Positions 1 to 64,000 of a stretch of 64,000 bases of DNA are shown in pieces. This stretch comes from Novakomyces olei. Taxonomy: Eukaryota. The notes beneath the pieces are model-generated. The model did no database searches. It saw nothing but the letters and a program-made list of their open reading frames with translations, and was not told the DNA's origin. Positions within the stretch are counted from its first letter, which is position 1; each line of letters begins with the position of its first letter. The stretch is from the NCBI GenBank assembly GCA_016906335.1, contig JADEYG010000003.1, positions 248,001 to 312,000 on the forward strand. Direction: 5' to 3'. The position numbers and the translations under genes were made by a program.

Positions 1-2976
1 GCGGTACGGCCTTCCTCTATCAGCTGGCCTACAGTGGTTGTATCAACCGCCTCTGGCCGCCCTCCACAGGGCACTAAAAGGTCGGCCCTCAGCCGCAGGT
101 GAGCAGTGTTTCTGTACACTGCTCCATTAGGCACTTGCTCTCCACTGGGCAGAGTCGTGTTTTGGTCGTCTACAAGGACACGGTAGCCCTCGGCACTTAA
201 TTTACTGACGTCATAGTCGGCAATCATGCGCCGCTCATGCGCCAGCCGGACCAGCTCGGGTCGGTCCAGGCCGAGCGGGTCGACGAGGACTCCGCTCCCG
301 TCGATTACAGCAATGTACCGCTCACGACTGAGCAGAATTTCATTGGATCCGAGATCTCCATCGGGTCCGCCCGTCTGTATCTTTGTTTGAGCTGTTTCGT
401 CCAAGTGCAGTTTACGATAAATGCCCTCTACGTACCGCCTAACTGACTGTGATGTCATGCCATAAACGTCGTGGGGAATGCCTCCGAGCTCTGGAGATTT
501 GCCAGTGAAAAAGGATTTCCACCAGGGCGCTCCACGTGCACGAGCATGGCCCGTGGCCCAGTCGACAAGAGGGGCAGTGCCCTCATCGGGGCCGCAAAAA
601 ATAATCTCGGCTGGGCCCTTTAACAAGTCTACAATACGCTCCTTTATACCCGGTGTTTTACCCTCCAGGAGCAGATCAATAAGCGAGTCTACGTACTTTT
701 GAAAGGCCAAAGTCGCCTTGTCCTGCTGGTCAGCGTCCAGCAAGATTACGCCTTTAGCCCCGCCTTCAGGTATATCCTTGTTCTTCCTCTGTTGAGTGGC
801 AGCCAAGTTGTAGTTTTCATCAAACAGCGTTCGGGCATTGCTGGCGTAAACGTCCTTGTTCCGACTACGCACTATCCTGATTCCTCCCCGAGCAACGTTT
901 CGGAATCGGAGATGGAAGCCTCGGAACTCGCTTCCGATCATGAGAAACATGCCATACAACGGCTGCGGGTACTCGACCCGGGGTAAAAACGATGGATCCA
1001 GTCGAAAGCTGATGGCCACTTTGGTCGGCTGGTAGAAATTGGTCTTTAGCACTGCCTTGTTGAACGTTACAAAGGCCGACATAACCAGCTGTTCGTGGTC
1101 GTTGGAGGTTCTGCTCTCTACAAGCTTAAGCAGCTCGTCTCCACTTAGGACAGGGTCACGCTGGAGGTACTGGTAGCTCAGCGTCGGGCCCATTGCCTCC
1201 AGACCCGGCCGGCCAGTGAACACATAGTGCACAGACGCAAACTGCAAGTACAACGCATGCACTAAATCGGGGTAGGATTTAATGATTTCATAGATATAGG
1301 CTTCCGTAAACGTTTCTTGCCTCAATCGCCTTTTGATCCGGGACAGGACGTCTGCCTGGTGAGGGTTTTCCAGGTCCAGGATGGATACAAGGGAAATGTA
1401 TTCCGGGCCCAATCTGTTCAAGAAATGACCCACGAAATGGCAAACACAGTGCGCATAGATTGACTCCTGCAGAGATATTTTGACACTGCTAAAGAGCGTA
1501 TGGAACATACCTCTTGGGATGCAATAAAGTAAACTGGCGTCCTTCATTATCTGGTAGATGCTGTGCTCAATGGGAGGGAACTTGCCGTCAGTGTTTGGGA
1601 GAGGCATAAGGTACACGGAGACAACAGTGACACCATTGCTGAATTGCTCCACGTACTTGCGCGTTGATCCAACGCCATAGTGTGCAAAGAGATCAGACAT
1701 GGATGAAAAGAAATTGAACGCCGTTCCCTGCTTAAAACCAATAATCAGCCTTCTTTCCCTTGAGCCCTCCACCTCGTACATTTCGATTACAGGGCCAGCA
1801 CGCGACAGGACACCGGATATTATTGGCCGGTAAAGGTCTTTAGTGTTTTGCGTGGCCTTTTCCAGAAAGGTCTTGTCAGATATAAGGTCGAGATTGCACT
1901 CGTCGGCCTCCGACGGATTTGGGTCCACGAAATCACAGCGCTTGACAAAATACGAGCGTAAACGCTGCTCGTTCGCATAGTTTGTTATCTTTGAAAGGAA
2001 GCATTCGACACGGTACGCATGAGCAGGGTTGCTTATATTAAGGTAATTCGCATCGAGCCTATATTCGTAAGCCGGCGTGCTGGGGCCGCCTGTGGCCGCC
2101 GAGTCGATTGAAATGTAGACCGCGTGATCGTGGGATTCTCGGTCAAGTTTTATGTCTGGTTTGTCTGCGTGCCTGGAGAAAGCTGCGACTTTTGCACCAT
2201 ACAATGAAAGAATATGGTCCGCAATTGTGCCCACTGGCTCATTACGAAAGTAGGTGTCTGTGCATGAGCATGTGAACTAATTATTGACGGAAAGCACCCT
2301 CAGAATATAATTATAAACAAAACAAAATGAACAAAATATAGATATGAACAAGATATGGGTTTACATAAAAGGTAAATAAAGGAGAGCATTGATTGTCTTG
2401 ATAACAAGAATTGCAATTGCAATTGCGTCTGTGGCGTGCTTTCAAGCCACGTGTAAAATCATGCATGATGATAAAAGTGCCCAGAATATGGATGTGGAAA
2501 AGATGAATAAATGTATTGGACCAAGAATTGTATGTAAACCTCCAAGGCAGCTGTGTTGAAAGCATTAAACATAACAAACAGACACAAAGAGTATACCATG
2601 AATCCCGAGAAAATCGTAAAAGTACGAAACTTCTTCGTCAATAAGCTCTTGCGGAATAAATCCTTGGTGAAGTAACTCTTCTTTGACCTTTTCACGTTGC
2701 TCCTGAACAAGGATTAGACAGCAATTGCGCTCTAAACTTTACCGCTTTTGCATCAAAAACATCTTCCGTGTATGCCACAAAGTCTTTTGGCAGACGGTGG
2801 TCCGACATGAGCGATTGTACGCTGCTAGTTGTCACCGTGTTGCTGTTGCTCGGCGGCGTCGCTGGCGTTTGAGCAGCTCCCTCCCGTACAGGTGAAGGAG
2901 CTCGTGGTGTAGCCGACGAGATACTGCCACTTCGTAACCGTCGCTGGGCCGGATTATGCCGAGGAGCCGTTGCCAT
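1..2976 (-). CDS. GDH2: NAD-specific glutamate dehydrogenase, 3'-truncated by the window edge
   Basis: ATG at 2976; introns 2742-2703 (40 nt) and 2596-2258. The spliced product reads ...FDAKAEQREKVKEELLHQGFIPQELIDEEVSYFYDFLGIHDTYFRNEPVGTIADHILSLYGAKVAAF..., typical of the large fungal NAD-GDH. The frame appears to run off position 1. Confidence 0.9.
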
Positions 2977-3856
2977 TGTGATGGAAATTGGGGTAAAAGA
3001 TGTGGTTTCTGCCAAAGACTTTAAAAAGTCCTATGATGCCGTCTTCCCAGGCTTACCAAAAGTAGTCTTTCGATCAGATCGTCGTATACAGGGTTTTCTA
3101 TTCTCAGATTTAATTTGAAGATCCTGGGGCCGCCGATAACGCCACAAGCGGATCTTGCTAGTTGCCTTGGGACCAAATGCTTACTTTTGGTGTCGGCGAT
3201 AAGCATTTTGTACGCTTAGATTGTAGAATTGAACCGGCCTCTATTCGCTCTTGTATATTTTAAATTAGTTGCAATGGCAAATTTGGTGGTTTTACAGGGC
3301 ATTACAGTATGAAACCTAATATTTTTTATTTTTGTGTCAACAATAGGTGAAATGCTGTGTATTGCTGAAAGCAATTCAAGAAATGGTCAGAATCTTTCCT
3401 TTCTGCTGTGAAGTAAGCGGCAATTTGGTTATCTAAAGTAAATAGACTTCCTTCGCTGCTAGGGGTTGGGAGGGTAGGCGTAATGTCTTCCTATTATCCT
3501 ATGTTGCTGATTTACAATAAAATCAATAATATCTCAATAGTAATTGGACCTTGATGTAGACTATGATGCATTTCTAAATTGTTATTAGGTTAAATACATA
3601 AATAGAAAGTCTTTTGCTTAAATGATTGGTTACAGGATTCTGCGTTTAAACGCCGTGGCAAGTTCACTGTAGATCAAAAATCGACAAATGCTCCGCAATA
3701 TCTGGAACACTCAGATGGCGGCTAAATTTCCCGGCATCTCTGCTGCTACAAGTAACAGCTATCCTGCCACGAGATGAAAAAAGAATAAATATAATAGTAA
3801 CAAAGCTACAGGGTTAGGGTTAATAATACAGCAGGCATGTGTTTTCACGTAAACAA

Positions 3857-3995
3857 ATCGCGAAAATAAAAAACCCTGCCTTTACCCGCGTTTCGCGTCG
3901 ACTAAATAAGGTGCGAAGTACAAAATACGCATTCACACAAATGACATACTTTACTACGGTTTACAAATAGAAGGCGCGCGTATGCAACGCGTCGC
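3857..3995 (+). promoter_or_regulatory. MCB/SCB-like G1/S elements upstream of RAD21/MCD1
   Basis: ACGCGT at 3987-3992, TCGCGAAAA near 3858, and further CGCG cores at about 3887-3898 and 3975-3980, all within 160 bp of the ATG. Confidence 0.6.
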
Positions 3996-4016
3996 AAAAC
4001 TAACCACAACTTCAAA

Positions 4017-5947
4017 ATGTTCTACTCGGAAGAGATTCTCACCAAGAGGGTAGGAGCAAATTCAAGTACTATGCTAATAGCTAAAGGGACCATTAGCCAA
4101 GGTATGGCTGGCGGCGCATTGGGAGAAAAAGCTGTCAAAAGCACAGTTATTGCAGACTGATATTACACAATCCGTAGATGCGATCGTTGAACAGGGCCAA
4201 GGGCCTTTGGCCTTACGGCTCACGGGGCAATTGCTGCTGGGTGTTGTTCGTATTTACTCACGGAAAACAAGATACCTGCTGGATGATTGCTCGGAAGCAT
4301 TAATCAAAATCAAATTGGTAAGAGGAAGAGCAAAAGGCAAAGAGCAAAGAGCAGCAAAACAAATAAAGGGTCATAATACAACCAGTCTGCTCAACAAACT
4401 CAGGGGAAACATGTCTGAATATTTTGAAAAAAAGATCTCTATTAAAATAATACTTTTCACATAAGAGCCATTGACTAATTGACAATCAGACTTTCCGACC
4501 CGCTCCGCATGTCGATATGGCAGCACCTACATTACGGCAGGCTCGGCAATCGCACGCACACCTTACTTTACCCGACGCAATCTCTGACTTTGATATGATA
4601 AACTTTGATCTTTTGACTGTGCCAGAGGGCGACATATCTCATCGTGAAGACGATAATTTTGGTGTTGATAGTGGAGCAGATTTTGACTCGGATGATTTGT
4701 CTATAGAAATTGGCCGTCGACGCGGGACGTTACAATTAGAGCGAGAAGGAGAGTCTAATATAGTTACACAGCACATTGATGAGGATGATTCATTTGATCT
4801 AGGAATCGATCTTGGGGAAGAAGTACAGCAGGACACGGAAAATGCTCTGATTCCATTTGAGGAAGAAGAGTCAATAGAAATAGGGCGCCGTGCAGCACCA
4901 GGACGCCAACTGGAGGACGAATTTGGGAGTCCTCGAGGCACCGGAGGAGACAGACAAGAAGCAGGAGGCGAACCCAAAGAAATTGAAACTGCGCGACAAA
5001 CGGAGCCTCGTTTGGATGGACTATATGATGAACCAATGAACGAAATATCGCTAAACTTTGATGATGCTGGAGCAGTACCTGGCGATGAAATGCGGTTGGA
5101 TGACTTTGAAGTGCCACCATTGCCGCAGTCCGACAGAGAGGCGAGTATAAACCTCGGAATTGACTTGACCGCTTTCCCTGAGACGGAGTCGGCAGTGCCG
5201 ACTAAGCGAAGAAGACGTACTCCGAAGCGGTTGCAGAAAGGTGTTTACGATGAGGTGACAGAAATTTCAGGTCGACAAATAAAGGAACAACTTGCTAACC
5301 ATACTGCTATTACTAAAGTACACAAGCCCCTTTCACAAAATTTACGCGTACTCCAACTTCAACTTGACCAGAGTTTGATTGGCAAAGCCATGACTGACGA
5401 TTTATTGAATCCTGAGCTTGCAGAGCTGTTGAGTGTTGAAGGATTACGGTCATTTGCTCAGCGTACTGCGAATAAGCGAGCCATTATTGAAGACACGGAT
5501 GGGGAGGCTAAACGGAAACGATCTATTTCGCCCGCTGTTGAAAATGAGGCGTATAATGAACCCAGCTTTGCAGCAGTAGAGACTTCTTTTCAGCAGCTGG
5601 AGACAGAGGCCTTGGAGCCGTTGGCACCGTTGGAGCCATCGGATCAACTGGAGGAAGAGCAACCAAATATTGAAGCAAACAATACAGTCGGACAGCAAGC
5701 GAGTCTAGAGATAGATGACGGAGAACAGGTTTCATTGCGTAATATTTTGAGGTCAGGAAAATCGGCCCCGAGCTCTGTTAATTTTACTGAAATTTCTCGG
5801 GACCAAAACAGAGCCAGAAAAGCTGCATTGTTCTACGAAACTCTGTTACTGGCCACGAAGGATCTAGTTTCAGTGCACCAGGGTGTTGCGTATGGAGAGA
5901 TTGGTATCTCAGCCAAACCCTCACTGCTCGCTGTTCAAACTAATTAG
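4017..5947 (+). CDS. MCD1: Cohesin kleisin subunit Rad21/Scc1
   Basis: MFYSEEILTKR|GPLAKVWLAAHWEKKLSK...LRLTGQLLLGVVRIYSRK; introns 4050-4086 and 4318-4489; C-terminal AALFYETLLLAT...QGVAYGEI winged-helix region. Confidence 0.93.
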
Positions 5948-6143
5948 AGCAAATTTTTGTACAATACCCAGTTTCGAATCTTTTTTGTTTCTATTTAATA
6001 ATGTACCATTTAGTTTCAAAATTTAGTCTTTTAATATTAGTCTTTTAATGTTTGTCTACAATCTGCTCATGTTTATCCTTGACGTATGATAATAATGCTG
6101 TTTGCCATTCTTCAATATGTACATTGGACTGTATATATACAAA

Positions 6144-7073
6144 CTATAGTCCTTCGGATATAGTTTTAAGCAAAGAGCCTAATTGACGCAGGTTGTTTAA
6201 GGTTTTTGCGTCTGTGACAATGTGACTTTCAATCGAATTGAGGTGTCGGCTGAGCTGCGACAGCGATTGAGCCAACTGCGAATTGTCCTGCACCATTGCC
6301 ACATGTGCATTCTGTACATGTTCTACCGGCGCGTTAGAATCAGCGTCGTGCTGTCCACTTTCATTGTAGGCAGAAAGCAGTTGCGTGTATTCTTTCATTT
6401 GCTCCTCATAGAGCCGCTCTTCTTGCTCAAGTTCTTTTCGCTCACTTTCTACATGAGACTGGAGCTCTGCGAGAGACGCTAATTGCGGGCCCATAGTTCG
6501 TTCCAAGTGCGCCTAAGAGTAAGATTTGCTATCCATTAAAATATAATGAAATAGATAAACGGCCAAGCGAGTAATACAGTTAAAAACAAAAACAAAACAA
6601 AAACAAAACAAAAACAAAACAAAAACAAAAACAAATAAAACAACAATTAGACGAGGTGCCAAACTCACGTTTACTGCCGCAAGTTGTAGATAACCAGTAT
6701 TTTGCGGTATACCGCTCTTTAGTTTAAAAGGCGGTACTGGAAGCCTTTCAAGCCCCCTGAGAATTCTGCGGGTTAGAATACGATTTTTCGAAATAAAACT
6801 TGGAAATGAAACTTGGGTCTGTACTTTTGTGTGGCGATATCAAGCGCAGTCTGGGCCTCGACGCGTAGCTTCTCCGTTTGCAACTGGGAGAGAATAAGAC
6901 TAGAATGTTAACTGACCTGCACTATTTACGGTCTCGTACCTGTACGCTTCACGCAAGAGTTGAGCCACGTCGCTGCGAGTGCCTTGTGCGGCAGGCGACC
7001 ACGTCCGCCGCACATAAGCCTCTGATAAATGCTTGCGCCGTAAGCGCAGACGGTACGACTGCGGCCGAGGCAT
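6144..7073 (-). CDS. CENP-Q (Okp1/Fta7)-like kinetochore protein
   Basis: Three-intron model: MPRPQSYRLRLRRKHLSEAYVRRTWSP...LRVEAQTALDIATQKILRGLERLPVPP...AHLERTMGPQLASLAELQSHVESERKELEQEE, followed by a coiled coil. Resembles fungal CENP-Q by eye. Confidence 0.6.
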
Positions 7074-7408
7074 TGTAAACAGACGTGTATTACGTCCAAT
7101 TGTTCTATAAAATAACAGAAAATACAAATAATACAGACAATACATACGTCACAGAATAACACTAGTATACTAATCACGACTACTACACTTATAAACACGA
7201 CTAATTCTGCTATACCAAACTCGCCAAGCAATCTTACATGCAACCTTACATGCAACGACAGTCGGGAGCCATACTGGAATAGATATTAATATAAACTAGT
7301 CGAATATTTATTAATTATTTAAATAAAAGACTGACAATTCATATTATAATTACAGAATAACGTAGATAAAGCAAGCACACAACGAACGACGACACGTAAT
7401 CACGCAAA

Positions 7409-8722
7409 ATGCCGCCCAAGGCAGATTGGGAAAAGTACCCGAAGCCAGCGGACGACGATGAGAAGCCGGCAAAAGACGTCAAGCCTCTTGACGAGGGAGA
7501 TATCGCGCTGCTAAAGACGTACGGTGCCGGTCCCTACGGGCGACAGATCCGTACGATTGACGAGAGCATAAAAACGGCATTAAAGCGAGTAAATGAAAAG
7601 ATCGGGGTCAAGGAGACGGATACGGGACTGGCGCCACCGCACCTGTGGGATATTGCGGCGGACAGGCAGAGAATGTCGGAAGAACAGCCGCTGCAGGTTG
7701 CCAGATGCACAAAGATTATAGAAAACACACAGGACCCGGAGAAGTCCTCGTACGTCATTAACGTAAAGCAGATTGCGAAATTCGTAGTCGCCCTGGGTGA
7801 GCGAGTATCCCCGACCGATATCGAGGAGGGAATGCGGGTGGGTACTGATCGCAACAAGTACTCTATCCAGCTCCCTCTGCCGCCCAAGATTGATCCGTCT
7901 GTGACAATGATGCAGGTGGAGGATAAGCCTGATGTGACGTACCAGGACATTGGAGGCTGCAAGGAGCAGATTGAAAGGCTGCGCGAAGTAGTGGAGACTC
8001 CGCTGCTGAGCCCGGAAAGGTTTGTGAATCTGGGGATTGATCCGCCAAAGGGAATCATGCTCTACGGGCCTCCGGGGACAGGGAAAACCCTGTGCGCAAG
8101 GGCGGTAGCTAATCGTACGGACGCTACTTTTATCCGTGTCATTGGATCTGAGCTCGTGCAAAAATACGTGGGAGAAGGAGCGCGTATGGTCCGTGAGCTT
8201 TTTGAAATGGCGCGTACCAAAAAGGCGTGTATCATCTTTTTCGATGAAGTTGACGCGATTGGCGGAGCGCGTTTTGACGATGGAGCTGGTGGGGACAATG
8301 AAGTGCAGCGCACTATGCTGGAGCTCATTACACAGCTCGATGGCTTTGATGCTCGAGGGAATATCAAGGTCATGTTTGCTACAAACAGGCCCAACACGCT
8401 TGACCCGGCTCTGCTACGGCCGGGCCGTATCGATCGCAAAGTAGAATTTGGTCTGCCTGATGTTGAAGGCCGTGCAAACATTCTGCGCATCCATGCCAAG
8501 AGCATGTCAGTTGAACGAGATATTCGCTGGGAGCTAATTGCCCGGCTCTGCCCTAACTGTACAGGCGCAGAACTGCGGTCTGTTTGCACAGAGGCCGGTA
8601 TGTTTGCTATTCGCGCACGGCGCCGGGTGGCAACGGAGAAGGACTTTTTAGAAAGCGTCAACAAGGTGATCAAGGGTAACCAAAAGTTCAGTTCCAATAC
8701 GGATTACATGGCGTTTCAATAA
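7409..8722 (+). CDS. RPT1: 26S proteasome regulatory ATPase subunit 7
   Basis: Intronless 437 aa; [10 protein letters not shown] start, GPPGTGKT Walker [30 protein letters not shown]. Confidence 0.97.
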
Positions 8723-9159
8723 ATGTGAAGCGAATGCTTGCGAATGCTTGTATGTGGCCGGGGATACGCATGGCTTTGCGGAGGATGACTGTTACATTGG
8801 TCAGGCTGGTTGTAATGCTTGCCACCTGCCGTTTCAAGATGCTGGCAAGAAAGAGGCGGAAAAGGCTTCGGCAGACGAGCCTTCCAGTTGGCTACTGAAA
8901 AAGCATACTTTAATAGTTGGAAGAACCCAGGCTCTCCAGGCCCAATTAGTTTACATGAAATTTATTCGCAGCATACAATGGCTGTTGTTTCCGGTACTGT
9001 GTATTTTATAATGCGCTTCAAATTCAAAATTGGTATAATCGTTTTCCTCAGCAAGAACCGATGGTTAGCTGGTGAGTTAAAGGTAGAGAAATCGGCACGT
9101 AAAAAGGTTAGCAGCGGGTACAGCTAAAGCAACCATTTGTTCCTATCCGTTTGTCTCCT

Positions 9160-10049
9160 TTACGCCCATTGATTCTGTTGATTAGCTGTTATCCACAAAA
9201 TCCATCCATCCGTTCATCCATCGTTCAATTTATTTTTCACCATCTAGTTATATAGTATTTCTATAATACTTCCATATTTAATCTAATTCTCCCAGTTTTA
9301 ATCTAATTCTTCAAGACTCAGCCATCGCATACCTTATCCCATTGAGGGTCCTGAATAAAAGCGCAGAGCACTTTGCTCCCCGTCTGGAGTAGGGGGTGAC
9401 CGGCCACACTGCGTAATGTTAGACAGCTGAGAATGGTGAGGCGTACATTTGCAAAAAGTTTTCCAAGCCCTGGCGTCGTTTCTCAATGACTTCGTCAGTA
9501 AACCGGTTTGTGAACACTTTGCCTGGCAGTGGAGGCAGAGTGACACGTGACGTTTCCCGCTCCAAAATATCGCGAAAGTATTCAAAGTCAGAGTACCGGC
9601 GGCGTACCGTCGAATGCTTTAACTTGAAGGCAGGGATGTTTGTCTGCTCGATTAGAAGGAAAACAAAGGGAAACAAGAGGATAATATATCTAAACTAAAC
9701 AAAAGAAAAACTAAATCTAATTAAACTAAAAATAAAACAAAAAAGAACAAGCAAAAAAAAAAAAAAAGAAAAAGAAAAGCAATCGACAACAGCACTCGAT
9801 AATTGCATATGCATTCATTCGGCAGCACTCACCCGGCAAACGATTTCATAGTCGGTGTACATTTTACGGCCCATACCGTGGGTCTGTGGCGAACGCACCT
9901 AATCTCGATTAGCCAAGTGCGACACAGGCTGAGACAAAGTATACTTCAATTTCCAAGAAATTTTCGGGTACGCCATAGAGCTCCTCTGCCGTTTGCTGCC
10001 GCATATGAGGACGGTGCGACTCGCCAAACGCGCGCGACGTGCTCTGCAT
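9160..10049 (-). CDS. SNX3: Sorting nexin 3 (PX domain)
   Basis: Four-intron model: [19 protein letters not shown]...[39 protein letters not shown]...PPLPGK...[12 protein letters not shown]...WDK|NQWA*. Confidence 0.92.
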
Positions 10050-10265
10050 ACCGTCGCCGTCAGTGATGGAGGATTCTTATGGTAAAAGTGTAAATTATAT
10101 ATAGTGTGGGTGGCCTTTCCACAATACGTACTGCAATCTCATATATAAGCAATGAAAAAGTACCAGTAATACAGGACGCAGGAGCATTACAAGATGAAGC
10201 TATTACAATATGATTAATTGGCCATATAATAATAGACACTATATAAAGTAAAAAGGTCCTTAATA

Positions 10266-10385
10266 ATAATAGACTATATAATAATAGACTATATAATAAT
10301 AGACTATATAATAATAGACTATATAATAATAGACTATATAATAATAGACTATATAATAATAGACTATATAATAATAGACTATATA
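10266..10385. repeat. 15-bp tandem repeat (ATAATAGACTATATA)x8 in the SNX3/SRM1 divergent promoter
   Basis: Eight perfect copies visible directly. Confidence 0.95.
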
Positions 10386-10481
10386 ACTGGAAGCGTAAGC
10401 CAAAAACAAACGATAATTTTACAGGCAACATAAATTTGTCACTTTGACTTTTATTGATTGACCTTTGACGCGGCATTTAAA

Positions 10482-12071
10482 ATGGCGCCCGGCCATAAGC
10501 GCAAAGCGTCCGAGGCACTGGGCGCTGCGTCCACGCGGCACTCGAAACGTGCGTCTGTCTCGTCTGCGCTGGCATCGAGCCGCTTCACTTCGCCCAAAAC
10601 AGCGGGCTCTCGAGTGGGCAAGACGATGACAACGCCGACGAAAACGAGTGCGAGCAAGGCCGCGCCTGCGCATAAAAGACTGACCCCCACTAAAATGACC
10701 CCCACTAAAATGACCCCCACTAAAATGACCCCCACTAAAGCAAAGCTGCAGGCCTCCAGCTTCAATGACCCACCGCACAGGGCGCATACGGCAATGGACA
10801 TGTTTGCGTGGGGAACAGGATCCATGTGCGAGCTCGGTCTCGGCCCGGAGGCCAATGCCAAAGTCGTTAAACGGCCGCGGCTGAACCGGTTCCTGACACG
10901 TGACTCTGCCCACATTGTAGACTTTGCGGTGGGTGGGATGCACGCGTGCGCGCTGACTGCGGATGGACGCGTTCTTACGTGGGGTGTAAACGACCAGGGC
11001 GCGTTAGGACGCGATACTGCGTGGGCTGGTGGTGACGTAGATGTGGATGCGGACGCGGACGTGGACGAAGAAGAGCAGGGCCTTAACCCGCACGAGTCGA
11101 CGCCCGGACAAGTAGAGGGTCTGCCCGCCCACGATCCGGTGGCGCGTGTGGCGTGTGCCGACAGTCTCACTGTCGCGCTCACTGAGCGCCAGACTGTTTA
11201 CGCGTGGGGCACATTCCGGTGTGCGGACGGAATTCTGGGGTTCGATGCGACCCGCAAAACCGAGCCTAGACCTGTCCGCGTTGCCGGGGTAACGGACGTT
11301 GTTGCCCTGGCTACGGGGACGGATCACGTGCTGGCTCTGACAGGTTCAGGTAGGGTTTTCGCGTGGGGCAACGGGCAGCAGCACCAACTGGGCCGGCGTG
11401 TCGTTGAGCGGACACGGCTGTTGGGTCTTACGCCGAGAGAATTCGGGCTGAAACGGATTCGGCTAATCGGAGCAGGCAGTTACCACTCGTTTGCCGTGGA
11501 CGATAAGCGCCAAGTCTGGGCGTGGGGACTGAACCAGTTTGGCCAGTGTGGAATCGCTGCCCTGGGCGGCGAAGACGGGGCTGTCGTGCCCAATGCCACC
11601 CTTGTACCCGCTCTCTGTGGGCTTGATATAGTCCAGATTACGGGCGGAGAGCATCACTCATGCGCCCTTCTCGCTACTGGAGAACTCTACGTTTGGGGCC
11701 GATTGGACCTGTGTGAATTGGGCATCGCTGATCTCTCAAAAGTGCAATGCGTGGCTGACGCTTCCGGGCGGCCCCGGTTCGTTCCGGAGCCTACGCGGTT
11801 GGATTCTGTGCCGCCGCTTGCCTATATCGCCTGTGGATCGCACCATAACATTGGCGTTTCCCGCGTCGATGGGTCAATGTGGTCTTGGGGGTTTGGTGAG
11901 TCTTACCAAACTGGCCAGGGACCTCCGGGCGAGGACGTGGAAGTGCCTACTCGGATAGACAACACGGCTACTCGTAACGTCAAAATGCTCAAGGTGGGCG
12001 CTGGAGGGCAGTTTAGTATTTCTGGTGGAGTGCCTGCGCCAGAGAATGGTATGGCTAATGGCACGGGTTAG
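10482..12071 (+). CDS. SRM1: RCC1-family Ran guanine nucleotide exchange factor
   Basis: Intronless; FAWGTGSMCELGLG, TWGVNDQGALGR, WGNGQQHQLGRRVVER, RIDNTATR and GAGGQFS motifs of Prp20/Pim1. Confidence 0.92.
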   Translation: MAPGHKRKASEALGAASTRHSKRASVSSALASSRFTSPKTAGSRVGKTMTTPTKTSASKAAPAHKRLTPTKMTPTKMTPTKMTPTKAKLQASSFNDPPHRAHTAMDMFAWGTGSMCELGLGPEANAKVVKRPRLNRFLTRDSAHIVDFAVGGMHACALTADGRVLTWGVNDQGALGRDTAWAGGDVDVDADADVDEEEQGLNPHESTPGQVEGLPAHDPVARVACADSLTVALTERQTVYAWGTFRCADGILGFDATRKTEPRPVRVAGVTDVVALATGTDHVLALTGSGRVFAWGNGQQHQLGRRVVERTRLLGLTPREFGLKRIRLIGAGSYHSFAVDDKRQVWAWGLNQFGQCGIAALGGEDGAVVPNATLVPALCGLDIVQITGGEHHSCALLATGELYVWGRLDLCELGIADLSKVQCVADASGRPRFVPEPTRLDSVPPLAYIACGSHHNIGVSRVDGSMWSWGFGESYQTGQGPPGEDVEVPTRIDNTATRNVKMLKVGAGGQFSISGGVPAPENGMANGTG

Positions 12072-12305
12072 AAATATATATATATATATATATATATATT
12101 CATTAAAATGCGTTTAGTGTACACTCGTACAATACGAGTAAAAGTAATTGTCGACAATTTTTATACGTTCAATACATTCGTGATTTAGTACAAACGTGAC
12201 AGTAAACGCTGTGTCGGTATCGACCGCGGCCTTTGATTTACAACAATTCTTGTATGACTATTAGAGTTTATGAAATATTAGACGGTCTACTACTATAATA
12301 TCTAC

Positions 12306-12701
<396 letters not shown>

Positions 12702-12722
12702 GTCGCAATCAACGATTCCAGA

Positions 12723-13820
12723 ATGGCCAGCGGATTGGACCAGACTTTGGACGAAATTATTGGCTCGCACAAAGTACTGCAGCATTTTGACGACAACGCG
12801 CTAACAAACAGAACGGCCGTTCACGGCCTGAGCGTAGTTCTCGTCGTGCAGAGCCATATAATAAGGTAAGAATTGCGCAAAACTTGGAGGATGTTCAACG
12901 TGATAAAGACCTTCTTCTAATCTAATGCGCCTTGCAAAGGTATTTGAATTTCGGCTACTTGTCGATGACATAAACTAACTCGACGGGAAATAAGCCATCG
13001 GACTCTTTTACAATCGGCAAAATCGCTGTAGACTCGTATCGTTATTCAGTGTATTCTTTGCTTTAACACAGTGTAGGAAACGAGTCCGGTTTGAAAACAT
13101 ACATTACGACATCACTCAAGACGATTTGGAGGTAATTATTGCCGCTTGCCTGCTCATAAATTTATCGCTTGACCTATGTACTAATTGAAGAAACTCGTAT
13201 CTTCATTGGATTCGAATGCCAAAGTCAGGCTCAATTACGATAGGGCCGGACGCTCTGAAGGCACGGCGGAGATCAATTTTTCGTCTGCAGAAATCGCAGA
13301 TGCTGCTGTGAAAAAGTTTAATGGGGCTCCTGCAGCAGGTATTGTCTTCTTTGCTTGGCTAAGTCTTTTGGTTTTTTAAGTATTGTCTTGACTCAAGTGT
13401 TTTTTTGTCCTTGTTTTTCTATATTTTGCATGCTCGTTTTTATATTTAATATTTAATATTTAAATATTTGTTATTAATTTTAAATTTTTGATAATAAACA
13501 TTTTTTGTCGTTTACTACTCATGGCTAACGAATGTCAAGGACAGAAAATTAGCGTTTTCAAAGTTGCAGAGGGAAGTCGGCGTAGTTCATCATTAGGTGA
13601 ACGTATTCATGGATCAAGGCCTCTTACCGTTGGAGGACCTGGAAAGTTCAGACGCGGAACTCGACCACGTGGCGCCGGTAGGGGAGAGAAACGTGACTCT
13701 CCGCGAGCTAGAGAAGCTCCAAAATCACAACAAGATTTGGATGCGGAATTGGATAGCTATATGAACCAGGCGACAGAACATTCAAAACCGGAACAGGCAT
13801 CGGAGATGAACGTTGACTAG
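12723..13820 (+). CDS. YRA1: mRNA export adaptor Yra1/Mlo3/ALYREF family
   Basis: N-box LDQTLDEII; RRM (VRFENIHYDITQDDLE...YDRAGRSEGTAEINF); C-box KSQQDLDAELDSYM. Five-intron model; exon 3 boundaries are less certain. Confidence 0.8.
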
Positions 13821-14079
13821 TCATTGGAATTCAAAGTCTTGTATGAATAACTTCAGTTTGCCTAGAGGTACATTTATAAAATGTAAATATAAATAGATTG
13901 TACATTTATATTTATCTTCTTATTTACCACGAAGATTCTATCACAATAGTGAAATGCTACTAATCCTTCAACTCCTCGAAGTATTAAATTGCGTGCTCTC
14001 TCCTTTGCAATAATCGTCTATTCTATTATTTCCTTACATATTTTATCCCTCAAAAAAAGGACATAAAAACAAAACGCGT

Positions 14080-15668
14080 CTAGATGTGTATCCTTCGCAG
14101 CAATTCGACACGTGCCATCCTTTTCTCCTCAACTGCACGACTCAGCAAGGTTGAATTTTCATCGGCTCGTCGGATCAGATATGGCAGCGTCTCCGTCACT
14201 GTACCATAAGGCATATACTTGTACACAGTCACAGACGGTGATGTCATATCACAGACTTCAGAGACAAGCAACTTTGTTAGGTCATCTCGCATCCCGTACA
14301 GCTGCGCAAATCCGACGCTTCGGTTCGAATCTGCGCCATTAACCTTCGCTTTCCTATTTTTCAGTAATTTTACAGCCAGCTGGCACGACTCGGCGTTGTG
14401 AGTGGCGATAATGAGCCCAAAAGCGTCTATTTCGCTTTCCAACAAGTATTTGACGCTTGCATTAAAAGCCTCATCTGTCTCTTCTTTTGAAGCATGAAAA
14501 GCAGCACGATGATCTTTTTCTGATTCCAAATAAGCGCCACGAACCAATTTAATGCCCAGTACAAACTTTCCCCGAGCGAGATCAAGATGCTTGTGCAGTA
14601 AAGGCGTAGCCGCTCTGGTGTACATTTGAAAGGTATTATAAACGATCGGCGGCCGGCCAAGTGTATTGTATTTGCTCGACAAATCAAGAGCCAAGGTGTC
14701 CAGTGCCTGTTGAAAGTAAGTTTGCTCGGCGTCAATTAGTAGCTTGACTCCCAGATCTCCACTCTTTTGACAAAGCTGCTCAAGATGAGTGTAGAGTAGA
14801 GAAAGCAATTGCTGGTCCTCCAAAGTCAAGTTTGAAGACTGTACTGCTCCCTGGAAACTGCTGGCCCCGTGTGTCGCAATGTGTGAGTTTAGTTGTAACA
14901 GCGATGCTGGATTAGTCATCCCGGTGATTTTGATTGCCACACAGTTGTTGGGCATGTTTGCTGCAATCTGAATTGCCTCCATTAAATCGGCAGTTTTAGA
15001 TTGCGTTAGCGCGGTAAAACTGCCAGAGTCTTGGACGGGTCCAGACACGTCGCTTTCCACACTGTGGTTTAGGATAACATGGATGTTTTGCGCCGCCAGT
15101 CTTTGTATAGTAGCAGCCGTCTCTTCCGAACTTTCTCCCCTACATGATGTGAGCGACAATTGCAGAATAAAAGAGATCAGAATCGAAAATTAAGACTGGA
15201 AAATAAAGCCTGAAAATATAGATTTGAAGAATAAAAATAATAATAAAAAAAGCATGAAAATTAAAATATCATCTGCTGCATTGGCACTACAAAACCTTAC
15301 CCGCAGAATTGTTTATAAAAGGTAAATCGCAGAGGGCCCTCGATCAGTTTCAAAAGATTCAGCCTTTGCAGCCCAGACACAAAATGTTTCCCCAGCGCGA
15401 CGAGGCTCGGATGCGACAGAGTCCAGTAAGAGACGTACTGCCGTAGCACTTGTGTCCACGGCCAATCGGCAAAGACCCTCGACTCGGATTCCTTTAGCTT
15501 TGTCCCGTGCAGATCAGCGCTTCCTGTGCCTGAACTTCCGAACCTTGAGCCAGCGCAGTTAACGCGGGATATTAAAAACATATTCCTGGCTAAATGTGCT
15601 TGATTTAAAGTTTTTGCCGGTTGCACAAGAGCCCGAGCGCTCATCGCTCGTGCGACTGTAGAGCTCAT
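14080..15668 (-). CDS. PUT1: Mitochondrial proline dehydrogenase
   Basis: Presequence-like N-terminus; FYKQFCG|GES; LLIDAEQTYFQ, KLVRGAYL, ATHNAES, FAQLYGM, YMPYG...PYLIRRADEN. Confidence 0.93.
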
Positions 15669-15745
15669 GGCGGCTAGATCGTGCGAGAGCCTGTGTCATA
15701 GATAATAACACATCAATTATTTATATTATGGGAGATTCTCGTTCC

Positions 15746-15769
15746 CGGGTACATGCACCCGCTGATAAG
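15746..15769. promoter_or_regulatory. Put3-type site CGG-N10-CCG with adjacent GATAAG
   Basis: CGGGTACATGCACCCG at 15746-15761 (near-palindrome) and GATAAG at 15764-15769, 78 bp upstream of the PUT1 ATG. More GATAA/TTATC sites at about 15813-15838. Confidence 0.7.
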
Positions 15770-16298
15770 ACCGTACCGCATTGCCGGTACGACTATGTAA
15801 TTTTAGGTGATATTGATAATTATCGTTATCTGATTATCCGCTTTATATAGTGAGACTTGGGTGCCTTTAAAGTACGCGAGAGTTGATCTTGCACCGCGTC
15901 GCTAATTCGATGCAAACAAAACAAGCAATGCCAAATAATTTGGGGTTGCTGGTGCAGATCTGATAATTCTTCTATTGCTCACTCGGTCCACTGGCTTTCT
16001 TGTTTTATTTGAGCATTTACAATCATTATCATTGGATTTATATCATAAGCCTTGCAAGCCAAGCAGGGAAGAGCCGGCCATTCCTTAAGGAAAAGAAAGA
16101 TTAGACAAAAAAAAGATTAGGTTTAGTAGCAAAGCAAAATATCATTCGAAAACCCTCAAAGTTAATGTTCATTTTATAATATATTAATTAATTCAGAGTG
16201 CCACAAGTCAGTGATATATTAATTGTCTAGTATAAAACTCTAATTATATACTGAATAAAAAGTGCACAAACTAGATCAAACTTAGTGCAAACTAGCAC

Positions 16299-19107
16299 AT
16301 GTCCCAGGTTCCATATGCCGTCACAGAGCTACTACGGCGCCGGCAACGGCGCCGTGTACCAGACAGCGAGCGGAAACGTGGCCGGTTGGCCTGCTCATTA
16401 TGCCGACGCAAAAAGCTCAAGTGCGATGGAAGTTTGCCCTGCCGAAATTGTATGAGAGCCGACGTGCCATGCAACTTTGTCGCCTCTCCGGCCCCCGATT
16501 TGAACACAACAAAACAGTAAGATTTAAGAGACATGAAAATGATTAGAAAAAGATTTAAATCAAAAAAAGAAAAGAAAAAGAAGAAAAAAAAAAGAAACGG
16601 AGATACAAATAAATCAATCTCTAAATTGAATCAGAATCAAATTCTAATGGCACAGACACGTGCAAAACTTGGAACGACGTCAGATTCTGTTGGAAGAGAT
16701 TGTGAAACGGACGTATCCCCTTTTGCCGCTAGATACCTTTTGCTTGGAACCTTTAGTGGAGGAAATAAAGCAGCGTGACGATTGCCGTGCTTATATTGAT
16801 TCACTGGACTCGAGATTCGCAGTGGATGCAAAGATTGTGGCGGATTCAAAAACTCCCCCTCACGATGGAACAGGGACGTTGGAAAATAAAAAGAAAATTG
16901 CGGAACAAGCGCCGCTTGCTGTAGTAGACGGGGTTGGCAGATTACTAATAGAAGCAATCGGGGTCACACATTATATAGGCGAATCAGCTGGATGGTGCTT
17001 TATCGATAAAATTAGACATTTTGTGGGAATGAACGCGTTCAAATACGATGTGGTTGAGCATTACAAACAGTATATTTCCGGGAATACTACTTTCCAAGCA
17101 GTTTACACTCCTCATTCTGCATGCAGCCTTATTCCCGCTGAACCAGCCTTGAACTATTTCATTGATTGTTATTACAAATGCGTTCAACAATGCTATTCCA
17201 TAATTCACCCTCTCGTATTCCAGCAAAGGTTCGATGCCTTAAAACGTGATCGGGAAACTCCGGGTTTTGCTCAAAGAAATATCGACGCACCATTTGTTTG
17301 TGTGCTTCTTATGATGACAGCTCTAGGCCGTGAATTTTGCAATCTTTTGGACCCAGTGAATCGGCCCTTTGCGGCCGATTCGCCTGACGCGAAAAGTGGA
17401 AGCGTATATTACGAGGCCGCTCGATCGCTGGTGCCTCAAATTATTGGCAGTCGTAACATATGTTCAATCCAGGCAATGATGCTAATGAGCATCTTTGCGC
17501 AGAGCACCCGTGAGCGCGATGTCGCTTACACTTACCTCGGAATTGCACAAAGTCTAGCTATTTCATCGGGTCTGCATAGATCTTGTTCCCTAGAATCTTC
17601 ACAACAAAAGGCAAATAAGCTGGAACTGCCCGTAGTCGAGCTGAGGAATAGATTATGGTGGTCCTTGCAATGCCTAGACCGGTTTCTCTGCTTATCATTG
17701 GGCAGACCTATCTCGGTTTATGCTACAGAATTCGATACACCGTTGCCGAGCGAGCTTCCTTTGCTGCATTCGGCCTCGAGCAATACGTTTTACCTTCGTA
17801 CAATGGCGAAAATATCAATGCTTAACGAACTGGTTTCATTGAAGATATATCAACTTCCAAAGGTATCATCCTTGAAGTGTTGTGCACTCGACTTCAGTAA
17901 TTATTTTAATGAATTAAGAACTCAAAACTCAATCTCAACATTTCAAATATAAATTTTCGAATTTGAAAGCATTCACAATTTTTACAATATTTACAATTTA
18001 CGTATTTGCTCTTTTTGTTTATTTAATTGACGACTAACGATTCAGTATTCGACAGCTAATAATGGCCTATTATTTGCCCGTGCACAACTCGTTGTTGACG
18101 AATTGAATCAGTTCGAGATTGAATATATTCCTCAGCTTGACCTGACAAAAGCCCCGCCACGATCCTATCAGTTTCGAACAATATGTTACATAAGACTGCA
18201 CTTTTACCAAACTGTTTTATTAGCCACACGGCCTTTTCTGCTTTACAAAGTAAAAAGGGGATCTGGTCTTGAGCAATTAAATATCCTTACTGAAAAGTGT
18301 CTTGATGCTGCCCGTGCCCAAGCTCACTTGTTGTATGAGCTGAAAAAGAATGATTTAATATCTTTATTTTCCTTTTATGATTATCATTTCTGTTGTGCCT
18401 GTCTTTTTGTGCTGTACTTAAACGAAGTCGCTTCTACTGCTGATGTGCGAAATATTGAGGCAATGAACAAGGGCCATTATGTACTGGAGTACCTTGCTAA
18501 TGGCCTGGATGCCGCAAAGACTAGCCTCGAAATGCTTCGAGAGCTTGAGGCTGCCGTTGTCCTCTGTCACTCGAGATCGCAGCCTCCTTCTCATTTGGCA
18601 GCACAGCCTTTACATGCGGCAATGGATAATGGACTGCTGTTGGAGAATGCTCAGATCAGCAGTAGCATCGAGCAACCAGCTGCTTTGAATTTACAGCCTG
18701 GAAACTTTAGAAGTCAGCATAGAAAAGGGAAACGCTCTCAATCAAACAGCACAGACTTCACTGCAATAAACAAAGAAAGGGCGAATAATAGTACGAAATT
18801 TGTAGCGCAAAGTCCGTCTCAAAACGACTCTAGGCCAACCAGAAAAGACAATGGCTTTAAAGCCAAAAATTGTCCTGATACATTTAATGTCGACTGTGAA
18901 AAAGGCGCACTTGTCCAGGATGAAGGCATTAAATTTGGTACTGCAAACTTTAATCTGGACAATTGTAGTCCGTCGTTTGAACAGATTATTGAATTTGTCA
19001 ATCAAGACTTTAGCTTCGAGGCTAATATGGATGCATTTCTTCCCTGGGGCTCAAGCATCATCGAAGAGCCAATTCCGTTTGACGACAGTTTAGGTTATAC
19101 GTTTTGA
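16299..19107 (+). CDS. Zn(II)2Cys6 transcription factor with fungal middle homology domain (candidate proline-utilisation regulator)
   Basis: ACSLCRRKKLKCDGSLPCRNCMRADVPC; two introns join the three ORFs; SGLHR...RNRLWWSLQCLDRFLCLSLGRP; acidic C-terminal tail. Confidence 0.88.
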
Positions 19108-19193
19108 ATCAATACGCAACAGCCTACTGGAGCGCAAACAAAAAGTATACGCTGATGCTCTGTACATTTAATCGGTCTTTATACACAATGAGG

Positions 19194-21644
19194 CTATACA
19201 TGTACAATCATATGATCCCGCTCGAGCTTTTGAAACTCGTAAACGACCCGCTCGTATCCCTTGTAGAGCTCAGCTGAGCTTTGCCTACGATCAGTCGTAT
19301 TTGCAAATGAAGCATCGTCTTCCGATGCAGAGGTAGCAGGCCGGGAAGCAGGCGGAAAAGTCTCGTTTTTCAAATGGTAAAGCGATGCGACAAAAGCATC
19401 GTTGAATATCTCGTCGATTTCAACGGGTCGGAACTCTGGCACAGATCCATACCCGGTGCGCCTGAGCTGCACTGCCTGCTCAAACTCGTGCCGATCCAGG
19501 ACTCTGGCCAGGGTAGGCAGCATTTCAGGGTCAATAACCCTATCGGCACTACCCTCATATTCAGCCAGGCGGGTGGCGACCCGGGTCAGCCCGTTTTCAC
19601 CGACGACGAGTACCAACAGTCGGCGCTGGTACGGGGAAAACGTGTAGCCCAGTGCACACAAGGACTCCCGGATGGAAAGTGCCTTTTGTGAAATAAAAGG
19701 CACGAGCGTACAGGCCTGCAAGCAGGCATCCACACACGATGAAGAAGGCGTAGACTTGACTTTGCCACCAATGAGCTGTGAGAACGCGTCGATAGCGAGC
19801 TGAGGAGCTCCGCATTGGAGGTAGCACTCAACAACGAGTTCACGAATAAAGGTTTCATTGGCAAAGTTTGTAGTTTGCAGCCCGTTTAGCACTCGGCGTA
19901 ATGCCGGTTCGCTGCGGAACTTTTTCAATCCTTGAATCATTGTTTCATAGAGCTCTGGAGATGATTGGAAGTGTGCTGACCTTTGGATGTCTGCGAAAAT
20001 ACGGAGCGGCCGCTGTACGTCACGGTCGTGCTCTAGCGACCACTGCAAAAATTCCCAATAAATTTTGGGTGATATTTGCAGAGCTGCAGATGCTGATAAA
20101 ACACAATAAATTTCGAAAATAAGGTCAGTAGGGTACCCGTGGCCTTTTGCTTTTCCACCATTTGCTTTTCCGCCTTTTGTGTTTGTGAAAAGGGTACCGA
20201 TTGCATTTATACAGGGCCGTTGTGCTTCTGGATGCTTTAATGCGAACTGTAATATAGCCATTAGTGGCTCTTGCAGTGATGCAAAGTCCCTTTCCTCTGT
20301 TTTACAGTACTCGACAGCACACGCAATACACTCTGCGAGATCGTTGGGCCTTATTTTCGGCCCTTGATCAGACGATAAGAGCGAGAGCACGTTGGCCAGG
20401 GAGATTGTTGTTTCATCAGTAATGGCAGAGATTAGTAAATGTTTGACTGCCCTGCTCTCCAGATCAGCAGGCATTTGCATGGCTTGGACAATGTAATTGG
20501 CAAGTTTGCCGTCCCCGGCCAACAATGAGGCCAGGAAAATCAAGTACTGTTTCTCCTGAGGCCCTACATTAATGTTCCAGCCAATAATCGTTATAAGCGC
20601 GTTTCCAATCGTGGCTAAACCCAGCTTTGCTGACCTTTCCAGTATTAAATTGAACGTCTCAAAGTCCGGCAGGCCCTTGGCTCGAAACTCTGGGGCTTCA
20701 AGTTTATCAATAACTTGGTCGATACATGCCTTTTCGCCGCTTGATAGCTTGACAAGCAGACGCAAGTTTTCCCGTGTTGTTTCCCTTACATTAAATTGGT
20801 CTAAAAGACACAACAAGTATTTACATCTCTCCAACGTTTGCCCAACCTCCCCCGGCCGGGGCAGAATTAGATCGCTGCTTAAAAAAAGGCTAAATGTCTG
20901 TGAATCCGGCGCCGGACCACGCGCCACCATCTCCTCGAAAACGCCCCATGCTGGCTCCATCATACCAGATCGTAAAAACCGGGATATAATAGCGTTGTAA
21001 GCGGCCAGGGGCAGGACGGGAAAGAGCGAGCTAGCCAGGTCCAGTGCGCTTGTAAGAGCAGCAATATCATCGCTAGCAGCAAATGCTTCAATAAAATGCG
21101 CCCAATCATCACAGTCAGCACTGCATGTACCAGAGTCGGACCATTGCAAAAGCGCTTTGATAGCAAACTCCTCTTCTCCAGCCCGGCAGAAATAAAATAT
21201 GGCCATTTGCATAAAATCAATAGTCTTGTCTGCCACTTTTGCAAAAACGGCTTTCGCTAGTCGGACATGGCTTGCGCTGGTAGTCGAGGCTGTTGTAATG
21301 GCTTCAAAGAAATATTGGAGACCTACGCGAGTTACAGGATCCAATTCCCGGTCCAATTGCTCAAATGCCTCTGCGTAATGAGCAGCCTGATCTTGAGAGG
21401 GACAAGGCTGAACTTTGCTCTGTTTTATGGACTGCAACAGCCGATCAAGCGACACTTTTTCCAGAGATTTCCGCTGAACCCACGATTGGAACAGCTGCCG
21501 AAGTCCGGCAGTGTGGTTAGTAGAGGCTGCTGAGCTATAACGCTTCTCATTAGAGCGCAATAAAATGCCTCTTGCTCTTGTACACCCGCTAAATTCGTGC
21601 GCTACTTCGCGGCCGCGAAGACCGCGGGACACGCACTGCCTCAT
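19194..21644 (-). CDS. Mitochondrial PPR-repeat protein (possibly CIA84-like)
   Basis: Intronless 816 aa; Arg-rich presequence-like start; clear PPR motif AYNAIISRFLRSGMMEPAWGVFEEMVARGPAPDSQTF plus degenerate repeats. Confidence 0.7.
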   Translation of the reverse strand: MRQCVSRGLRGREVAHEFSGCTRARGILLRSNEKRYSSAASTNHTAGLRQLFQSWVQRKSLEKVSLDRLLQSIKQSKVQPCPSQDQAAHYAEAFEQLDRELDPVTRVGLQYFFEAITTASTTSASHVRLAKAVFAKVADKTIDFMQMAIFYFCRAGEEEFAIKALLQWSDSGTCSADCDDWAHFIEAFAASDDIAALTSALDLASSLFPVLPLAAYNAIISRFLRSGMMEPAWGVFEEMVARGPAPDSQTFSLFLSSDLILPRPGEVGQTLERCKYLLCLLDQFNVRETTRENLRLLVKLSSGEKACIDQVIDKLEAPEFRAKGLPDFETFNLILERSAKLGLATIGNALITIIGWNINVGPQEKQYLIFLASLLAGDGKLANYIVQAMQMPADLESRAVKHLLISAITDETTISLANVLSLLSSDQGPKIRPNDLAECIACAVEYCKTEERDFASLQEPLMAILQFALKHPEAQRPCINAIGTLFTNTKGGKANGGKAKGHGYPTDLIFEIYCVLSASAALQISPKIYWEFLQWSLEHDRDVQRPLRIFADIQRSAHFQSSPELYETMIQGLKKFRSEPALRRVLNGLQTTNFANETFIRELVVECYLQCGAPQLAIDAFSQLIGGKVKSTPSSSCVDACLQACTLVPFISQKALSIRESLCALGYTFSPYQRRLLVLVVGENGLTRVATRLAEYEGSADRVIDPEMLPTLARVLDRHEFEQAVQLRRTGYGSVPEFRPVEIDEIFNDAFVASLYHLKNETFPPASRPATSASEDDASFANTTDRRQSSAELYKGYERVVYEFQKLERDHMIVHV

Positions 21645-21920
21645 TGCATTTCCCTGTTATGCGTGCCAGTCTGTTTGTTGGAAAAAAGCAAGTGCTCACG
21701 CTTGTTTCATGCTAAACCATCTTGCCTTTGCGTTGAAGCGCTTCGTCCAGTCTAAACTGCATTAAAGAATTGTTTGCTGCTTGTTTAGGGTTAATTAGGC
21801 TCTATTAGGGTTAACACCGACCATTATTAAATAATAAATAATAAATAATAATTAATAATTAATAATTAATAATTAAAAATAATTAAATCAGAATAAAATA
21901 GTTGAATTGAATGCCAATGC

Positions 21921-21981
21921 CTTATTTTATTTTATTTTATTTTATTTTATTTTATTTTATTTTATTTTATTTTATTTTATT
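21921..21981. repeat. (TTTTA)n microsatellite
   Basis: About 12 copies visible. Confidence 0.9.
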
Positions 21982-22168
21982 AAAACAGGTGCTTGTCAAG
22001 TCTATCTTTTACTAGATTAATTGTTTTGTCTCGTACAAACAAGGCCGAAGATTACTTGTAGTCCGGCTCACACTATTTTGTCTATAATATATTAGTTTGG
22101 AGCGCGTTGTGTTCAGATTACCCCATATTTCGGCAAACAGTCATACACAGATTACCGCTCCCGATACA

Positions 22169-23798
22169 ATGGCAGTTCAAATAGGGAAACAGACGTTTGT
22201 ACTGAACGCGGCTTACCCGCGCTCTCGGCAAGATTCTCAATATAATCGCGAGAGGCCATTGAAGATCGAAGCCAATGTTTATCGTGCCAGCGACAAATCT
22301 CGGCTGGCTGCGACAGAGTACAATCTGATGCTGCTACACGCCACGGGTCTCGTTAAGGAATGCTGGGAGCCGTTAGTGCCGAGGCTTTTTGCAAAAGTAC
22401 GCGGGCACTAGTTATAAGATTTTAATTATTTTCAGGACTCGGCAATTGACAGCATTGTAGCAATCGATCTAGTCAATCACGGGAACTCTGCTCTCTTGAA
22501 TCAAGATAATATCGGCGTAACACAGTCATGGCTGGATCACTCGAGGGATACACTCGCAGTCATTGATCAATTGAATCTAGACAAGCCTTTTGTGCTTGTT
22601 GGGCACTCGATTGGAGGCTCTACCGCGTATGCTTGTGCAATTATTGTGTATCATTTATTAATTAATTAATTAATTATTTTTATTTTTATTTTTATTTTTA
22701 TTTTTATTTTTGCATTAGCCGTTTTTCTTTATAAATCTGCTAAAAACAGGCTGACTACAATGTGGCGGCGACCAAAGTATTTCGTTGGTTCTATTGTCTT
22801 TGAGCCGATTGCCAGTGATAAAGTGCAGCCGAGAATGGGGATAATTATTGATCGGATCGCTAAGCGAGCAGACGTTTTTCCTTCGCGTGAACAAGTTGCC
22901 TCGGCATTTAAACGGTCTCCGATGTTTAAGTACTTTGACGAGGATGTGTTTGCGAAATATATAGAGTATGCGTTTACCGAGTGCCCGCCACACAGCAGTC
23001 TGCCGACACGGACGCCGTGGGTCGATGGTTCATGCCGAAGTAAAGTCACGGCTTTCCAGGATGCAGTAAGTATCGGTCAGAAAAATTGGAACATAAAAAA
23101 ATAAATAAAAAACAAAAAAATAAAACATGAACAAGAGAATGAAAATTTAAGTGAACGAGAAATGAAAATTAACAAGTTCCTAGTATTCCTACTTTGATTC
23201 AGACCCGGGCCAGCTTACTGGGCAAGAAGCTACGTTTGTTCTAGTGCCTACAATTGTGGATTCCGTTATGTACATTAAGGCATCAAGAGGATCATGGACG
23301 TAAACATGCCTTTTATTCATATATATTCTATTTTCCACTTTAGGTTGCCGTTTTTGCGTTCACCGTTACTTGGTTTACTGCCTTTTCTCTCAATTATAGT
23401 CTGATCCAGTTTTGACTCATTTAGTGTACCCGAGTCTGAAGAGCGATTGGCAAAAATGACGCAAAGAGGCAGGTTAGGGATGATTGAAGGGTCGCATATG
23501 GCTCCGATGGAAAACCCTTCAGAATTCGGTATGACATTTTTATATTCTTTTGTATATTTATGTTTTGTTTATTCCTATCAATTTCATTTTCTGTATTTTC
23601 GTCTCATTTATTGAATTCTTCATTTTCTTTGTACTTACAAGCTTTGTAGCAAACAAGGTCGTGTCGAGTATCCCGGAAATGATCAAATTATACAGGCAAG
23701 ATCGGTCAGGCAGTGATCCTCGGCTGCGCAGCAAGGAATACATCCAAAATCAGCTGGACGAGGCCTTTGCTGCGTTTAATCGGGATCCCAAGCTGTAA
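22169..23798 (+). CDS. LPX1: Peroxisomal alpha/beta-hydrolase, Lpx1-like
   Basis: Five-intron model: NLMLLHATGLVKECWEP, AIDLVNHGNSALLN, nucleophile GHSIGG, GSHMAPMENP, and C-terminal PKL (PTS1-like). Confidence 0.75.
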
Positions 23799-24389
23799 AA
23801 TAAATTCAAAAAATGGAACGCTTTTACGGGCGAAATGTACTACTGACAATGCTTTGCATTGTTACTTTAGCCAAATGATGGTGCGGACAAAAAGACTCTA
23901 ACGAATTGCACAGAGACGAATATTATATTGCCAGCGGAAAACTATACTGGTCCTATTAGCGATGACAGTCCCACAGATAGTGTAAATATTTTGCGTATAA
24001 TTAGTCTCATTATGAATAATATAAAAGCCAAAATATGCAAGGAAGAATACTAGATCAAAAGAAAGTGGTTTAATGCTTTTTTCTGTCCAAAAAAATCGTT
24101 GCTCTCGACGGTCGAGTATTTATTTGTTCCGACCCACGATTTCCGACTTTTGTTGCTGATTCTAAACACAAATCGTAAATTTGACAAGTACTCCAATCAT
24201 AACGATTCTAAATTAAATAGACTCAAACACTGTGCAACTGAATAATGGCTTGGGTTATGATATTCCTTTTGTTTTGCGTAAAATTATCCTCCTTTCACGT
24301 TTGAAGACATGGGAAGTCTGCCTTTAAATATGGAAATCTGCCACTTTGTCCAAAAACAAAATTTAAAAAAGATAAAAAAAAAATGCACA

Positions 24390-24987
24390 CTACAAAGGTT
24401 TTTCTTCGTGGTTCACGAACGCTTCACGTTTACCACCGGTCCCAGCAGATACGTCCGCATACTCAAGCTCATCATCCTCGTCGTTCCCATAGACTTCCGG
24501 GTGCATTCTAAAACAGTTTTGCATTGCTTGGAACTGATCAATGCAGTCAATACCCTTCGGCTCCTTTTCACTGTACACAAAGCACGAGAAAGCCATTTTA
24601 AACTGCTCTCCACAGGGCCCATGAGCCATTCCACCCAAGCAGGGACAGTCCCAGTTTATTTCACCAGTCTCTGGGTTAAAGGCTGCCTGGTTCTCTCCGC
24701 CAGCTTCGTGTTCAGCGACCTCGGAGGACACATGACTGGCAATCTTGGCTCCTGAGTCTTCGCTCCCAGACGTGTTGCTGCCTCCACTAGGCTTTTGTCC
24801 GGACTTTGTATCAGCAGCTCCACTGCCCTGACCTCCGACTGAAATTGCATCAGCTTGATGCCTGGAAGATGAGTCTTGTTTACTAACGCCAGAAGCATGC
24901 TGTTTTTCGTGGTCAATTCCTAGTACTGTGTCACCAATCCTGTGAAGCAGGCCAGGCTCTGTATCGTTTCCAGATTGATTAGCAGAA

Positions 24988-25052
<65 letters not shown>

Positions 25053-28000
25053 AACAAAGCTTTGCCTTGCAGCATCATTAGAATCGCGCTTGGCATAATC
25101 CGCAGAGTAACTTGAACCATTCACAGAAGCATGCTGCTTTTCATGATCAATGCCCAAGACTGTATCTCCTATTTTATGAAGAAGACCAGGTTCAGTATCG
25201 TTCAATGGCTGAGACGCTCCTTCAGCTCCGCCTTTCAGCCCTCCATGACTTTGGCTGAGGCTATAGTGTGTTTTATTTTTATCGCCAAAGCCGTCCTGAG
25301 CGCCGTTTGAAGTGTACGGGTGAAGGCCTGTATAGTACCGATCTGACGCGGAAGCATTTGCAGAAGAATTGGAACTGACATCTCCGCGGGAATAAGACAA
25401 GGCCTCGTTGCCAGACTCTCCTCGGCTCTGGTCATAAGTGCCCTTGCCTTGAACAGACCCAGAATGCTGTTTTTCATGGTCTATTCCAAGGACACGGTCC
25501 CCTATTCTATGCAGCAAGGGCGGCTTTTCCTGTTCATTCGGTGGAGTTGGCAGCTGTCCCCGACTAGTGGCCGAAAGAAAACTGCCCTGAGCAGTTGAGG
25601 ATCGCGCTTCTGCCTCACTCAATGGTCTGAACCCGCCCGTGTTGTCTGCAACAAACAAACGGCCGTTTATATCGACAATTTCTTGAGATCCCGATTGATC
25701 AGATCTTGACTGATCAGATCCCGACTGATAAGATCCCGACTGATAAGATCCTGACTGATTATAGCCTGGTCCCCTTCCGTTATAGGCATCTCCATCACGA
25801 ACAAACTTGTAGCCATCATTGTCGTTGCTAAAATTGACCGCAGCAATTCGGTCATTGGCTCCTTTAGATGCCTCACTATAGCTAAAATCTTCAAGGACTC
25901 TTCCATCGTATTGAACTGCTTCTCTTATTGCCGATTTGCTGGGCTTTGCATCATTATCTCCTCCCAGAATCTGATTACTATAATCTTGCAATTTGCCTGC
26001 TCCATCCTTCAAATGCTGCTCAGCTGACCGGGCAGCATCAGAGACTTTGCCTGTTAAATGATCAACGTCCTCCCGAGCCCGACCGGCCCACTTGCGTGCT
26101 TTATCCTCACCCTTGTGAATCAGGTCTTGCAAGTCGCCGTGAAGGTCGCCGGCTTCCTCCTTTGTTTGTTCATACTGCCTGGCTAAATCTGCTCGGAAGT
26201 TGACGTCCTGGTGCGGGGAAGAGTCATGGTCTTTTGCATGATCTGCATGGTCAATTCCGAGCGCTTTGTCGCCCAGTTTATGCAGAAATGAGGGCTCGTC
26301 AGCGTTCTGTCCATGATCTGCTTTGCTTCTACTGTCTTGATTGTCACTGGCAGTTGAATTTGTCAATATTTCTCCTGTTTTACCTATCAATTCGCCTGCC
26401 CGATCGACTGCCGCAGAGCCAATCTGACTTAGGCTACTGCCTTCAACGCTTCTGTCTTGATCATGCTCGTCAAATCTGTACTGTCTGTTTTGAGCATGAT
26501 CTCTCTCGTGATCAATGCCGCGTACCGTATCACCGAGTTTATGCAAAAGCCCAGGATCACTACTGCCATCATTGCCGCTATCGAAAGAAGCGTTCCTCAG
26601 ATTCGCAGTACCATAAGCACCGGAATCAGTGTACGATCCTTGGCCAACTGATCCGCCCACGTATGCTGATCCGGATGGTGTATTCAGCTGGCCAGGCCCT
26701 TCCATGCCGGGACATGCCATCTCCGCATAATCTTTGTCGATCTTGATGCCCCTGATTGCTCCACCTGTTGTTGGTCAGATTAGATCGAAATGATATATGA
26801 GAGATAAAAATGTGAAAGAAATAGGGATTGACAGAAGTAAAGATTCGACAGAGAAAACCAAATAGAATACATATAGAAACAAGATTAAAAAAACAACAAC
26901 ACAAGAACAAAATTGGGTTATATTAATTGTTAAAAAATACATATCATTTATTTTCAGATTCATAACAATTTAAAAAAAAACATATAGACAAATAGGGAAA
27001 AGTACCGTCTAATCTGTCATCTTTCGAAGACCCGTCAAAACCCTCCTTCGAATAAGAAAGAGTTTCGTCTGGAGAGTTATCATTTGCACGATCAATAGAA
27101 CGTTTCTTTGCCTCTTTATTACGACGACGGTTGATTTGTGTAAGAGCCAAAGCAGATACAAGAAAGGCCAATCCTCCCAGAATCCAAGGATTTTCACGAT
27201 TATCGTGAGGCTGACCTGAGCCAGAGCCAGAGCCAGAGCCAGAGCCAGAACCTGAACCTGAACCTGAACCTGGACCGGAGCCAGAACCTGAGCCTGAGCC
27301 AGTGCTAGAGTTTCTGACCTTTCCCCCTAAACCTGCAGCCTTTTCAGACGTCGCTTTCAAGCTTGATTTGACAGAATTTGCAGAGGATACTAGACTGTTC
27401 ATCATACTGGACAATGCAGCGTTCTTTGGAAGAAAAGTATTGTCAGATTCCTCATTCAGCTTTCTAGCGGCTTCAAATCCATCTTCGGCATGATTTGAAT
27501 CTGACTTTCCAGATCCTTGTTCCCTTGATTGGTCGGGGTACTTTAATCCCGAACCGTCTCTTGCATTAGGAGCCTGCAGCCTTTCCAGTTTAGCGTTTGG
27601 AGACGCATGGCAGGATGAGCCCATCTTTTGACCAAAAACGCCCTGGTCAGGTTTGGTGGAGCGGAGAAAAGGACCTTGGCGGTGAGTTAATGAAACATTT
27701 TCTTCATAGTTGTTTAGAACAGGTGATTTACCAGTAGCAGCAGACGCAGGCTCGGACTTGCCGGCTATGCTTGAGCTCTCTGCCGAGGACTTGGAGTCTT
27801 TTCCGATTGGTCCAGAGTGTGTCTGTTGAAAGTTGGAGGCAGACGAATTGACACCGGAAGTGCTCCGTCTTGCAAAGGGCCAAAGACTCGGCATTCCTTC
27901 ATCCTCTGCATGGTATCCCATGCCCTGAGTGGGCTTTCTTCCTTCAGAATTCTGTGCAGAGAGACCGTCTGCCAAGTCGGAGCCGCTCTGATCATTCATT

Positions 28001-30170
28001 CCGCGTTTCTTATTGCCTTGGCCGGTAAAAGATTCAGACGAAAGGGCTGAAGGCTGGCTGCTGCCAAAAGTTCCATTGCTTACAGAATGCTCATCCGCCT
28101 TTTGAGCTCTGAGACCTTGATCCATTTCATTTCTAGAAGACGAAGCCGAACTTTCACTCTTTTTCATTAGACCGGCTGCTCCAGCAGCAGCCGTCGGAAC
28201 AAGCCCTGAAGCAAAAGCAGGAATAGAGTTTGAGGAAGGCTGCTCGGTTTTGTCACCAGATCGAGTCGCTCCCGGTCTATGGCCAGCAACGTTCAACGTT
28301 TGATCACGGAGCAAACTGCTGTGTTGTGCTCCGTTCGGGAACCTTTGACTCACCATCCCAGAGTCTGTAATATGAGGCTGACAGTAGCTGGTGCTTTTAT
28401 TACTGCCCGTAGAGCCCTCAGGCTTTGCAGAAGTCTCATGGCCGAGTCCAGCCACGTCTAAGAGAGCATTGTGTGGCAAATTAGCGGTATTTATAGTCTT
28501 GTTTCCGGTCTCATAATTTGAGGCATTTTCCGGCTTTTTCAACAAACGTGCTCCAGGCTTATTAGCACTAAAATTAGTGACAATTCTGTTATTGCTGGCA
28601 ACGTTCCCATCCGCATCTTTGCCCGCATTTTTAAATAGAGGGCCAGCGTACGATTTGGGTACATCAATTCCAGCGCTGCTTTGACGATTGTTAGGACGAT
28701 TATTTGCTTCAAAGGCGGTTGTTGGAGTAGAGCGAGAGCCAGTGCTTCCTGGGCTTTTCGTACTCTCCAAACTAGCTCCTGCTTTTGCTGCTGAGCTAGT
28801 GGCCTTGGTGTTTACTGAGGATTTATTTGAGGCTGTATTATGGCTCTCGGCAGCTTTGTATCTAGAAGCAGAGCTGTGTGCTTTAGTGGGGGAACTGCTT
28901 GCTTTGGCCGGCGAGGGCTTTGCTGTAGAATCCTTTGCTGGCTGTTTAGAGTCTGATTGCGCAGATGAATGGACAGAGCCCCTTGTCGAAGACTGTCTCC
29001 GCGAAAGAGTGCCCTGCGCTTTTTGAGCGCCTTTGCTAGAATCATTTTGAGCCTTTGAGCTTTTCAAATCAACAGATTTGCCCGAGCTTCGATCCTTATC
29101 ACCTGGCAAAGACGAAACCGAAGGGCCAGCAGTACTAGAGGTTCCAGACCTTGCAGACTTTGAAGCTGTCGAATTTCCAGATACTTTGGAAGCGTCAGAA
29201 ACACCAGGACTGGACGCGTCCTTTTGAGCACTTTTCCGCGGCCTGCCTCGAGTTGCAGCAGCCTTCACGTCCCCCTGGCTGCCTGCAGAAATTTCTGATT
29301 TACTATCGGCACTAGATCCACCCTTGCCTGTCGCATTTTTGGACTTGCCGGTCTTGGAGACGTCACCGGATGAGCTACCAGCCTGGATAGAGCCTTTACC
29401 CTGCGCTCCAGATTCTGATTTTACCTTACCTGCAACTTTTGCCGATCGTGCGGCAGTAGTCTCGGAGCTTTTGGACTTTGCCGACGCTGCATTATACGTG
29501 TCGCCCGTTTTATTTCCCTCATTTGCTCCATTGTCCGCACTGGCAGAGGCGGCTGAGCCTTTCCCACCTTTCCCACTTTTGCCGTCAGTGGCTGTGGGTG
29601 TAGAGAACTCTGAGCCTCCAGTCTTGGCACCCGCACCAGCGCTTGCGAGAAGGGTATCTAGAGCATTAGTTGAAAGCAATCAAATTAATCGGTTTGTAAT
29701 TAGAAAATTAATAATTAAATTGAAACGCAACAGAGTGTCTCCTCCCCCGGTAGCTTACCCCTTGCAGGCCGTCCACGTCCACGCTTAATTGGGGCAGAAG
29801 CAGTGCCGGACGTGAGCGCGTCTATCGTATTTCGCTGCAAATCGAGCGATACAAAAGCACCTCGAGCACGTCGATTGTGGGGACTGTGGAGGTATACTTT
29901 GACGTTTGACAGATGCACTTCGTCGCCGGTGACGGTAACACTCTCAGACGGAACAGAAGCAGAGCCGGAAGAGTCTGCAGCGGCAATTGCTGGACTAGAG
30001 CCAGCTGGCTGCTTTGACTTTACTGCCAGAGGCCGTGTAGAAGACGAAACAGCGTACTCCCGCAGAAGCGAGAGCGGAGAAAAGCGGCAGGGAGGCAAAG
30101 CAGCCGCGCGCACACGCAGCTGCCCGGCCGTTTTAGCCGCTCGCGATATAGACCACGGTCTTGTGCTCAT
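24390..30170 (-). CDS. MIA40: Giant Mia40 mitochondrial IMS oxidoreductase/import receptor, ~1812 aa (3 exons)
   Basis: Exons 30170-29759, 29657-27006 and 26764-24390 total 5439 nt and join in frame through two phase-1 introns. C-terminal [25 protein letters not shown]9-C...C-X9-C; presequence-like start; TM segment [18 protein letters not shown]. The Mia40 domain is certain; the fusion is inferred from splice signals. Confidence 0.8.
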
Positions 30171-30811
30171 GAACGAGCAGTCTTGCCTTCTTATCGAGCT
30201 GTCAAAATAATTATATTTTCAATATCGGACTTTTCTGTCAGCTGGTTAGTGGACAGTATATAAAGTATTTGTAATACGAAATAAAGGTTTAGCTGGAAGG
30301 ATGCCGGTATTAACAGAGTATAGGAAATGTGGAATAAAACTGGACAAATCTCTTAAAATTAAAAATAATCATAAATATAGAATAATCATAAATCATAAAT
30401 AACAATAAAATATGGAAAATATCATATGAAAAAAATAATATTAAACCAGATTAGTGAATCACACAAGACTAAACCATACAAAAATTAACAAATAAATGAC
30501 AGAAAATAAAAGAATCCGTACTCCAAGGCCAAGCACGAATCGTACGTGCCAAGGTCGCGATATTAATGCCCGAGGGTCTGATATAGATAAAACTAATTTC
30601 AAGCTGTTTGCTTAATATTTCAAAGTCAATTGGAAACGCCAGACTGTTTAAAGAAGGAGATTTTTGGTCCTTGTCTGATATGTGCAAGACTTACTCTCCT
30701 GAAAATGCCAACCACCAAGCAAGTGGAGTAGAATGCCGTAACGATTCTTCGGGTCAAGCCACTTGGAGTATTCCAAGTAAAAAAGAATCGTACTGAATGG
30801 ATCAATCTGTC

Positions 30812-30976
30812 TCAGATAGGATGCGACGAACGGCGTGACAGCGCACAAATATAGACGAGAAAGAAGAGCGGAACAAAGAGCAAACCACACACAAAGAAAG
30901 TGAGCTTTTGCACGAGCGTGAGCGAAAGCACGCCGACAGCAGCAAAAGCAGCAATACGATAGACAAACTTTTTCAT
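30812..30976 (-). CDS. Candidate 54-aa hydrophobic microprotein
   Basis: MKKFVYRIAAFAAVGVLSLTLVQKLTFFVCGLLFVPLFFLVYICALSRRSSHPI*; TATA-like sequence about 45 bp upstream; no recognised family. Confidence 0.25.
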   Translation of the reverse strand: MKKFVYRIAAFAAVGVLSLTLVQKLTFFVCGLLFVPLFFLVYICALSRRSSHPI

Positions 30977-31661
30977 GTCATGTGCGCCTAGAGTCGCAAC
31001 ATGTAGTATTGATTCGTGTATATAGATATTTGAAGTGTAATTGAGCCCGGCTTTTCCTTGCGTGGGTGGCCTAATGGCATCATGGGATCATGGGACTATT
31101 CCGTGGGAGAATGGTATCCCTTTGCATTCTTAGGCTTATAGGTAAGTTGGTAGTAAATTTAAATGTTCAATTGCGCCGTCCCAGGTATTAGGCCGTCTAT
31201 GTGGATTCTATCACGTCGCTGAATCGTGTTGTTTGACCTGTTGACAGAGTGCAATTTGCTCTTTTAAATTGGCATTTTACAGTTATTATATAGCAGAATA
31301 GTCGCACGAATATCTATCCTCCCAAGATTAGTTGATAACAGCCATGAACTACGATGACGTACCATAATAAAAGATTATTCTTATTTCTCTACTTTATTAT
31401 CTCTTTTTTATCCTTAATACTTTTCTTTTGTATTATTTTATTTTCCATTACTCTATTTTCTATTATTATCTATTACTTTATTCTTTGCGAATATTATAGC
31501 TCTATATATAAACCACTCCATTACTTACAACTCTACTCCACACTTTAAGATAACTTGAAATTCTGATTTGCCGGTTATGACTTCACAGCGCGAGAAGCCA
31601 TGTGACGCTGAAGCCAACACTGTCCCGCCTTTCACCAATCAAAGGCATAAAATAACAGAAA

Positions 31662-34344
31662 ATGGCGCATGATTCGCGGAGACTCGCCGTCGTTGAGCAA
31701 GACCCTTACTTGGCGTCTTATGAACCTGAATTGAAACGCCGTCTTGCAGAGGCAGCGAGATGGGAGGCAATAATAAACGAGTCAGAGGGAGGCTTTGAAA
31801 AGTTTACTCGGTCGTATGAGCATTTCGGCTTACATGTGCAGCCTGATAATTCAATTGTGTATCGCGAATGGGCACCTGCCGCTACGCGTGCCTCACTAGT
31901 CGGCGATTTCAGTATGGCTTTTCAGCAGTTTATTTAAATTTTCTCTCCGTCGGCTGTAGTCCGGCTTACCCCGCACGCAAAGACTCGAGCTAATTGACAA
32001 TAGACCATTGGGATACGAACGCAAATGTAATGACAAAGAATCAGTACGGCATTTTCACTGTCACTGTTCCGCCTAATGCCAACGGGGAGCCAGCAATTGC
32101 TCATAATTCTAGACTAAAGGTAGGGTTTCTGGCATTTTGGACGCTGTTCTATTCCCGTGATCATTCCTACTTTAAAAACCTGTTTTGTTCTTGCCGATAG
32201 CCTTGTTTGCTTGCCTTTTATTTTTTGCTTTTTTCCCTAAACTATTCTGGGCGTTATCTTTGGCATCTAACGCTTCAACTCGAGTCGTTTGTTTACTTTT
32301 GATTTACGCTTTACCCTTCCGTCGTCCTTGTTGACTCATTTACCTTTCTTCTCTTGACGAATCTAATGGCACTCCTTTTCTTTTTGTTTTTCTATAAACA
32401 CTCTAGAATCCAATGCCTCTGACACCTAGATTGCTCTGGTTACTCCGAGCGGCGAACTGCTACATCGAATCCCTGCGTGGGCAAAGTACGTAACACAAGA
32501 CCTTTCCGTTTCGCCGGTGTACGATGCACGTTTCTGGAACCCGCCAGCCGATCAAAAGTACAAGGTCCGTTTTCCTGCACCTCAAGCCCCACGCAACCCC
32601 AAAATCTACGAGGCTCATGTAGGAATTGCCACAACGGAGTACAGGTGTGGAACGTACCGCGAGTTTACGGATCACGTACTGCAACGTATCAAGGCGGCAG
32701 GGTACAACACGATCCAGCTAATGGCGGTGATGGAGCATGCTTACTATGCGTCCTTTGGGTACCAAGTAACCAACTTTTTTGCTGCTTCATCCCGCTACGG
32801 CAATCCGGAAGAGCTGCGAGAGCTCGTTGACACAGCTCACGGAATGGGTTTGACAGTCCTTCTGGACATTGTACATTCTCATGCTTCGAAAAACACGCTG
32901 GACGGGCTCAATATGTTTGACGGTACTGACCACCAGTACTTTCACGGGGGCGCCAAGGGAACCCATTCCCTGTGGGACTCTCGGCTTTTCAATTACGGTG
33001 GGTACGAAGTAATGCGATTCTTATTGTCCAATTTGCGCTGGTGGGTTGAAGAGTATGGGTTTGATGGGTTCAGGTTCGATGGCGTAACCAGTATGCTTTA
33101 CACTCATCATGGTATTGGAACAGGGTTTTCCGGTAATTATGAGGAGTACTTTGGCGATAGTGTGGACACGGAGGCCGTTACGTACTTGCAGACTGCAAAT
33201 AAAGTGCTGCACGAACTCTACCCGGGCCGATTGCTGACTATTGCTGAAGATGTGAGTGGGATGCCGACTCTTTGCCGGCCTTGCAGTGAAGGTGGGATTG
33301 GATTTGATTACCGTTTGGCTATGGCCGTGCCTGATATGTGGATTAAACTGCTCAAGGAGAAGCGCGACGAAGACTGGGATATGGGGCTGATCTGTTTTAC
33401 CCTGTCTAATCGCCGGTACCGTGAGGGAGCAGTTGCGTACTGTGAATCTCACGATCAAGCGTAAGTTTAAGGAGAAAGAAAAGAAGAAAATATAGTAAAG
33501 AACGATACAATACAAAGACAAAGGAAGGAAAGAGAAGGAGAGGAAGTTTATTCCTAGTTTTGAAATTTTTTTAGATCTTTTAAATTTTTAATTTATTTAT
33601 TTATTTTTTTTGAGATAGCTGAACATCTATTGGCTGCAATTACTCTCTCTCCTTTTATCTTCCACTCGGCACTAACGATCCAATACTAATGTTAGTCTTG
33701 TTGGGGACAAAACGCTATCCTTTTGGCTGATGGACAAGGAAATGTATACAAACATGTCGGTGATGACCGACCTTACACCCGTAATCGACCGCGGCATTTC
33801 TCTGCATAAAATGATACGGCTAATTACAAACTCGCTGGGTGGCGAGGGCTACCTTAATTTTATAGGAAACGAATTTGGGCATCCAGAATGGCTTGATTTC
33901 CCGAGAGCGGGTAACAACAACTCCTTCCAGCACGCTCGGCGCCAGTGGAACCTTGCCGACGATGGCCTATTGAGGTACCATTTACTGTGGGAGTTTGATA
34001 GGGCCATGAACCTGTTGGAGGACCAGTACCACTGGCTCCCGGCCGAACCAGCTTATGTCTCTCTCATGCATGAGGGAGACAAGGTAGTTGTGTATGAGAG
34101 AGCAGGTCTCCTTTTCGTCTTCAATTTCCATCCGTCTGCGTCTTACACGGACTTTCGTGTGGGGATTGAAGTAGCGGGAAAGTACCGTATGGTCCTCGAC
34201 TCTGATAGCACAGAGTTTGGTGGACACGGGAGACTGGACCATTCTACCGAGTTTTTTACCACTGACCTGCCCTGGAATAATCGCAAAAATTACCTGCAAG
34301 TCTACATCCCGAACCGAACCGTTATCGTTCTTGCTCTCGCCTGA
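31662..34344 (+). CDS. GLC3: 1,4-alpha-glucan (glycogen) branching enzyme
   Basis: Introns 31912-32003, 32120-32429 and 33461-33695; [61 protein letters not shown]. Confidence 0.96.
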
Positions 34345-35010
34345 GCCGTGCTTGTATTGTACCATACTAATATTAAATGTACTCTTTTATCCACTTTGCA
34401 AGTCTCGAGTCGAGAAAAGTGGGCAAGCGATTTGCTATTCGTCGTTGATAAACGGCGATTTGCTTTGGACAAGTTTGCTTCAGAGAATAGACTTAAATGG
34501 TGCAACCAATTTAGATTTTGTAAGAATGACACTGGGCAATAGTCAGATCCGCAAACTGGCTAATGATCCGCGTTCCATCCAATGACGTCTACGTCTACAT
34601 TTGCGCACGCGGCCTTTACCTTGCGGTATATAATAGGGATCAACCTTCACATTCTGGTTTTCTAAACAAAATATATCTCTTCCAAAGGAATACAAAATAA
34701 AGTAAAAAATAAAAAATAAATCCGGGTTCTTATTCCGTAGTCGATGGATGCTGCACACACACACACACACACACCGAATCTTTGACGAATTTTTGTCGTA
34801 AACGTTTCATACCGTTCCGCTCGTTCACGGAGAAATATTTTATTTTCTAAATTTCCTTTTTCAGAAACTTTCCTGTCTAGAAAAATTTAAACTTTTTTAT
34901 GCCTCATTTAAATATGTATGGAAGCAAAATTATAGCCAGAATAGTGAAAAATCAACAACAACAGTTATTCTTTATTATTTTAAATTCTTTTAAAAAAAAG
35001 ATCCCCGTTC

Positions 35011-37081
<2,071 letters not shown>

Positions 37082-37385
37082 GAAGAAACGGGCTGCAAAG
37101 TGGTAAGGAATTGGTTCTTCGTGAGAGAGAAGAATCAATAGTTCCTTTTTTTAATGTTTGCATGGGTCTGGATTTATGCGTAACGCTACTGCAGGCAGAT
37201 TTCGGCGGCTGTATTACTTGTTTGTTGCGTGTGTATAGTGCATCCAGTGCTCGTGCGATTGTATAAAAACAACGCTGTATTCTGCTTTCCTTCCTACGCA
37301 TTCTCAGTAATGTAACTGCGCGCGTTATATGACGGCGGATGGTGTTTGTGTCTTCGTATATACAGAGCAAATATGTTACATAGAT

Positions 37386-37446
37386 GTTTAATAAATGTTT
37401 AATAAATGTTTAATAAATGTTAATAAATGTTTAATAAATGTTTAAT
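37386..37446. repeat. 11-bp tandem repeat (TTTAATAAATG)n in the ATP2/MCX1 promoter
   Basis: About 5-6 near-perfect copies. Confidence 0.8.
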
Positions 37447-37715
37447 ACTAGATTATCTAGTATCACAATTTAAATATTAAACTCCAAATATTAAACTCCA
37501 AATTTTATACATTAATATTAAACTCCTAGTATTATTATACATTCATATTATAAATTTATTAAATTTATTAATATTCGGCACATATACATATTACGGGCGC
37601 AAGATAATCATACTACAACACTAGAATCCGGATTATCAGTCAGAATCTACAACATTTGTATCTATTACTATCAAATCTCGGCCTCCACGTTTGGCCCTAT
37701 CGTTTCGTTGCCAGA

Positions 37716-39845
37716 ATGCGGTGTGGGAAACGGGTCGCTGTGCCGCCTATTCTCTATTTTTGCCGCCGTCTTGACCTCAATGCACCGTCCACAGTTTTAT
37801 CGCGGCGATTTAGCAGCGCAAGGGGCTCTGATACAAATGATAACTCTGGCAGTTTACTGGAACAGTACCATTTGAAATCACCGCGAGAGATAAAAGAGGA
37901 ATTTGATCGATACGTGTGTGCACAGGAAAATGCGAAACGCGTGCGTAAGTGGGATTTTTTTGGGGATTTGTTTTACATTTTTTATTATGCTTTTTCTGTT
38001 TTCAAATTTTGGTCCCGTATAATCTGGTTTTATATAGCGATAGCGGCTAACTAAAGTCTCGGTCGCGTGCTACAATCATACTCTACGCTCAGCCGCACTT
38101 GATCAATCGCGGCAGCGGCAGCGGCAGCAGGAATTGGAGAGGCGTGGACTTGATTCAATCGATGCCGCAGCAGAGGCAAACATAGAGTCCGAGGATTTCT
38201 TCGAGTACCCGCGGCCAATGCGTAGTATGTGTTCTGTCTATTTTTGCTTTGTTTGCTATTGCATTCATATTGGATGTTTGTTTAATTCTTTTTCCTTTCT
38301 GTTTTTATTTATTTTATTTTTCCTTTTTTCCTTGTGTTGACAACAGAAATCGAATCGTCCGCTGAACGAGGATCGCATAAAAGACACAACGCCGAGGATT
38401 ACCGTACAAATGAAACGAACTCGACTCGAAAAGCTGCTCGGCAAGAGAAGTCAAGCAAGACTTTGAATACAAGCATAAAGCCAAACCCTTCCGAAGCCTC
38501 AGCCAGCAGTGACTCTGGATTTGAACAAGTAGTGCTTGAAAAATCAAACGTTCTCCTTCTTGGCCCTACAGGCTCAGGCAAGACTCTACTTGCACAGACC
38601 CTGGCCAAATTCCTCGATGTTCCCTTCAGTATGAGCGACTGTACGGCAATGACTCAGGCCGGGTATGTCGGTGAAGACGTAGACTCTTGTATCTTGCGGT
38701 TACTGGCAGCTAGCGACTATGACGTGGCCAGAGCGGAACACGGGATTATTTGCCTTGATGAGGTGGATAAAATAGCGAGACGTACGAGTGAGTCCCCGGT
38801 TTCTGGACGCGATGTTGCTGGCGAAGGAGTGCAACAGGCCCTTTTAAAGATATTGGAAGGTACCACCATTACAGTCACGGATCGTAGTGGAGGTGCCGGC
38901 CACCAGTCTTCTAGGGATGAAAGGCCCCGGACCGGGTACGGATTGCCTCCACACAACTTGGCTTCGGGAACAAGTAACACTATAGGGTCGGGGCCGGGTT
39001 CTGTTGCAAACGGACCACAGACTTACACGGTGGATACGTCGAATATTTTGTTTATTCTTACGGGAGCTTTCACTGGGCTGGATAAGATTATTATGGACCG
39101 AGCGGCAAAGGGAGCCATTGGGTTCAATGCCCGCATTCGAGGGGCCGTCAGTGACAGTGAGAGGCTTCTAATGGAACAGTGGGACCTTGGAGTATCTGCT
39201 CGTAATCTGCGGTTCAGAGAAGAAAAGAAAAAGAATGATGCTGATGCGAGAGAGCAAAAGAGCGATGAAAATAAGTATGATAAAAAATCGAAAACTGAAG
39301 ACTATGATGCGAATGATACTTCTCGCATTTATGCTTATGCTCAGCCCGAGGATCTTGTTCGATACGGGTTTCTGCCTGAGTTCGTTGGACGTGTCCCTCA
39401 AATAACGAGTATGCACGAGCTCTCTCGCGATGATCTGGTTCGTGTTATTATTGAGCCACAGAACGCTCTGGAAAAACAGTACCAGCAACTCTTTAGATTG
39501 TCCGGAATTAATCTGACATTTACCCGGGCTGCTTTGCATACTGTTGCTGAGAAAGCACGAGCAATGAAGCTGGGGGCTCGAGGATTGAGGCGTATTTTAG
39601 ATGCTTGTGTTCACGAAGCCAATTTTGATGCTCCTGGTGGCGGAGTGAGAGGTCTAGTCATAACCCGAGAAGTGGTCCTTGGCAACGAGAGGCCGCATTT
39701 TTTCTCTCGCAGCCAAATGTCGGACATTGATCGGCTTGTTGCTGAAGAAGATGCTTCTTTTTTTGGCAATGAATCTACTGACGCCAATTCTTCTTTTGCC
39801 GACTCGGGATTAGAACAACGGTCGAGTCATGCATCGATCCCTTGA
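37716..39845 (+). CDS. MCX1: Mitochondrial ClpX chaperone
   Basis: SPREIKEEFDRYVCAQENAKRV|LSVACYNH; LEKSNVLLLGPTGSGKT, TQAGYVGEDV, GEGVQQALLKILEG, GARGLR; two introns. Confidence 0.93.
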
Positions 39846-40646
39846 CTGTTTGTAGCATGATGCTTTTCTTATGAATAAAAGATAAGATTTCTTTTTATTT
39901 TGGGTTTTTTTATTTATTTTTGGTTTCTACGCAATTTTTATTTTTGAATTGTGAATTACGGCCTTGCTCAGTGCGGGCTGGTAATGGCAGACTGATGGCC
40001 TTTCACTTCTTTTTCTGTTTACCGGTTTCGAGTTAATCATCATCTTTTTCCCAACTATTTATTTGTTCTCCTTTTATTTCACTGTTTCTGGTTTGGCTTC
40101 TTTCTTTCCAATGTCTTCTTGGGATGTAGATGGACTACATACTGGGTTAAGTATAGCAAATAGCATAAATATCGGCTAATTCATATTGATCACTTGATTT
40201 CATAGACTTGACTCATTCCATTAGAGCGAGATAGAATGGCTACAATGAGGAAGAGGCAGCAAGAGTTTTTCCAGTTTAAATTCGCTGCTTCATGTTACAC
40301 AAGTCAAAGAGAATATCAGCTATAGACATTTGGGCTTTGATACGTAAAATTAACGGAGTAAACTCCAAAAATAAAAGAAATAATTGCCGAGAAATCAAAA
40401 ACCAAATTGAATCCCAGACGCATACTTTGAACATATCCGTAGTCTACAAACGACTTTTCACAACTCAAGACTAAATCATTGTCCATCCTTAATATCGGCA
40501 GTGGGAACAAAATCATTGCCGATTTACTGTTTGTTGATAATAAGTCAAATAAATTATTATTCAACTAAATTATTATGAAAATAATTCGCTCGCCTACTGT
40601 TTAATAATTTATTAATGACAAACCGCCTAAACAAAAAGTAGTCGAA

Positions 40647-42063
40647 ATGGCGTTTTTGGCGCGCATTGGCCTCGGCCACGCTCAGCGTGTTCTTCCACGC
40701 GCATTTAAGCTTCAGTGCAAAATGGTTGCGCCCACAATCTGCGGCTGTGCTCGGCGATGGCAAAGTTCAGAGCGAACAGAAAAAGATGATTTATTTCGTT
40801 TGGAGCGTACAACTGAAGAGAAAATGCAACATTTGCGCTCACAATTGGATCAGCCGGCAAAGCCTGTTGGGCTCTTGACCCGATTGTTTAGAGCAAATTT
40901 GCGTGTTCTTCACACGCTGGTGGGAACAGAAGTCTCTGAAGATTTCGCCCGTCGGTCACGGGAAGGAAACCCAATACTCCTCTACGAACTGGGTCCTCGG
41001 CAGCAATGGGCTTGGCGTAACGTTTTCCGTATAGTTCCGCTGATTATGATCTACTTTGTGGGCAGTTTTGCCTTTGACAACCTTCGGCCTGTTTCCGATA
41101 AGCCGGAGCTTGAACTATTTCGCGTAAAATGGACGGGCGCTTCGGCAATGGAAAAGTTTTGGGCTATAAATGTAGGGTTCCTGTCTATAATGTGGATGAT
41201 TGCCTCTGTTGCCTCTTTGAAAATACCGCAAAGGTTTGTACCCTTTCAATTACCCGACTGACGATAGAATGGTGCGGCAAATTGAGTATGATCAGAGCTC
41301 TAGATCACTCCATATTTTTCTTGGTCTCTCAAAACCGATTTTTACCTCGTCCCCGGCACCATTAATTGTTGCCGCACGAGACGTGACTTTGCTGTCTAAG
41401 CCTCCGAGTATGTGATGTGCTACTTTAATCCGTCAACATTGCCTTGATGATTTATTCTTGAACCAATCTTTTAATCTTTTAATCTTTTAATTTTTATTTA
41501 ATTATTCAATTTTTATTTAATTTTTATTTAATTATTTATTTCTGCCAATTTTTGATATTTTGGTTCATTGTTCCGATCCTGCAGCGTCTCTTGCCCTTGT
41601 CTAACATTTAGCTTTTAAACCGAGTTTGAGTGAACGTGTGGGCCGACTACGCGTGAGCACGGGCGGAAAAAACAAACTTACTCTTATCGACCTGGACGGG
41701 AAATTCTCGCCGGCCTGGCTCGATCTTCACCCCAATGACTCTGTCGAGTGGAACGATGAGTTCCCCTCTAATAACTCTGTACCCGAACTTATCTGGTCTC
41801 GGTATATGAAGTATTCGATAAGGCCTATACGTGCCTTTGGGGATATATTTTTCTATAGTGGACCTGAAGAAAGGGGGTTGATGATTCAGCGTATGCTACG
41901 CGCGAGCGATGCTTCACAGCGCGAGGCAGAGGATTTAGAACGCCGAGGAGTAGACAAGCCAGCTGTTCAGAGGAAAGTGGAAGAGTTATTAAGGCAACGA
42001 CGGGCGGCCGCTGCTGCCGCAAGGGCTGCTTCTTCTACAAAGGCTCAATCACCAGAGGCCTGA
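40647..42063 (+). CDS. Mitochondrial two-TM protein, TMEM223/Mrx15-like
   Basis: Presequence; two hydrophobic segments followed by IPQR|MVRQIEY...LIDLDGKF; two introns. The family call is by eye. Confidence 0.5.
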
Positions 42064-42250
42064 AATGTTTCTGCTCTGTTTTGACCCCTTTTCCTCATTG
42101 TATACCCATGTAGTAATAAGGTTTTCCGTTGATGCCGGAATCCAAATCTAAATGTACACATTTTGCAGAGCAATCGGGTGCAGTGAAAAAAATGTTAATT
42201 TTATTAAATGCTAGTACTCTAAATTATAATTCTTTTTGGCATGTTTTGTG

Positions 42251-42543
42251 TCAGGGGTTTAACGGCCGGCTGTGGATGCGGACTGCCTTTTTCAAGATAC
42301 TTCGGATAGTCTTCATTTGAGACTGATTGTATCGTTTTTTCACCGTATCGTGCTTGTGCGGATTACGTCGGCGTCTTGCTATACGAGTTAGCCACGGATC
42401 CAAAGACAAATACTTGCCTTGTCGTTGAGCCATCTCTACTTTTCGATCATGGGTTTCCTGTCTCTTTAATCTTTTTGCGAATAATATACACAGCCGACAA
42501 ACGTCGCACGTGCACACGACTCTCTATATGTAAACTTTCCCAT
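42251..42543 (-). CDS. Possible small basic protein
   Basis: Tentative spliced model MGKFTYRES|LKRQETHDRKVEMAQRQ|ARRRRNPHK...IHSRPLNP*. It uses a GCAAGT..GCTAAC..TAG intron; the first intron is weak. Confidence 0.3.
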
Positions 42544-42731
42544 GACGCACGCCCACCACTATTCTGCCCCACAATCGACCGTGTTTATGAATAGTAGCTG
42601 CAAATAGTGACTAGCAAAATAAAAGGTAGTTTGCAGCTATTTTCCAGCTATTTTCCAGCTAATTTTCAGCTAATACTTTTAATGCAGCTGGTAATGGGTA
42701 TAATGTACAGTATCCATAAACTGCACAGGCT

Positions 42732-43247
42732 TCATGTTTCAACGCGTAGAGCTTGTAATCCGAAAAGCCCATCAAACACGGGCACAAGGGCACACACGTA
42801 GACGTAGATGCGGGTAGCCTCACAGTCCTCGGGCGCGTCTCTGTACACACCGATCGGAATAGCTTCCTCCGTGACTGCTCGTCCCGCAACTGCCTCTGCC
42901 GCTATGCCACGAACGACTTGGACGGCTTCAGGGTTAACGTCTTGTTCGGTGAGGGGAAAGAGCTCTGACCCGAGCGCAGCGGCACAGTCCTCGAGACCAA
43001 ACTGCGGCTTTTCCGACGGGCATTTTATATGGAACGGAGTAAACTCCGAGTCTGTTTCCGAGCCGTACTGGCCATCGTAAATGACGTCTTTTAGCTGCGC
43101 AAGGAGAGGGCTGTCCGCTATCGCTTGTGGGAGGACGTTTTCCTGTGGCGTTTGCTCGCTTGAAACACGAGTGCCGATGGCTCTGCCACTGGAAGTTTGC
43201 GAACTGTGGTCGGTGCTCGACGCGTCGCTGCCTGCCTGCTCCGTCAT
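42732..43247 (-). CDS. NuiA (nuclease A inhibitor)-like protein, 171 aa
   Basis: Intronless acidic ORF: LLAQLKDVIYDGQYGSETDSEFTPF...IGVYRD...IYVYVCAL...GLFGLQALRVET*. Matches the NuiA pattern including the terminal VET. Confidence 0.7.
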   Translation of the reverse strand: MTEQAGSDASSTDHSSQTSSGRAIGTRVSSEQTPQENVLPQAIADSPLLAQLKDVIYDGQYGSETDSEFTPFHIKCPSEKPQFGLEDCAAALGSELFPLTEQDVNPEAVQVVRGIAAEAVAGRAVTEEAIPIGVYRDAPEDCEATRIYVYVCALVPVFDGLFGLQALRVET

Positions 43248-43457
43248 GTTTTGTCTACAATTCTGGATTAGGGTTAAATGGCTATTCGTCATAGCTATAT
43301 ACTCTATACATTTTGGCTCGATTAACAGGATCGTAGGCGGCGAGTAATGGCATTTCACTTTATTATTTATTTATTTGAGTTTTAATTATTTATTCAAATT
43401 TTGACCATTTTAATTTTAATTATTTTAATTATTTGTTCAAATTATTCCTTCCTCGTA

Positions 43458-43672
43458 CTTTAGTAGACGCTATAGCAAACTCTACCGCACTTTAGTAAAC
43501 GTACCGCACTTTAATAAACGTACCGAACTTTAGTAAACTCTACCGCATACCGCACTTTAGTAACGTATCGCACTTTAGTAAATTCTACCGCACTTTTAAA
43601 CATACCGCACTTTAGTAAACTCTATCGCACTTTAGTAACCACACTTTAGTAACGTATCGCACTTTAGTAACG
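43458..43672. repeat. Degenerate ~19-bp minisatellite (TACCGCACTTTAGTAAAC)n
   Basis: About 11 diverged copies between the NuiA-like and KRE6 genes. Confidence 0.9.
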
Positions 43673-44253
43673 CTACAATGTGGCTTGTGGCCCCTGTCTG
43701 CGGTTATTATACATATGAAAATACGGGTGTAATGATAGGCAAAAACGTTTTTCGCTTCGCCATAAAACTTGCGAGTAATTTAAACCGCTGGCGCAATCGG
43801 CGAATGTGCCCGATTTCTGCGGATATAGTGGATTTTCTATTAGTATCCTGTTTGAGTAATAAATCGCCTAACCGTTACGCGTCTGTGCCACACGCCGAAG
43901 AAAATTGACTTTGGAAAACTGACTTGGACTGTGCACAAGAGCGTTTGCGTTTCCGCTGGACGAGTCGTGTTGCGGACGTACGCGTACACTGCGCACTGCC
44001 ATTGACGCAGCGCTCTCCCACTGTCTGCCGAGACAATTGCAGTAGAACTCTGGCAGCACATATTAGCGGCTCTACACATTTTGGCTCTACACATCTAGCT
44101 CTACACATTTAGCTCTTACACATTTTTGGCAGCGAACACGAACAGAGGAGGGCGCAGTATAGCGAATTGCCACACGAACAGAAGAGGGGCGCAGTATAGC
44201 GAACTGCTACCGCTGCTACATAGGCCAAACGCGCGCTAGACAGCTTGCGACAG

Positions 44254-46557
44254 ATGGCCCAGCAGCCAAACGGGCCGGGCCGCGGTGTTCGCGGTGCGCG
44301 CCCGTACCAGGCCGATACCGGCCGTTCGTTAACGGACGCACCTGCACCAGCGCGAACACGCAATTCGCTCAACCCTTTCCTTTCCGAATCCGAGGCCGGC
44401 GATACCGCGTCAGAGGGCAGAGCGAGCCAGGACAGTGCCAACCCGTTCCTGTCTGTATCAGAGCGGCGGCAGAGCAGTGCAAATTACGGGTCAAATTACA
44501 GTACAAATTACAGTGCAAATGGAGGCAGCAGAAACAGCAGTGGCAGAGCACCGTTCGGAGCCAGCGGCAGCTCAGGTCTGCGGGCGAGTTTTGGAGAGCG
44601 ACCAGCGTCGCCTGCGTACCTACAGCCGAACGCGTCGTTCGCTATGTCGCGTACTTCCTCACAGGGGTCTCTGCAGAGACGGCCATCGTCTCTGCGGTCC
44701 TCGTCGTACGCGTCCTCCGTCCACGACGCGTCTGACGACCTTATTGACAGTGTACGGACGGGTCTTACTGGCAACGATTTCGGGCCGTATACGTACGAGC
44801 ACAACCACGAGGGCAATAGCAGTAATAATAATGGCAGTGGCAGTAATAATAATGGCAGTGGCAATAATAATGGCAATAACAATAACAATAATAATGGCAA
44901 TAACAACAACAATTACAATAACAATTACAATACAGACAGGCGGCCGAGCAACGTGTCAGAGCCGCTCTCTGACGAGGATGTAGTGCACACACAGAATATT
45001 CAAGAGAAATTTGCTCTTGCTGGTCCGGCGGGCGACGAAGAGCATTTGCTATGGAACCCGAGTGTCAAAGAGGACGACGATGAGCTGCACAATCCTGATC
45101 CGCGAGACAGCGGGATGAGACCCGGTCGTGGACGGCCGTTTGGTGTACGGGGCGTCTACAATATCGGCTGCCTCGTCTTTCTCGTTATTGGCGTAACCCT
45201 ACTTTTCGTAGGGTACCCCCTTATAACCCGGCTGAAGCGGGCCGTACAGGGCCCTCCCTCGTGCCAGCTGTACGGGTGCCTTTCCACGTCTGCCCGCTAC
45301 GGCCATCTGCGCCGGGTCAGGACTGCCCTGGTGGACCCAGACACTCCTGCCAGTGCTCGTACAAAGCAGAGTGCCGATGGCCGTCAGTACCAGCTCGTTT
45401 TCAGTGACGAATTCGAGACTGAAGGCCGAACGTTTTACCCAGACGACGATCTCTACTTTGAGGCCGTTGACCTTTGGTACGGGGTCACTGAGGATCTGGA
45501 GTGGTACACTCCCGACGCTGCTATTACTCGTGGAGGCAATTTAGAGATAAAATTTGACGCTTTTCCCACTCGTGGCCTCGATTTCCGAAGCGCAATGGTA
45601 CAAAGCTGGAATAAGCTGTGCTTTAAAAACGGAATTATCGAGATGAGTGCCTCACTGCCGGGACACGGGAACGTGTCCGGCCTTTGGCCCGCTGCCTGGA
45701 CTATGGGCAACCTCGGCCGGCCGGGATACGCGGCCACTACTGACGGACTGTGGCCTTACTCCTACCAGACCTGCGACTCGGGCATCACTCCCAACCAGAG
45801 CCGGCCGGACGGGCTCTCTTACTTGCCGGGAATGCGTATCCCTGCCTGCCTGTGTGACGCGAATGACGCTCCCAACGGGTTAACGAACAGAGGCCGTTCG
45901 GCTCCAGAGATCGATATTATCGAATGCACAAGTGCCCAAGTCGGTGGAGTAATGACGGGAACTGCTTCCCTCTCCGACCAAATGGCTCCGTTTGACGATT
46001 TCTACCAACCAAACTATGAGTTTGTAGAGATTTACAACTATTCAATCACGGATATTAATACTTATCGTGGAGGGCCCTTACAACAGGCCTTTTCCGGTCT
46101 CGCTGTCCTCAACAATGCGTGGTACGAAGGGGGCGAGGGCGAATACCAAGTCTACGGGTTCGAGTATGAAGGGGGTGGCGCTGCCGACTCTTTTGTTCGC
46201 TGGCACGTGGGGGATACGCCACAGTGGCAGTTTTATGCTGCCGCTGTTGGACCAAGCGGCAATATTGCACAGCGAACGATCTCGGAGGAGCCAATGACGA
46301 TGATCTTTAACGTGGGGCTTTCCCAGTCTTTTACATACATCGATTGGCCCAATATGGTTTTTCCCGCAACTTACCGCATCGATTGGGTGAGGATTTACCA
46401 GCCGCAAGACGAGGTCTCTGTCACCTGCGACCCACAGGGATGGGAGACTACGGACTACATTAAACGGCACCCGGAAGCTTACCATAACACTAACCAGACT
46501 AAATGGGAGGGAGCTGGGTACACGTGGCCCAAGAACAGCTTGATGCACCAGTGCTGA
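44254..46557 (+). CDS. KRE6: Beta-1,6-glucan synthesis-associated GH16 protein Kre6/Skn1
   Basis: Intronless; poly-Asn N-terminal tract, one TM segment, LVFSDEF, QSWNKLCF, GLWPAAWTMGNLGRPGY, RSAPEIDIIE, WPKNSLM. Confidence 0.93.
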   Translation: MAQQPNGPGRGVRGARPYQADTGRSLTDAPAPARTRNSLNPFLSESEAGDTASEGRASQDSANPFLSVSERRQSSANYGSNYSTNYSANGGSRNSSGRAPFGASGSSGLRASFGERPASPAYLQPNASFAMSRTSSQGSLQRRPSSLRSSSYASSVHDASDDLIDSVRTGLTGNDFGPYTYEHNHEGNSSNNNGSGSNNNGSGNNNGNNNNNNNGNNNNNYNNNYNTDRRPSNVSEPLSDEDVVHTQNIQEKFALAGPAGDEEHLLWNPSVKEDDDELHNPDPRDSGMRPGRGRPFGVRGVYNIGCLVFLVIGVTLLFVGYPLITRLKRAVQGPPSCQLYGCLSTSARYGHLRRVRTALVDPDTPASARTKQSADGRQYQLVFSDEFETEGRTFYPDDDLYFEAVDLWYGVTEDLEWYTPDAAITRGGNLEIKFDAFPTRGLDFRSAMVQSWNKLCFKNGIIEMSASLPGHGNVSGLWPAAWTMGNLGRPGYAATTDGLWPYSYQTCDSGITPNQSRPDGLSYLPGMRIPACLCDANDAPNGLTNRGRSAPEIDIIECTSAQVGGVMTGTASLSDQMAPFDDFYQPNYEFVEIYNYSITDINTYRGGPLQQAFSGLAVLNNAWYEGGEGEYQVYGFEYEGGGAADSFVRWHVGDTPQWQFYAAAVGPSGNIAQRTISEEPMTMIFNVGLSQSFTYIDWPNMVFPATYRIDWVRIYQPQDEVSVTCDPQGWETTDYIKRHPEAYHNTNQTKWEGAGYTWPKNSLMHQC

Positions 46558-46732
46558 TGTGGTTGCCATGGGGATTGAGGTCACAAGACCATTGATTGAT
46601 TCGCTGAGGGGAAGAGTGCCGAGTTGCTATTGATAGCGTGTTTGCTATAGGCAGCGTGTTTGCTACAAAACAAGGACGGGACCTTTTTGTATCTAGTATT
46701 ATTCTCAACGCTCTGTTTTATTCCATTTTGAT

Positions 46733-46870
46733 TTTGTCACTTCATTTTTGTCACTTCATTTTTGTCACTTCAGTTTTGTCACTTCATTTTTGTCACTTCA
46801 TTTTTGTCACTTCATTTTTGTCACTTCATTTTTGTCAATTCATTTTTGTCACTTCATTTTTGTCATTTTT
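46733..46870. repeat. 15-bp tandem repeat (TTTTGTCACTTCATT)x~9
   Basis: Visible directly, downstream of KRE6. Confidence 0.92.
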
Positions 46871-47264
46871 GCCTTGTCCCGTATTTATAGTTCACCGACT
46901 TTTTTGAATATTTTCCGTGTTTATGTTTATCATACTTGAAAAAAAGGCGTTTGATTGCAGACGCCTACTGTGAGTGTTATTTGCGTGCTGTGCATGCCAC
47001 CGATTGCCTTGTGGATGCTTGGCACATTGTGCGAATCAAATTTAGATGGCAACACCTGCGGGTCGATGAGATAATTCGTACTTTGCGCGACGAATGAATA
47101 GCATTTAGAAAGGATTATTTGTGGATTTTGGAGGGCTATAGATGTTGATAGTGACGATCGGTCGTATAGCTAATACCAGATTGCATTGTGCACATGACGG
47201 GTCTGCCGTGTCTATCCTATTATAATAATTGATAGCTAATCAAAGCTATGAAAACGTTGATGTT

Positions 47265-47606
47265 ATAAATTGAATAAATTGAATAAATTGAATAAATTGA
47301 ATAAATTGAATAAATTGAATAAATTGAATAAATTGAATAAATTGAATAAATTGAATAAATTGAATAAATTGAATAAATTGAATAAATTGAATAAATTGAA
47401 TAAATTGAATAAATTGAATAAATTGAATAAATTGAATAAATTGAATAAATTGAATAAATTGAATAAATTGAATAAATTGAATAAATTGAATAAATTGAAT
47501 AAATTGAATAAATTGAATAAATTGAATAATTTGAATAAATTATGAATTGAATAAATTGAATATAAATTATGAATTGAATAAATTGAATAAATTATGAATT
47601 GAATAA
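47265..47606. repeat. 9-bp tandem repeat (ATAAATTGA)n
   Basis: About 29 perfect copies followed by degenerate ones; gives rise to the spurious poly-NKL ORF. Confidence 0.97.
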
Positions 47607-47707
47607 AACAAAACGAATTAAAACCAAATCTATACGGGTATTAATCTCATCACGATTGAACGTTTCACAATCTCAGGGCTGGTAGAGCACCTCCTCCATG
47701 CACCCCA

Positions 47708-48844
47708 TCAAGCCCTTATCCAGCCCGGCTTATCCAGCAGCTGATCGAGCGGCCAGTCGCGCACTCTCTGAGCATCCCAGGCGGTAGTGTACCCGAGGCG
47801 GTACATTTCCAGTCCGGCCCAGGCAACCATAGCGGCATTGTCACTGCAAAGCTCAGGCTGAGGAAAGTAGACGCGCATTGTCGGCCCCAACTGCTCGAGC
47901 AGCATTTTACGCAGCAGCCCGTTCCTGGCGACTCCGCCGCTGCATACAAGGCTGTTTGCTGCCGAGTTTTGTGCAGCCATAGCCGTTCTTCTTAGAATAT
48001 GCTGGAACGCCAGCTGCTGGCCTCGGCGGCCAATGCTCTTCCTCTCCGGCTCAGTAAGCCCACTGCTAGTGAGCCGCTGTAGAGCACTCCCGAGCCCGGC
48101 AAAAGTGTAAAACAACGAGGCTACATGCTTCGGCTTCGTCGTTAGCGGCTCAGGCACAGGCCAGGACAGGTCCATGTCTCTCACACTATAATCCCCCTCA
48201 AAGCTCCACTGCTCAAGCGCAGCGGCCGGCATTTTGCCGCCCCACGGAACACTTACGGCACGTGCCAGCTTGTCCAGCATATCCCCAACGGCCACGTCCA
48301 TCGTGGAAGCCAAAACTTTGTGCTGCGTAACGCTGTGGGAGAGCACGAGTAGCGTATGTCCGCCCGACACGAGAAGGCTCAAGTACGGAAACTCGGGTTC
48401 CGCTCCGCCCGACTCGAGACGTGGAGTGAGAGCGTGCGCCTGCATATGGTGCACTCCGATAAAGGGCACCCTTAACCCTAGGGCTAAGCCTTTTCCAACA
48501 TTGAGGCCCTGGGCCAGACTGCCATTCATGCCGGGGCCGCGTGTGGCCGCTACGAGTCCAATACGGCAGCCACTTGGCAATTCTTGCAGAGCGCGATACA
48601 CTAGCGGAGCAGTGTTTCTCGACTGCGACTGCATTGCCACGTCCGGGTGAATGCCTCCATACTGCTCTGTCTCGTCGAGGCACCGTACAGTGTGCATTAA
48701 ATGCACCTTTGCCGGTGCCAACACCGATCCTTGTTCAATCACACACACACTCGTGTCATCGCAGCTTGTTTCGATGCCGAGAACGCAAAAGCTGCGACGC
48801 AGCTTTTGCTTTGATTGGACGACGAGTCGTCTCGCGCTCTGCAT
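47708..48844 (-). CDS. QRI7: Mitochondrial tRNA t6A threonylcarbamoyltransferase
   Basis: Intronless; VLGIETSCDDT, GVHHMQAHALTPRL, LLVSGGHT, SGGVARN, CSDNAAMVAW. Confidence 0.93.
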   Translation of the reverse strand: MQSARRLVVQSKQKLRRSFCVLGIETSCDDTSVCVIEQGSVLAPAKVHLMHTVRCLDETEQYGGIHPDVAMQSQSRNTAPLVYRALQELPSGCRIGLVAATRGPGMNGSLAQGLNVGKGLALGLRVPFIGVHHMQAHALTPRLESGGAEPEFPYLSLLVSGGHTLLVLSHSVTQHKVLASTMDVAVGDMLDKLARAVSVPWGGKMPAAALEQWSFEGDYSVRDMDLSWPVPEPLTTKPKHVASLFYTFAGLGSALQRLTSSGLTEPERKSIGRRGQQLAFQHILRRTAMAAQNSAANSLVCSGGVARNGLLRKMLLEQLGPTMRVYFPQPELCSDNAAMVAWAGLEMYRLGYTTAWDAQRVRDWPLDQLLDKPGWIRA

Positions 48845-49421
48845 TAGCACATGAGTTGGAAATAATTTATAATAATAGTAAATAGTAAATAAAACAATGA
48901 ATAATGAATAATAAATAATAAATAATAAATAATAAAATAAAATAAAATAAAATAAAATAATAATAAAACAATAAACAATAAATAATAAATAATAAATAAT
49001 AAAATAATTGTTGAAATTGTTCTTGTTGAAAAGATGGATTCATATTATTTTGCTAGTATCTAATGCAATTATAGATGATTAAACCTAACCATAACTCTAA
49101 CCATAATTCTAGGTTATTTTTCTAGCACGATTTTAGATGATCTTAGACCAAGATCAGAATTTATTAGATTTATTATAAATATTTAAATAGGTGTTAGTCA
49201 AGTCATAGCAATAGTATGCCAGAATCAGTTAGGGTTAGGGTTAGTTATCTTACCGTAACACTAACTGTTATAAATACCGGCAGAAATAATTTAATAATTT
49301 AATATATCTTTTCACAAGCAAAGTAGCATTTTACACAATAATAGTATTCTAACAACAATCTAACAATATGATAAATAATAAAAAATAATAAATAATATTT
49401 GAACGCCTGAGCATAGCGTTC

Positions 49422-50908
49422 ATGGACGCAGTAGACAGGGTCGAGCCTGCGCCAGAGCAGTCGGCGCGACTCGCTCACGCTGTTTTTGGGACACAGTACC
49501 TGTGGAGTGAAGGCGGCGGCCTTACACAGGAAACGAGTCGAGCCAGGCAGCTGGCTAAAGTACGAGCAGAGTATGAGGGAGCGAAACGGCTTCCTGCTTT
49601 TGTACAGGAACAGCGTCAGGCAATAAAGGCTCCGAGCCGGAAACTGCTGACTGCTGGTCAGCCAATTGCTGTCGAAGAAGGCGGAGGACAAGATCAAGGC
49701 ACAGAATCGGCTTTGGCTGTGCGGAGACGCCATATACTGAACGATTCTGGCACTTCAGCTGGCGGCAATGCGCTTTTGCGAAGACACCATGGCGCTGCCG
49801 CTGTAAAGCCGCAGTGGCATCAGCCTTGGAAATTAATGCGCGTAATTGCCGGCCACCTGGGCTGGGTCAGGTGCCTTGACGTTGAGCCGGGCAACCAATG
49901 GTTTTGCTCTGGAGCTGGAGATCGTACGATAAAGATATGGGATTTGGCTAGTGGGACACTTAAACTCTCCCTCACTGGGCACGTGTCCCCGGTAAGAGGC
50001 CTTGCTGTCTCGCCCAGGCACCCGTACCTTTTCTCCTGCGGCGAAGACAAGATGGTAAAATGCTGGGATTTGGAGACGAACAAGGTTATTAGACAGTACC
50101 ATGGGCATTTGTCGGGAATATACTGCTTGTCGCTGCATCCAACGCTTGACGTTTTAGTCACCGCTGGACGGGACGCGGTCGCTAGGGTACGATGCTTTTA
50201 TAGGTCTGCACTATTACGCTCGCCACTAACTTTACAGGTTTGGGATATACGGACAAAGCAAAATGTACATGTCTTACGGGGCCATCAGTCCACGATTGCT
50301 TCAGTAAAGTGCCAAGAATTTGACCCGCAGGTAGTGACGGGCTCAATGGACACGCATATCCGACTATGGGATTTAGCCGCGGGTAAATCGATGGCCGTGT
50401 TGACCCATCACAAAAAATCTGTGCGGACGCTAGCACTACACCCGCGAGATTTCACTTTTGCCAGTGGGGCTGCGGATAACATTAAACAGTGGAAGTTTCC
50501 AGAGGGCAGTTTTCTGCAAAATTTTGATAATCAGCATTCGATTATTAACACTTTATCCGTAAATGAGGACAATGTTGCGTTTGCTGGCGGGGATAATGGA
50601 TCGCTTTCGTTTTTCGACTGGCCGTCAGGTCATTGCTACCAAAATTTCCAAACTACAGTGCAGCCAGGCTCTATTGAATCTGAAGCTGGTGTATTTTGTA
50701 GTACGTTTGATAAGACGGGTCTGCGCTTGATTACCGGCGAGGCGGACAAGAGTATAAAAATCTACAGACCAGACGATGAAGCGGTATGCTTATTTCGAAA
50801 TTTGTTTTTATTATTATTATTATTATTTTATATTTTGCATGGCTTTATGCTTACAACTAGACGGAGGAGACGCATCCATTGGACTGGAATCCGTCGCAAG
50901 TGCGGTGA
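49422..50908 (+). CDS. PRP46: Spliceosome WD40 protein Prp46/PLRG1
   Basis: KPQWHQPWKLMRVIAGHLGWVR, WD repeats, RLITGEADKSIK...DDEA|TEETHPLDW; introns 50187-50237 and about 50784-50860. Confidence 0.95.
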
Positions 50909-51225
50909 AAACTGGTATGATCTATTACACACGCACAAATACCGGAATTCACTGATTTATTTGCGTCAAAAAAAAAAACAAAAAAAAAACCCCCCGGCTA
51001 GCCAGCGGCTATCGTGCCTTGTTGCGTTTTCCGCAACTTCTTGTAGTAATACGACTTGCGATATAAACAAACTTGACAAATGTATTAGATAAAGCGAGAG
51101 TAGATTTTTTATATGCTAGTTATGCTTGTGACGGGTGCCCTTGAGCTTCGTTCCGCGAATAGATCAGTTTTCCTCATTATACAATTCTCCCCTCATCATA
51201 AAGACGCCGTTCAGCCAACTCCGCA

Positions 51226-51603
51226 TCAGCCTCCGACTTTATGCACTTTTGTGCGGGCGTCGACTGCCCTTTTCAAGTCCCCGACAAAGCTCTTTGGCCG
51301 GTATTTAAAGTTCTTCCCGGACCAGGCTGTGGTAGACTTTGTTGTCCATTCGTCTTGCGGCTTGTAATAAACGGGCCGAGACCCACGAGCCGACGGCGGC
51401 TGGTGGGCTCGCTCGTTCACGCTGACCCAGGACTTGCGTAGCAGTGCCGAGATCTGGGCCGCATTGAAAGACGGAGCCTGGCTAGTGCTGTTAGCGCTCA
51501 TGCTCGGTGTACTGCTAGCACCAGTCTGTGCAGGCAGCGTTGGGTGTGGAGAAGGCTGTACAGGTTTATGGCGAGCTGCCTGCGCTGAATAAGACTGTCT
51601 CAT
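51226..51603 (-). CDS. Hypothetical protein (start uncertain)
   Basis: 125-aa ORF, SFNAAQISALLRK...PVYYK...AWSGK...FVGDLKRAV. An ACTAAC..CAG near the start suggests a possible upstream exon. Confidence 0.5.
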   Translation of the reverse strand: MRQSYSAQAARHKPVQPSPHPTLPAQTGASSTPSMSANSTSQAPSFNAAQISALLRKSWVSVNERAHQPPSARGSRPVYYKPQDEWTTKSTTAWSGKNFKYRPKSFVGDLKRAVDARTKVHKVGG

Positions 51604-51694
51604 TGGAGAGGACAGTTAGTGCCGGCAACTTTCTCCACACAGTCTTGTTCAGGCAGCGTCCAGCAGGGATCGTAGGTGGCCGCAAGACTAATTT

Positions 51695-51754
51695 ATTATA
51701 TTATATTATATTATATTATATTATATTATATTATATTATATTATATTATATTAT
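51695..51754. repeat. (TTATA)n microsatellite
   Basis: About 12 copies visible. Confidence 0.9.
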
Positions 51755-51841
51755 TTAAGTACAAATCAAAGGCAAAAGAAGCGTTAGCGTTCGGTGCCGA
51801 CGATAGCAAACCAGCGTGTCGCGCCAAATCGCTTGAGCAGA

Positions 51842-52625
51842 ATGGACCGCAACGATGCCAATTCGCTGGTGTTTACTACGCTTGGATCTTTAGGCGCTTG
51901 CCTGGACAGTATACTTTGTTGCACGGCTCCCTGATTAATGCTTTACAGAAAAATTAGTATGCGTTTTGCGAGACGGGCGGAAACTTATCGGTGTACTGCG
52001 GTCGTTTGACCAGTTTGGTATTGCATAATTTGGCTGCGAATCTAACGGCAGCAAATTTAATTTTACAAGACACGATTGAGCGAGTCTATGCCGATACTGT
52101 ATACGGAGATATCCCACGTGGAATTTTCCTCGTTCGTGGAGAAAACGTCGTTTTACTCGGCGAGATTGTATCCCTCTTCCAATCGATTTTTTTTGACAAT
52201 TTTATCAATCTGCTCCGTTTGCACCAGTCTTTGACTTTGTTTATTCTGCCATTTACTACAGTTTTCATTATAGAGCTTTCATCATGGGGCCGCTGTGTAT
52301 TACTTTTTGGCTCTGTCGTTTTTGACTCTGTCGTTTTGGATAACTCCTTTTCGTATGGTCTAGACGTGCATCGCTCGGCTTCCTCTCCCATTGCAACTTA
52401 AACTGACCTGCCAGGACCTTGATCGGGAAGATAACGTCCCACTAACCAAAGTGTCGGTGGAAGAAGCATTTGCGCGGCAAAAGGAGATTAAAGACATACA
52501 GAAACGGCTTGCACAAAAGAAAAACGCTAAATTATATCGGCTGGGTAAGCAAACTAATTGAAAGCCATCGTACTGACAAGGCAGGATTCAGTACGGATTT
52601 TGATGAAGATGAACTTTTGAGCTAA
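51842..52625 (+). CDS. LSM1: Sm-like protein Lsm1
   Basis: Four-intron model: [39 protein letters not shown]...RGIFLVRGENVVLLGEIDLDRED. Confidence 0.94.
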
Positions 52626-52950
52626 ACAAGGCTATCTTGTGATTAATTGTCGGATTAGGCTCTATGAAATGATTAGGGTCGAGTAGCAAATGGCACATTG
52701 GAGCATTACTGTGCGCATTTTCTGTTGGACCCAGTATTCTACATGCACAAGAGTAATATAACATTAGTATTATGGTATATAGTAAAAGATTAACAGAAAA
52801 GCTTTTTACATTGCGAATCCAGCAAAGAATTTGTACATATTACTATGATCGAATTGAAAGTTTGTAATGCAGTCACAGTAGTGCTTTATTATAATACAAA
52901 TCATGAGTACACCAAAAGTCTAACAATAATAATAATAATTCTAAATTGGT

Positions 52951-54010
52951 CTAATTTTCATCAATGCAAAAATGCTCATCAATACACTCGACAGACCACG
53001 CGAGCAAACGGTCAAGAGTAGTGTCGACTTGCGGGAATATCGAGATTGTATCACGATATTTCGGAACCAGTCCGCCATTGACGTCACCATTTTGGAAAAG
53101 ATAATTGTGTGATTCAATGTACGACGGCCAAACAATTCGATCAAAGTACCCTGGAGGATCTTGCCAGAAACCTGTATCATCAGCAAATGGAGATCATAAT
53201 AATATAGAGATCAAGACAGATAGAGGCCGAGTAATGAATAAAAAATCAAAAATCAAAAATCAAATTTCCAAAAATTCAAAAAGCAAAAGTATCAAAAAGC
53301 AATGAACAAACAAAAGCATACCATCTATTGTGACGTATCCCGAACGTGCTTCTCGTCGCTCCTTCAGCTTGGCATAAGAGCTGCGCACTAGTATTCTGAC
53401 ATCGTAGAACGATAAAAACTTTTGGTTTCCAAACAGCATAAAGCCGTCGACAAAAACGAGCCGTAAAGGTGACGGTAACATTTCATGTTGCTTTTGAAGT
53501 TTTTCTAATAAACTTGAATCCACGTCGACAGGTCCTCGATCATTTTGATCTTCCTTAGAATTCAAATTCGGCGGAAGTCTCCCATGCTCCTTCACGTACA
53601 CTAAAGCCTGTTCGAACGCGTCCCAATCAATGGCCTCTGGACAGTCCCAATTGGCGATGCCTAATATTTAACAATGGGTTAAAAGCAACTTTGCATCTAT
53701 ACCATCGCGTTCAGGTATATCCTTGTCTGGCTGAAAGGTTAGAGCATTGTATACAGGGATAGTTTAACAAATTGACAAACCCAGCGCCCATTTGCCACAT
53801 CACCTACCTTGTAAAAATCGTCTTGGTGAAGGATAGAGCTGCCAGGATAAATTGACCGCAAAAGACGGCTTATAGTCTAAAAAACATAAGACAGTACCCA
53901 CAAAGCCGGGCACTCACAGATTTTCCGGACGACGATGGGCCGCTACGCTATTAGACGGTCAAATTGAAAAGCAGTGCACTGTACCTTATACCGACCACTC
54001 CATATCGCAT
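52951..54010 (-). CDS. NRK1: Nicotinamide riboside kinase
   Basis: Five-intron model: VGISGPSSSGKST, HQDDFYK, NWDCPEAID, VDGFMLF, RREARSGYVTIDGFWQDPPGYFDRIVWPSY. Confidence 0.9.
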
Positions 54011-54391
54011 TGTACTCGTCTGAGTACTGATCGGTACTTTTCGCCGTCAACTCCGTATTTCGCCAGATAAGAACGAAATGCTATTCGAAATTAACCATTT
54101 AATTAATTGATTAAATTAATTAGTTGATTGTTTATCTGATTAATTAATCAATTATATTTACTGCCAGTATCATATTATATCAGCGATATGCTTACTTGGC
54201 AATCGATCTGAACTGCAAGAATTACAAAATAATGGTGTTGGCGTCGGCAAAAACCTATCGAATTACACTAGTCTTGTATCAAAATATACTGCTCTTGTAG
54301 CTTATCGTAAATAACTTCAAAATATACGTTCATATGGCAATAATCGACCACAACAATAGAATTTGCATTAATTAGAGACACAGTTTAATAG

Positions 54392-54487
54392 AGTCAGATT
54401 AATATTAGGGTCAGATTAATATTAGATTGAGATTAACATTAGAGTGAGATTAATATTAGGGTCAGATTAATATTAAGGTCAGATTAA
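54392..54487. repeat. 17-bp tandem repeat (GTCAGATTAATATTAGG)x~6 upstream of the ALDH gene
   Basis: Diverged copies visible, each built on the ATTAATATTA core. Confidence 0.8.
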
Positions 54488-54627
54488 TTTGGTTTCGCCG
54501 ACCAAATTATGTAACGATTAACTCATAGTGACAGGCCTATGACGTTTGCGACAGGCAGCAATGTATAAAAGCACAGACGGCCGCATCGAAATGGCAGACA
54601 GCTCAAGCACAAAACAGACAAGCGGCA

Positions 54628-56106
54628 ATGAGCACACAGACAATTACACTGCCAAACGGCGTCAAGTACGAGCAGCCGCTGGGCATATATATAAATGGCA
54701 AATTTATCGATGGCAAGGACAAGATTGAAGTGAGGAACCCGAGCACGGACGCAGTTATATGCAATATAACTGGTGGCGATGCCGCTGACGTTGACTCGGC
54801 CGTGAAAGCGGCACGTGCTGCTTTCCACAGGAAAGCTCCGTGGCGGAACACGAGCGGATCAGAGCGGGGCAAGTTCCTGTCGCGTATTGCAGATCTTATT
54901 GAAGAAAACTCGGAGACGATTGCGAGCATTGAGACGGCGGACAATGGCAAAGCCATCTCCATTGCCCGCGGGGATGTCGGCTTTGCCGCCTCCGTCTTCC
55001 GATACTACGCGGGATGGTCGGACAAAAACGTGGGCCAGTCAATTGACAGCGAACCCAACAGGTTCGCTTATACCCGACACGAGCCTGTCGGCGTTTGTGG
55101 ACAGATTATTCCCTGGAATTTTCCGATCGTCATGTTCTCCTGGAAGATTGCTCCCGCCCTGGCTACGGGTAACACGGTTGTGCTTAAATCCGCGGAAATG
55201 ACGCCTCTGAGTGCGCTGTACGTGACCCAACTGATCCATACTGTCGGCCTGCCGCCGGGAGTGCTCAATGTCGTCTCTGGTTATGGGCCCACTGTGGGCA
55301 AAGCAGTTACAGAACACCCTGACATTGATAAAGTGGCCTTTACCGGGTCGACTGCTACCGGCCGGGCCATTGTGAAGGCTTCAGCTGCAAGTAACTTGAA
55401 ACGTATAACCCTCGAACTCGGAGGCAAATCTCCAAATATTATTTTCGAAGACGCGGACCTGGACGATGCTGTTAAATGGGCAAATATCGGTATCTTTGCA
55501 AACCAGGGCCAAAATTGTTGCGCTGGCAGTCGGCTGTTCGTTCACGAATCCATTTACGAAAAGTTTTTGCCTAAATTCTTGGAAAAGGTTAAGCAAAACA
55601 AACTGGGCGACCCATACGACGCAGACACTTTCCAAGGCGCTATTACCTCCAAGCAGCAAATGCAGAAAATTTTAGAGTATATTGAAAAGGGCAAAAAGCA
55701 AGGTGCAACAGTGGACGTTGGAGGCTCACAAGCGAAAGGTCAGGGCTATTTCGTTCAGCCCACAGTCTTCTCTGACGTGGACAAAGACATGTCGATTGTG
55801 CGTGATGAGATCTTTGGGCCTGTCGTTGTTATACAAAAGTTCAAGGACGTTGATGATGTTCTGGACCAGGCTAATGATACTAGTTATGGCTTGGCTGGTG
55901 CTGTTCATACTAAAGACGTGCAGCGTGCAATGTACGTTGCCCACAATTTGGACGCGGGTACAGTATGGGTAAACTGCTACAATTCTATCCATCATACCAC
56001 GCCTTTTGGCGGCTTTAAACAAAGCGGCTGGTCTCGCGAATTGGGCAGCTATGCGCTCATGAATTACACTGAAGTCAAGACAGTTGCGTATAATATGGGG
56101 ATGTAA
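54628..56106 (+). CDS. Aldehyde dehydrogenase (class 1/2, no presequence)
   Basis: Intronless 492 aa; GQIIPWNFP, AFTGSTATG, LELGGKSP, NQGQNCCAGSR, EIFGPV. Confidence 0.95.
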   Translation: MSTQTITLPNGVKYEQPLGIYINGKFIDGKDKIEVRNPSTDAVICNITGGDAADVDSAVKAARAAFHRKAPWRNTSGSERGKFLSRIADLIEENSETIASIETADNGKAISIARGDVGFAASVFRYYAGWSDKNVGQSIDSEPNRFAYTRHEPVGVCGQIIPWNFPIVMFSWKIAPALATGNTVVLKSAEMTPLSALYVTQLIHTVGLPPGVLNVVSGYGPTVGKAVTEHPDIDKVAFTGSTATGRAIVKASAASNLKRITLELGGKSPNIIFEDADLDDAVKWANIGIFANQGQNCCAGSRLFVHESIYEKFLPKFLEKVKQNKLGDPYDADTFQGAITSKQQMQKILEYIEKGKKQGATVDVGGSQAKGQGYFVQPTVFSDVDKDMSIVRDEIFGPVVVIQKFKDVDDVLDQANDTSYGLAGAVHTKDVQRAMYVAHNLDAGTVWVNCYNSIHHTTPFGGFKQSGWSRELGSYALMNYTEVKTVAYNMGM

Positions 56107-56439
56107 AACGTTATGATTTCGTTTGAAAATTGATGACTTTAATGATTCGATTGGTGGTTTGATTAGTTAGGATTAAATTTAAAATATTTAGACAACAATT
56201 TGCGTTTGATACATCATAGTTGAGGTGTAGTGCTCAAGCATAGTGTATACAGTCTACAGAAAGGCATTTAACTCGGTTACGTGCTCAAGCTAACCTCGCG
56301 CGTTTAAAAACGATTACTTGCCAGATTAAAAAATAAAATTAAAACTAAGGTTTGCTTTAGGGTTAGGGTTTATATTAAGTTAATTAAGAATGGGTCTGGG
56401 TTAATTATGGTATATGTGCCGCGTGATTACCACACGAAA

Positions 56440-58022
56440 ATGACGACAATGTGGTACGGGCCAGAGCCTGTAGGGGGGCCTCCTACTTTTGAAGTCGATC
56501 AGTTTATGGCAAGTTACCAAACAAAAGACGCGAGTCCGGCTCCAAGATTTCTAATTGCCCGTCTGCTTCAGCTTGCACAGCTCTGTGATGCTCAAGAGCA
56601 TATTACTCGCGATGCGTACACTGCGAGTCTCGAACTGATCAGAGCCAATCTTCTTGATACCGACCTGTACCAGCGAACAATCGAGCAGTGGAACGAGCGC
56701 AGACCGGGTGATGGAGCTTTCCGCAGCTTTGATAGCGAATTTGTTCAGTCAAAGAAACAGAGAGCCAAGGAACTCGAGCAGAAATTGAGAGACGAACTAA
56801 AAGCTTACCGTAATAATTTGCTGCGAGAGTCGATTAGGGTATAGACGATTTACAGTTTGGGTTGGCTGCTATTTCCTTGCATGGCCTTTTTTGTTTTTAA
56901 TTTTTAATTTTTAATTTTATATATTTTATTTTATTTCGTTTTTCAAGCTAGTTTCTTTTTTGATCAATTTTGATTTGTGTTATCATGTATTCTCGTTCTA
57001 ACGTAAAGGTTGGCCAAGTGGAAATGGGAGATTTGTACTACAAAATCGGAGACTTTGTAGAATCGACACTAAGCTACGCACGGTCCATGGATTTTAATGT
57101 ATCGGAGGTTCAAGAATGGATTGTTAATCTGGCGATAGCGAAGAACTATATTTTAACAGCACAGTACAAAGTGGCCAAAGTCATTATTGAAAAACTATTG
57201 TTCCAGAAAGCTGGTCCATCTCCCGGCGCAGAAATTGCTTCGAAAAGGACAGTTGCCGAATTTCTCTATGCTCTTGTTTGCCTATGCTTACGTGATTATC
57301 ACAAAGCTGCCCGGCACTTTATTAATGCTTTTAGCGTGGGTAAATGTGTAGCTCCTGGAGCAGCTGACATACTTTCAGAGCACGATGTGTGCGTTTATAC
57401 TGGTTTAGCTCTGCTTGCCTCTTATTCACGGCAAGAGCTTTCGTCCTTGATGGAAGGCGGCAGTGAGCTCAATACAAAGGCTACTGGCTTACTGGAGAAC
57501 GAGCCGCCTATGAGGAGCTCTCTAAGAGCGTTTTACGATTCTCAATTTGCCGAAATGGCCCGTATTTTGTGCCAATACGGACCCGATTTCCGATATGATC
57601 TTTTCTTGGGCGACGTAGTGGATGACCTCTTCTCCAAGATTCGTCGCCGGTCTATAATACAGGCAGTTTTACCTTTTGAAAGGATCAGTTTTGATATGCT
57701 GGCCTCAAGTTTCAACGTACCCTCGGAAGCCATTGAAAAAGAAGTTTACGATATGATAAAGAGCAGGGAGCTACCTTTCCGGATAGACAAGGTTGCAAAT
57801 GTAAGTGTTAATATATTATATCAAATAATTATAGACTTCAATACAGTGTTTTATGCTAACGATTAGGATTTAGTTGGCCTGTCGGAAATTGAGCAGCAGG
57901 AACAATCTTACAATATGGCTCATACGATGGAAGGGTACGTGCATGACTCCCGACTAGTCTTGAATTATATGCAATTGGCTGCTTCCGGTATGCAGATAAA
58001 ACGGAATATACCCCTGGATTAA
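56440..58022 (+). CDS. CSN1: COP9 signalosome subunit 1
   Basis: ELKAYRNNLLRESIR|VGQVEMGDLYYKIGD; PCI domain region (IRRRSIIQAVLPFERISF...RID); two introns. An alternative ATG lies at 56407. Confidence 0.8.
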
Positions 58023-58035
58023 GTCGTGGTTGAAC

Positions 58036-58147
<112 letters not shown>

Positions 58148-58267
58148 TAATTAATTAGTTATTTAACAAAAAGGCATTTGTATAATTACAGATTATTAAA
58201 GTGTTTCAGTTCCAAACTAAATTTCATCATTAAATCGTTTGATCCATTCAATATGCTAAATTATAAA

Positions 58268-58980
58268 CTACGCTGTCTGCGCTTGACTAGTTTGCAATTT
58301 CTCTTGCAAGACTCTTGTGACCACTGGATAATTAGCAAAGGCCAGCCACATCAACTTACTTTGGCCTCCGCCCGCCTTTGTATTGATTATGTCTTCGAGC
58401 TTCCCGATACTCGTATCTAGAAATGCTACTTTATCCTTGTAGTATGTGATTGCATCGCTCGATGACTAGTCAATATTAGAAACAAATAAATCAGAAGAAA
58501 TAAAAAAATAAAATAGTATCAAATTGCAAAACAAAAAAACGCAAATTGCAAATCACAAATGCGTCAAACGTTGGAAGGAATTAAAGAATAAACTCGAGTA
58601 CTTTTAATACCTTCTCCACAAAGTAGCCCGTGCCAATATCAACAAGAACGGTGCCTTTCTCAGTATCCAAAGTTCCCGGAACGTACAAGCTGCTTGTTAA
58701 AGGAACCAAAATTTCTTGACCTACAAATTAGCTCAATATTGATTCGTAAAGATTACCATTTTGCCGAGGTGTTATTGTCTTTTCCACCGATAAACGGCAA
58801 TCCTCAAACTTTTGGCGCGCACTTCGCAATTTTGTGTAAGAGTCTGTGAGATGTTCTAATTCTTTCTCGATCTGCTTTCGCATTTGATCGAGCTGTTGAG
58901 GCTCGAGAGAAGTCAAATCAACTTGCAAGTTAGTTTCGTCTATCAGGCGACTTACGCTTCTTTGCCTGAGTGGACGCCAT
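58268..58980 (-). CDS. GIM5: Prefoldin subunit 5
   Basis: Four-intron model: [11 protein letters not shown]...[14 protein letters not shown]...[13 protein letters not shown]. Confidence 0.94.
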
Positions 58981-59007
58981 TTTGTATTATCGTTAGGCCT
59001 TGCGTCA

Positions 59008-59184
<177 letters not shown>

Positions 59185-59271
59185 TATCTTGCATACTAAT
59201 TAATTCAAGTTTTAATATTTATTAATATATACTAGGGTTATATACATCTATGCTTACAAAGGGTACACACT

Positions 59272-62200
59272 TTACATGTCAATCAAACTCGGCTGGTCCC
59301 GTTTCCCCGTCTCAATCAAGGTAAGCGGCCCCGGGGACCCTTCGCCGTCATCTAGCGTCTCCTTCACATACGTTAGCATGTAAGGATTAGCTGTGCTCCC
59401 CGTCAAATCAGCAAACACCTCCTCATCACTGACGCGTGTAACGTGCTCGTCATTGAACTTGAAGAAAACGTTGGCCTTGAAGTCGCGAATGTAAATCCAG
59501 TAATGCCCAAACTCTGCGGATCCACGGTGGATGAACACAGAGTGCAACACGTAACCCTGGCTCTTGTACTCGTCGTACTGGTGATCCAGCATTTCACGCA
59601 GCTCACCGATACGGCTGTTTAGCTTCTTGATTTCAGCAATAATCGCCTGTTTTCGATGCTTCAGGGCAACTTTTGTCGCCTCTGATACGTGCAGTGCCGA
59701 TGAAACTGACTCTAACCCATCAATCCAGTCCGTTGTTGCGTCAATGACGTCACAAATATTGGCGTTCGGTGGGCACAGCGTTTCCACACGTGACTCTAAA
59801 TCTTCCAACTCTTGTTTCCACTCCCACGCAACTCGTCGACGCTCACGTAAGGCCTCGTCGCCCGTGTCCAAGTAACGGTCCATGTACAAATTATTTCCAA
59901 ATTTCAGGTACGCGTTTGACTTGTAAACGCCACGCTGCCGATCAAATTGAGTGCGCTGGATCTGTATCTGTATTATGGGAGGCAGCCGTGTTATATACGC
60001 ATACTTGAGCTTTACAGAGTTGTCCAGCTCTACCGCAACCGGATCAAAGAGCAGATCTAGTGCACTGTAAAGGTCCCTACCTTCCCTCCCAATATTGACA
60101 ATCAGCTGGTTGTAGTACTCTGTCTTGACAGAGGGTTTAGCTGAAGCAGTAAACGATCTGCTCGCTTTTTCGCCAGGCGTGGGGGCAATAACCTGCTTTA
60201 TTTCCCCAGTGAAAAGGTCCTTGAGCACGTCCCATTGCTCTCCATTGGCATCAAAGTGTTTTGCCTTGAGTGCTGCAGAAAGCTGGAAAATTACATTGTC
60301 AATGCACTCACTCGCGTCCTGCTGCAGCCCGAAATTTGCATAAACGTCTTCCTGCTGAACGGGTTTAGCCGCGTCTTGATTGGCAGGTGCTTTAGCATCA
60401 GTGCCGGCGTCGTTTGTAGCGGGGTCTATACGCATCTGATCCACAGGCGTCTCTCCCATCTCTACAGCTGAATTTTCGGGTTCGCCATTATTCAATTTGT
60501 TTGCTTTTTCTATTCCATCTTTATTGTCTTCTTCTTCATTGTCTTTATTGTCTTCATTCTCTTCATGAATCTCTCCTTTTTTAATTCCCTCCTTACTTGT
60601 CTCTTCTTTATTCATTCCTCTCTCAAACCCATCTCGATCGCCGGCCTCATTTGCACTACCACCTCCAGTTTCTTGCAACGACAATTCATCGACTGAACTC
60701 GCATCTTTGACCGGCTCATCAATCTCCATGTCTAACAGACTCGCTCTTGAATCTGCCTTTTTAATCGGCGACAAGGATTCAGACGCTTGAGTGCTTTGGC
60801 CAGCTGATTCACGAGTATCAGGCTCGGGTTCTGGTTCTACTATTGCATCATCCGTATCGTCCCGCGCGCTGAAAAGCGCCAGTCTAGCAAGCTCCTTGGA
60901 CGGGCTTATCGACGCCTTCTCTGTCACCAACAGGTTGTGAAAAAGCAGTCGTAATTGCTGTACAAACTTCTTGGCTCTCTTGATTTCCTTGGGCAAAACT
61001 TTCCGGCCTCCTACACGCTTCTCATCCTCATCATTGGCGAGCAAAGTGGCGTCCTTCATATGCAAAACGAGGTCACGTACTGGTGTAATCGTAAAGTAAT
61101 ACTGCAGCAGAGAGTTCAAATAGCAGGTGTTGCCTATATTTTCCAACCCGATCGGAATCCCAGCGGTTGCTTTGGGCTTAGGCGCGTTTCTGTTGCCTGT
61201 TTGCAGATAGTTCAATATAACCGCGCTGTTTCTGGCCTCGCCAATTTTACGTAGAGCTTCTTGTAAAGCGTCTAAAGTATCAGGGGCTTCTTGCACACGA
61301 GCAGCGTACATTTCAATCAAAAAATCGTCACTGGCAGAATGGTTGTCAATCTTTAACCGTTTGAAAGCAGCGTCAACTGTTAGCTCATTGCTGTTGGGCT
61401 TTGGCAGAGAAAGAGTATTGCCTCCATCCAGCTCGAGCAGGGAATCATTGCCCAAAGAATCTGAAATTTTGGCCAAAGCCGCTGCTGGTTTCGGATCGCC
61501 TTCTTCCATGTCTGCCTGCCGGGCTATATACGCAGCATAGACAGTGGCCGGATCCTGATCTTTACCAACTCCCAGGTAGTTGTAAGCGTCATCAGCATTA
61601 TAAAACACTTGTGCAGTGTCCTGAAGATATTTTTTTATTGGTGAACTGTTCCGGGCATTTGCAATTACCTGGAAAGCAGCTCTGATCTTGAGCTCTTGGC
61701 CTTTCTGCTGCTCCATGAGTCGATCATAGAGCATAATGAGATCTTGGTCCGATTTGCCATTGTCCTCTGGAAGCCCTAGAAAGGCCAATGAGTCTGCTAA
61801 ATCAGACACGGTATAGAAGCCCTTTTCTTTCTCTTCCGATACTCGAATTCGCAAAATTTGGCTCGAGCGTAGCTTTGCAATTACATCCAGGGCTTCAAGA
61901 TAAATAGGAGCATTGGCCTTGTCAAACTGCACTTGAAGAGTATAAAAGACATTTACGACGGGGTCAGCTACGTCATAAGGCAGCCCAAGGCAGCAAAAAG
62001 CAGGGTGATCAAACAAGAGCGACCCGTCATCATCCCTCAAATGACTAGCGGAAGATTTTGCATTCTCCGTCCGCGGGTAATGAAAAGAATGTGTAATGAA
62101 TTTAAAAACTGGTGCCAAAGGCTTACAGGCAAAAGAAAACAAAACCTTTTTGTCTGCCTCTAGTGCAGTGTTTCGAGCGACGCAGGAAAGCACGGAGAGC

Positions 62201-63128
62201 TCGACTACTGCCTTCTCCAGATTACGTCTGACCTGCATGTCCTTGAGAGCTTCAACAGGTGGATAAAACCGTGAAGACTCCTTGTCGTAACGGAAATAAA
62301 GCAGTCCCATAATCTCGATAATCTCGGGTTCCAGCCCGACTTTCTTGGAAAAGAGTTGTCCAGCTGTCGCGTTTATTGTCCGATCTTCATCTTTGTTTAA
62401 AACATTGAACGCATAAGTTCGCAGAAACGAAAAAGTAGTATACGCAGTAGGCGCCTCCGAGTTCCCCCACAGTGGACCTCGTCGTAATTTCCATACCCTG
62501 TTTATTAAATAGTCTGGTAGGTAAGCCGGCTCCAGAGTCAGGGTAAGAGTCGCTCCCATCGTCACACCTTGGAACCGGAAAATCTGCTGCAAAGGACTTT
62601 TCTGCTCATTGTTTTGATCATTTTTAATTTCATTGGTTTTAATTTCATTTATTTTCGCTTCATTGTTTTCCAATTCACTATTGGTGCCATTGCCAGACAC
62701 TTGCTCATCTTCCAGGGCCAAGCGAAACAGTTCAAGGGCATTGCTGCTGCCTGCCGCATCCAGTCCATCGTCTCCGGCAATCAGACTCTCCGAGTATTCG
62801 ATGTGCAGATGAAGACGGGTCGTTGAGCAGATCCCCCAAACACTGTGGGGGTCGCTTTGGTCGGGATCGGCTGATACAAACGTATGTCGGCGATCGATCG
62901 TGCTCCACGGATTGGCCCGTCTCAGAGTCGAGCTGCCAAACTCGTGCCGTTCCAGCAGATAGTATATATAAGGTGCACTCTAACAACGCGCTCCTTCTGC
63001 TCGTGGAACAGACCGCCCGGCTGCCCACGAAAAGAAGGCAGTAGATGGATTAGTTTTGCATTTACTCAGGTCATTCATACTTTTCCAGCTTCAAGGTTCT
63101 GTATTCTCGTCTTTGTGACCTCGTCCAT
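59272..63128 (-). CDS. UBP2: Ubiquitin C-terminal hydrolase Ubp2, ~1251 aa
   Basis: Exon 1 63128-63081 (MDEVTKTRIQNLEAGK), intron 63080-62980. Cys box GLENIGNTCYLNSLLQ, QQDASEC, His box HRGSAEFGHYWIYI, and three repeated helical (AY..LG-type) units. Confidence 0.92.
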
Positions 63129-63636
63129 GCCTGAATGGCACAATCGTGGTCGAACGAGGACAAAGTCTGGGCGAGTGCCAATTAAGCTCACTGCATCAGA
63201 TCGGTCGTGCCGTGTACGCACCTGTGTACGAGCACATACGTAAACCTGATTATGGGATAATCGGATTATTCAAATGTGGCGATACGCAGACGGGCCCCGT
63301 CTGCGTATCGACTAAAAGTTGGTAATTACTGATACTGTAGTAGATGAATAATAATACAAGAATATAAAATACAAGAATAATAGAAGAATAGAAGAATAAT
63401 ACACTAATAACACAGTAATAATATGCTTACAAGGAAAAAAGAATAATACATTAACAAGAATAATAAGGATAATACTTGAATAATACAAGAATAATACGAA
63501 TAATAAGAATAACATACAACCCGAGCAAAATTGTGTGACCCGATTGGCTGCAAGAGCGGTTTACACAATTGGGGTCGTTGAACTCGAGCACGGATCTCTG
63601 CTGGTTCATACATTTTAAAGACTTTTTACGAAAACA

Positions 63637-64000
63637 ATGCTTTCACTCGAGCGGCCGTCGCACTATGAAGGCCGCGACACGCTGCTCGAGACAATTGACG
63701 GCACGTACGGAGGCGCAAAGATTGGACTAGGCGTTGGTCTAGTGCATGCATTAATTGCGCAAAAGCCAATGCTGCGTCCCGTTGGCAATGCCGTTAGTCT
63801 TTTTGGTATAAGACTGCTTTTATTGCTTTATAGTCTGCTAACGCATCCGGGTCAGCCGCCGCGTTTGGTGCCTTTGCTCTAGGCGAAGGTCTATCTGCGA
63901 ATATCCGTCGCTCTGACGATGCTTATAATGCTGCAGTGGGAGGTGCTTTGGCGGGAGCTGCTGCAGGAGCTTTAAAATGTGAGTTTTCTTTTATTCTGTT
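63637..64000 (+). CDS. Complex I accessory subunit NDUFA11/NUJM-like (Tim17 family), partial
   Basis: YEGRDTL...AVSLF|AAAFGAFALGEGLSANIRRSDDAYNAAVGGALAGAAAGALK; the next intron (GTGAGT) runs off the window edge. Confidence 0.7.

Follow-up and report, generated by a model that had tools for sequence, protein, structure and literature searches.

Results

Reading frames and joined gene model

The window analysed in this study is a stretch of 64,000 nucleotides from contig JADEYG010000003.1 of Novakomyces olei. Its minus strand carries three open frames of 151, 911 and 776/794 codons between positions 30170 and 24390 (Table 1). The probability of an open frame of 911 codons at the local base composition is about 6e-21, and the remaining two sense frames contain 26 and 77 stops. 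Joining 30170-29759, 29657-27006 and 26764-24390 results in 5439 nt or 1812 codons with the sole stop at the end. This recomputed join agrees with the sequence-only reading, according to which the three ORFs connect in frame via 29758-29658 and 27005-26765 to encode 1812 aa. Both intervals are of the GT..AG type and both joins are in phase 1. The ATG at 30170 is the earliest in the exon 1 frame, which is open from 30218. Codon usage of exons 1, 2 and 3 is gene-like, with log-odds per codon of 0.30 in exon 1, similar to confident genes, and of 0.23 in exon 2, where the signal is positive throughout.

Table 1. Coordinates of the features at the Mia40 locus (numbering of the window).
Feature	Position	Strand	Basis or remark
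ORF of 151 aa, ATG-led	29715-30170	-	read from sequence
Stop-to-stop frame of 911 codons	26944-29679	-	read from sequence
ORF of 776 aa, ATG-led	24390-26720	-	read from sequence
Exon 1	29759-30170	-	residues 1-137 and first base of codon 138
Intron 1 (101 nt)	29658-29758	-	GTAAGC at 29758, ACTAAT, TAG ending at 29658; phase 1
Exon 2	27006-29657	-	residues 138-1022 (partly); low-complexity region, TM, then 42 residues
Candidate intron 2 (241 nt)	26765-27005	-	GTACTT donor at 27005, CTAAT/CTGAC, CAG ending at 26765; phase 1
Exon 3	24390-26764	-	residues 1022-1812 and stop; acidic hydrophilic linker, then Mia40 core
Presequence-like N-terminus (first 40 residues)	30051-30170	-	simple residue features, no dedicated predictor
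RGRP motif 1 (AT-hook-like core), residues 132-135	29766-29777	-	motif; no Pfam AT_hook match
RGRP motif 2 (AT-hook-like core), residues 274-277	29239-29250	-	motif; Pfam AT_hook sub-threshold
Single predicted TM/stop-transfer segment, residues 961-979	27133-27189	-	hydropathy; basic cluster follows
ATG 26720 (Met 1037), putative start of a 776-aa Mia40	26718-26720	-	context G at -3, G at +4
Linker with five motif copies plus (SG)n and SYQSG repeats	24879-26561	-	repeat reading
Mia40 catalytic core	24474-24686	-	CPC and two CX9C pairs, structure and library matches

Exon 2 needs to be joined to exon 1, and intron 1 is in effect indispensable, since no ATG occurs in the first 434 codons of exon 2; in the joined protein, residues 2-571 are free of methionine.

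The catalytic core and its linker

Judged by motifs and structure matches, a canonical Mia40 oxidoreductase core makes up the C-terminal approx. 90 residues. The CPC motif (residues 1728-1730, Cys 1728 and 1730) aligned with the CPC of yeast Mia40 in structure 2zxt. It is followed by the twin CX9C motif, Cys 1739/1749 and 1762/1772 with the cysteines of each pair nine residues apart, so that the six cysteines span residues 1728-1772. Matches to solved structures reached E-values of 3.5e-35 for yeast Mia40 (2zxt) and 1e-27 for the human protein (2k3j). With the CPC and twin CX9C motifs complete, the initial assignment of the C-terminus to Mia40 stands. The Pfam CHCH profile, which spans one CX9C hairpin only, scored 27.0 bits at a cut-off of 27.2 (E 4.7e-06). 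The linker upstream of the core contains a motif of ~20 residues with the core LLHK/R-I/L-GD..LGIDHE at residues 1095, 1182, 1439, 1550 and 1628, which was found in none of 165 other proteins compared. Elsewhere in the window, the ATP2 product matched several ATP-synthase beta-subunit structures, presumably from yeasts, almost equally well.

N-terminus, exon 2 region and membrane segment

Simple measures of hydropathy and charge predict a presequence and a single membrane segment. Seven basic residues and one acidic residue, the latter at position 38, are present among the first 40, and a processing context of the R-x-Y-A type lies near residues 37-40. The N-terminus of PUT1, encoded in the same window, is comparable. 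Residues 41-960 are basic, of low complexity and rich in Ser, Ala, Gly and Lys, with a net charge of +40. Near residue 570 the character of exon 2 shifts from Met-free K/S/A/G-rich to more ordinary disordered sequence. No family was found by a Pfam search of the exon 2 region; the AT_hook profile (PF02178) gave 11.8 bits (E 0.24, cut-off 17.4) for the second RGRP motif and did not match the first. Residues 961-979 are the sole strongly hydrophobic stretch of the joined protein, with a Kyte-Doolittle 19-mer score of 1.69. Thus, the proposed order of putative presequence, basic low-complexity region, predicted TM, linker and CPC plus twin CX9C holds in the joined model. Splicing of intron 2, the case favoured by the sequence statistics, would be needed to place presequence and TM on one polypeptide with the core.

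Splice signals and coding potential around candidate intron 2

Retention of intron 2 leads the frame into a stop at 26944-26946. The candidate intron is within the length range of local introns (55-363 nt), and its CTAAT and CTGAC elements are located 9 nt ahead of the first AG, the CAG acceptor, in the same branch-to-acceptor geometry as in local introns. The GTACTT donor carries T at +5, where nine of ten local introns have G. Another needed local intron, in a transcription-factor gene (GTATCA or GTAATT), is also devoid of +5 G. All other in-frame donors within ~60 nt (GTTTTG, GTTTTT and GTTATG) are worse than GTACTT; use of GTCAGC at 27215, with C at +3, would delete the TM.

An in-frame join is by itself weak evidence, being expected in one of three cases. 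Codon-usage boundaries add weight, as the signal drops at the donor and resumes from the acceptor onwards, 44 nt ahead of ATG 26720. The 19 codons ahead of the donor scored +2.9 and the 19 read-through codons behind it -9.3, a value as low as in 2 of 766 coding windows and in none of ten true C-terminal tails. Between acceptor and ATG 26720, 14 codons scored +5.3 in the Mia40 frame compared to +0.6 and -1.1 for the two alternative frames. Of 451 non-coding windows free of stops, 2.9% attained this value; of ten real pre-ATG segments, none did. These tests comprise only 14 and 19 codons and were calibrated on small sets (10 genes). The interval itself consists of 50% T and 10% G (T minus A +26) and resembles the T-rich introns GLC3b, PUT1 and ATP2-1. 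Taken together, the statistics favour splicing of intron 2. The earlier claim that 27005-26765 is a real intron is thus favoured by codon usage and composition, but not by its weak donor.

Searches for relatives

In a library of 1.84 billion representatives, 997 proteins matched at E<=1e-10 and 396 at E<=1e-30. Among the best 150 of these 997, similarity was confined to the core, and no self-like or close relative was found among the matches listed. The best core matches were spread across Pucciniomycotina, Ustilago, Aspergillus and yeasts. The protein search with the exon 2 frame yielded no homologue, and no usable match was found in the ESM Atlas. Metagenome scans with exon 2 and with exon 3 minus its core returned pattern matches only and no tblastn relative. 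A comparison of the exon 3 frame with proteins of near length found none in 8000 candidates, a search in which the repeat-derived query words were probably swamped by low complexity. Exons 2 and 3 are not similar to each other (best E 6.1). Altogether, the approx. 1650 non-core residues had no relative in these protein, ESM Atlas and metagenome searches.

The joined product exceeds every credible Mia40 among the 154 relatives listed by a factor of about three; the longest credible one among the matches listed has 572 aa and is from Kazachstania africana. In fungal anchored Mia40 the anchor is expected within tens of residues of the N-terminus. In the joined model it is preceded by 960 residues, compared to a median of 37.5 in the 40 anchored relatives among the best 150 and a maximum of 94 in these 40, besides one apparently fused model at 336. 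Likewise, 767 aa separate the TM from the CPC motif, whereas the median in the best 150 relatives is 107.5 and the largest value 456. Both distances exceed those of all best 150 relatives, in line with the exceptional size claimed initially.

A set of 5.8 billion proteins contained four Mia40-core proteins of >1390 aa among 178 candidates (P0151-P0154, all from Mucorales). We rejected them as giant relatives since they are gene-model fusions between a helicase and Mia40. The 745-aa protein P0104 was also dismissed as a large Mia40. Its sequence begins like an unrelated protein and then continues with a second presequence-like stretch, again led by Met, and a Mia40 of normal type, so that it looks like a fused gene model. 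The literature search found no oversized Mia40, by which we do not claim absence from print.

Discussion

Candidate intron 2 is the decider between one gene and two. We favour a single minus-strand gene with three exons that probably encodes one giant anchored Mia40 precursor of 1812 residues, and assign this reading a probability of roughly 0.7. The other outcome, two tandem genes, appears unlikely to us. Exons 1 and 2 would then code for an orphan protein of ~1041 aa with basic low complexity, which ends at the stop at 26944 with the TM ~60 residues from its C-terminus. A separate 776-aa Mia40, without anchor and presequence, would start at ATG 26720 and be imported in a CHCHD4-like manner; the 40 residues from Met 1037 comprise no basic and two acidic residues and are not presequence-like. 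Apart from the weak GTACTT donor, the good context of ATG 26720 speaks for such an arrangement. It is also functionally viable as far as a passage in PMC8069373 goes, which describes anchor-less Mia40 as functional and self-importing in other eukaryotes and the anchor of the yeast protein as dispensable. The coding statistics argue against two genes, as the final 19 codons of the upstream gene look non-coding and the putative 5′ UTR of the downstream gene looks coding in the Mia40 frame. Moreover, terminator and promoter would be squeezed into a stop-to-ATG gap of 223 nt; measured gaps obliged to hold a promoter are about 500-1760 nt long (few gene pairs). Tight spacing is tolerated in the window, where convergent genes end as close as 87 nt apart. 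The composition of the gap (T minus A +18) is unlike that of all ten local 5′ flanks, which reach at most +5 (mean -7.4, sd 7.1), but would also suit a 3′ flank, for which local values average +8.3 and reach up to +27. Finally, two genes would call for a pair of unusual features, namely an orphan TM protein as well as an anchor-less fungal Mia40, where a single gene calls for one.

The joined frame could also be real without being the main product. A transcript starting in exon 2 with Met 889/890 as initiator would give a Mia40 of ~924 aa with classical spacing, the 1812-aa form being minor or having arisen recently by in-frame fusion to a gene upstream. The 72 aa between Met 889 and the TM are within the range of the known proteins given above, the 40 residues from Met 889 are Ser/Ala-rich with five basic residues and one acidic residue, and the character of exon 2 changes near residue 570. 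Nevertheless, we regard this as quite improbable. The exon 2 frame is continuous and codon-usage-positive, and no boundary, promoter-like AT-rich island or stop was seen in it. As it contains a single Arg and is acidic at position 21, the segment following Met 889 is also a weaker presequence candidate than the N-terminus of exon 1.

In the preferred single-gene reading, splicing of intron 2 would place the hydrophobic segment 961-979 and the core in one polypeptide. By analogy to yeast Mia40, the Arg-rich N-terminus may act as presequence for TOM/TIM23, and approx. 920 basic disordered residues would be drawn into the matrix. The hydrophobic segment would then stall in TIM23 and exit laterally into the inner membrane. 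Approx. 830 acidic residues, i.e. the five-repeat linker and the CPC/twin-CX9C core, would stay in the intermembrane space, where the core would oxidise substrates with cysteine motifs and presumably be re-oxidised by Erv1. The charge asymmetry of the predicted protein, +40 ahead of the TM and -46 beyond residue 1022, fits an N-in/C-out orientation, and the yeast analogy suggests such a topology with a matrix-side domain. Both huge linkers are probably lineage-specific low-complexity expansions with no detectable relatives, and the architecture as a whole was matched by no relative, annotated or not, in the searches above.

In import into the mitochondrial intermembrane space, Mia40 serves as central receptor and oxidase. 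To our knowledge, the protein occurs either in a small soluble form or in a form anchored via a short N-terminal signal. A single gene at this locus would allow one to ask how much unfolded sequence TIM23 passes before a stop-transfer signal, whether the distance between core and inner membrane matters and whether the anchor region can gain a second function. As a highly speculative extension, the protein might serve two compartments. The basic matrix domain of ~920 residues with its RGRP motifs would be covalently coupled, via one membrane span, to the intermembrane-space core on an acidic tether of 700 residues whose five repeats are amphipathic, and the domain might interact with mitochondrial nucleic acids or with the import motor. 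If true, oxidative protein import would be linked to a matrix process. Two genes would imply a fungal Mia40 that lost its anchor, which is likewise unusual. For genome annotation, the locus is an example of how a weak donor would lead ab initio callers to break up an essential gene or to cut it short.

Comparison with other large and small Mia40 proteins sets the locus apart. The Mucorales models P0151-P0154 (1443-1554 aa) owe their extra length to a DEAH-type RNA helicase that carries RWD and UBA domains. Most likely, annotation has merged adjacent genes in these models; a low-complexity extension is absent from them, and they lack any similarity to exons 1-2. Soluble human CHCHD4/MIA40 has the catalytic core in common with the protein described here and, devoid of presequence and anchor, is the model for a separate downstream gene. 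It is small (about 16 kDa according to a passage of PMC8069373), whereas an anchor-less product of this locus would have 776 aa with a disordered N-terminal part of ~690 residues. The anchored Mia40 (Tim40) of S. cerevisiae follows a TIM23 stop-transfer import route according to the same source. It has the order of presequence, single anchor, acidic linker, CPC and twin CX9C that is predicted for the joined model, and the cores are near-identical over ~70 residues. In contrast to the yeast protein, the pre-anchor part of the joined model is basic with two RGRP motifs, and its linker contains five motif copies. The S. cerevisiae protein has ~400 aa.

Results

In a sequence-only reading, three apparently separate frames had been assembled into one Mia40 of 1812 residues, and both coordinates and arithmetic proved correct: joining 30170-29759, 29657-27006 and 26764-24390 gives 5439 nt, with 1812 codons ahead of a sole stop. 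The observation of three frames and two candidate introns is confirmed, and the giant spliced single-gene model built on it is probable.

Open frames and candidate introns of the Mia40 locus
Feature	Position	Strand	Remark
ATG-led ORF, 151 aa	30170-29715	-	read from sequence
Stop-to-stop frame, 911 codons	29679-26944	-	read from sequence
ATG-led ORF, 776 aa	26720-24390	-	read from sequence
Intron 1 candidate	GTAAGC at 29758, ACTAAT, TAG ending 29658	-	phase 1
Intron 2 candidate	GTACTT at 27005, CTAAT and CTGAC, CAG ending 26765	-	phase 1

A Mia40 core forms the C-terminus. Its E-values are 3.5e-35 against the solved yeast core (2zxt) and 1e-27 against the human protein (2k3j), and it contains the CPC motif and two CX9C pairs; the Pfam CHCH model scores 27.0 bits, marginally below its cut-off of 27.2. 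Among 1.84 billion library representatives, 1332 proteins match the C-terminal part, the best 150 of them aligning solely to query residues 578-791. Outside the CHCH region, the 1812 residues match no Pfam family, and neither near-length protein searches nor the ESM Atlas or metagenome scans returned a homologue of the non-core part.

The existence of intron 1 can be regarded as settled on sequence grounds. The joined protein lacks Met between residues 2 and 571, and the chance probability of the 911-codon open frame is about 6e-21, the other two sense frames carrying 26 and 77 stops across it. Thus, translation of the initial 434 exon 2 codons requires an upstream ATG, and the join to that ATG is supplied by the canonical GTAAGC..ACTAAT..TAG interval.

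The window's own genes served as the reference for judging intron 2. Pfam identifies among the neighbours GDH2, RAD21, RPT1, RCC1, PUT1, a Zn-cluster transcription factor, a PPR protein, ATP2, a ClpX-like ATPase, KRE6, a TsaD/Qri7-like protein, a WD40 protein and an aldehyde dehydrogenase; another, judging from its translation, is GLC3. Ten introns, each a join demanded by homology or by a missing ATG, have the donors GTATGG, GTAGGG, GTAAGT, GTAAGA (twice), GTAAGG, GTACGT, GTATGT, GTAAGC and either GTATCA or GTAATT, with G at +5 in nine of ten. They are 55-363 nt long, and CTRAY branch motifs lie 5-36 nt upstream of the first YAG. Both extremes of length occur in ATP2 (36392-36971, minus strand), where a 363-nt intron (GTACGT..TCTAAC..TAG) directly follows the presequence exon and a 55-nt micro-exon separates it from the 55-nt second intron (GTATGT..ACTAAC..CAG). 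The ambiguous donor belongs to the Zn-cluster transcription-factor gene (17863-18055, plus strand), whose downstream frame of 358 codons runs 143 residues without a Met. Its required intron can start only at GTATCA (17863) or GTAATT (17897), both without G at +5, so the organism does splice weak donors. Elsewhere in the window, an 88-nt tRNA-Lys(CTT) gene (40838-40925, plus strand), its length suggesting an intron, lies inside a 217-codon open frame (40608-41258) that has no Pfam match and therefore may not be a gene.

Compared with these ten introns, candidate intron 2 is ordinary in length, branch site and acceptor and weak in its donor. We scored codon usage with 7879 codons from 14 securely coding pieces, the background being the trinucleotide frequencies of introns and flanks. 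Scores are positive as far as the donor (+2.9 over the last 19 codons), fall to -9.3 in the 19 read-through codons ahead of the stop at 26944, remain negative across the interval and are positive again from the acceptor. Values as low as -9.3 occurred in two of 766 coding windows and in none of ten true C-terminal tails. Read in the Mia40 frame, the 14 codons that precede ATG 26720 reach +5.3, whereas the remaining frames give +0.6 and -1.1. A score of +5.3 is attained by none of ten real pre-ATG segments, the highest of which is that of ATP2 (4.3), and by 2.9% of 451 non-coding windows free of stops.

The candidate intron 2 interval consists of 50% T and 10% G. In the 223-nt gap from stop to ATG, T minus A amounts to +18 versus at most +5 in all ten 5′ flanks of the window; as a 3′ flank could have the same composition, this excludes a normal promoter region, not a terminator. 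Promoter-bearing gaps measure roughly 500-1760 nt, judged from the coordinates of the few available. Gaps between convergent genes can be short: the stop codons of the transcription-factor (plus strand) and PPR-protein (minus strand) genes are about 87 nt apart (19107-19197), so that their 3′ ends probably overlap. Taken together, codon usage, composition and gap length favour a spliced single gene with a probability of about 0.7, a value held at this level by the weak donor and the shortness of the test segments (14 and 19 codons).

Exon 1 opens with an Arg-rich stretch (seven basic and one acidic among the first 40 residues, the acidic one at position 38). Residues 41-960 are rich in Ser, Ala, Gly and Lys with a net charge of +40, residues 961-979 form the sole clearly hydrophobic segment of the joined model, and residues 1022-1812 carry a net charge of -46. 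Two RGRP cores lie at residues 132 and 274; as the Pfam AT_hook model scores 11.8 bits at the second and does not match the first, we term them AT-hook-like and no more. A motif of about 20 residues, present in five copies within exon 3, was found in none of 165 other proteins compared. Long trinucleotide and short-period repeats, reading as poly-N, poly-Y, poly-L or poly-I depending on the frame, also occur at 12264-12866, 47223-47640 and 58731-59183, within a trough of 32% GC (12-14 kb). This genome appears to expand low-complexity sequence readily, a tendency in keeping with the origin of the Mia40 linkers.

Discussion

Splitting the locus into two genes, an upstream orphan protein followed by a Mia40 starting at Met 1037 without targeting signal, appears unlikely. 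The orphan would carry a tail that looks non-coding, and the first 40 residues from Met 1037 comprise no basic and two acidic residues. Functionally, such a Mia40 would be possible: according to a review (PMC8069373), the fungal anchor is not essential, and the soluble human protein is imported self-catalytically and rescues Mia40-deficient yeast. Less likely still is an internal start at Met 889/890, giving a shorter isoform or marking an ancestral start swallowed in an upstream fusion, even though its 72 residues to the hydrophobic segment correspond to normal Mia40 spacing and the stretch that follows it is mildly presequence-like.

In the favoured single-gene model, the putative presequence would drive import via TIM23, residues 961-979 would act as stop-transfer, and the basic domain would come to lie on the matrix side, leaving the acidic tether to extend into the intermembrane space. 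This topology is compatible with the difference in charge between the two sides of the hydrophobic segment, though not proved by it. The scaffold with a large domain on the matrix side, as proposed in the sequence-only reading, is a reasonable conjecture. Should the model hold, the protein would be a Mia40 variant of moderate interest; interest would be higher solely if the matrix-side region turned out to be functional.

The 150 best relatives have a median length of 260.5 aa. The longest (P0104, 745 aa) reads as a gene model fused to an unrelated N-terminal protein, followed by proteins of 572 aa from Kazachstania africana and 455 aa from Saccharomycodes ludwigii. Above 1390 aa, a survey of 5.8 billion proteins gave 178 candidates, among which solely four helicase-Mia40 fusions (P0151-P0154) qualified; these public models from four Mucorales genomes join Mia40 to a neighbouring DEAH helicase and, like P0104, are probably annotation chimeras. 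A clear hydrophobic segment upstream of CPC is present in 40 of the 150 relatives, starting at a median residue of 37.5 and followed by a median of 107.5 residues to CPC (maximum 456). In contrast, 960 residues precede the anchor in the present model and 767 separate it from CPC, placing the predicted protein far outside the range of its relatives on both sides of the anchor.

Follow-up and report, generated by a model that had tools for sequence, protein, structure and literature searches.

The window, i.e. the whole 64-kb stretch of DNA that was analysed, comes from a fungal nuclear genome, its genes encoding, among others, a KRE6/SKN1 protein, a fungal-specific transcription factor and proteasome subunits. 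The KRE6-like ORF shares at most 56% identity with the nearest proteins in the collection, and its best matches are a mix of Taphrinomycotina, Pezizomycotina and Lipomyces; the host is therefore an ascomycete without a close sequenced relative in the collection searched. The gene described here lies on the minus strand, as do all of the features located below. Its best model consists of three exons, both splices being predicted, and yields a product of 1812 residues. From its N-terminus onwards, this product is made of an Arg-rich presequence-like start, a first and a second AT-hook core (hook 1 and hook 2), a serine-rich arm of ∼920 residues, a membrane helix, an acidic linker of ∼740 residues, and a Mia40 core.

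Gene model and contiguity of the locus

Exon 1 (29759-30170, minus strand) begins at the first ATG of its ORF and encodes residues 1-137, its last base being the first of codon 138. It has a GC content of 0.58 and an in-frame codon score of +0.10 bits per codon, and AT-rich non-coding DNA lies upstream of it. Intron 1 (29658-29758, minus strand, 101 nt, GTAAGC ... CTAAT ... TAG) has a canonical donor, a CTAAT branch site 8 nt before the TAG and a phase that fits, and it resembles other candidate introns of the window. Exon 2 (27006-29657, minus strand), part of a 911-codon stop-free frame, encodes the serine-rich low-complexity arm, a GS repeat, the membrane helix and a basic post-helix stretch; each of its 300-nt blocks scores between +0.07 and +0.26 bits per codon in frame. 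No ATG is present in the first ∼430 codons of exon 2, and hook 2 can therefore be translated only through exon 1. We conclude that the join of exon 1 to exon 2 is well supported.

The second intron is putative. It would span 26765-27005 on the minus strand (241 nt, GTACTT ... CTAAT/CTGAC ... CAG), with a fitting phase, a GC content of 0.25, and the CTAAT and CTGAC motifs placed 15 and 10 nt before the CAG. Composition changes at both of its ends: GC falls to 0.19 at the donor, where the 19 codons of a read-through score 0.008, and it reaches 0.50 on the acceptor side, with a score of +0.28 for the 13 codons that precede the first ATG. The donor GTACTT is weak, as it lacks the G at +5 found in seven better candidate introns of the window (predicted introns picked by eye, with donors GTAAGA and GTAAGT twice each, and GTAAGC, GTATGC and GTAAGG once each). 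When the sequence near this intron was inspected for a canonical in-frame donor as an alternative, none was found.

Exon 3 (24390-26764, minus strand), in a 794-codon frame, encodes the acidic linker, in which a His-rich motif occurs five times, together with a second GS repeat and the Mia40 core, and it contains the stop codon. Its in-frame codon score is +0.24 to +0.31. The other frames across the locus are open over 186 codons at most. Taking all three exons together, 300-nt blocks score +0.07 to +0.31 bits per codon, to be compared with +0.11 to +0.31 for ten conserved genes of the window. The arm is coding, given its long open frame and a codon usage that matches that of these ten genes.

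Contigs from other samples were compared with the assembly. Across 26607-27209, the assembly agrees without a single difference with a DNA contig of an independent sample (X2 record 13), meaning that the region of intron 2 is not an assembly error. Immediately before the helix, TRF delimits an imperfect hexanucleotide repeat coding for (Gly-Ser)n (27214-27310, minus strand), the unit of which is unlike that of the second GS repeat, in exon 3. No single Logan contig of X1 or X2 bridges the arm to the helix, as all of them break off within this repeat (27210-27313). The contig ends enter the masked stretch of 104 nt by 94 and 37-38 letters from opposite sides, with the same pattern in two studies; they therefore overlap by roughly one k-mer, as neighbouring unitigs do. 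The DNA contigs of X3 and X4 overlap only a small part of the stretch. No diverged relative was found among them, and they offer no variation by which selection could be gauged.

Mia40 core, membrane helix and presequence-like start

The C-terminal core (24480-24698, minus strand) carries a C-P-C motif (residues 1728-1730) followed by a twin C-x9-C (1739/1749 and 1762/1772). It matches the yeast Mia40 core 2zxt with an E value of 2.2e-36 and its human counterpart 2k3j with an E value of 1e-29, and its cysteines align column for column with those of yeast Mia40. Fungal homologues of the core numbered 61 at E ≤1.7e-11, and the Pfam CHCH model gave 27.0 bits, for a cut-off of 27.2. Judged by these alignments, the core is unmistakably that of Mia40.

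The initial annotation had placed both hooks N-terminal to a transmembrane helix, and so they are: residues 961-979 (27133-27189, minus strand), predicted by hydropathy to form a single transmembrane helix that is followed by a basic stretch, are the only 19-residue window with a mean Kyte-Doolittle value of at least 1.6 across the 1812 residues. Basic residues just after the helix are also seen in anchored Mia40 homologues. The product carries a net charge of +46 up to the helix and of −46 beyond it. At the other end of the arm, residues 1-40 (30051-30170, minus strand) look like a presequence by a hand-made heuristic. They contain 7 K/R, 6 of them Arg, their first acidic residue is at position 38, and an R-x-Y|A site (R-E-Y|A) is found at 37-40. 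These values fall inside the range of the N-termini of 11 Mia40 homologues, which have 5-9 K/R and a first acidic residue at position 32 at the earliest.

Whether the helix belongs to Mia40 depends on the second intron. It is the only helix in ∼1020 upstream residues, and it sits 43 residues before the putative intron 2 donor, directly upstream of the Mia40 frame. The first Met of exon 3, for its part, is followed by no K/R in 40 residues and by no helix. For comparison, 62 Mia40 homologues were collected (61 of 434-1383 aa and one longer fused model). A hydropathy scan detected an anchor at residues 36-70 in 14 of the 62, the rest having no N-terminal helix above threshold or being fused to a neighbouring gene. 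The Mia40 of fungi is reported to be anchored by its N-terminal part, to have a mitochondrial targeting signal and a transmembrane domain, and to enter through TIM23 (extract of PMC8069373). The placement of the helix and the composition steps speak for the join of helix to core, and the weak donor speaks against it; we regard the case for the join as good but not decisive.

The predicted product has the CPC and twin CX9C core of S. cerevisiae Mia40/Tim40 and would share with it a presequence-like start, one anchor helix with basic residues behind it, and an acidic linker before the core. It differs from fungal Mia40 in its dimensions: the anchor starts at residue 961, compared to residues 36-70 in the 14 homologues, presequence and anchor are separated by ∼920 additional residues that include both AT-hook cores, and the linker extends over ∼740 residues, for a product of 1812 residues in total. 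Longer forms of Mia40 were searched for, and only one fused gene model was obtained; the longest homologues found that look unfused have 667-677 residues (P0042, P0049 and P0050). The five motif copies of the linker, each ∼20 residues long and His-rich, may resemble dehydrin-like DPR motifs.

Two AT-hook cores in a serine-rich arm

AT hooks bind the minor groove of AT-rich DNA (Aravind and Landsman 1998, cited in PMC12453217). The initial annotation had reported two of them, KRGRGRPAR (29786-29760) and TRGRPRK (29253-29233), and the minus-strand translation gives both motifs exactly. Hook 1, K-R-G-R-G-R-P-A-R, corresponds to residues 129-137 (29760-29786, minus strand) and is encoded by the last codons of exon 1. 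Hook 2, T-R-G-R-P-R-K, corresponds to residues 273-279 (29233-29253, minus strand), within exon 2. Both consist of an RGRP with basic flanks, so that the claim of an AT-hook core, with its G-R-P centre, holds for two copies. They are ∼140 residues apart, sit in the more basic N-terminal third of the ∼920-residue insert, and contain the only two GRP tripeptides of the 1812-residue product.

The frequency of RGRP expected from composition was estimated from 200,000 random shuffles of the 960-residue pre-helix sequence. RGRP occurred 0.0137 times on average; at least one RGRP was present in 1.4% of the shuffles, and at least two in a fraction of 8.5e-5. The remaining stop-to-stop ORFs of at least 180 aa in the 64-kb window (14,670 aa) contain a single RGRP, in the KRE6-like ORF, and it has no basic flanks. 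We conclude that the RGRP pair is not due to chance. The codons used for R-G-R-P differ at all four positions between the hooks (CGT GGA CGG CCT in one, CGA GGC AGG CCG in the other). This suggests that the hooks were kept at the protein level, without recent copying of DNA, and recent duplication as the origin of the two hooks is ruled out.

A scan with AT-hook profiles, suggested in the initial annotation, gave a divided answer. Hook 2 comes near the Pfam AT_hook model (PF02178), with 16.2 bits and an E value of 0.009, and stays under the gathering cut-off of 17.4. Hook 1 was not reported by this model; as it ends its exon, it could be offered to Pfam only as a cut fragment or within the whole of exon 1. 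With a model of only 13 positions, narrowly missing the cut-off says little for or against a hook. A PDB sequence search with the hook 2 segment returned no match at E up to 10. Both hooks resemble the AT-hook of PF02178, and presumably the hooks of HMGA, by their R-G-R-P core, by K/R on one or both sides, and by their location in a disordered region. Differences are that there are two hooks only and that the predicted compartment is mitochondrial instead of nuclear.

The arm around the hooks was described in the initial annotation as Lys/Ser/Ala-rich and similar to a histone H1 tail, which is overstated. The pre-helix part is composed of 20% S, 12% A, 12% G and 8% K, with a net charge of +33 over 823 residues; residues 100-500 are moderately basic and residues 600-900 close to neutral. 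S/T-P-x-K/R motifs number 2, which is the chance level (P 0.48), and an H1-like arm based on such motifs was dismissed. The pre-helix region is a mildly basic, serine-rich, disordered region of low complexity. An AlphaFold2 model of exon 1, computed without alignment, had a mean pLDDT of 34.5 and is uninformative.

Searches for relatives of the arm were negative throughout. With exons 1 and 2, no Pfam family was reported at E up to 1. A phmmer search with exon 2 against 1.84 billion representatives gave 3 matches (E 4e-4 to 8e-4), all of which are chance matches of Gly-Ser repeats in unrelated proteins. In the ESM Atlas, exon 1 had a best score of 0.79, below the useful range, and residues 1-330 of exon 2 had no usable match. 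Metagenome scans with exon 3 and with exon 2 yielded no relative. The initial annotation had also called for a check of GRP motifs in orthologues, and here the outcome went against conservation: an AT-hook-like motif was found in none of the 62 Mia40 homologues (434-1549 aa). As far as these homologues tell, the hooks are not a conserved feature of the Mia40 family. With no relative of the arm to compare, purifying selection on the two hooks could not be demonstrated.

Orientation of the arm and possible roles of the hooks

The initial annotation had the part before the helix facing the matrix, and this can be retained as a reasonable inference: the import route of yeast Mia40, the presequence-like start, the helix and the charge asymmetry all point to the matrix side, the TIM23 route being that described for fungal Mia40 in the extract of PMC8069373. 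The topology itself is inferred only.

The explanation that we propose is the following. The Mia40 gene would retain the fungal design, i.e. a presequence, one inner-membrane anchor and, on the side of the intermembrane space, an acidic linker leading to a CPC/twin-CX9C core, and would have received two very large low-complexity inserts, one of ∼920 residues between presequence and anchor, the other of ∼740 residues between anchor and core. If import follows the yeast route, the presequence would draw the polypeptide through TIM23 up to the point where the helix arrests it, and the entire first insert would land in the matrix, bound to the inner membrane. As mtDNA and mitochondrial RNA would be the only nucleic acids to be met in the matrix, the most likely role of the hooks would be to contact, weakly, the minor groove of AT-rich mtDNA. 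Such contacts would be a lineage-specific accessory, and not a conserved function of Mia40. That there is one Mia40 gene with a matrix-facing arm, whose hooks probably make weak contacts with mtDNA, has in our judgement about an even chance of being right. A more ambitious version, in which Mia40 would be two-sided, its intermembrane-space end oxidising incoming proteins while its arm, by means of the AT hooks, holds AT-rich mtDNA nucleoids by the import sites at the inner membrane, is speculation, and distinctly improbable; if true, import of proteins and the mitochondrial genome would be physically coupled. In S. cerevisiae, depletion of Mia40 left nucleoid size unchanged, according to an extract of PMC3681690, which counts against a general role of the protein at nucleoids.

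Other readings of the locus have to be weighed against the proposed one. It is possible, though unlikely, that the full-length frame is real and that its arm is a fast-evolving, largely functionless low-complexity expansion, with hooks that have no role at mtDNA; they might be neutral remnants, make contacts with RNA or in relation to import, or act as a spacer. An orphan arm of low complexity, only mildly basic, and the lack of hooks in all 62 homologues speak for such an expansion; two basic-flanked RGRP cores with differing codons, however, are very unlikely in the absence of selection. The working Mia40 could then come mainly from a shorter form starting at the Met-Met ∼70 residues before the helix. 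Residue 889 is indeed an internal Met, with 5 K/R within the next 40 residues, and fungal Mia40 has been reported not to depend on its membrane anchor for its essential function (extract of PMC8069373). Against the shorter form, this internal region has only 1 Arg, with an acidic residue at its position 21, and is less presequence-like than the N-terminus; besides, no AT-rich promoter-like dip was found inside exon 2. We think it quite unlikely that intron 2 does not exist and that the locus is made of two genes. The first, with its stop at 26944, would then encode an AT-hook protein that has a near-C-terminal helix, and the second, from the ATG at 26720, an anchor-less Mia40. The weakness of the intron 2 donor, with no canonical in-frame alternative, and the AATAAA that overlaps the in-frame stop (26946-26944) speak for this division. 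AT hooks are moreover typical of nuclear proteins, and the upstream product could be a nuclear-envelope or other membrane protein holding chromatin, but its N-terminus looks mitochondrial. Its last 19 codons, with their GC of 0.19 and codon score of 0.008, would also be unlike any coding block in the locus, the stop and the following ATG would be only ∼224 nt apart, and the climb in GC occurs exactly at the acceptor. Finally, the Mia40 of such a pair would have neither presequence (0 K/R in the first 40 residues) nor helix, whereas fungal Mia40 is described as N-terminally anchored (extract of PMC8069373) and an anchor is detectable in 14 of the 62 homologues.

Very unlikely, to our mind, is a single protein with its arm towards the cytosol or the nucleus, which would require a helix in the outer membrane with Mia40 in the intermembrane space, or dual targeting. 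In such a case the hooks would have either nuclear DNA or no partner at all. Nuclear proteins often have long, disordered, basic arms that carry AT hooks, but the presequence-like N-terminus, and a charge that is positive before the helix and negative after it, are those expected for an N-in anchor of the inner membrane, and fungal Mia40 uses TIM23 (extract of PMC8069373). The last alternative, hardly credible, is that the link between arm and helix is an artefact of assembly at the GS-coding repeat (27210-27313). It would account for the ending of every Logan contig of X1 and X2 inside this repeat, but the contig ends overlap by roughly one k-mer with the same pattern in two studies, the repeat is imperfect and has a unit that differs from that of the other GS repeat, and frame and codon usage continue across it.

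Known proteins provide partial parallels for the proposed mtDNA contact. The mtHMG protein of Podospora anserina (extract of PMC7463775) and some trypanosomatid homologues of TAC53 (extract of PMC12453217) have AT hooks together with a mitochondrial targeting signal, and act at mtDNA or kDNA, direct DNA binding by TAC53 being reported as unconfirmed (extract of PMC13108849). These are soluble or filament-bound DNA proteins (HMG box, TAC), unlike a membrane-anchored import oxidoreductase. Comparable to the tether model is ATAD3, an inner-membrane protein of animals linked to nucleoids, which is reported to bind D-loop DNA and to organise nucleoids (extract of PMC6747513; see also a 2026 bioRxiv abstract). 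ATAD3 differs in that it is an AAA+ ATPase without AT hooks, has no sequence relation to the present protein, and stands outside the MIA pathway. No paper bringing together 'Mia40' and 'AT-hook' was found in the literature searched.

The weight of the evidence is modest, as it comes from one orphan gene model predicted from sequence. The attachment of nucleoids to the inner membrane of fungi is poorly understood. If the proposal is true, protein import and the mitochondrial genome would be linked in a new way, by an import component with a DNA-binding arm in the matrix. Even without a tether, if the gene model is true, it would be an unusual natural test of presequence-driven import: the gap of ∼920 residues between presequence and anchor would be far outside the 36-70 range of anchor positions in the homologues examined.

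Neighbouring genes and putative intron 2

Several genes in the vicinity of the Mia40 gene (14080-15189, 19194-21656, 38286-39845 and 47708-49039) represent families usually found in mitochondria, namely a proline dehydrogenase, a PPR protein, a ClpX-like AAA protein and a TsaD/Qri7-like protein. Their proximity is probably a coincidence in a compact genome.

Within the gene itself, putative intron 2 contains a T-rich, very hydrophobic frame of 64 codons (26775-26969, minus strand), which lies in the frame of exon 3 with a single TGA between them. Given its GC content of 0.25 and a codon score of about 0, this frame most likely arose as a side effect of the T-rich composition.

Microsatellites and occurrence of the locus in other samples

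Two hexanucleotide microsatellites coding for (Gly-Ser)n are found in the same Mia40 gene, at 24988-25052 and 27214-27310, and their repeat units differ. When the locus was compared with Logan contigs from DNA runs, both microsatellites turned out to be break points of all contigs of runs X1 and X2. Variation in their length between strains is likely.

Runs X2 and X3 come from a different study, where they are labelled as a different organism. At low depth (about 2-6), both contain DNA identical to the locus (24300-30300). The source organism therefore seems to be present as a minor component in these two samples.

Repeats in the acidic linker

The linker separating the membrane helix from the Mia40 core includes 4.9 tandem copies of a 15-nt unit (25686-25759), which encode a Ser/Gly/Tyr/Gln-rich pentapeptide run. 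It also carries five copies of a His-rich motif of roughly 20 residues (26561-26472, 26300-26211, 25529-25440, 25196-25107 and 24962-24873, minus strand), with the consensus x-P-x-(L/F)-L-H-(K/R)-(L/I)-G-D-x-x-(L/R)-G-I-D-H-x-x-x-H. In a Pfam search no family covered this motif, and a YtxH-like match near it was weak (E 0.17). The motif is reminiscent of amphipathic segments of the dehydrin type. Its histidines might bind metal, and the motif could be relevant to the function of Mia40 in the intermembrane space.
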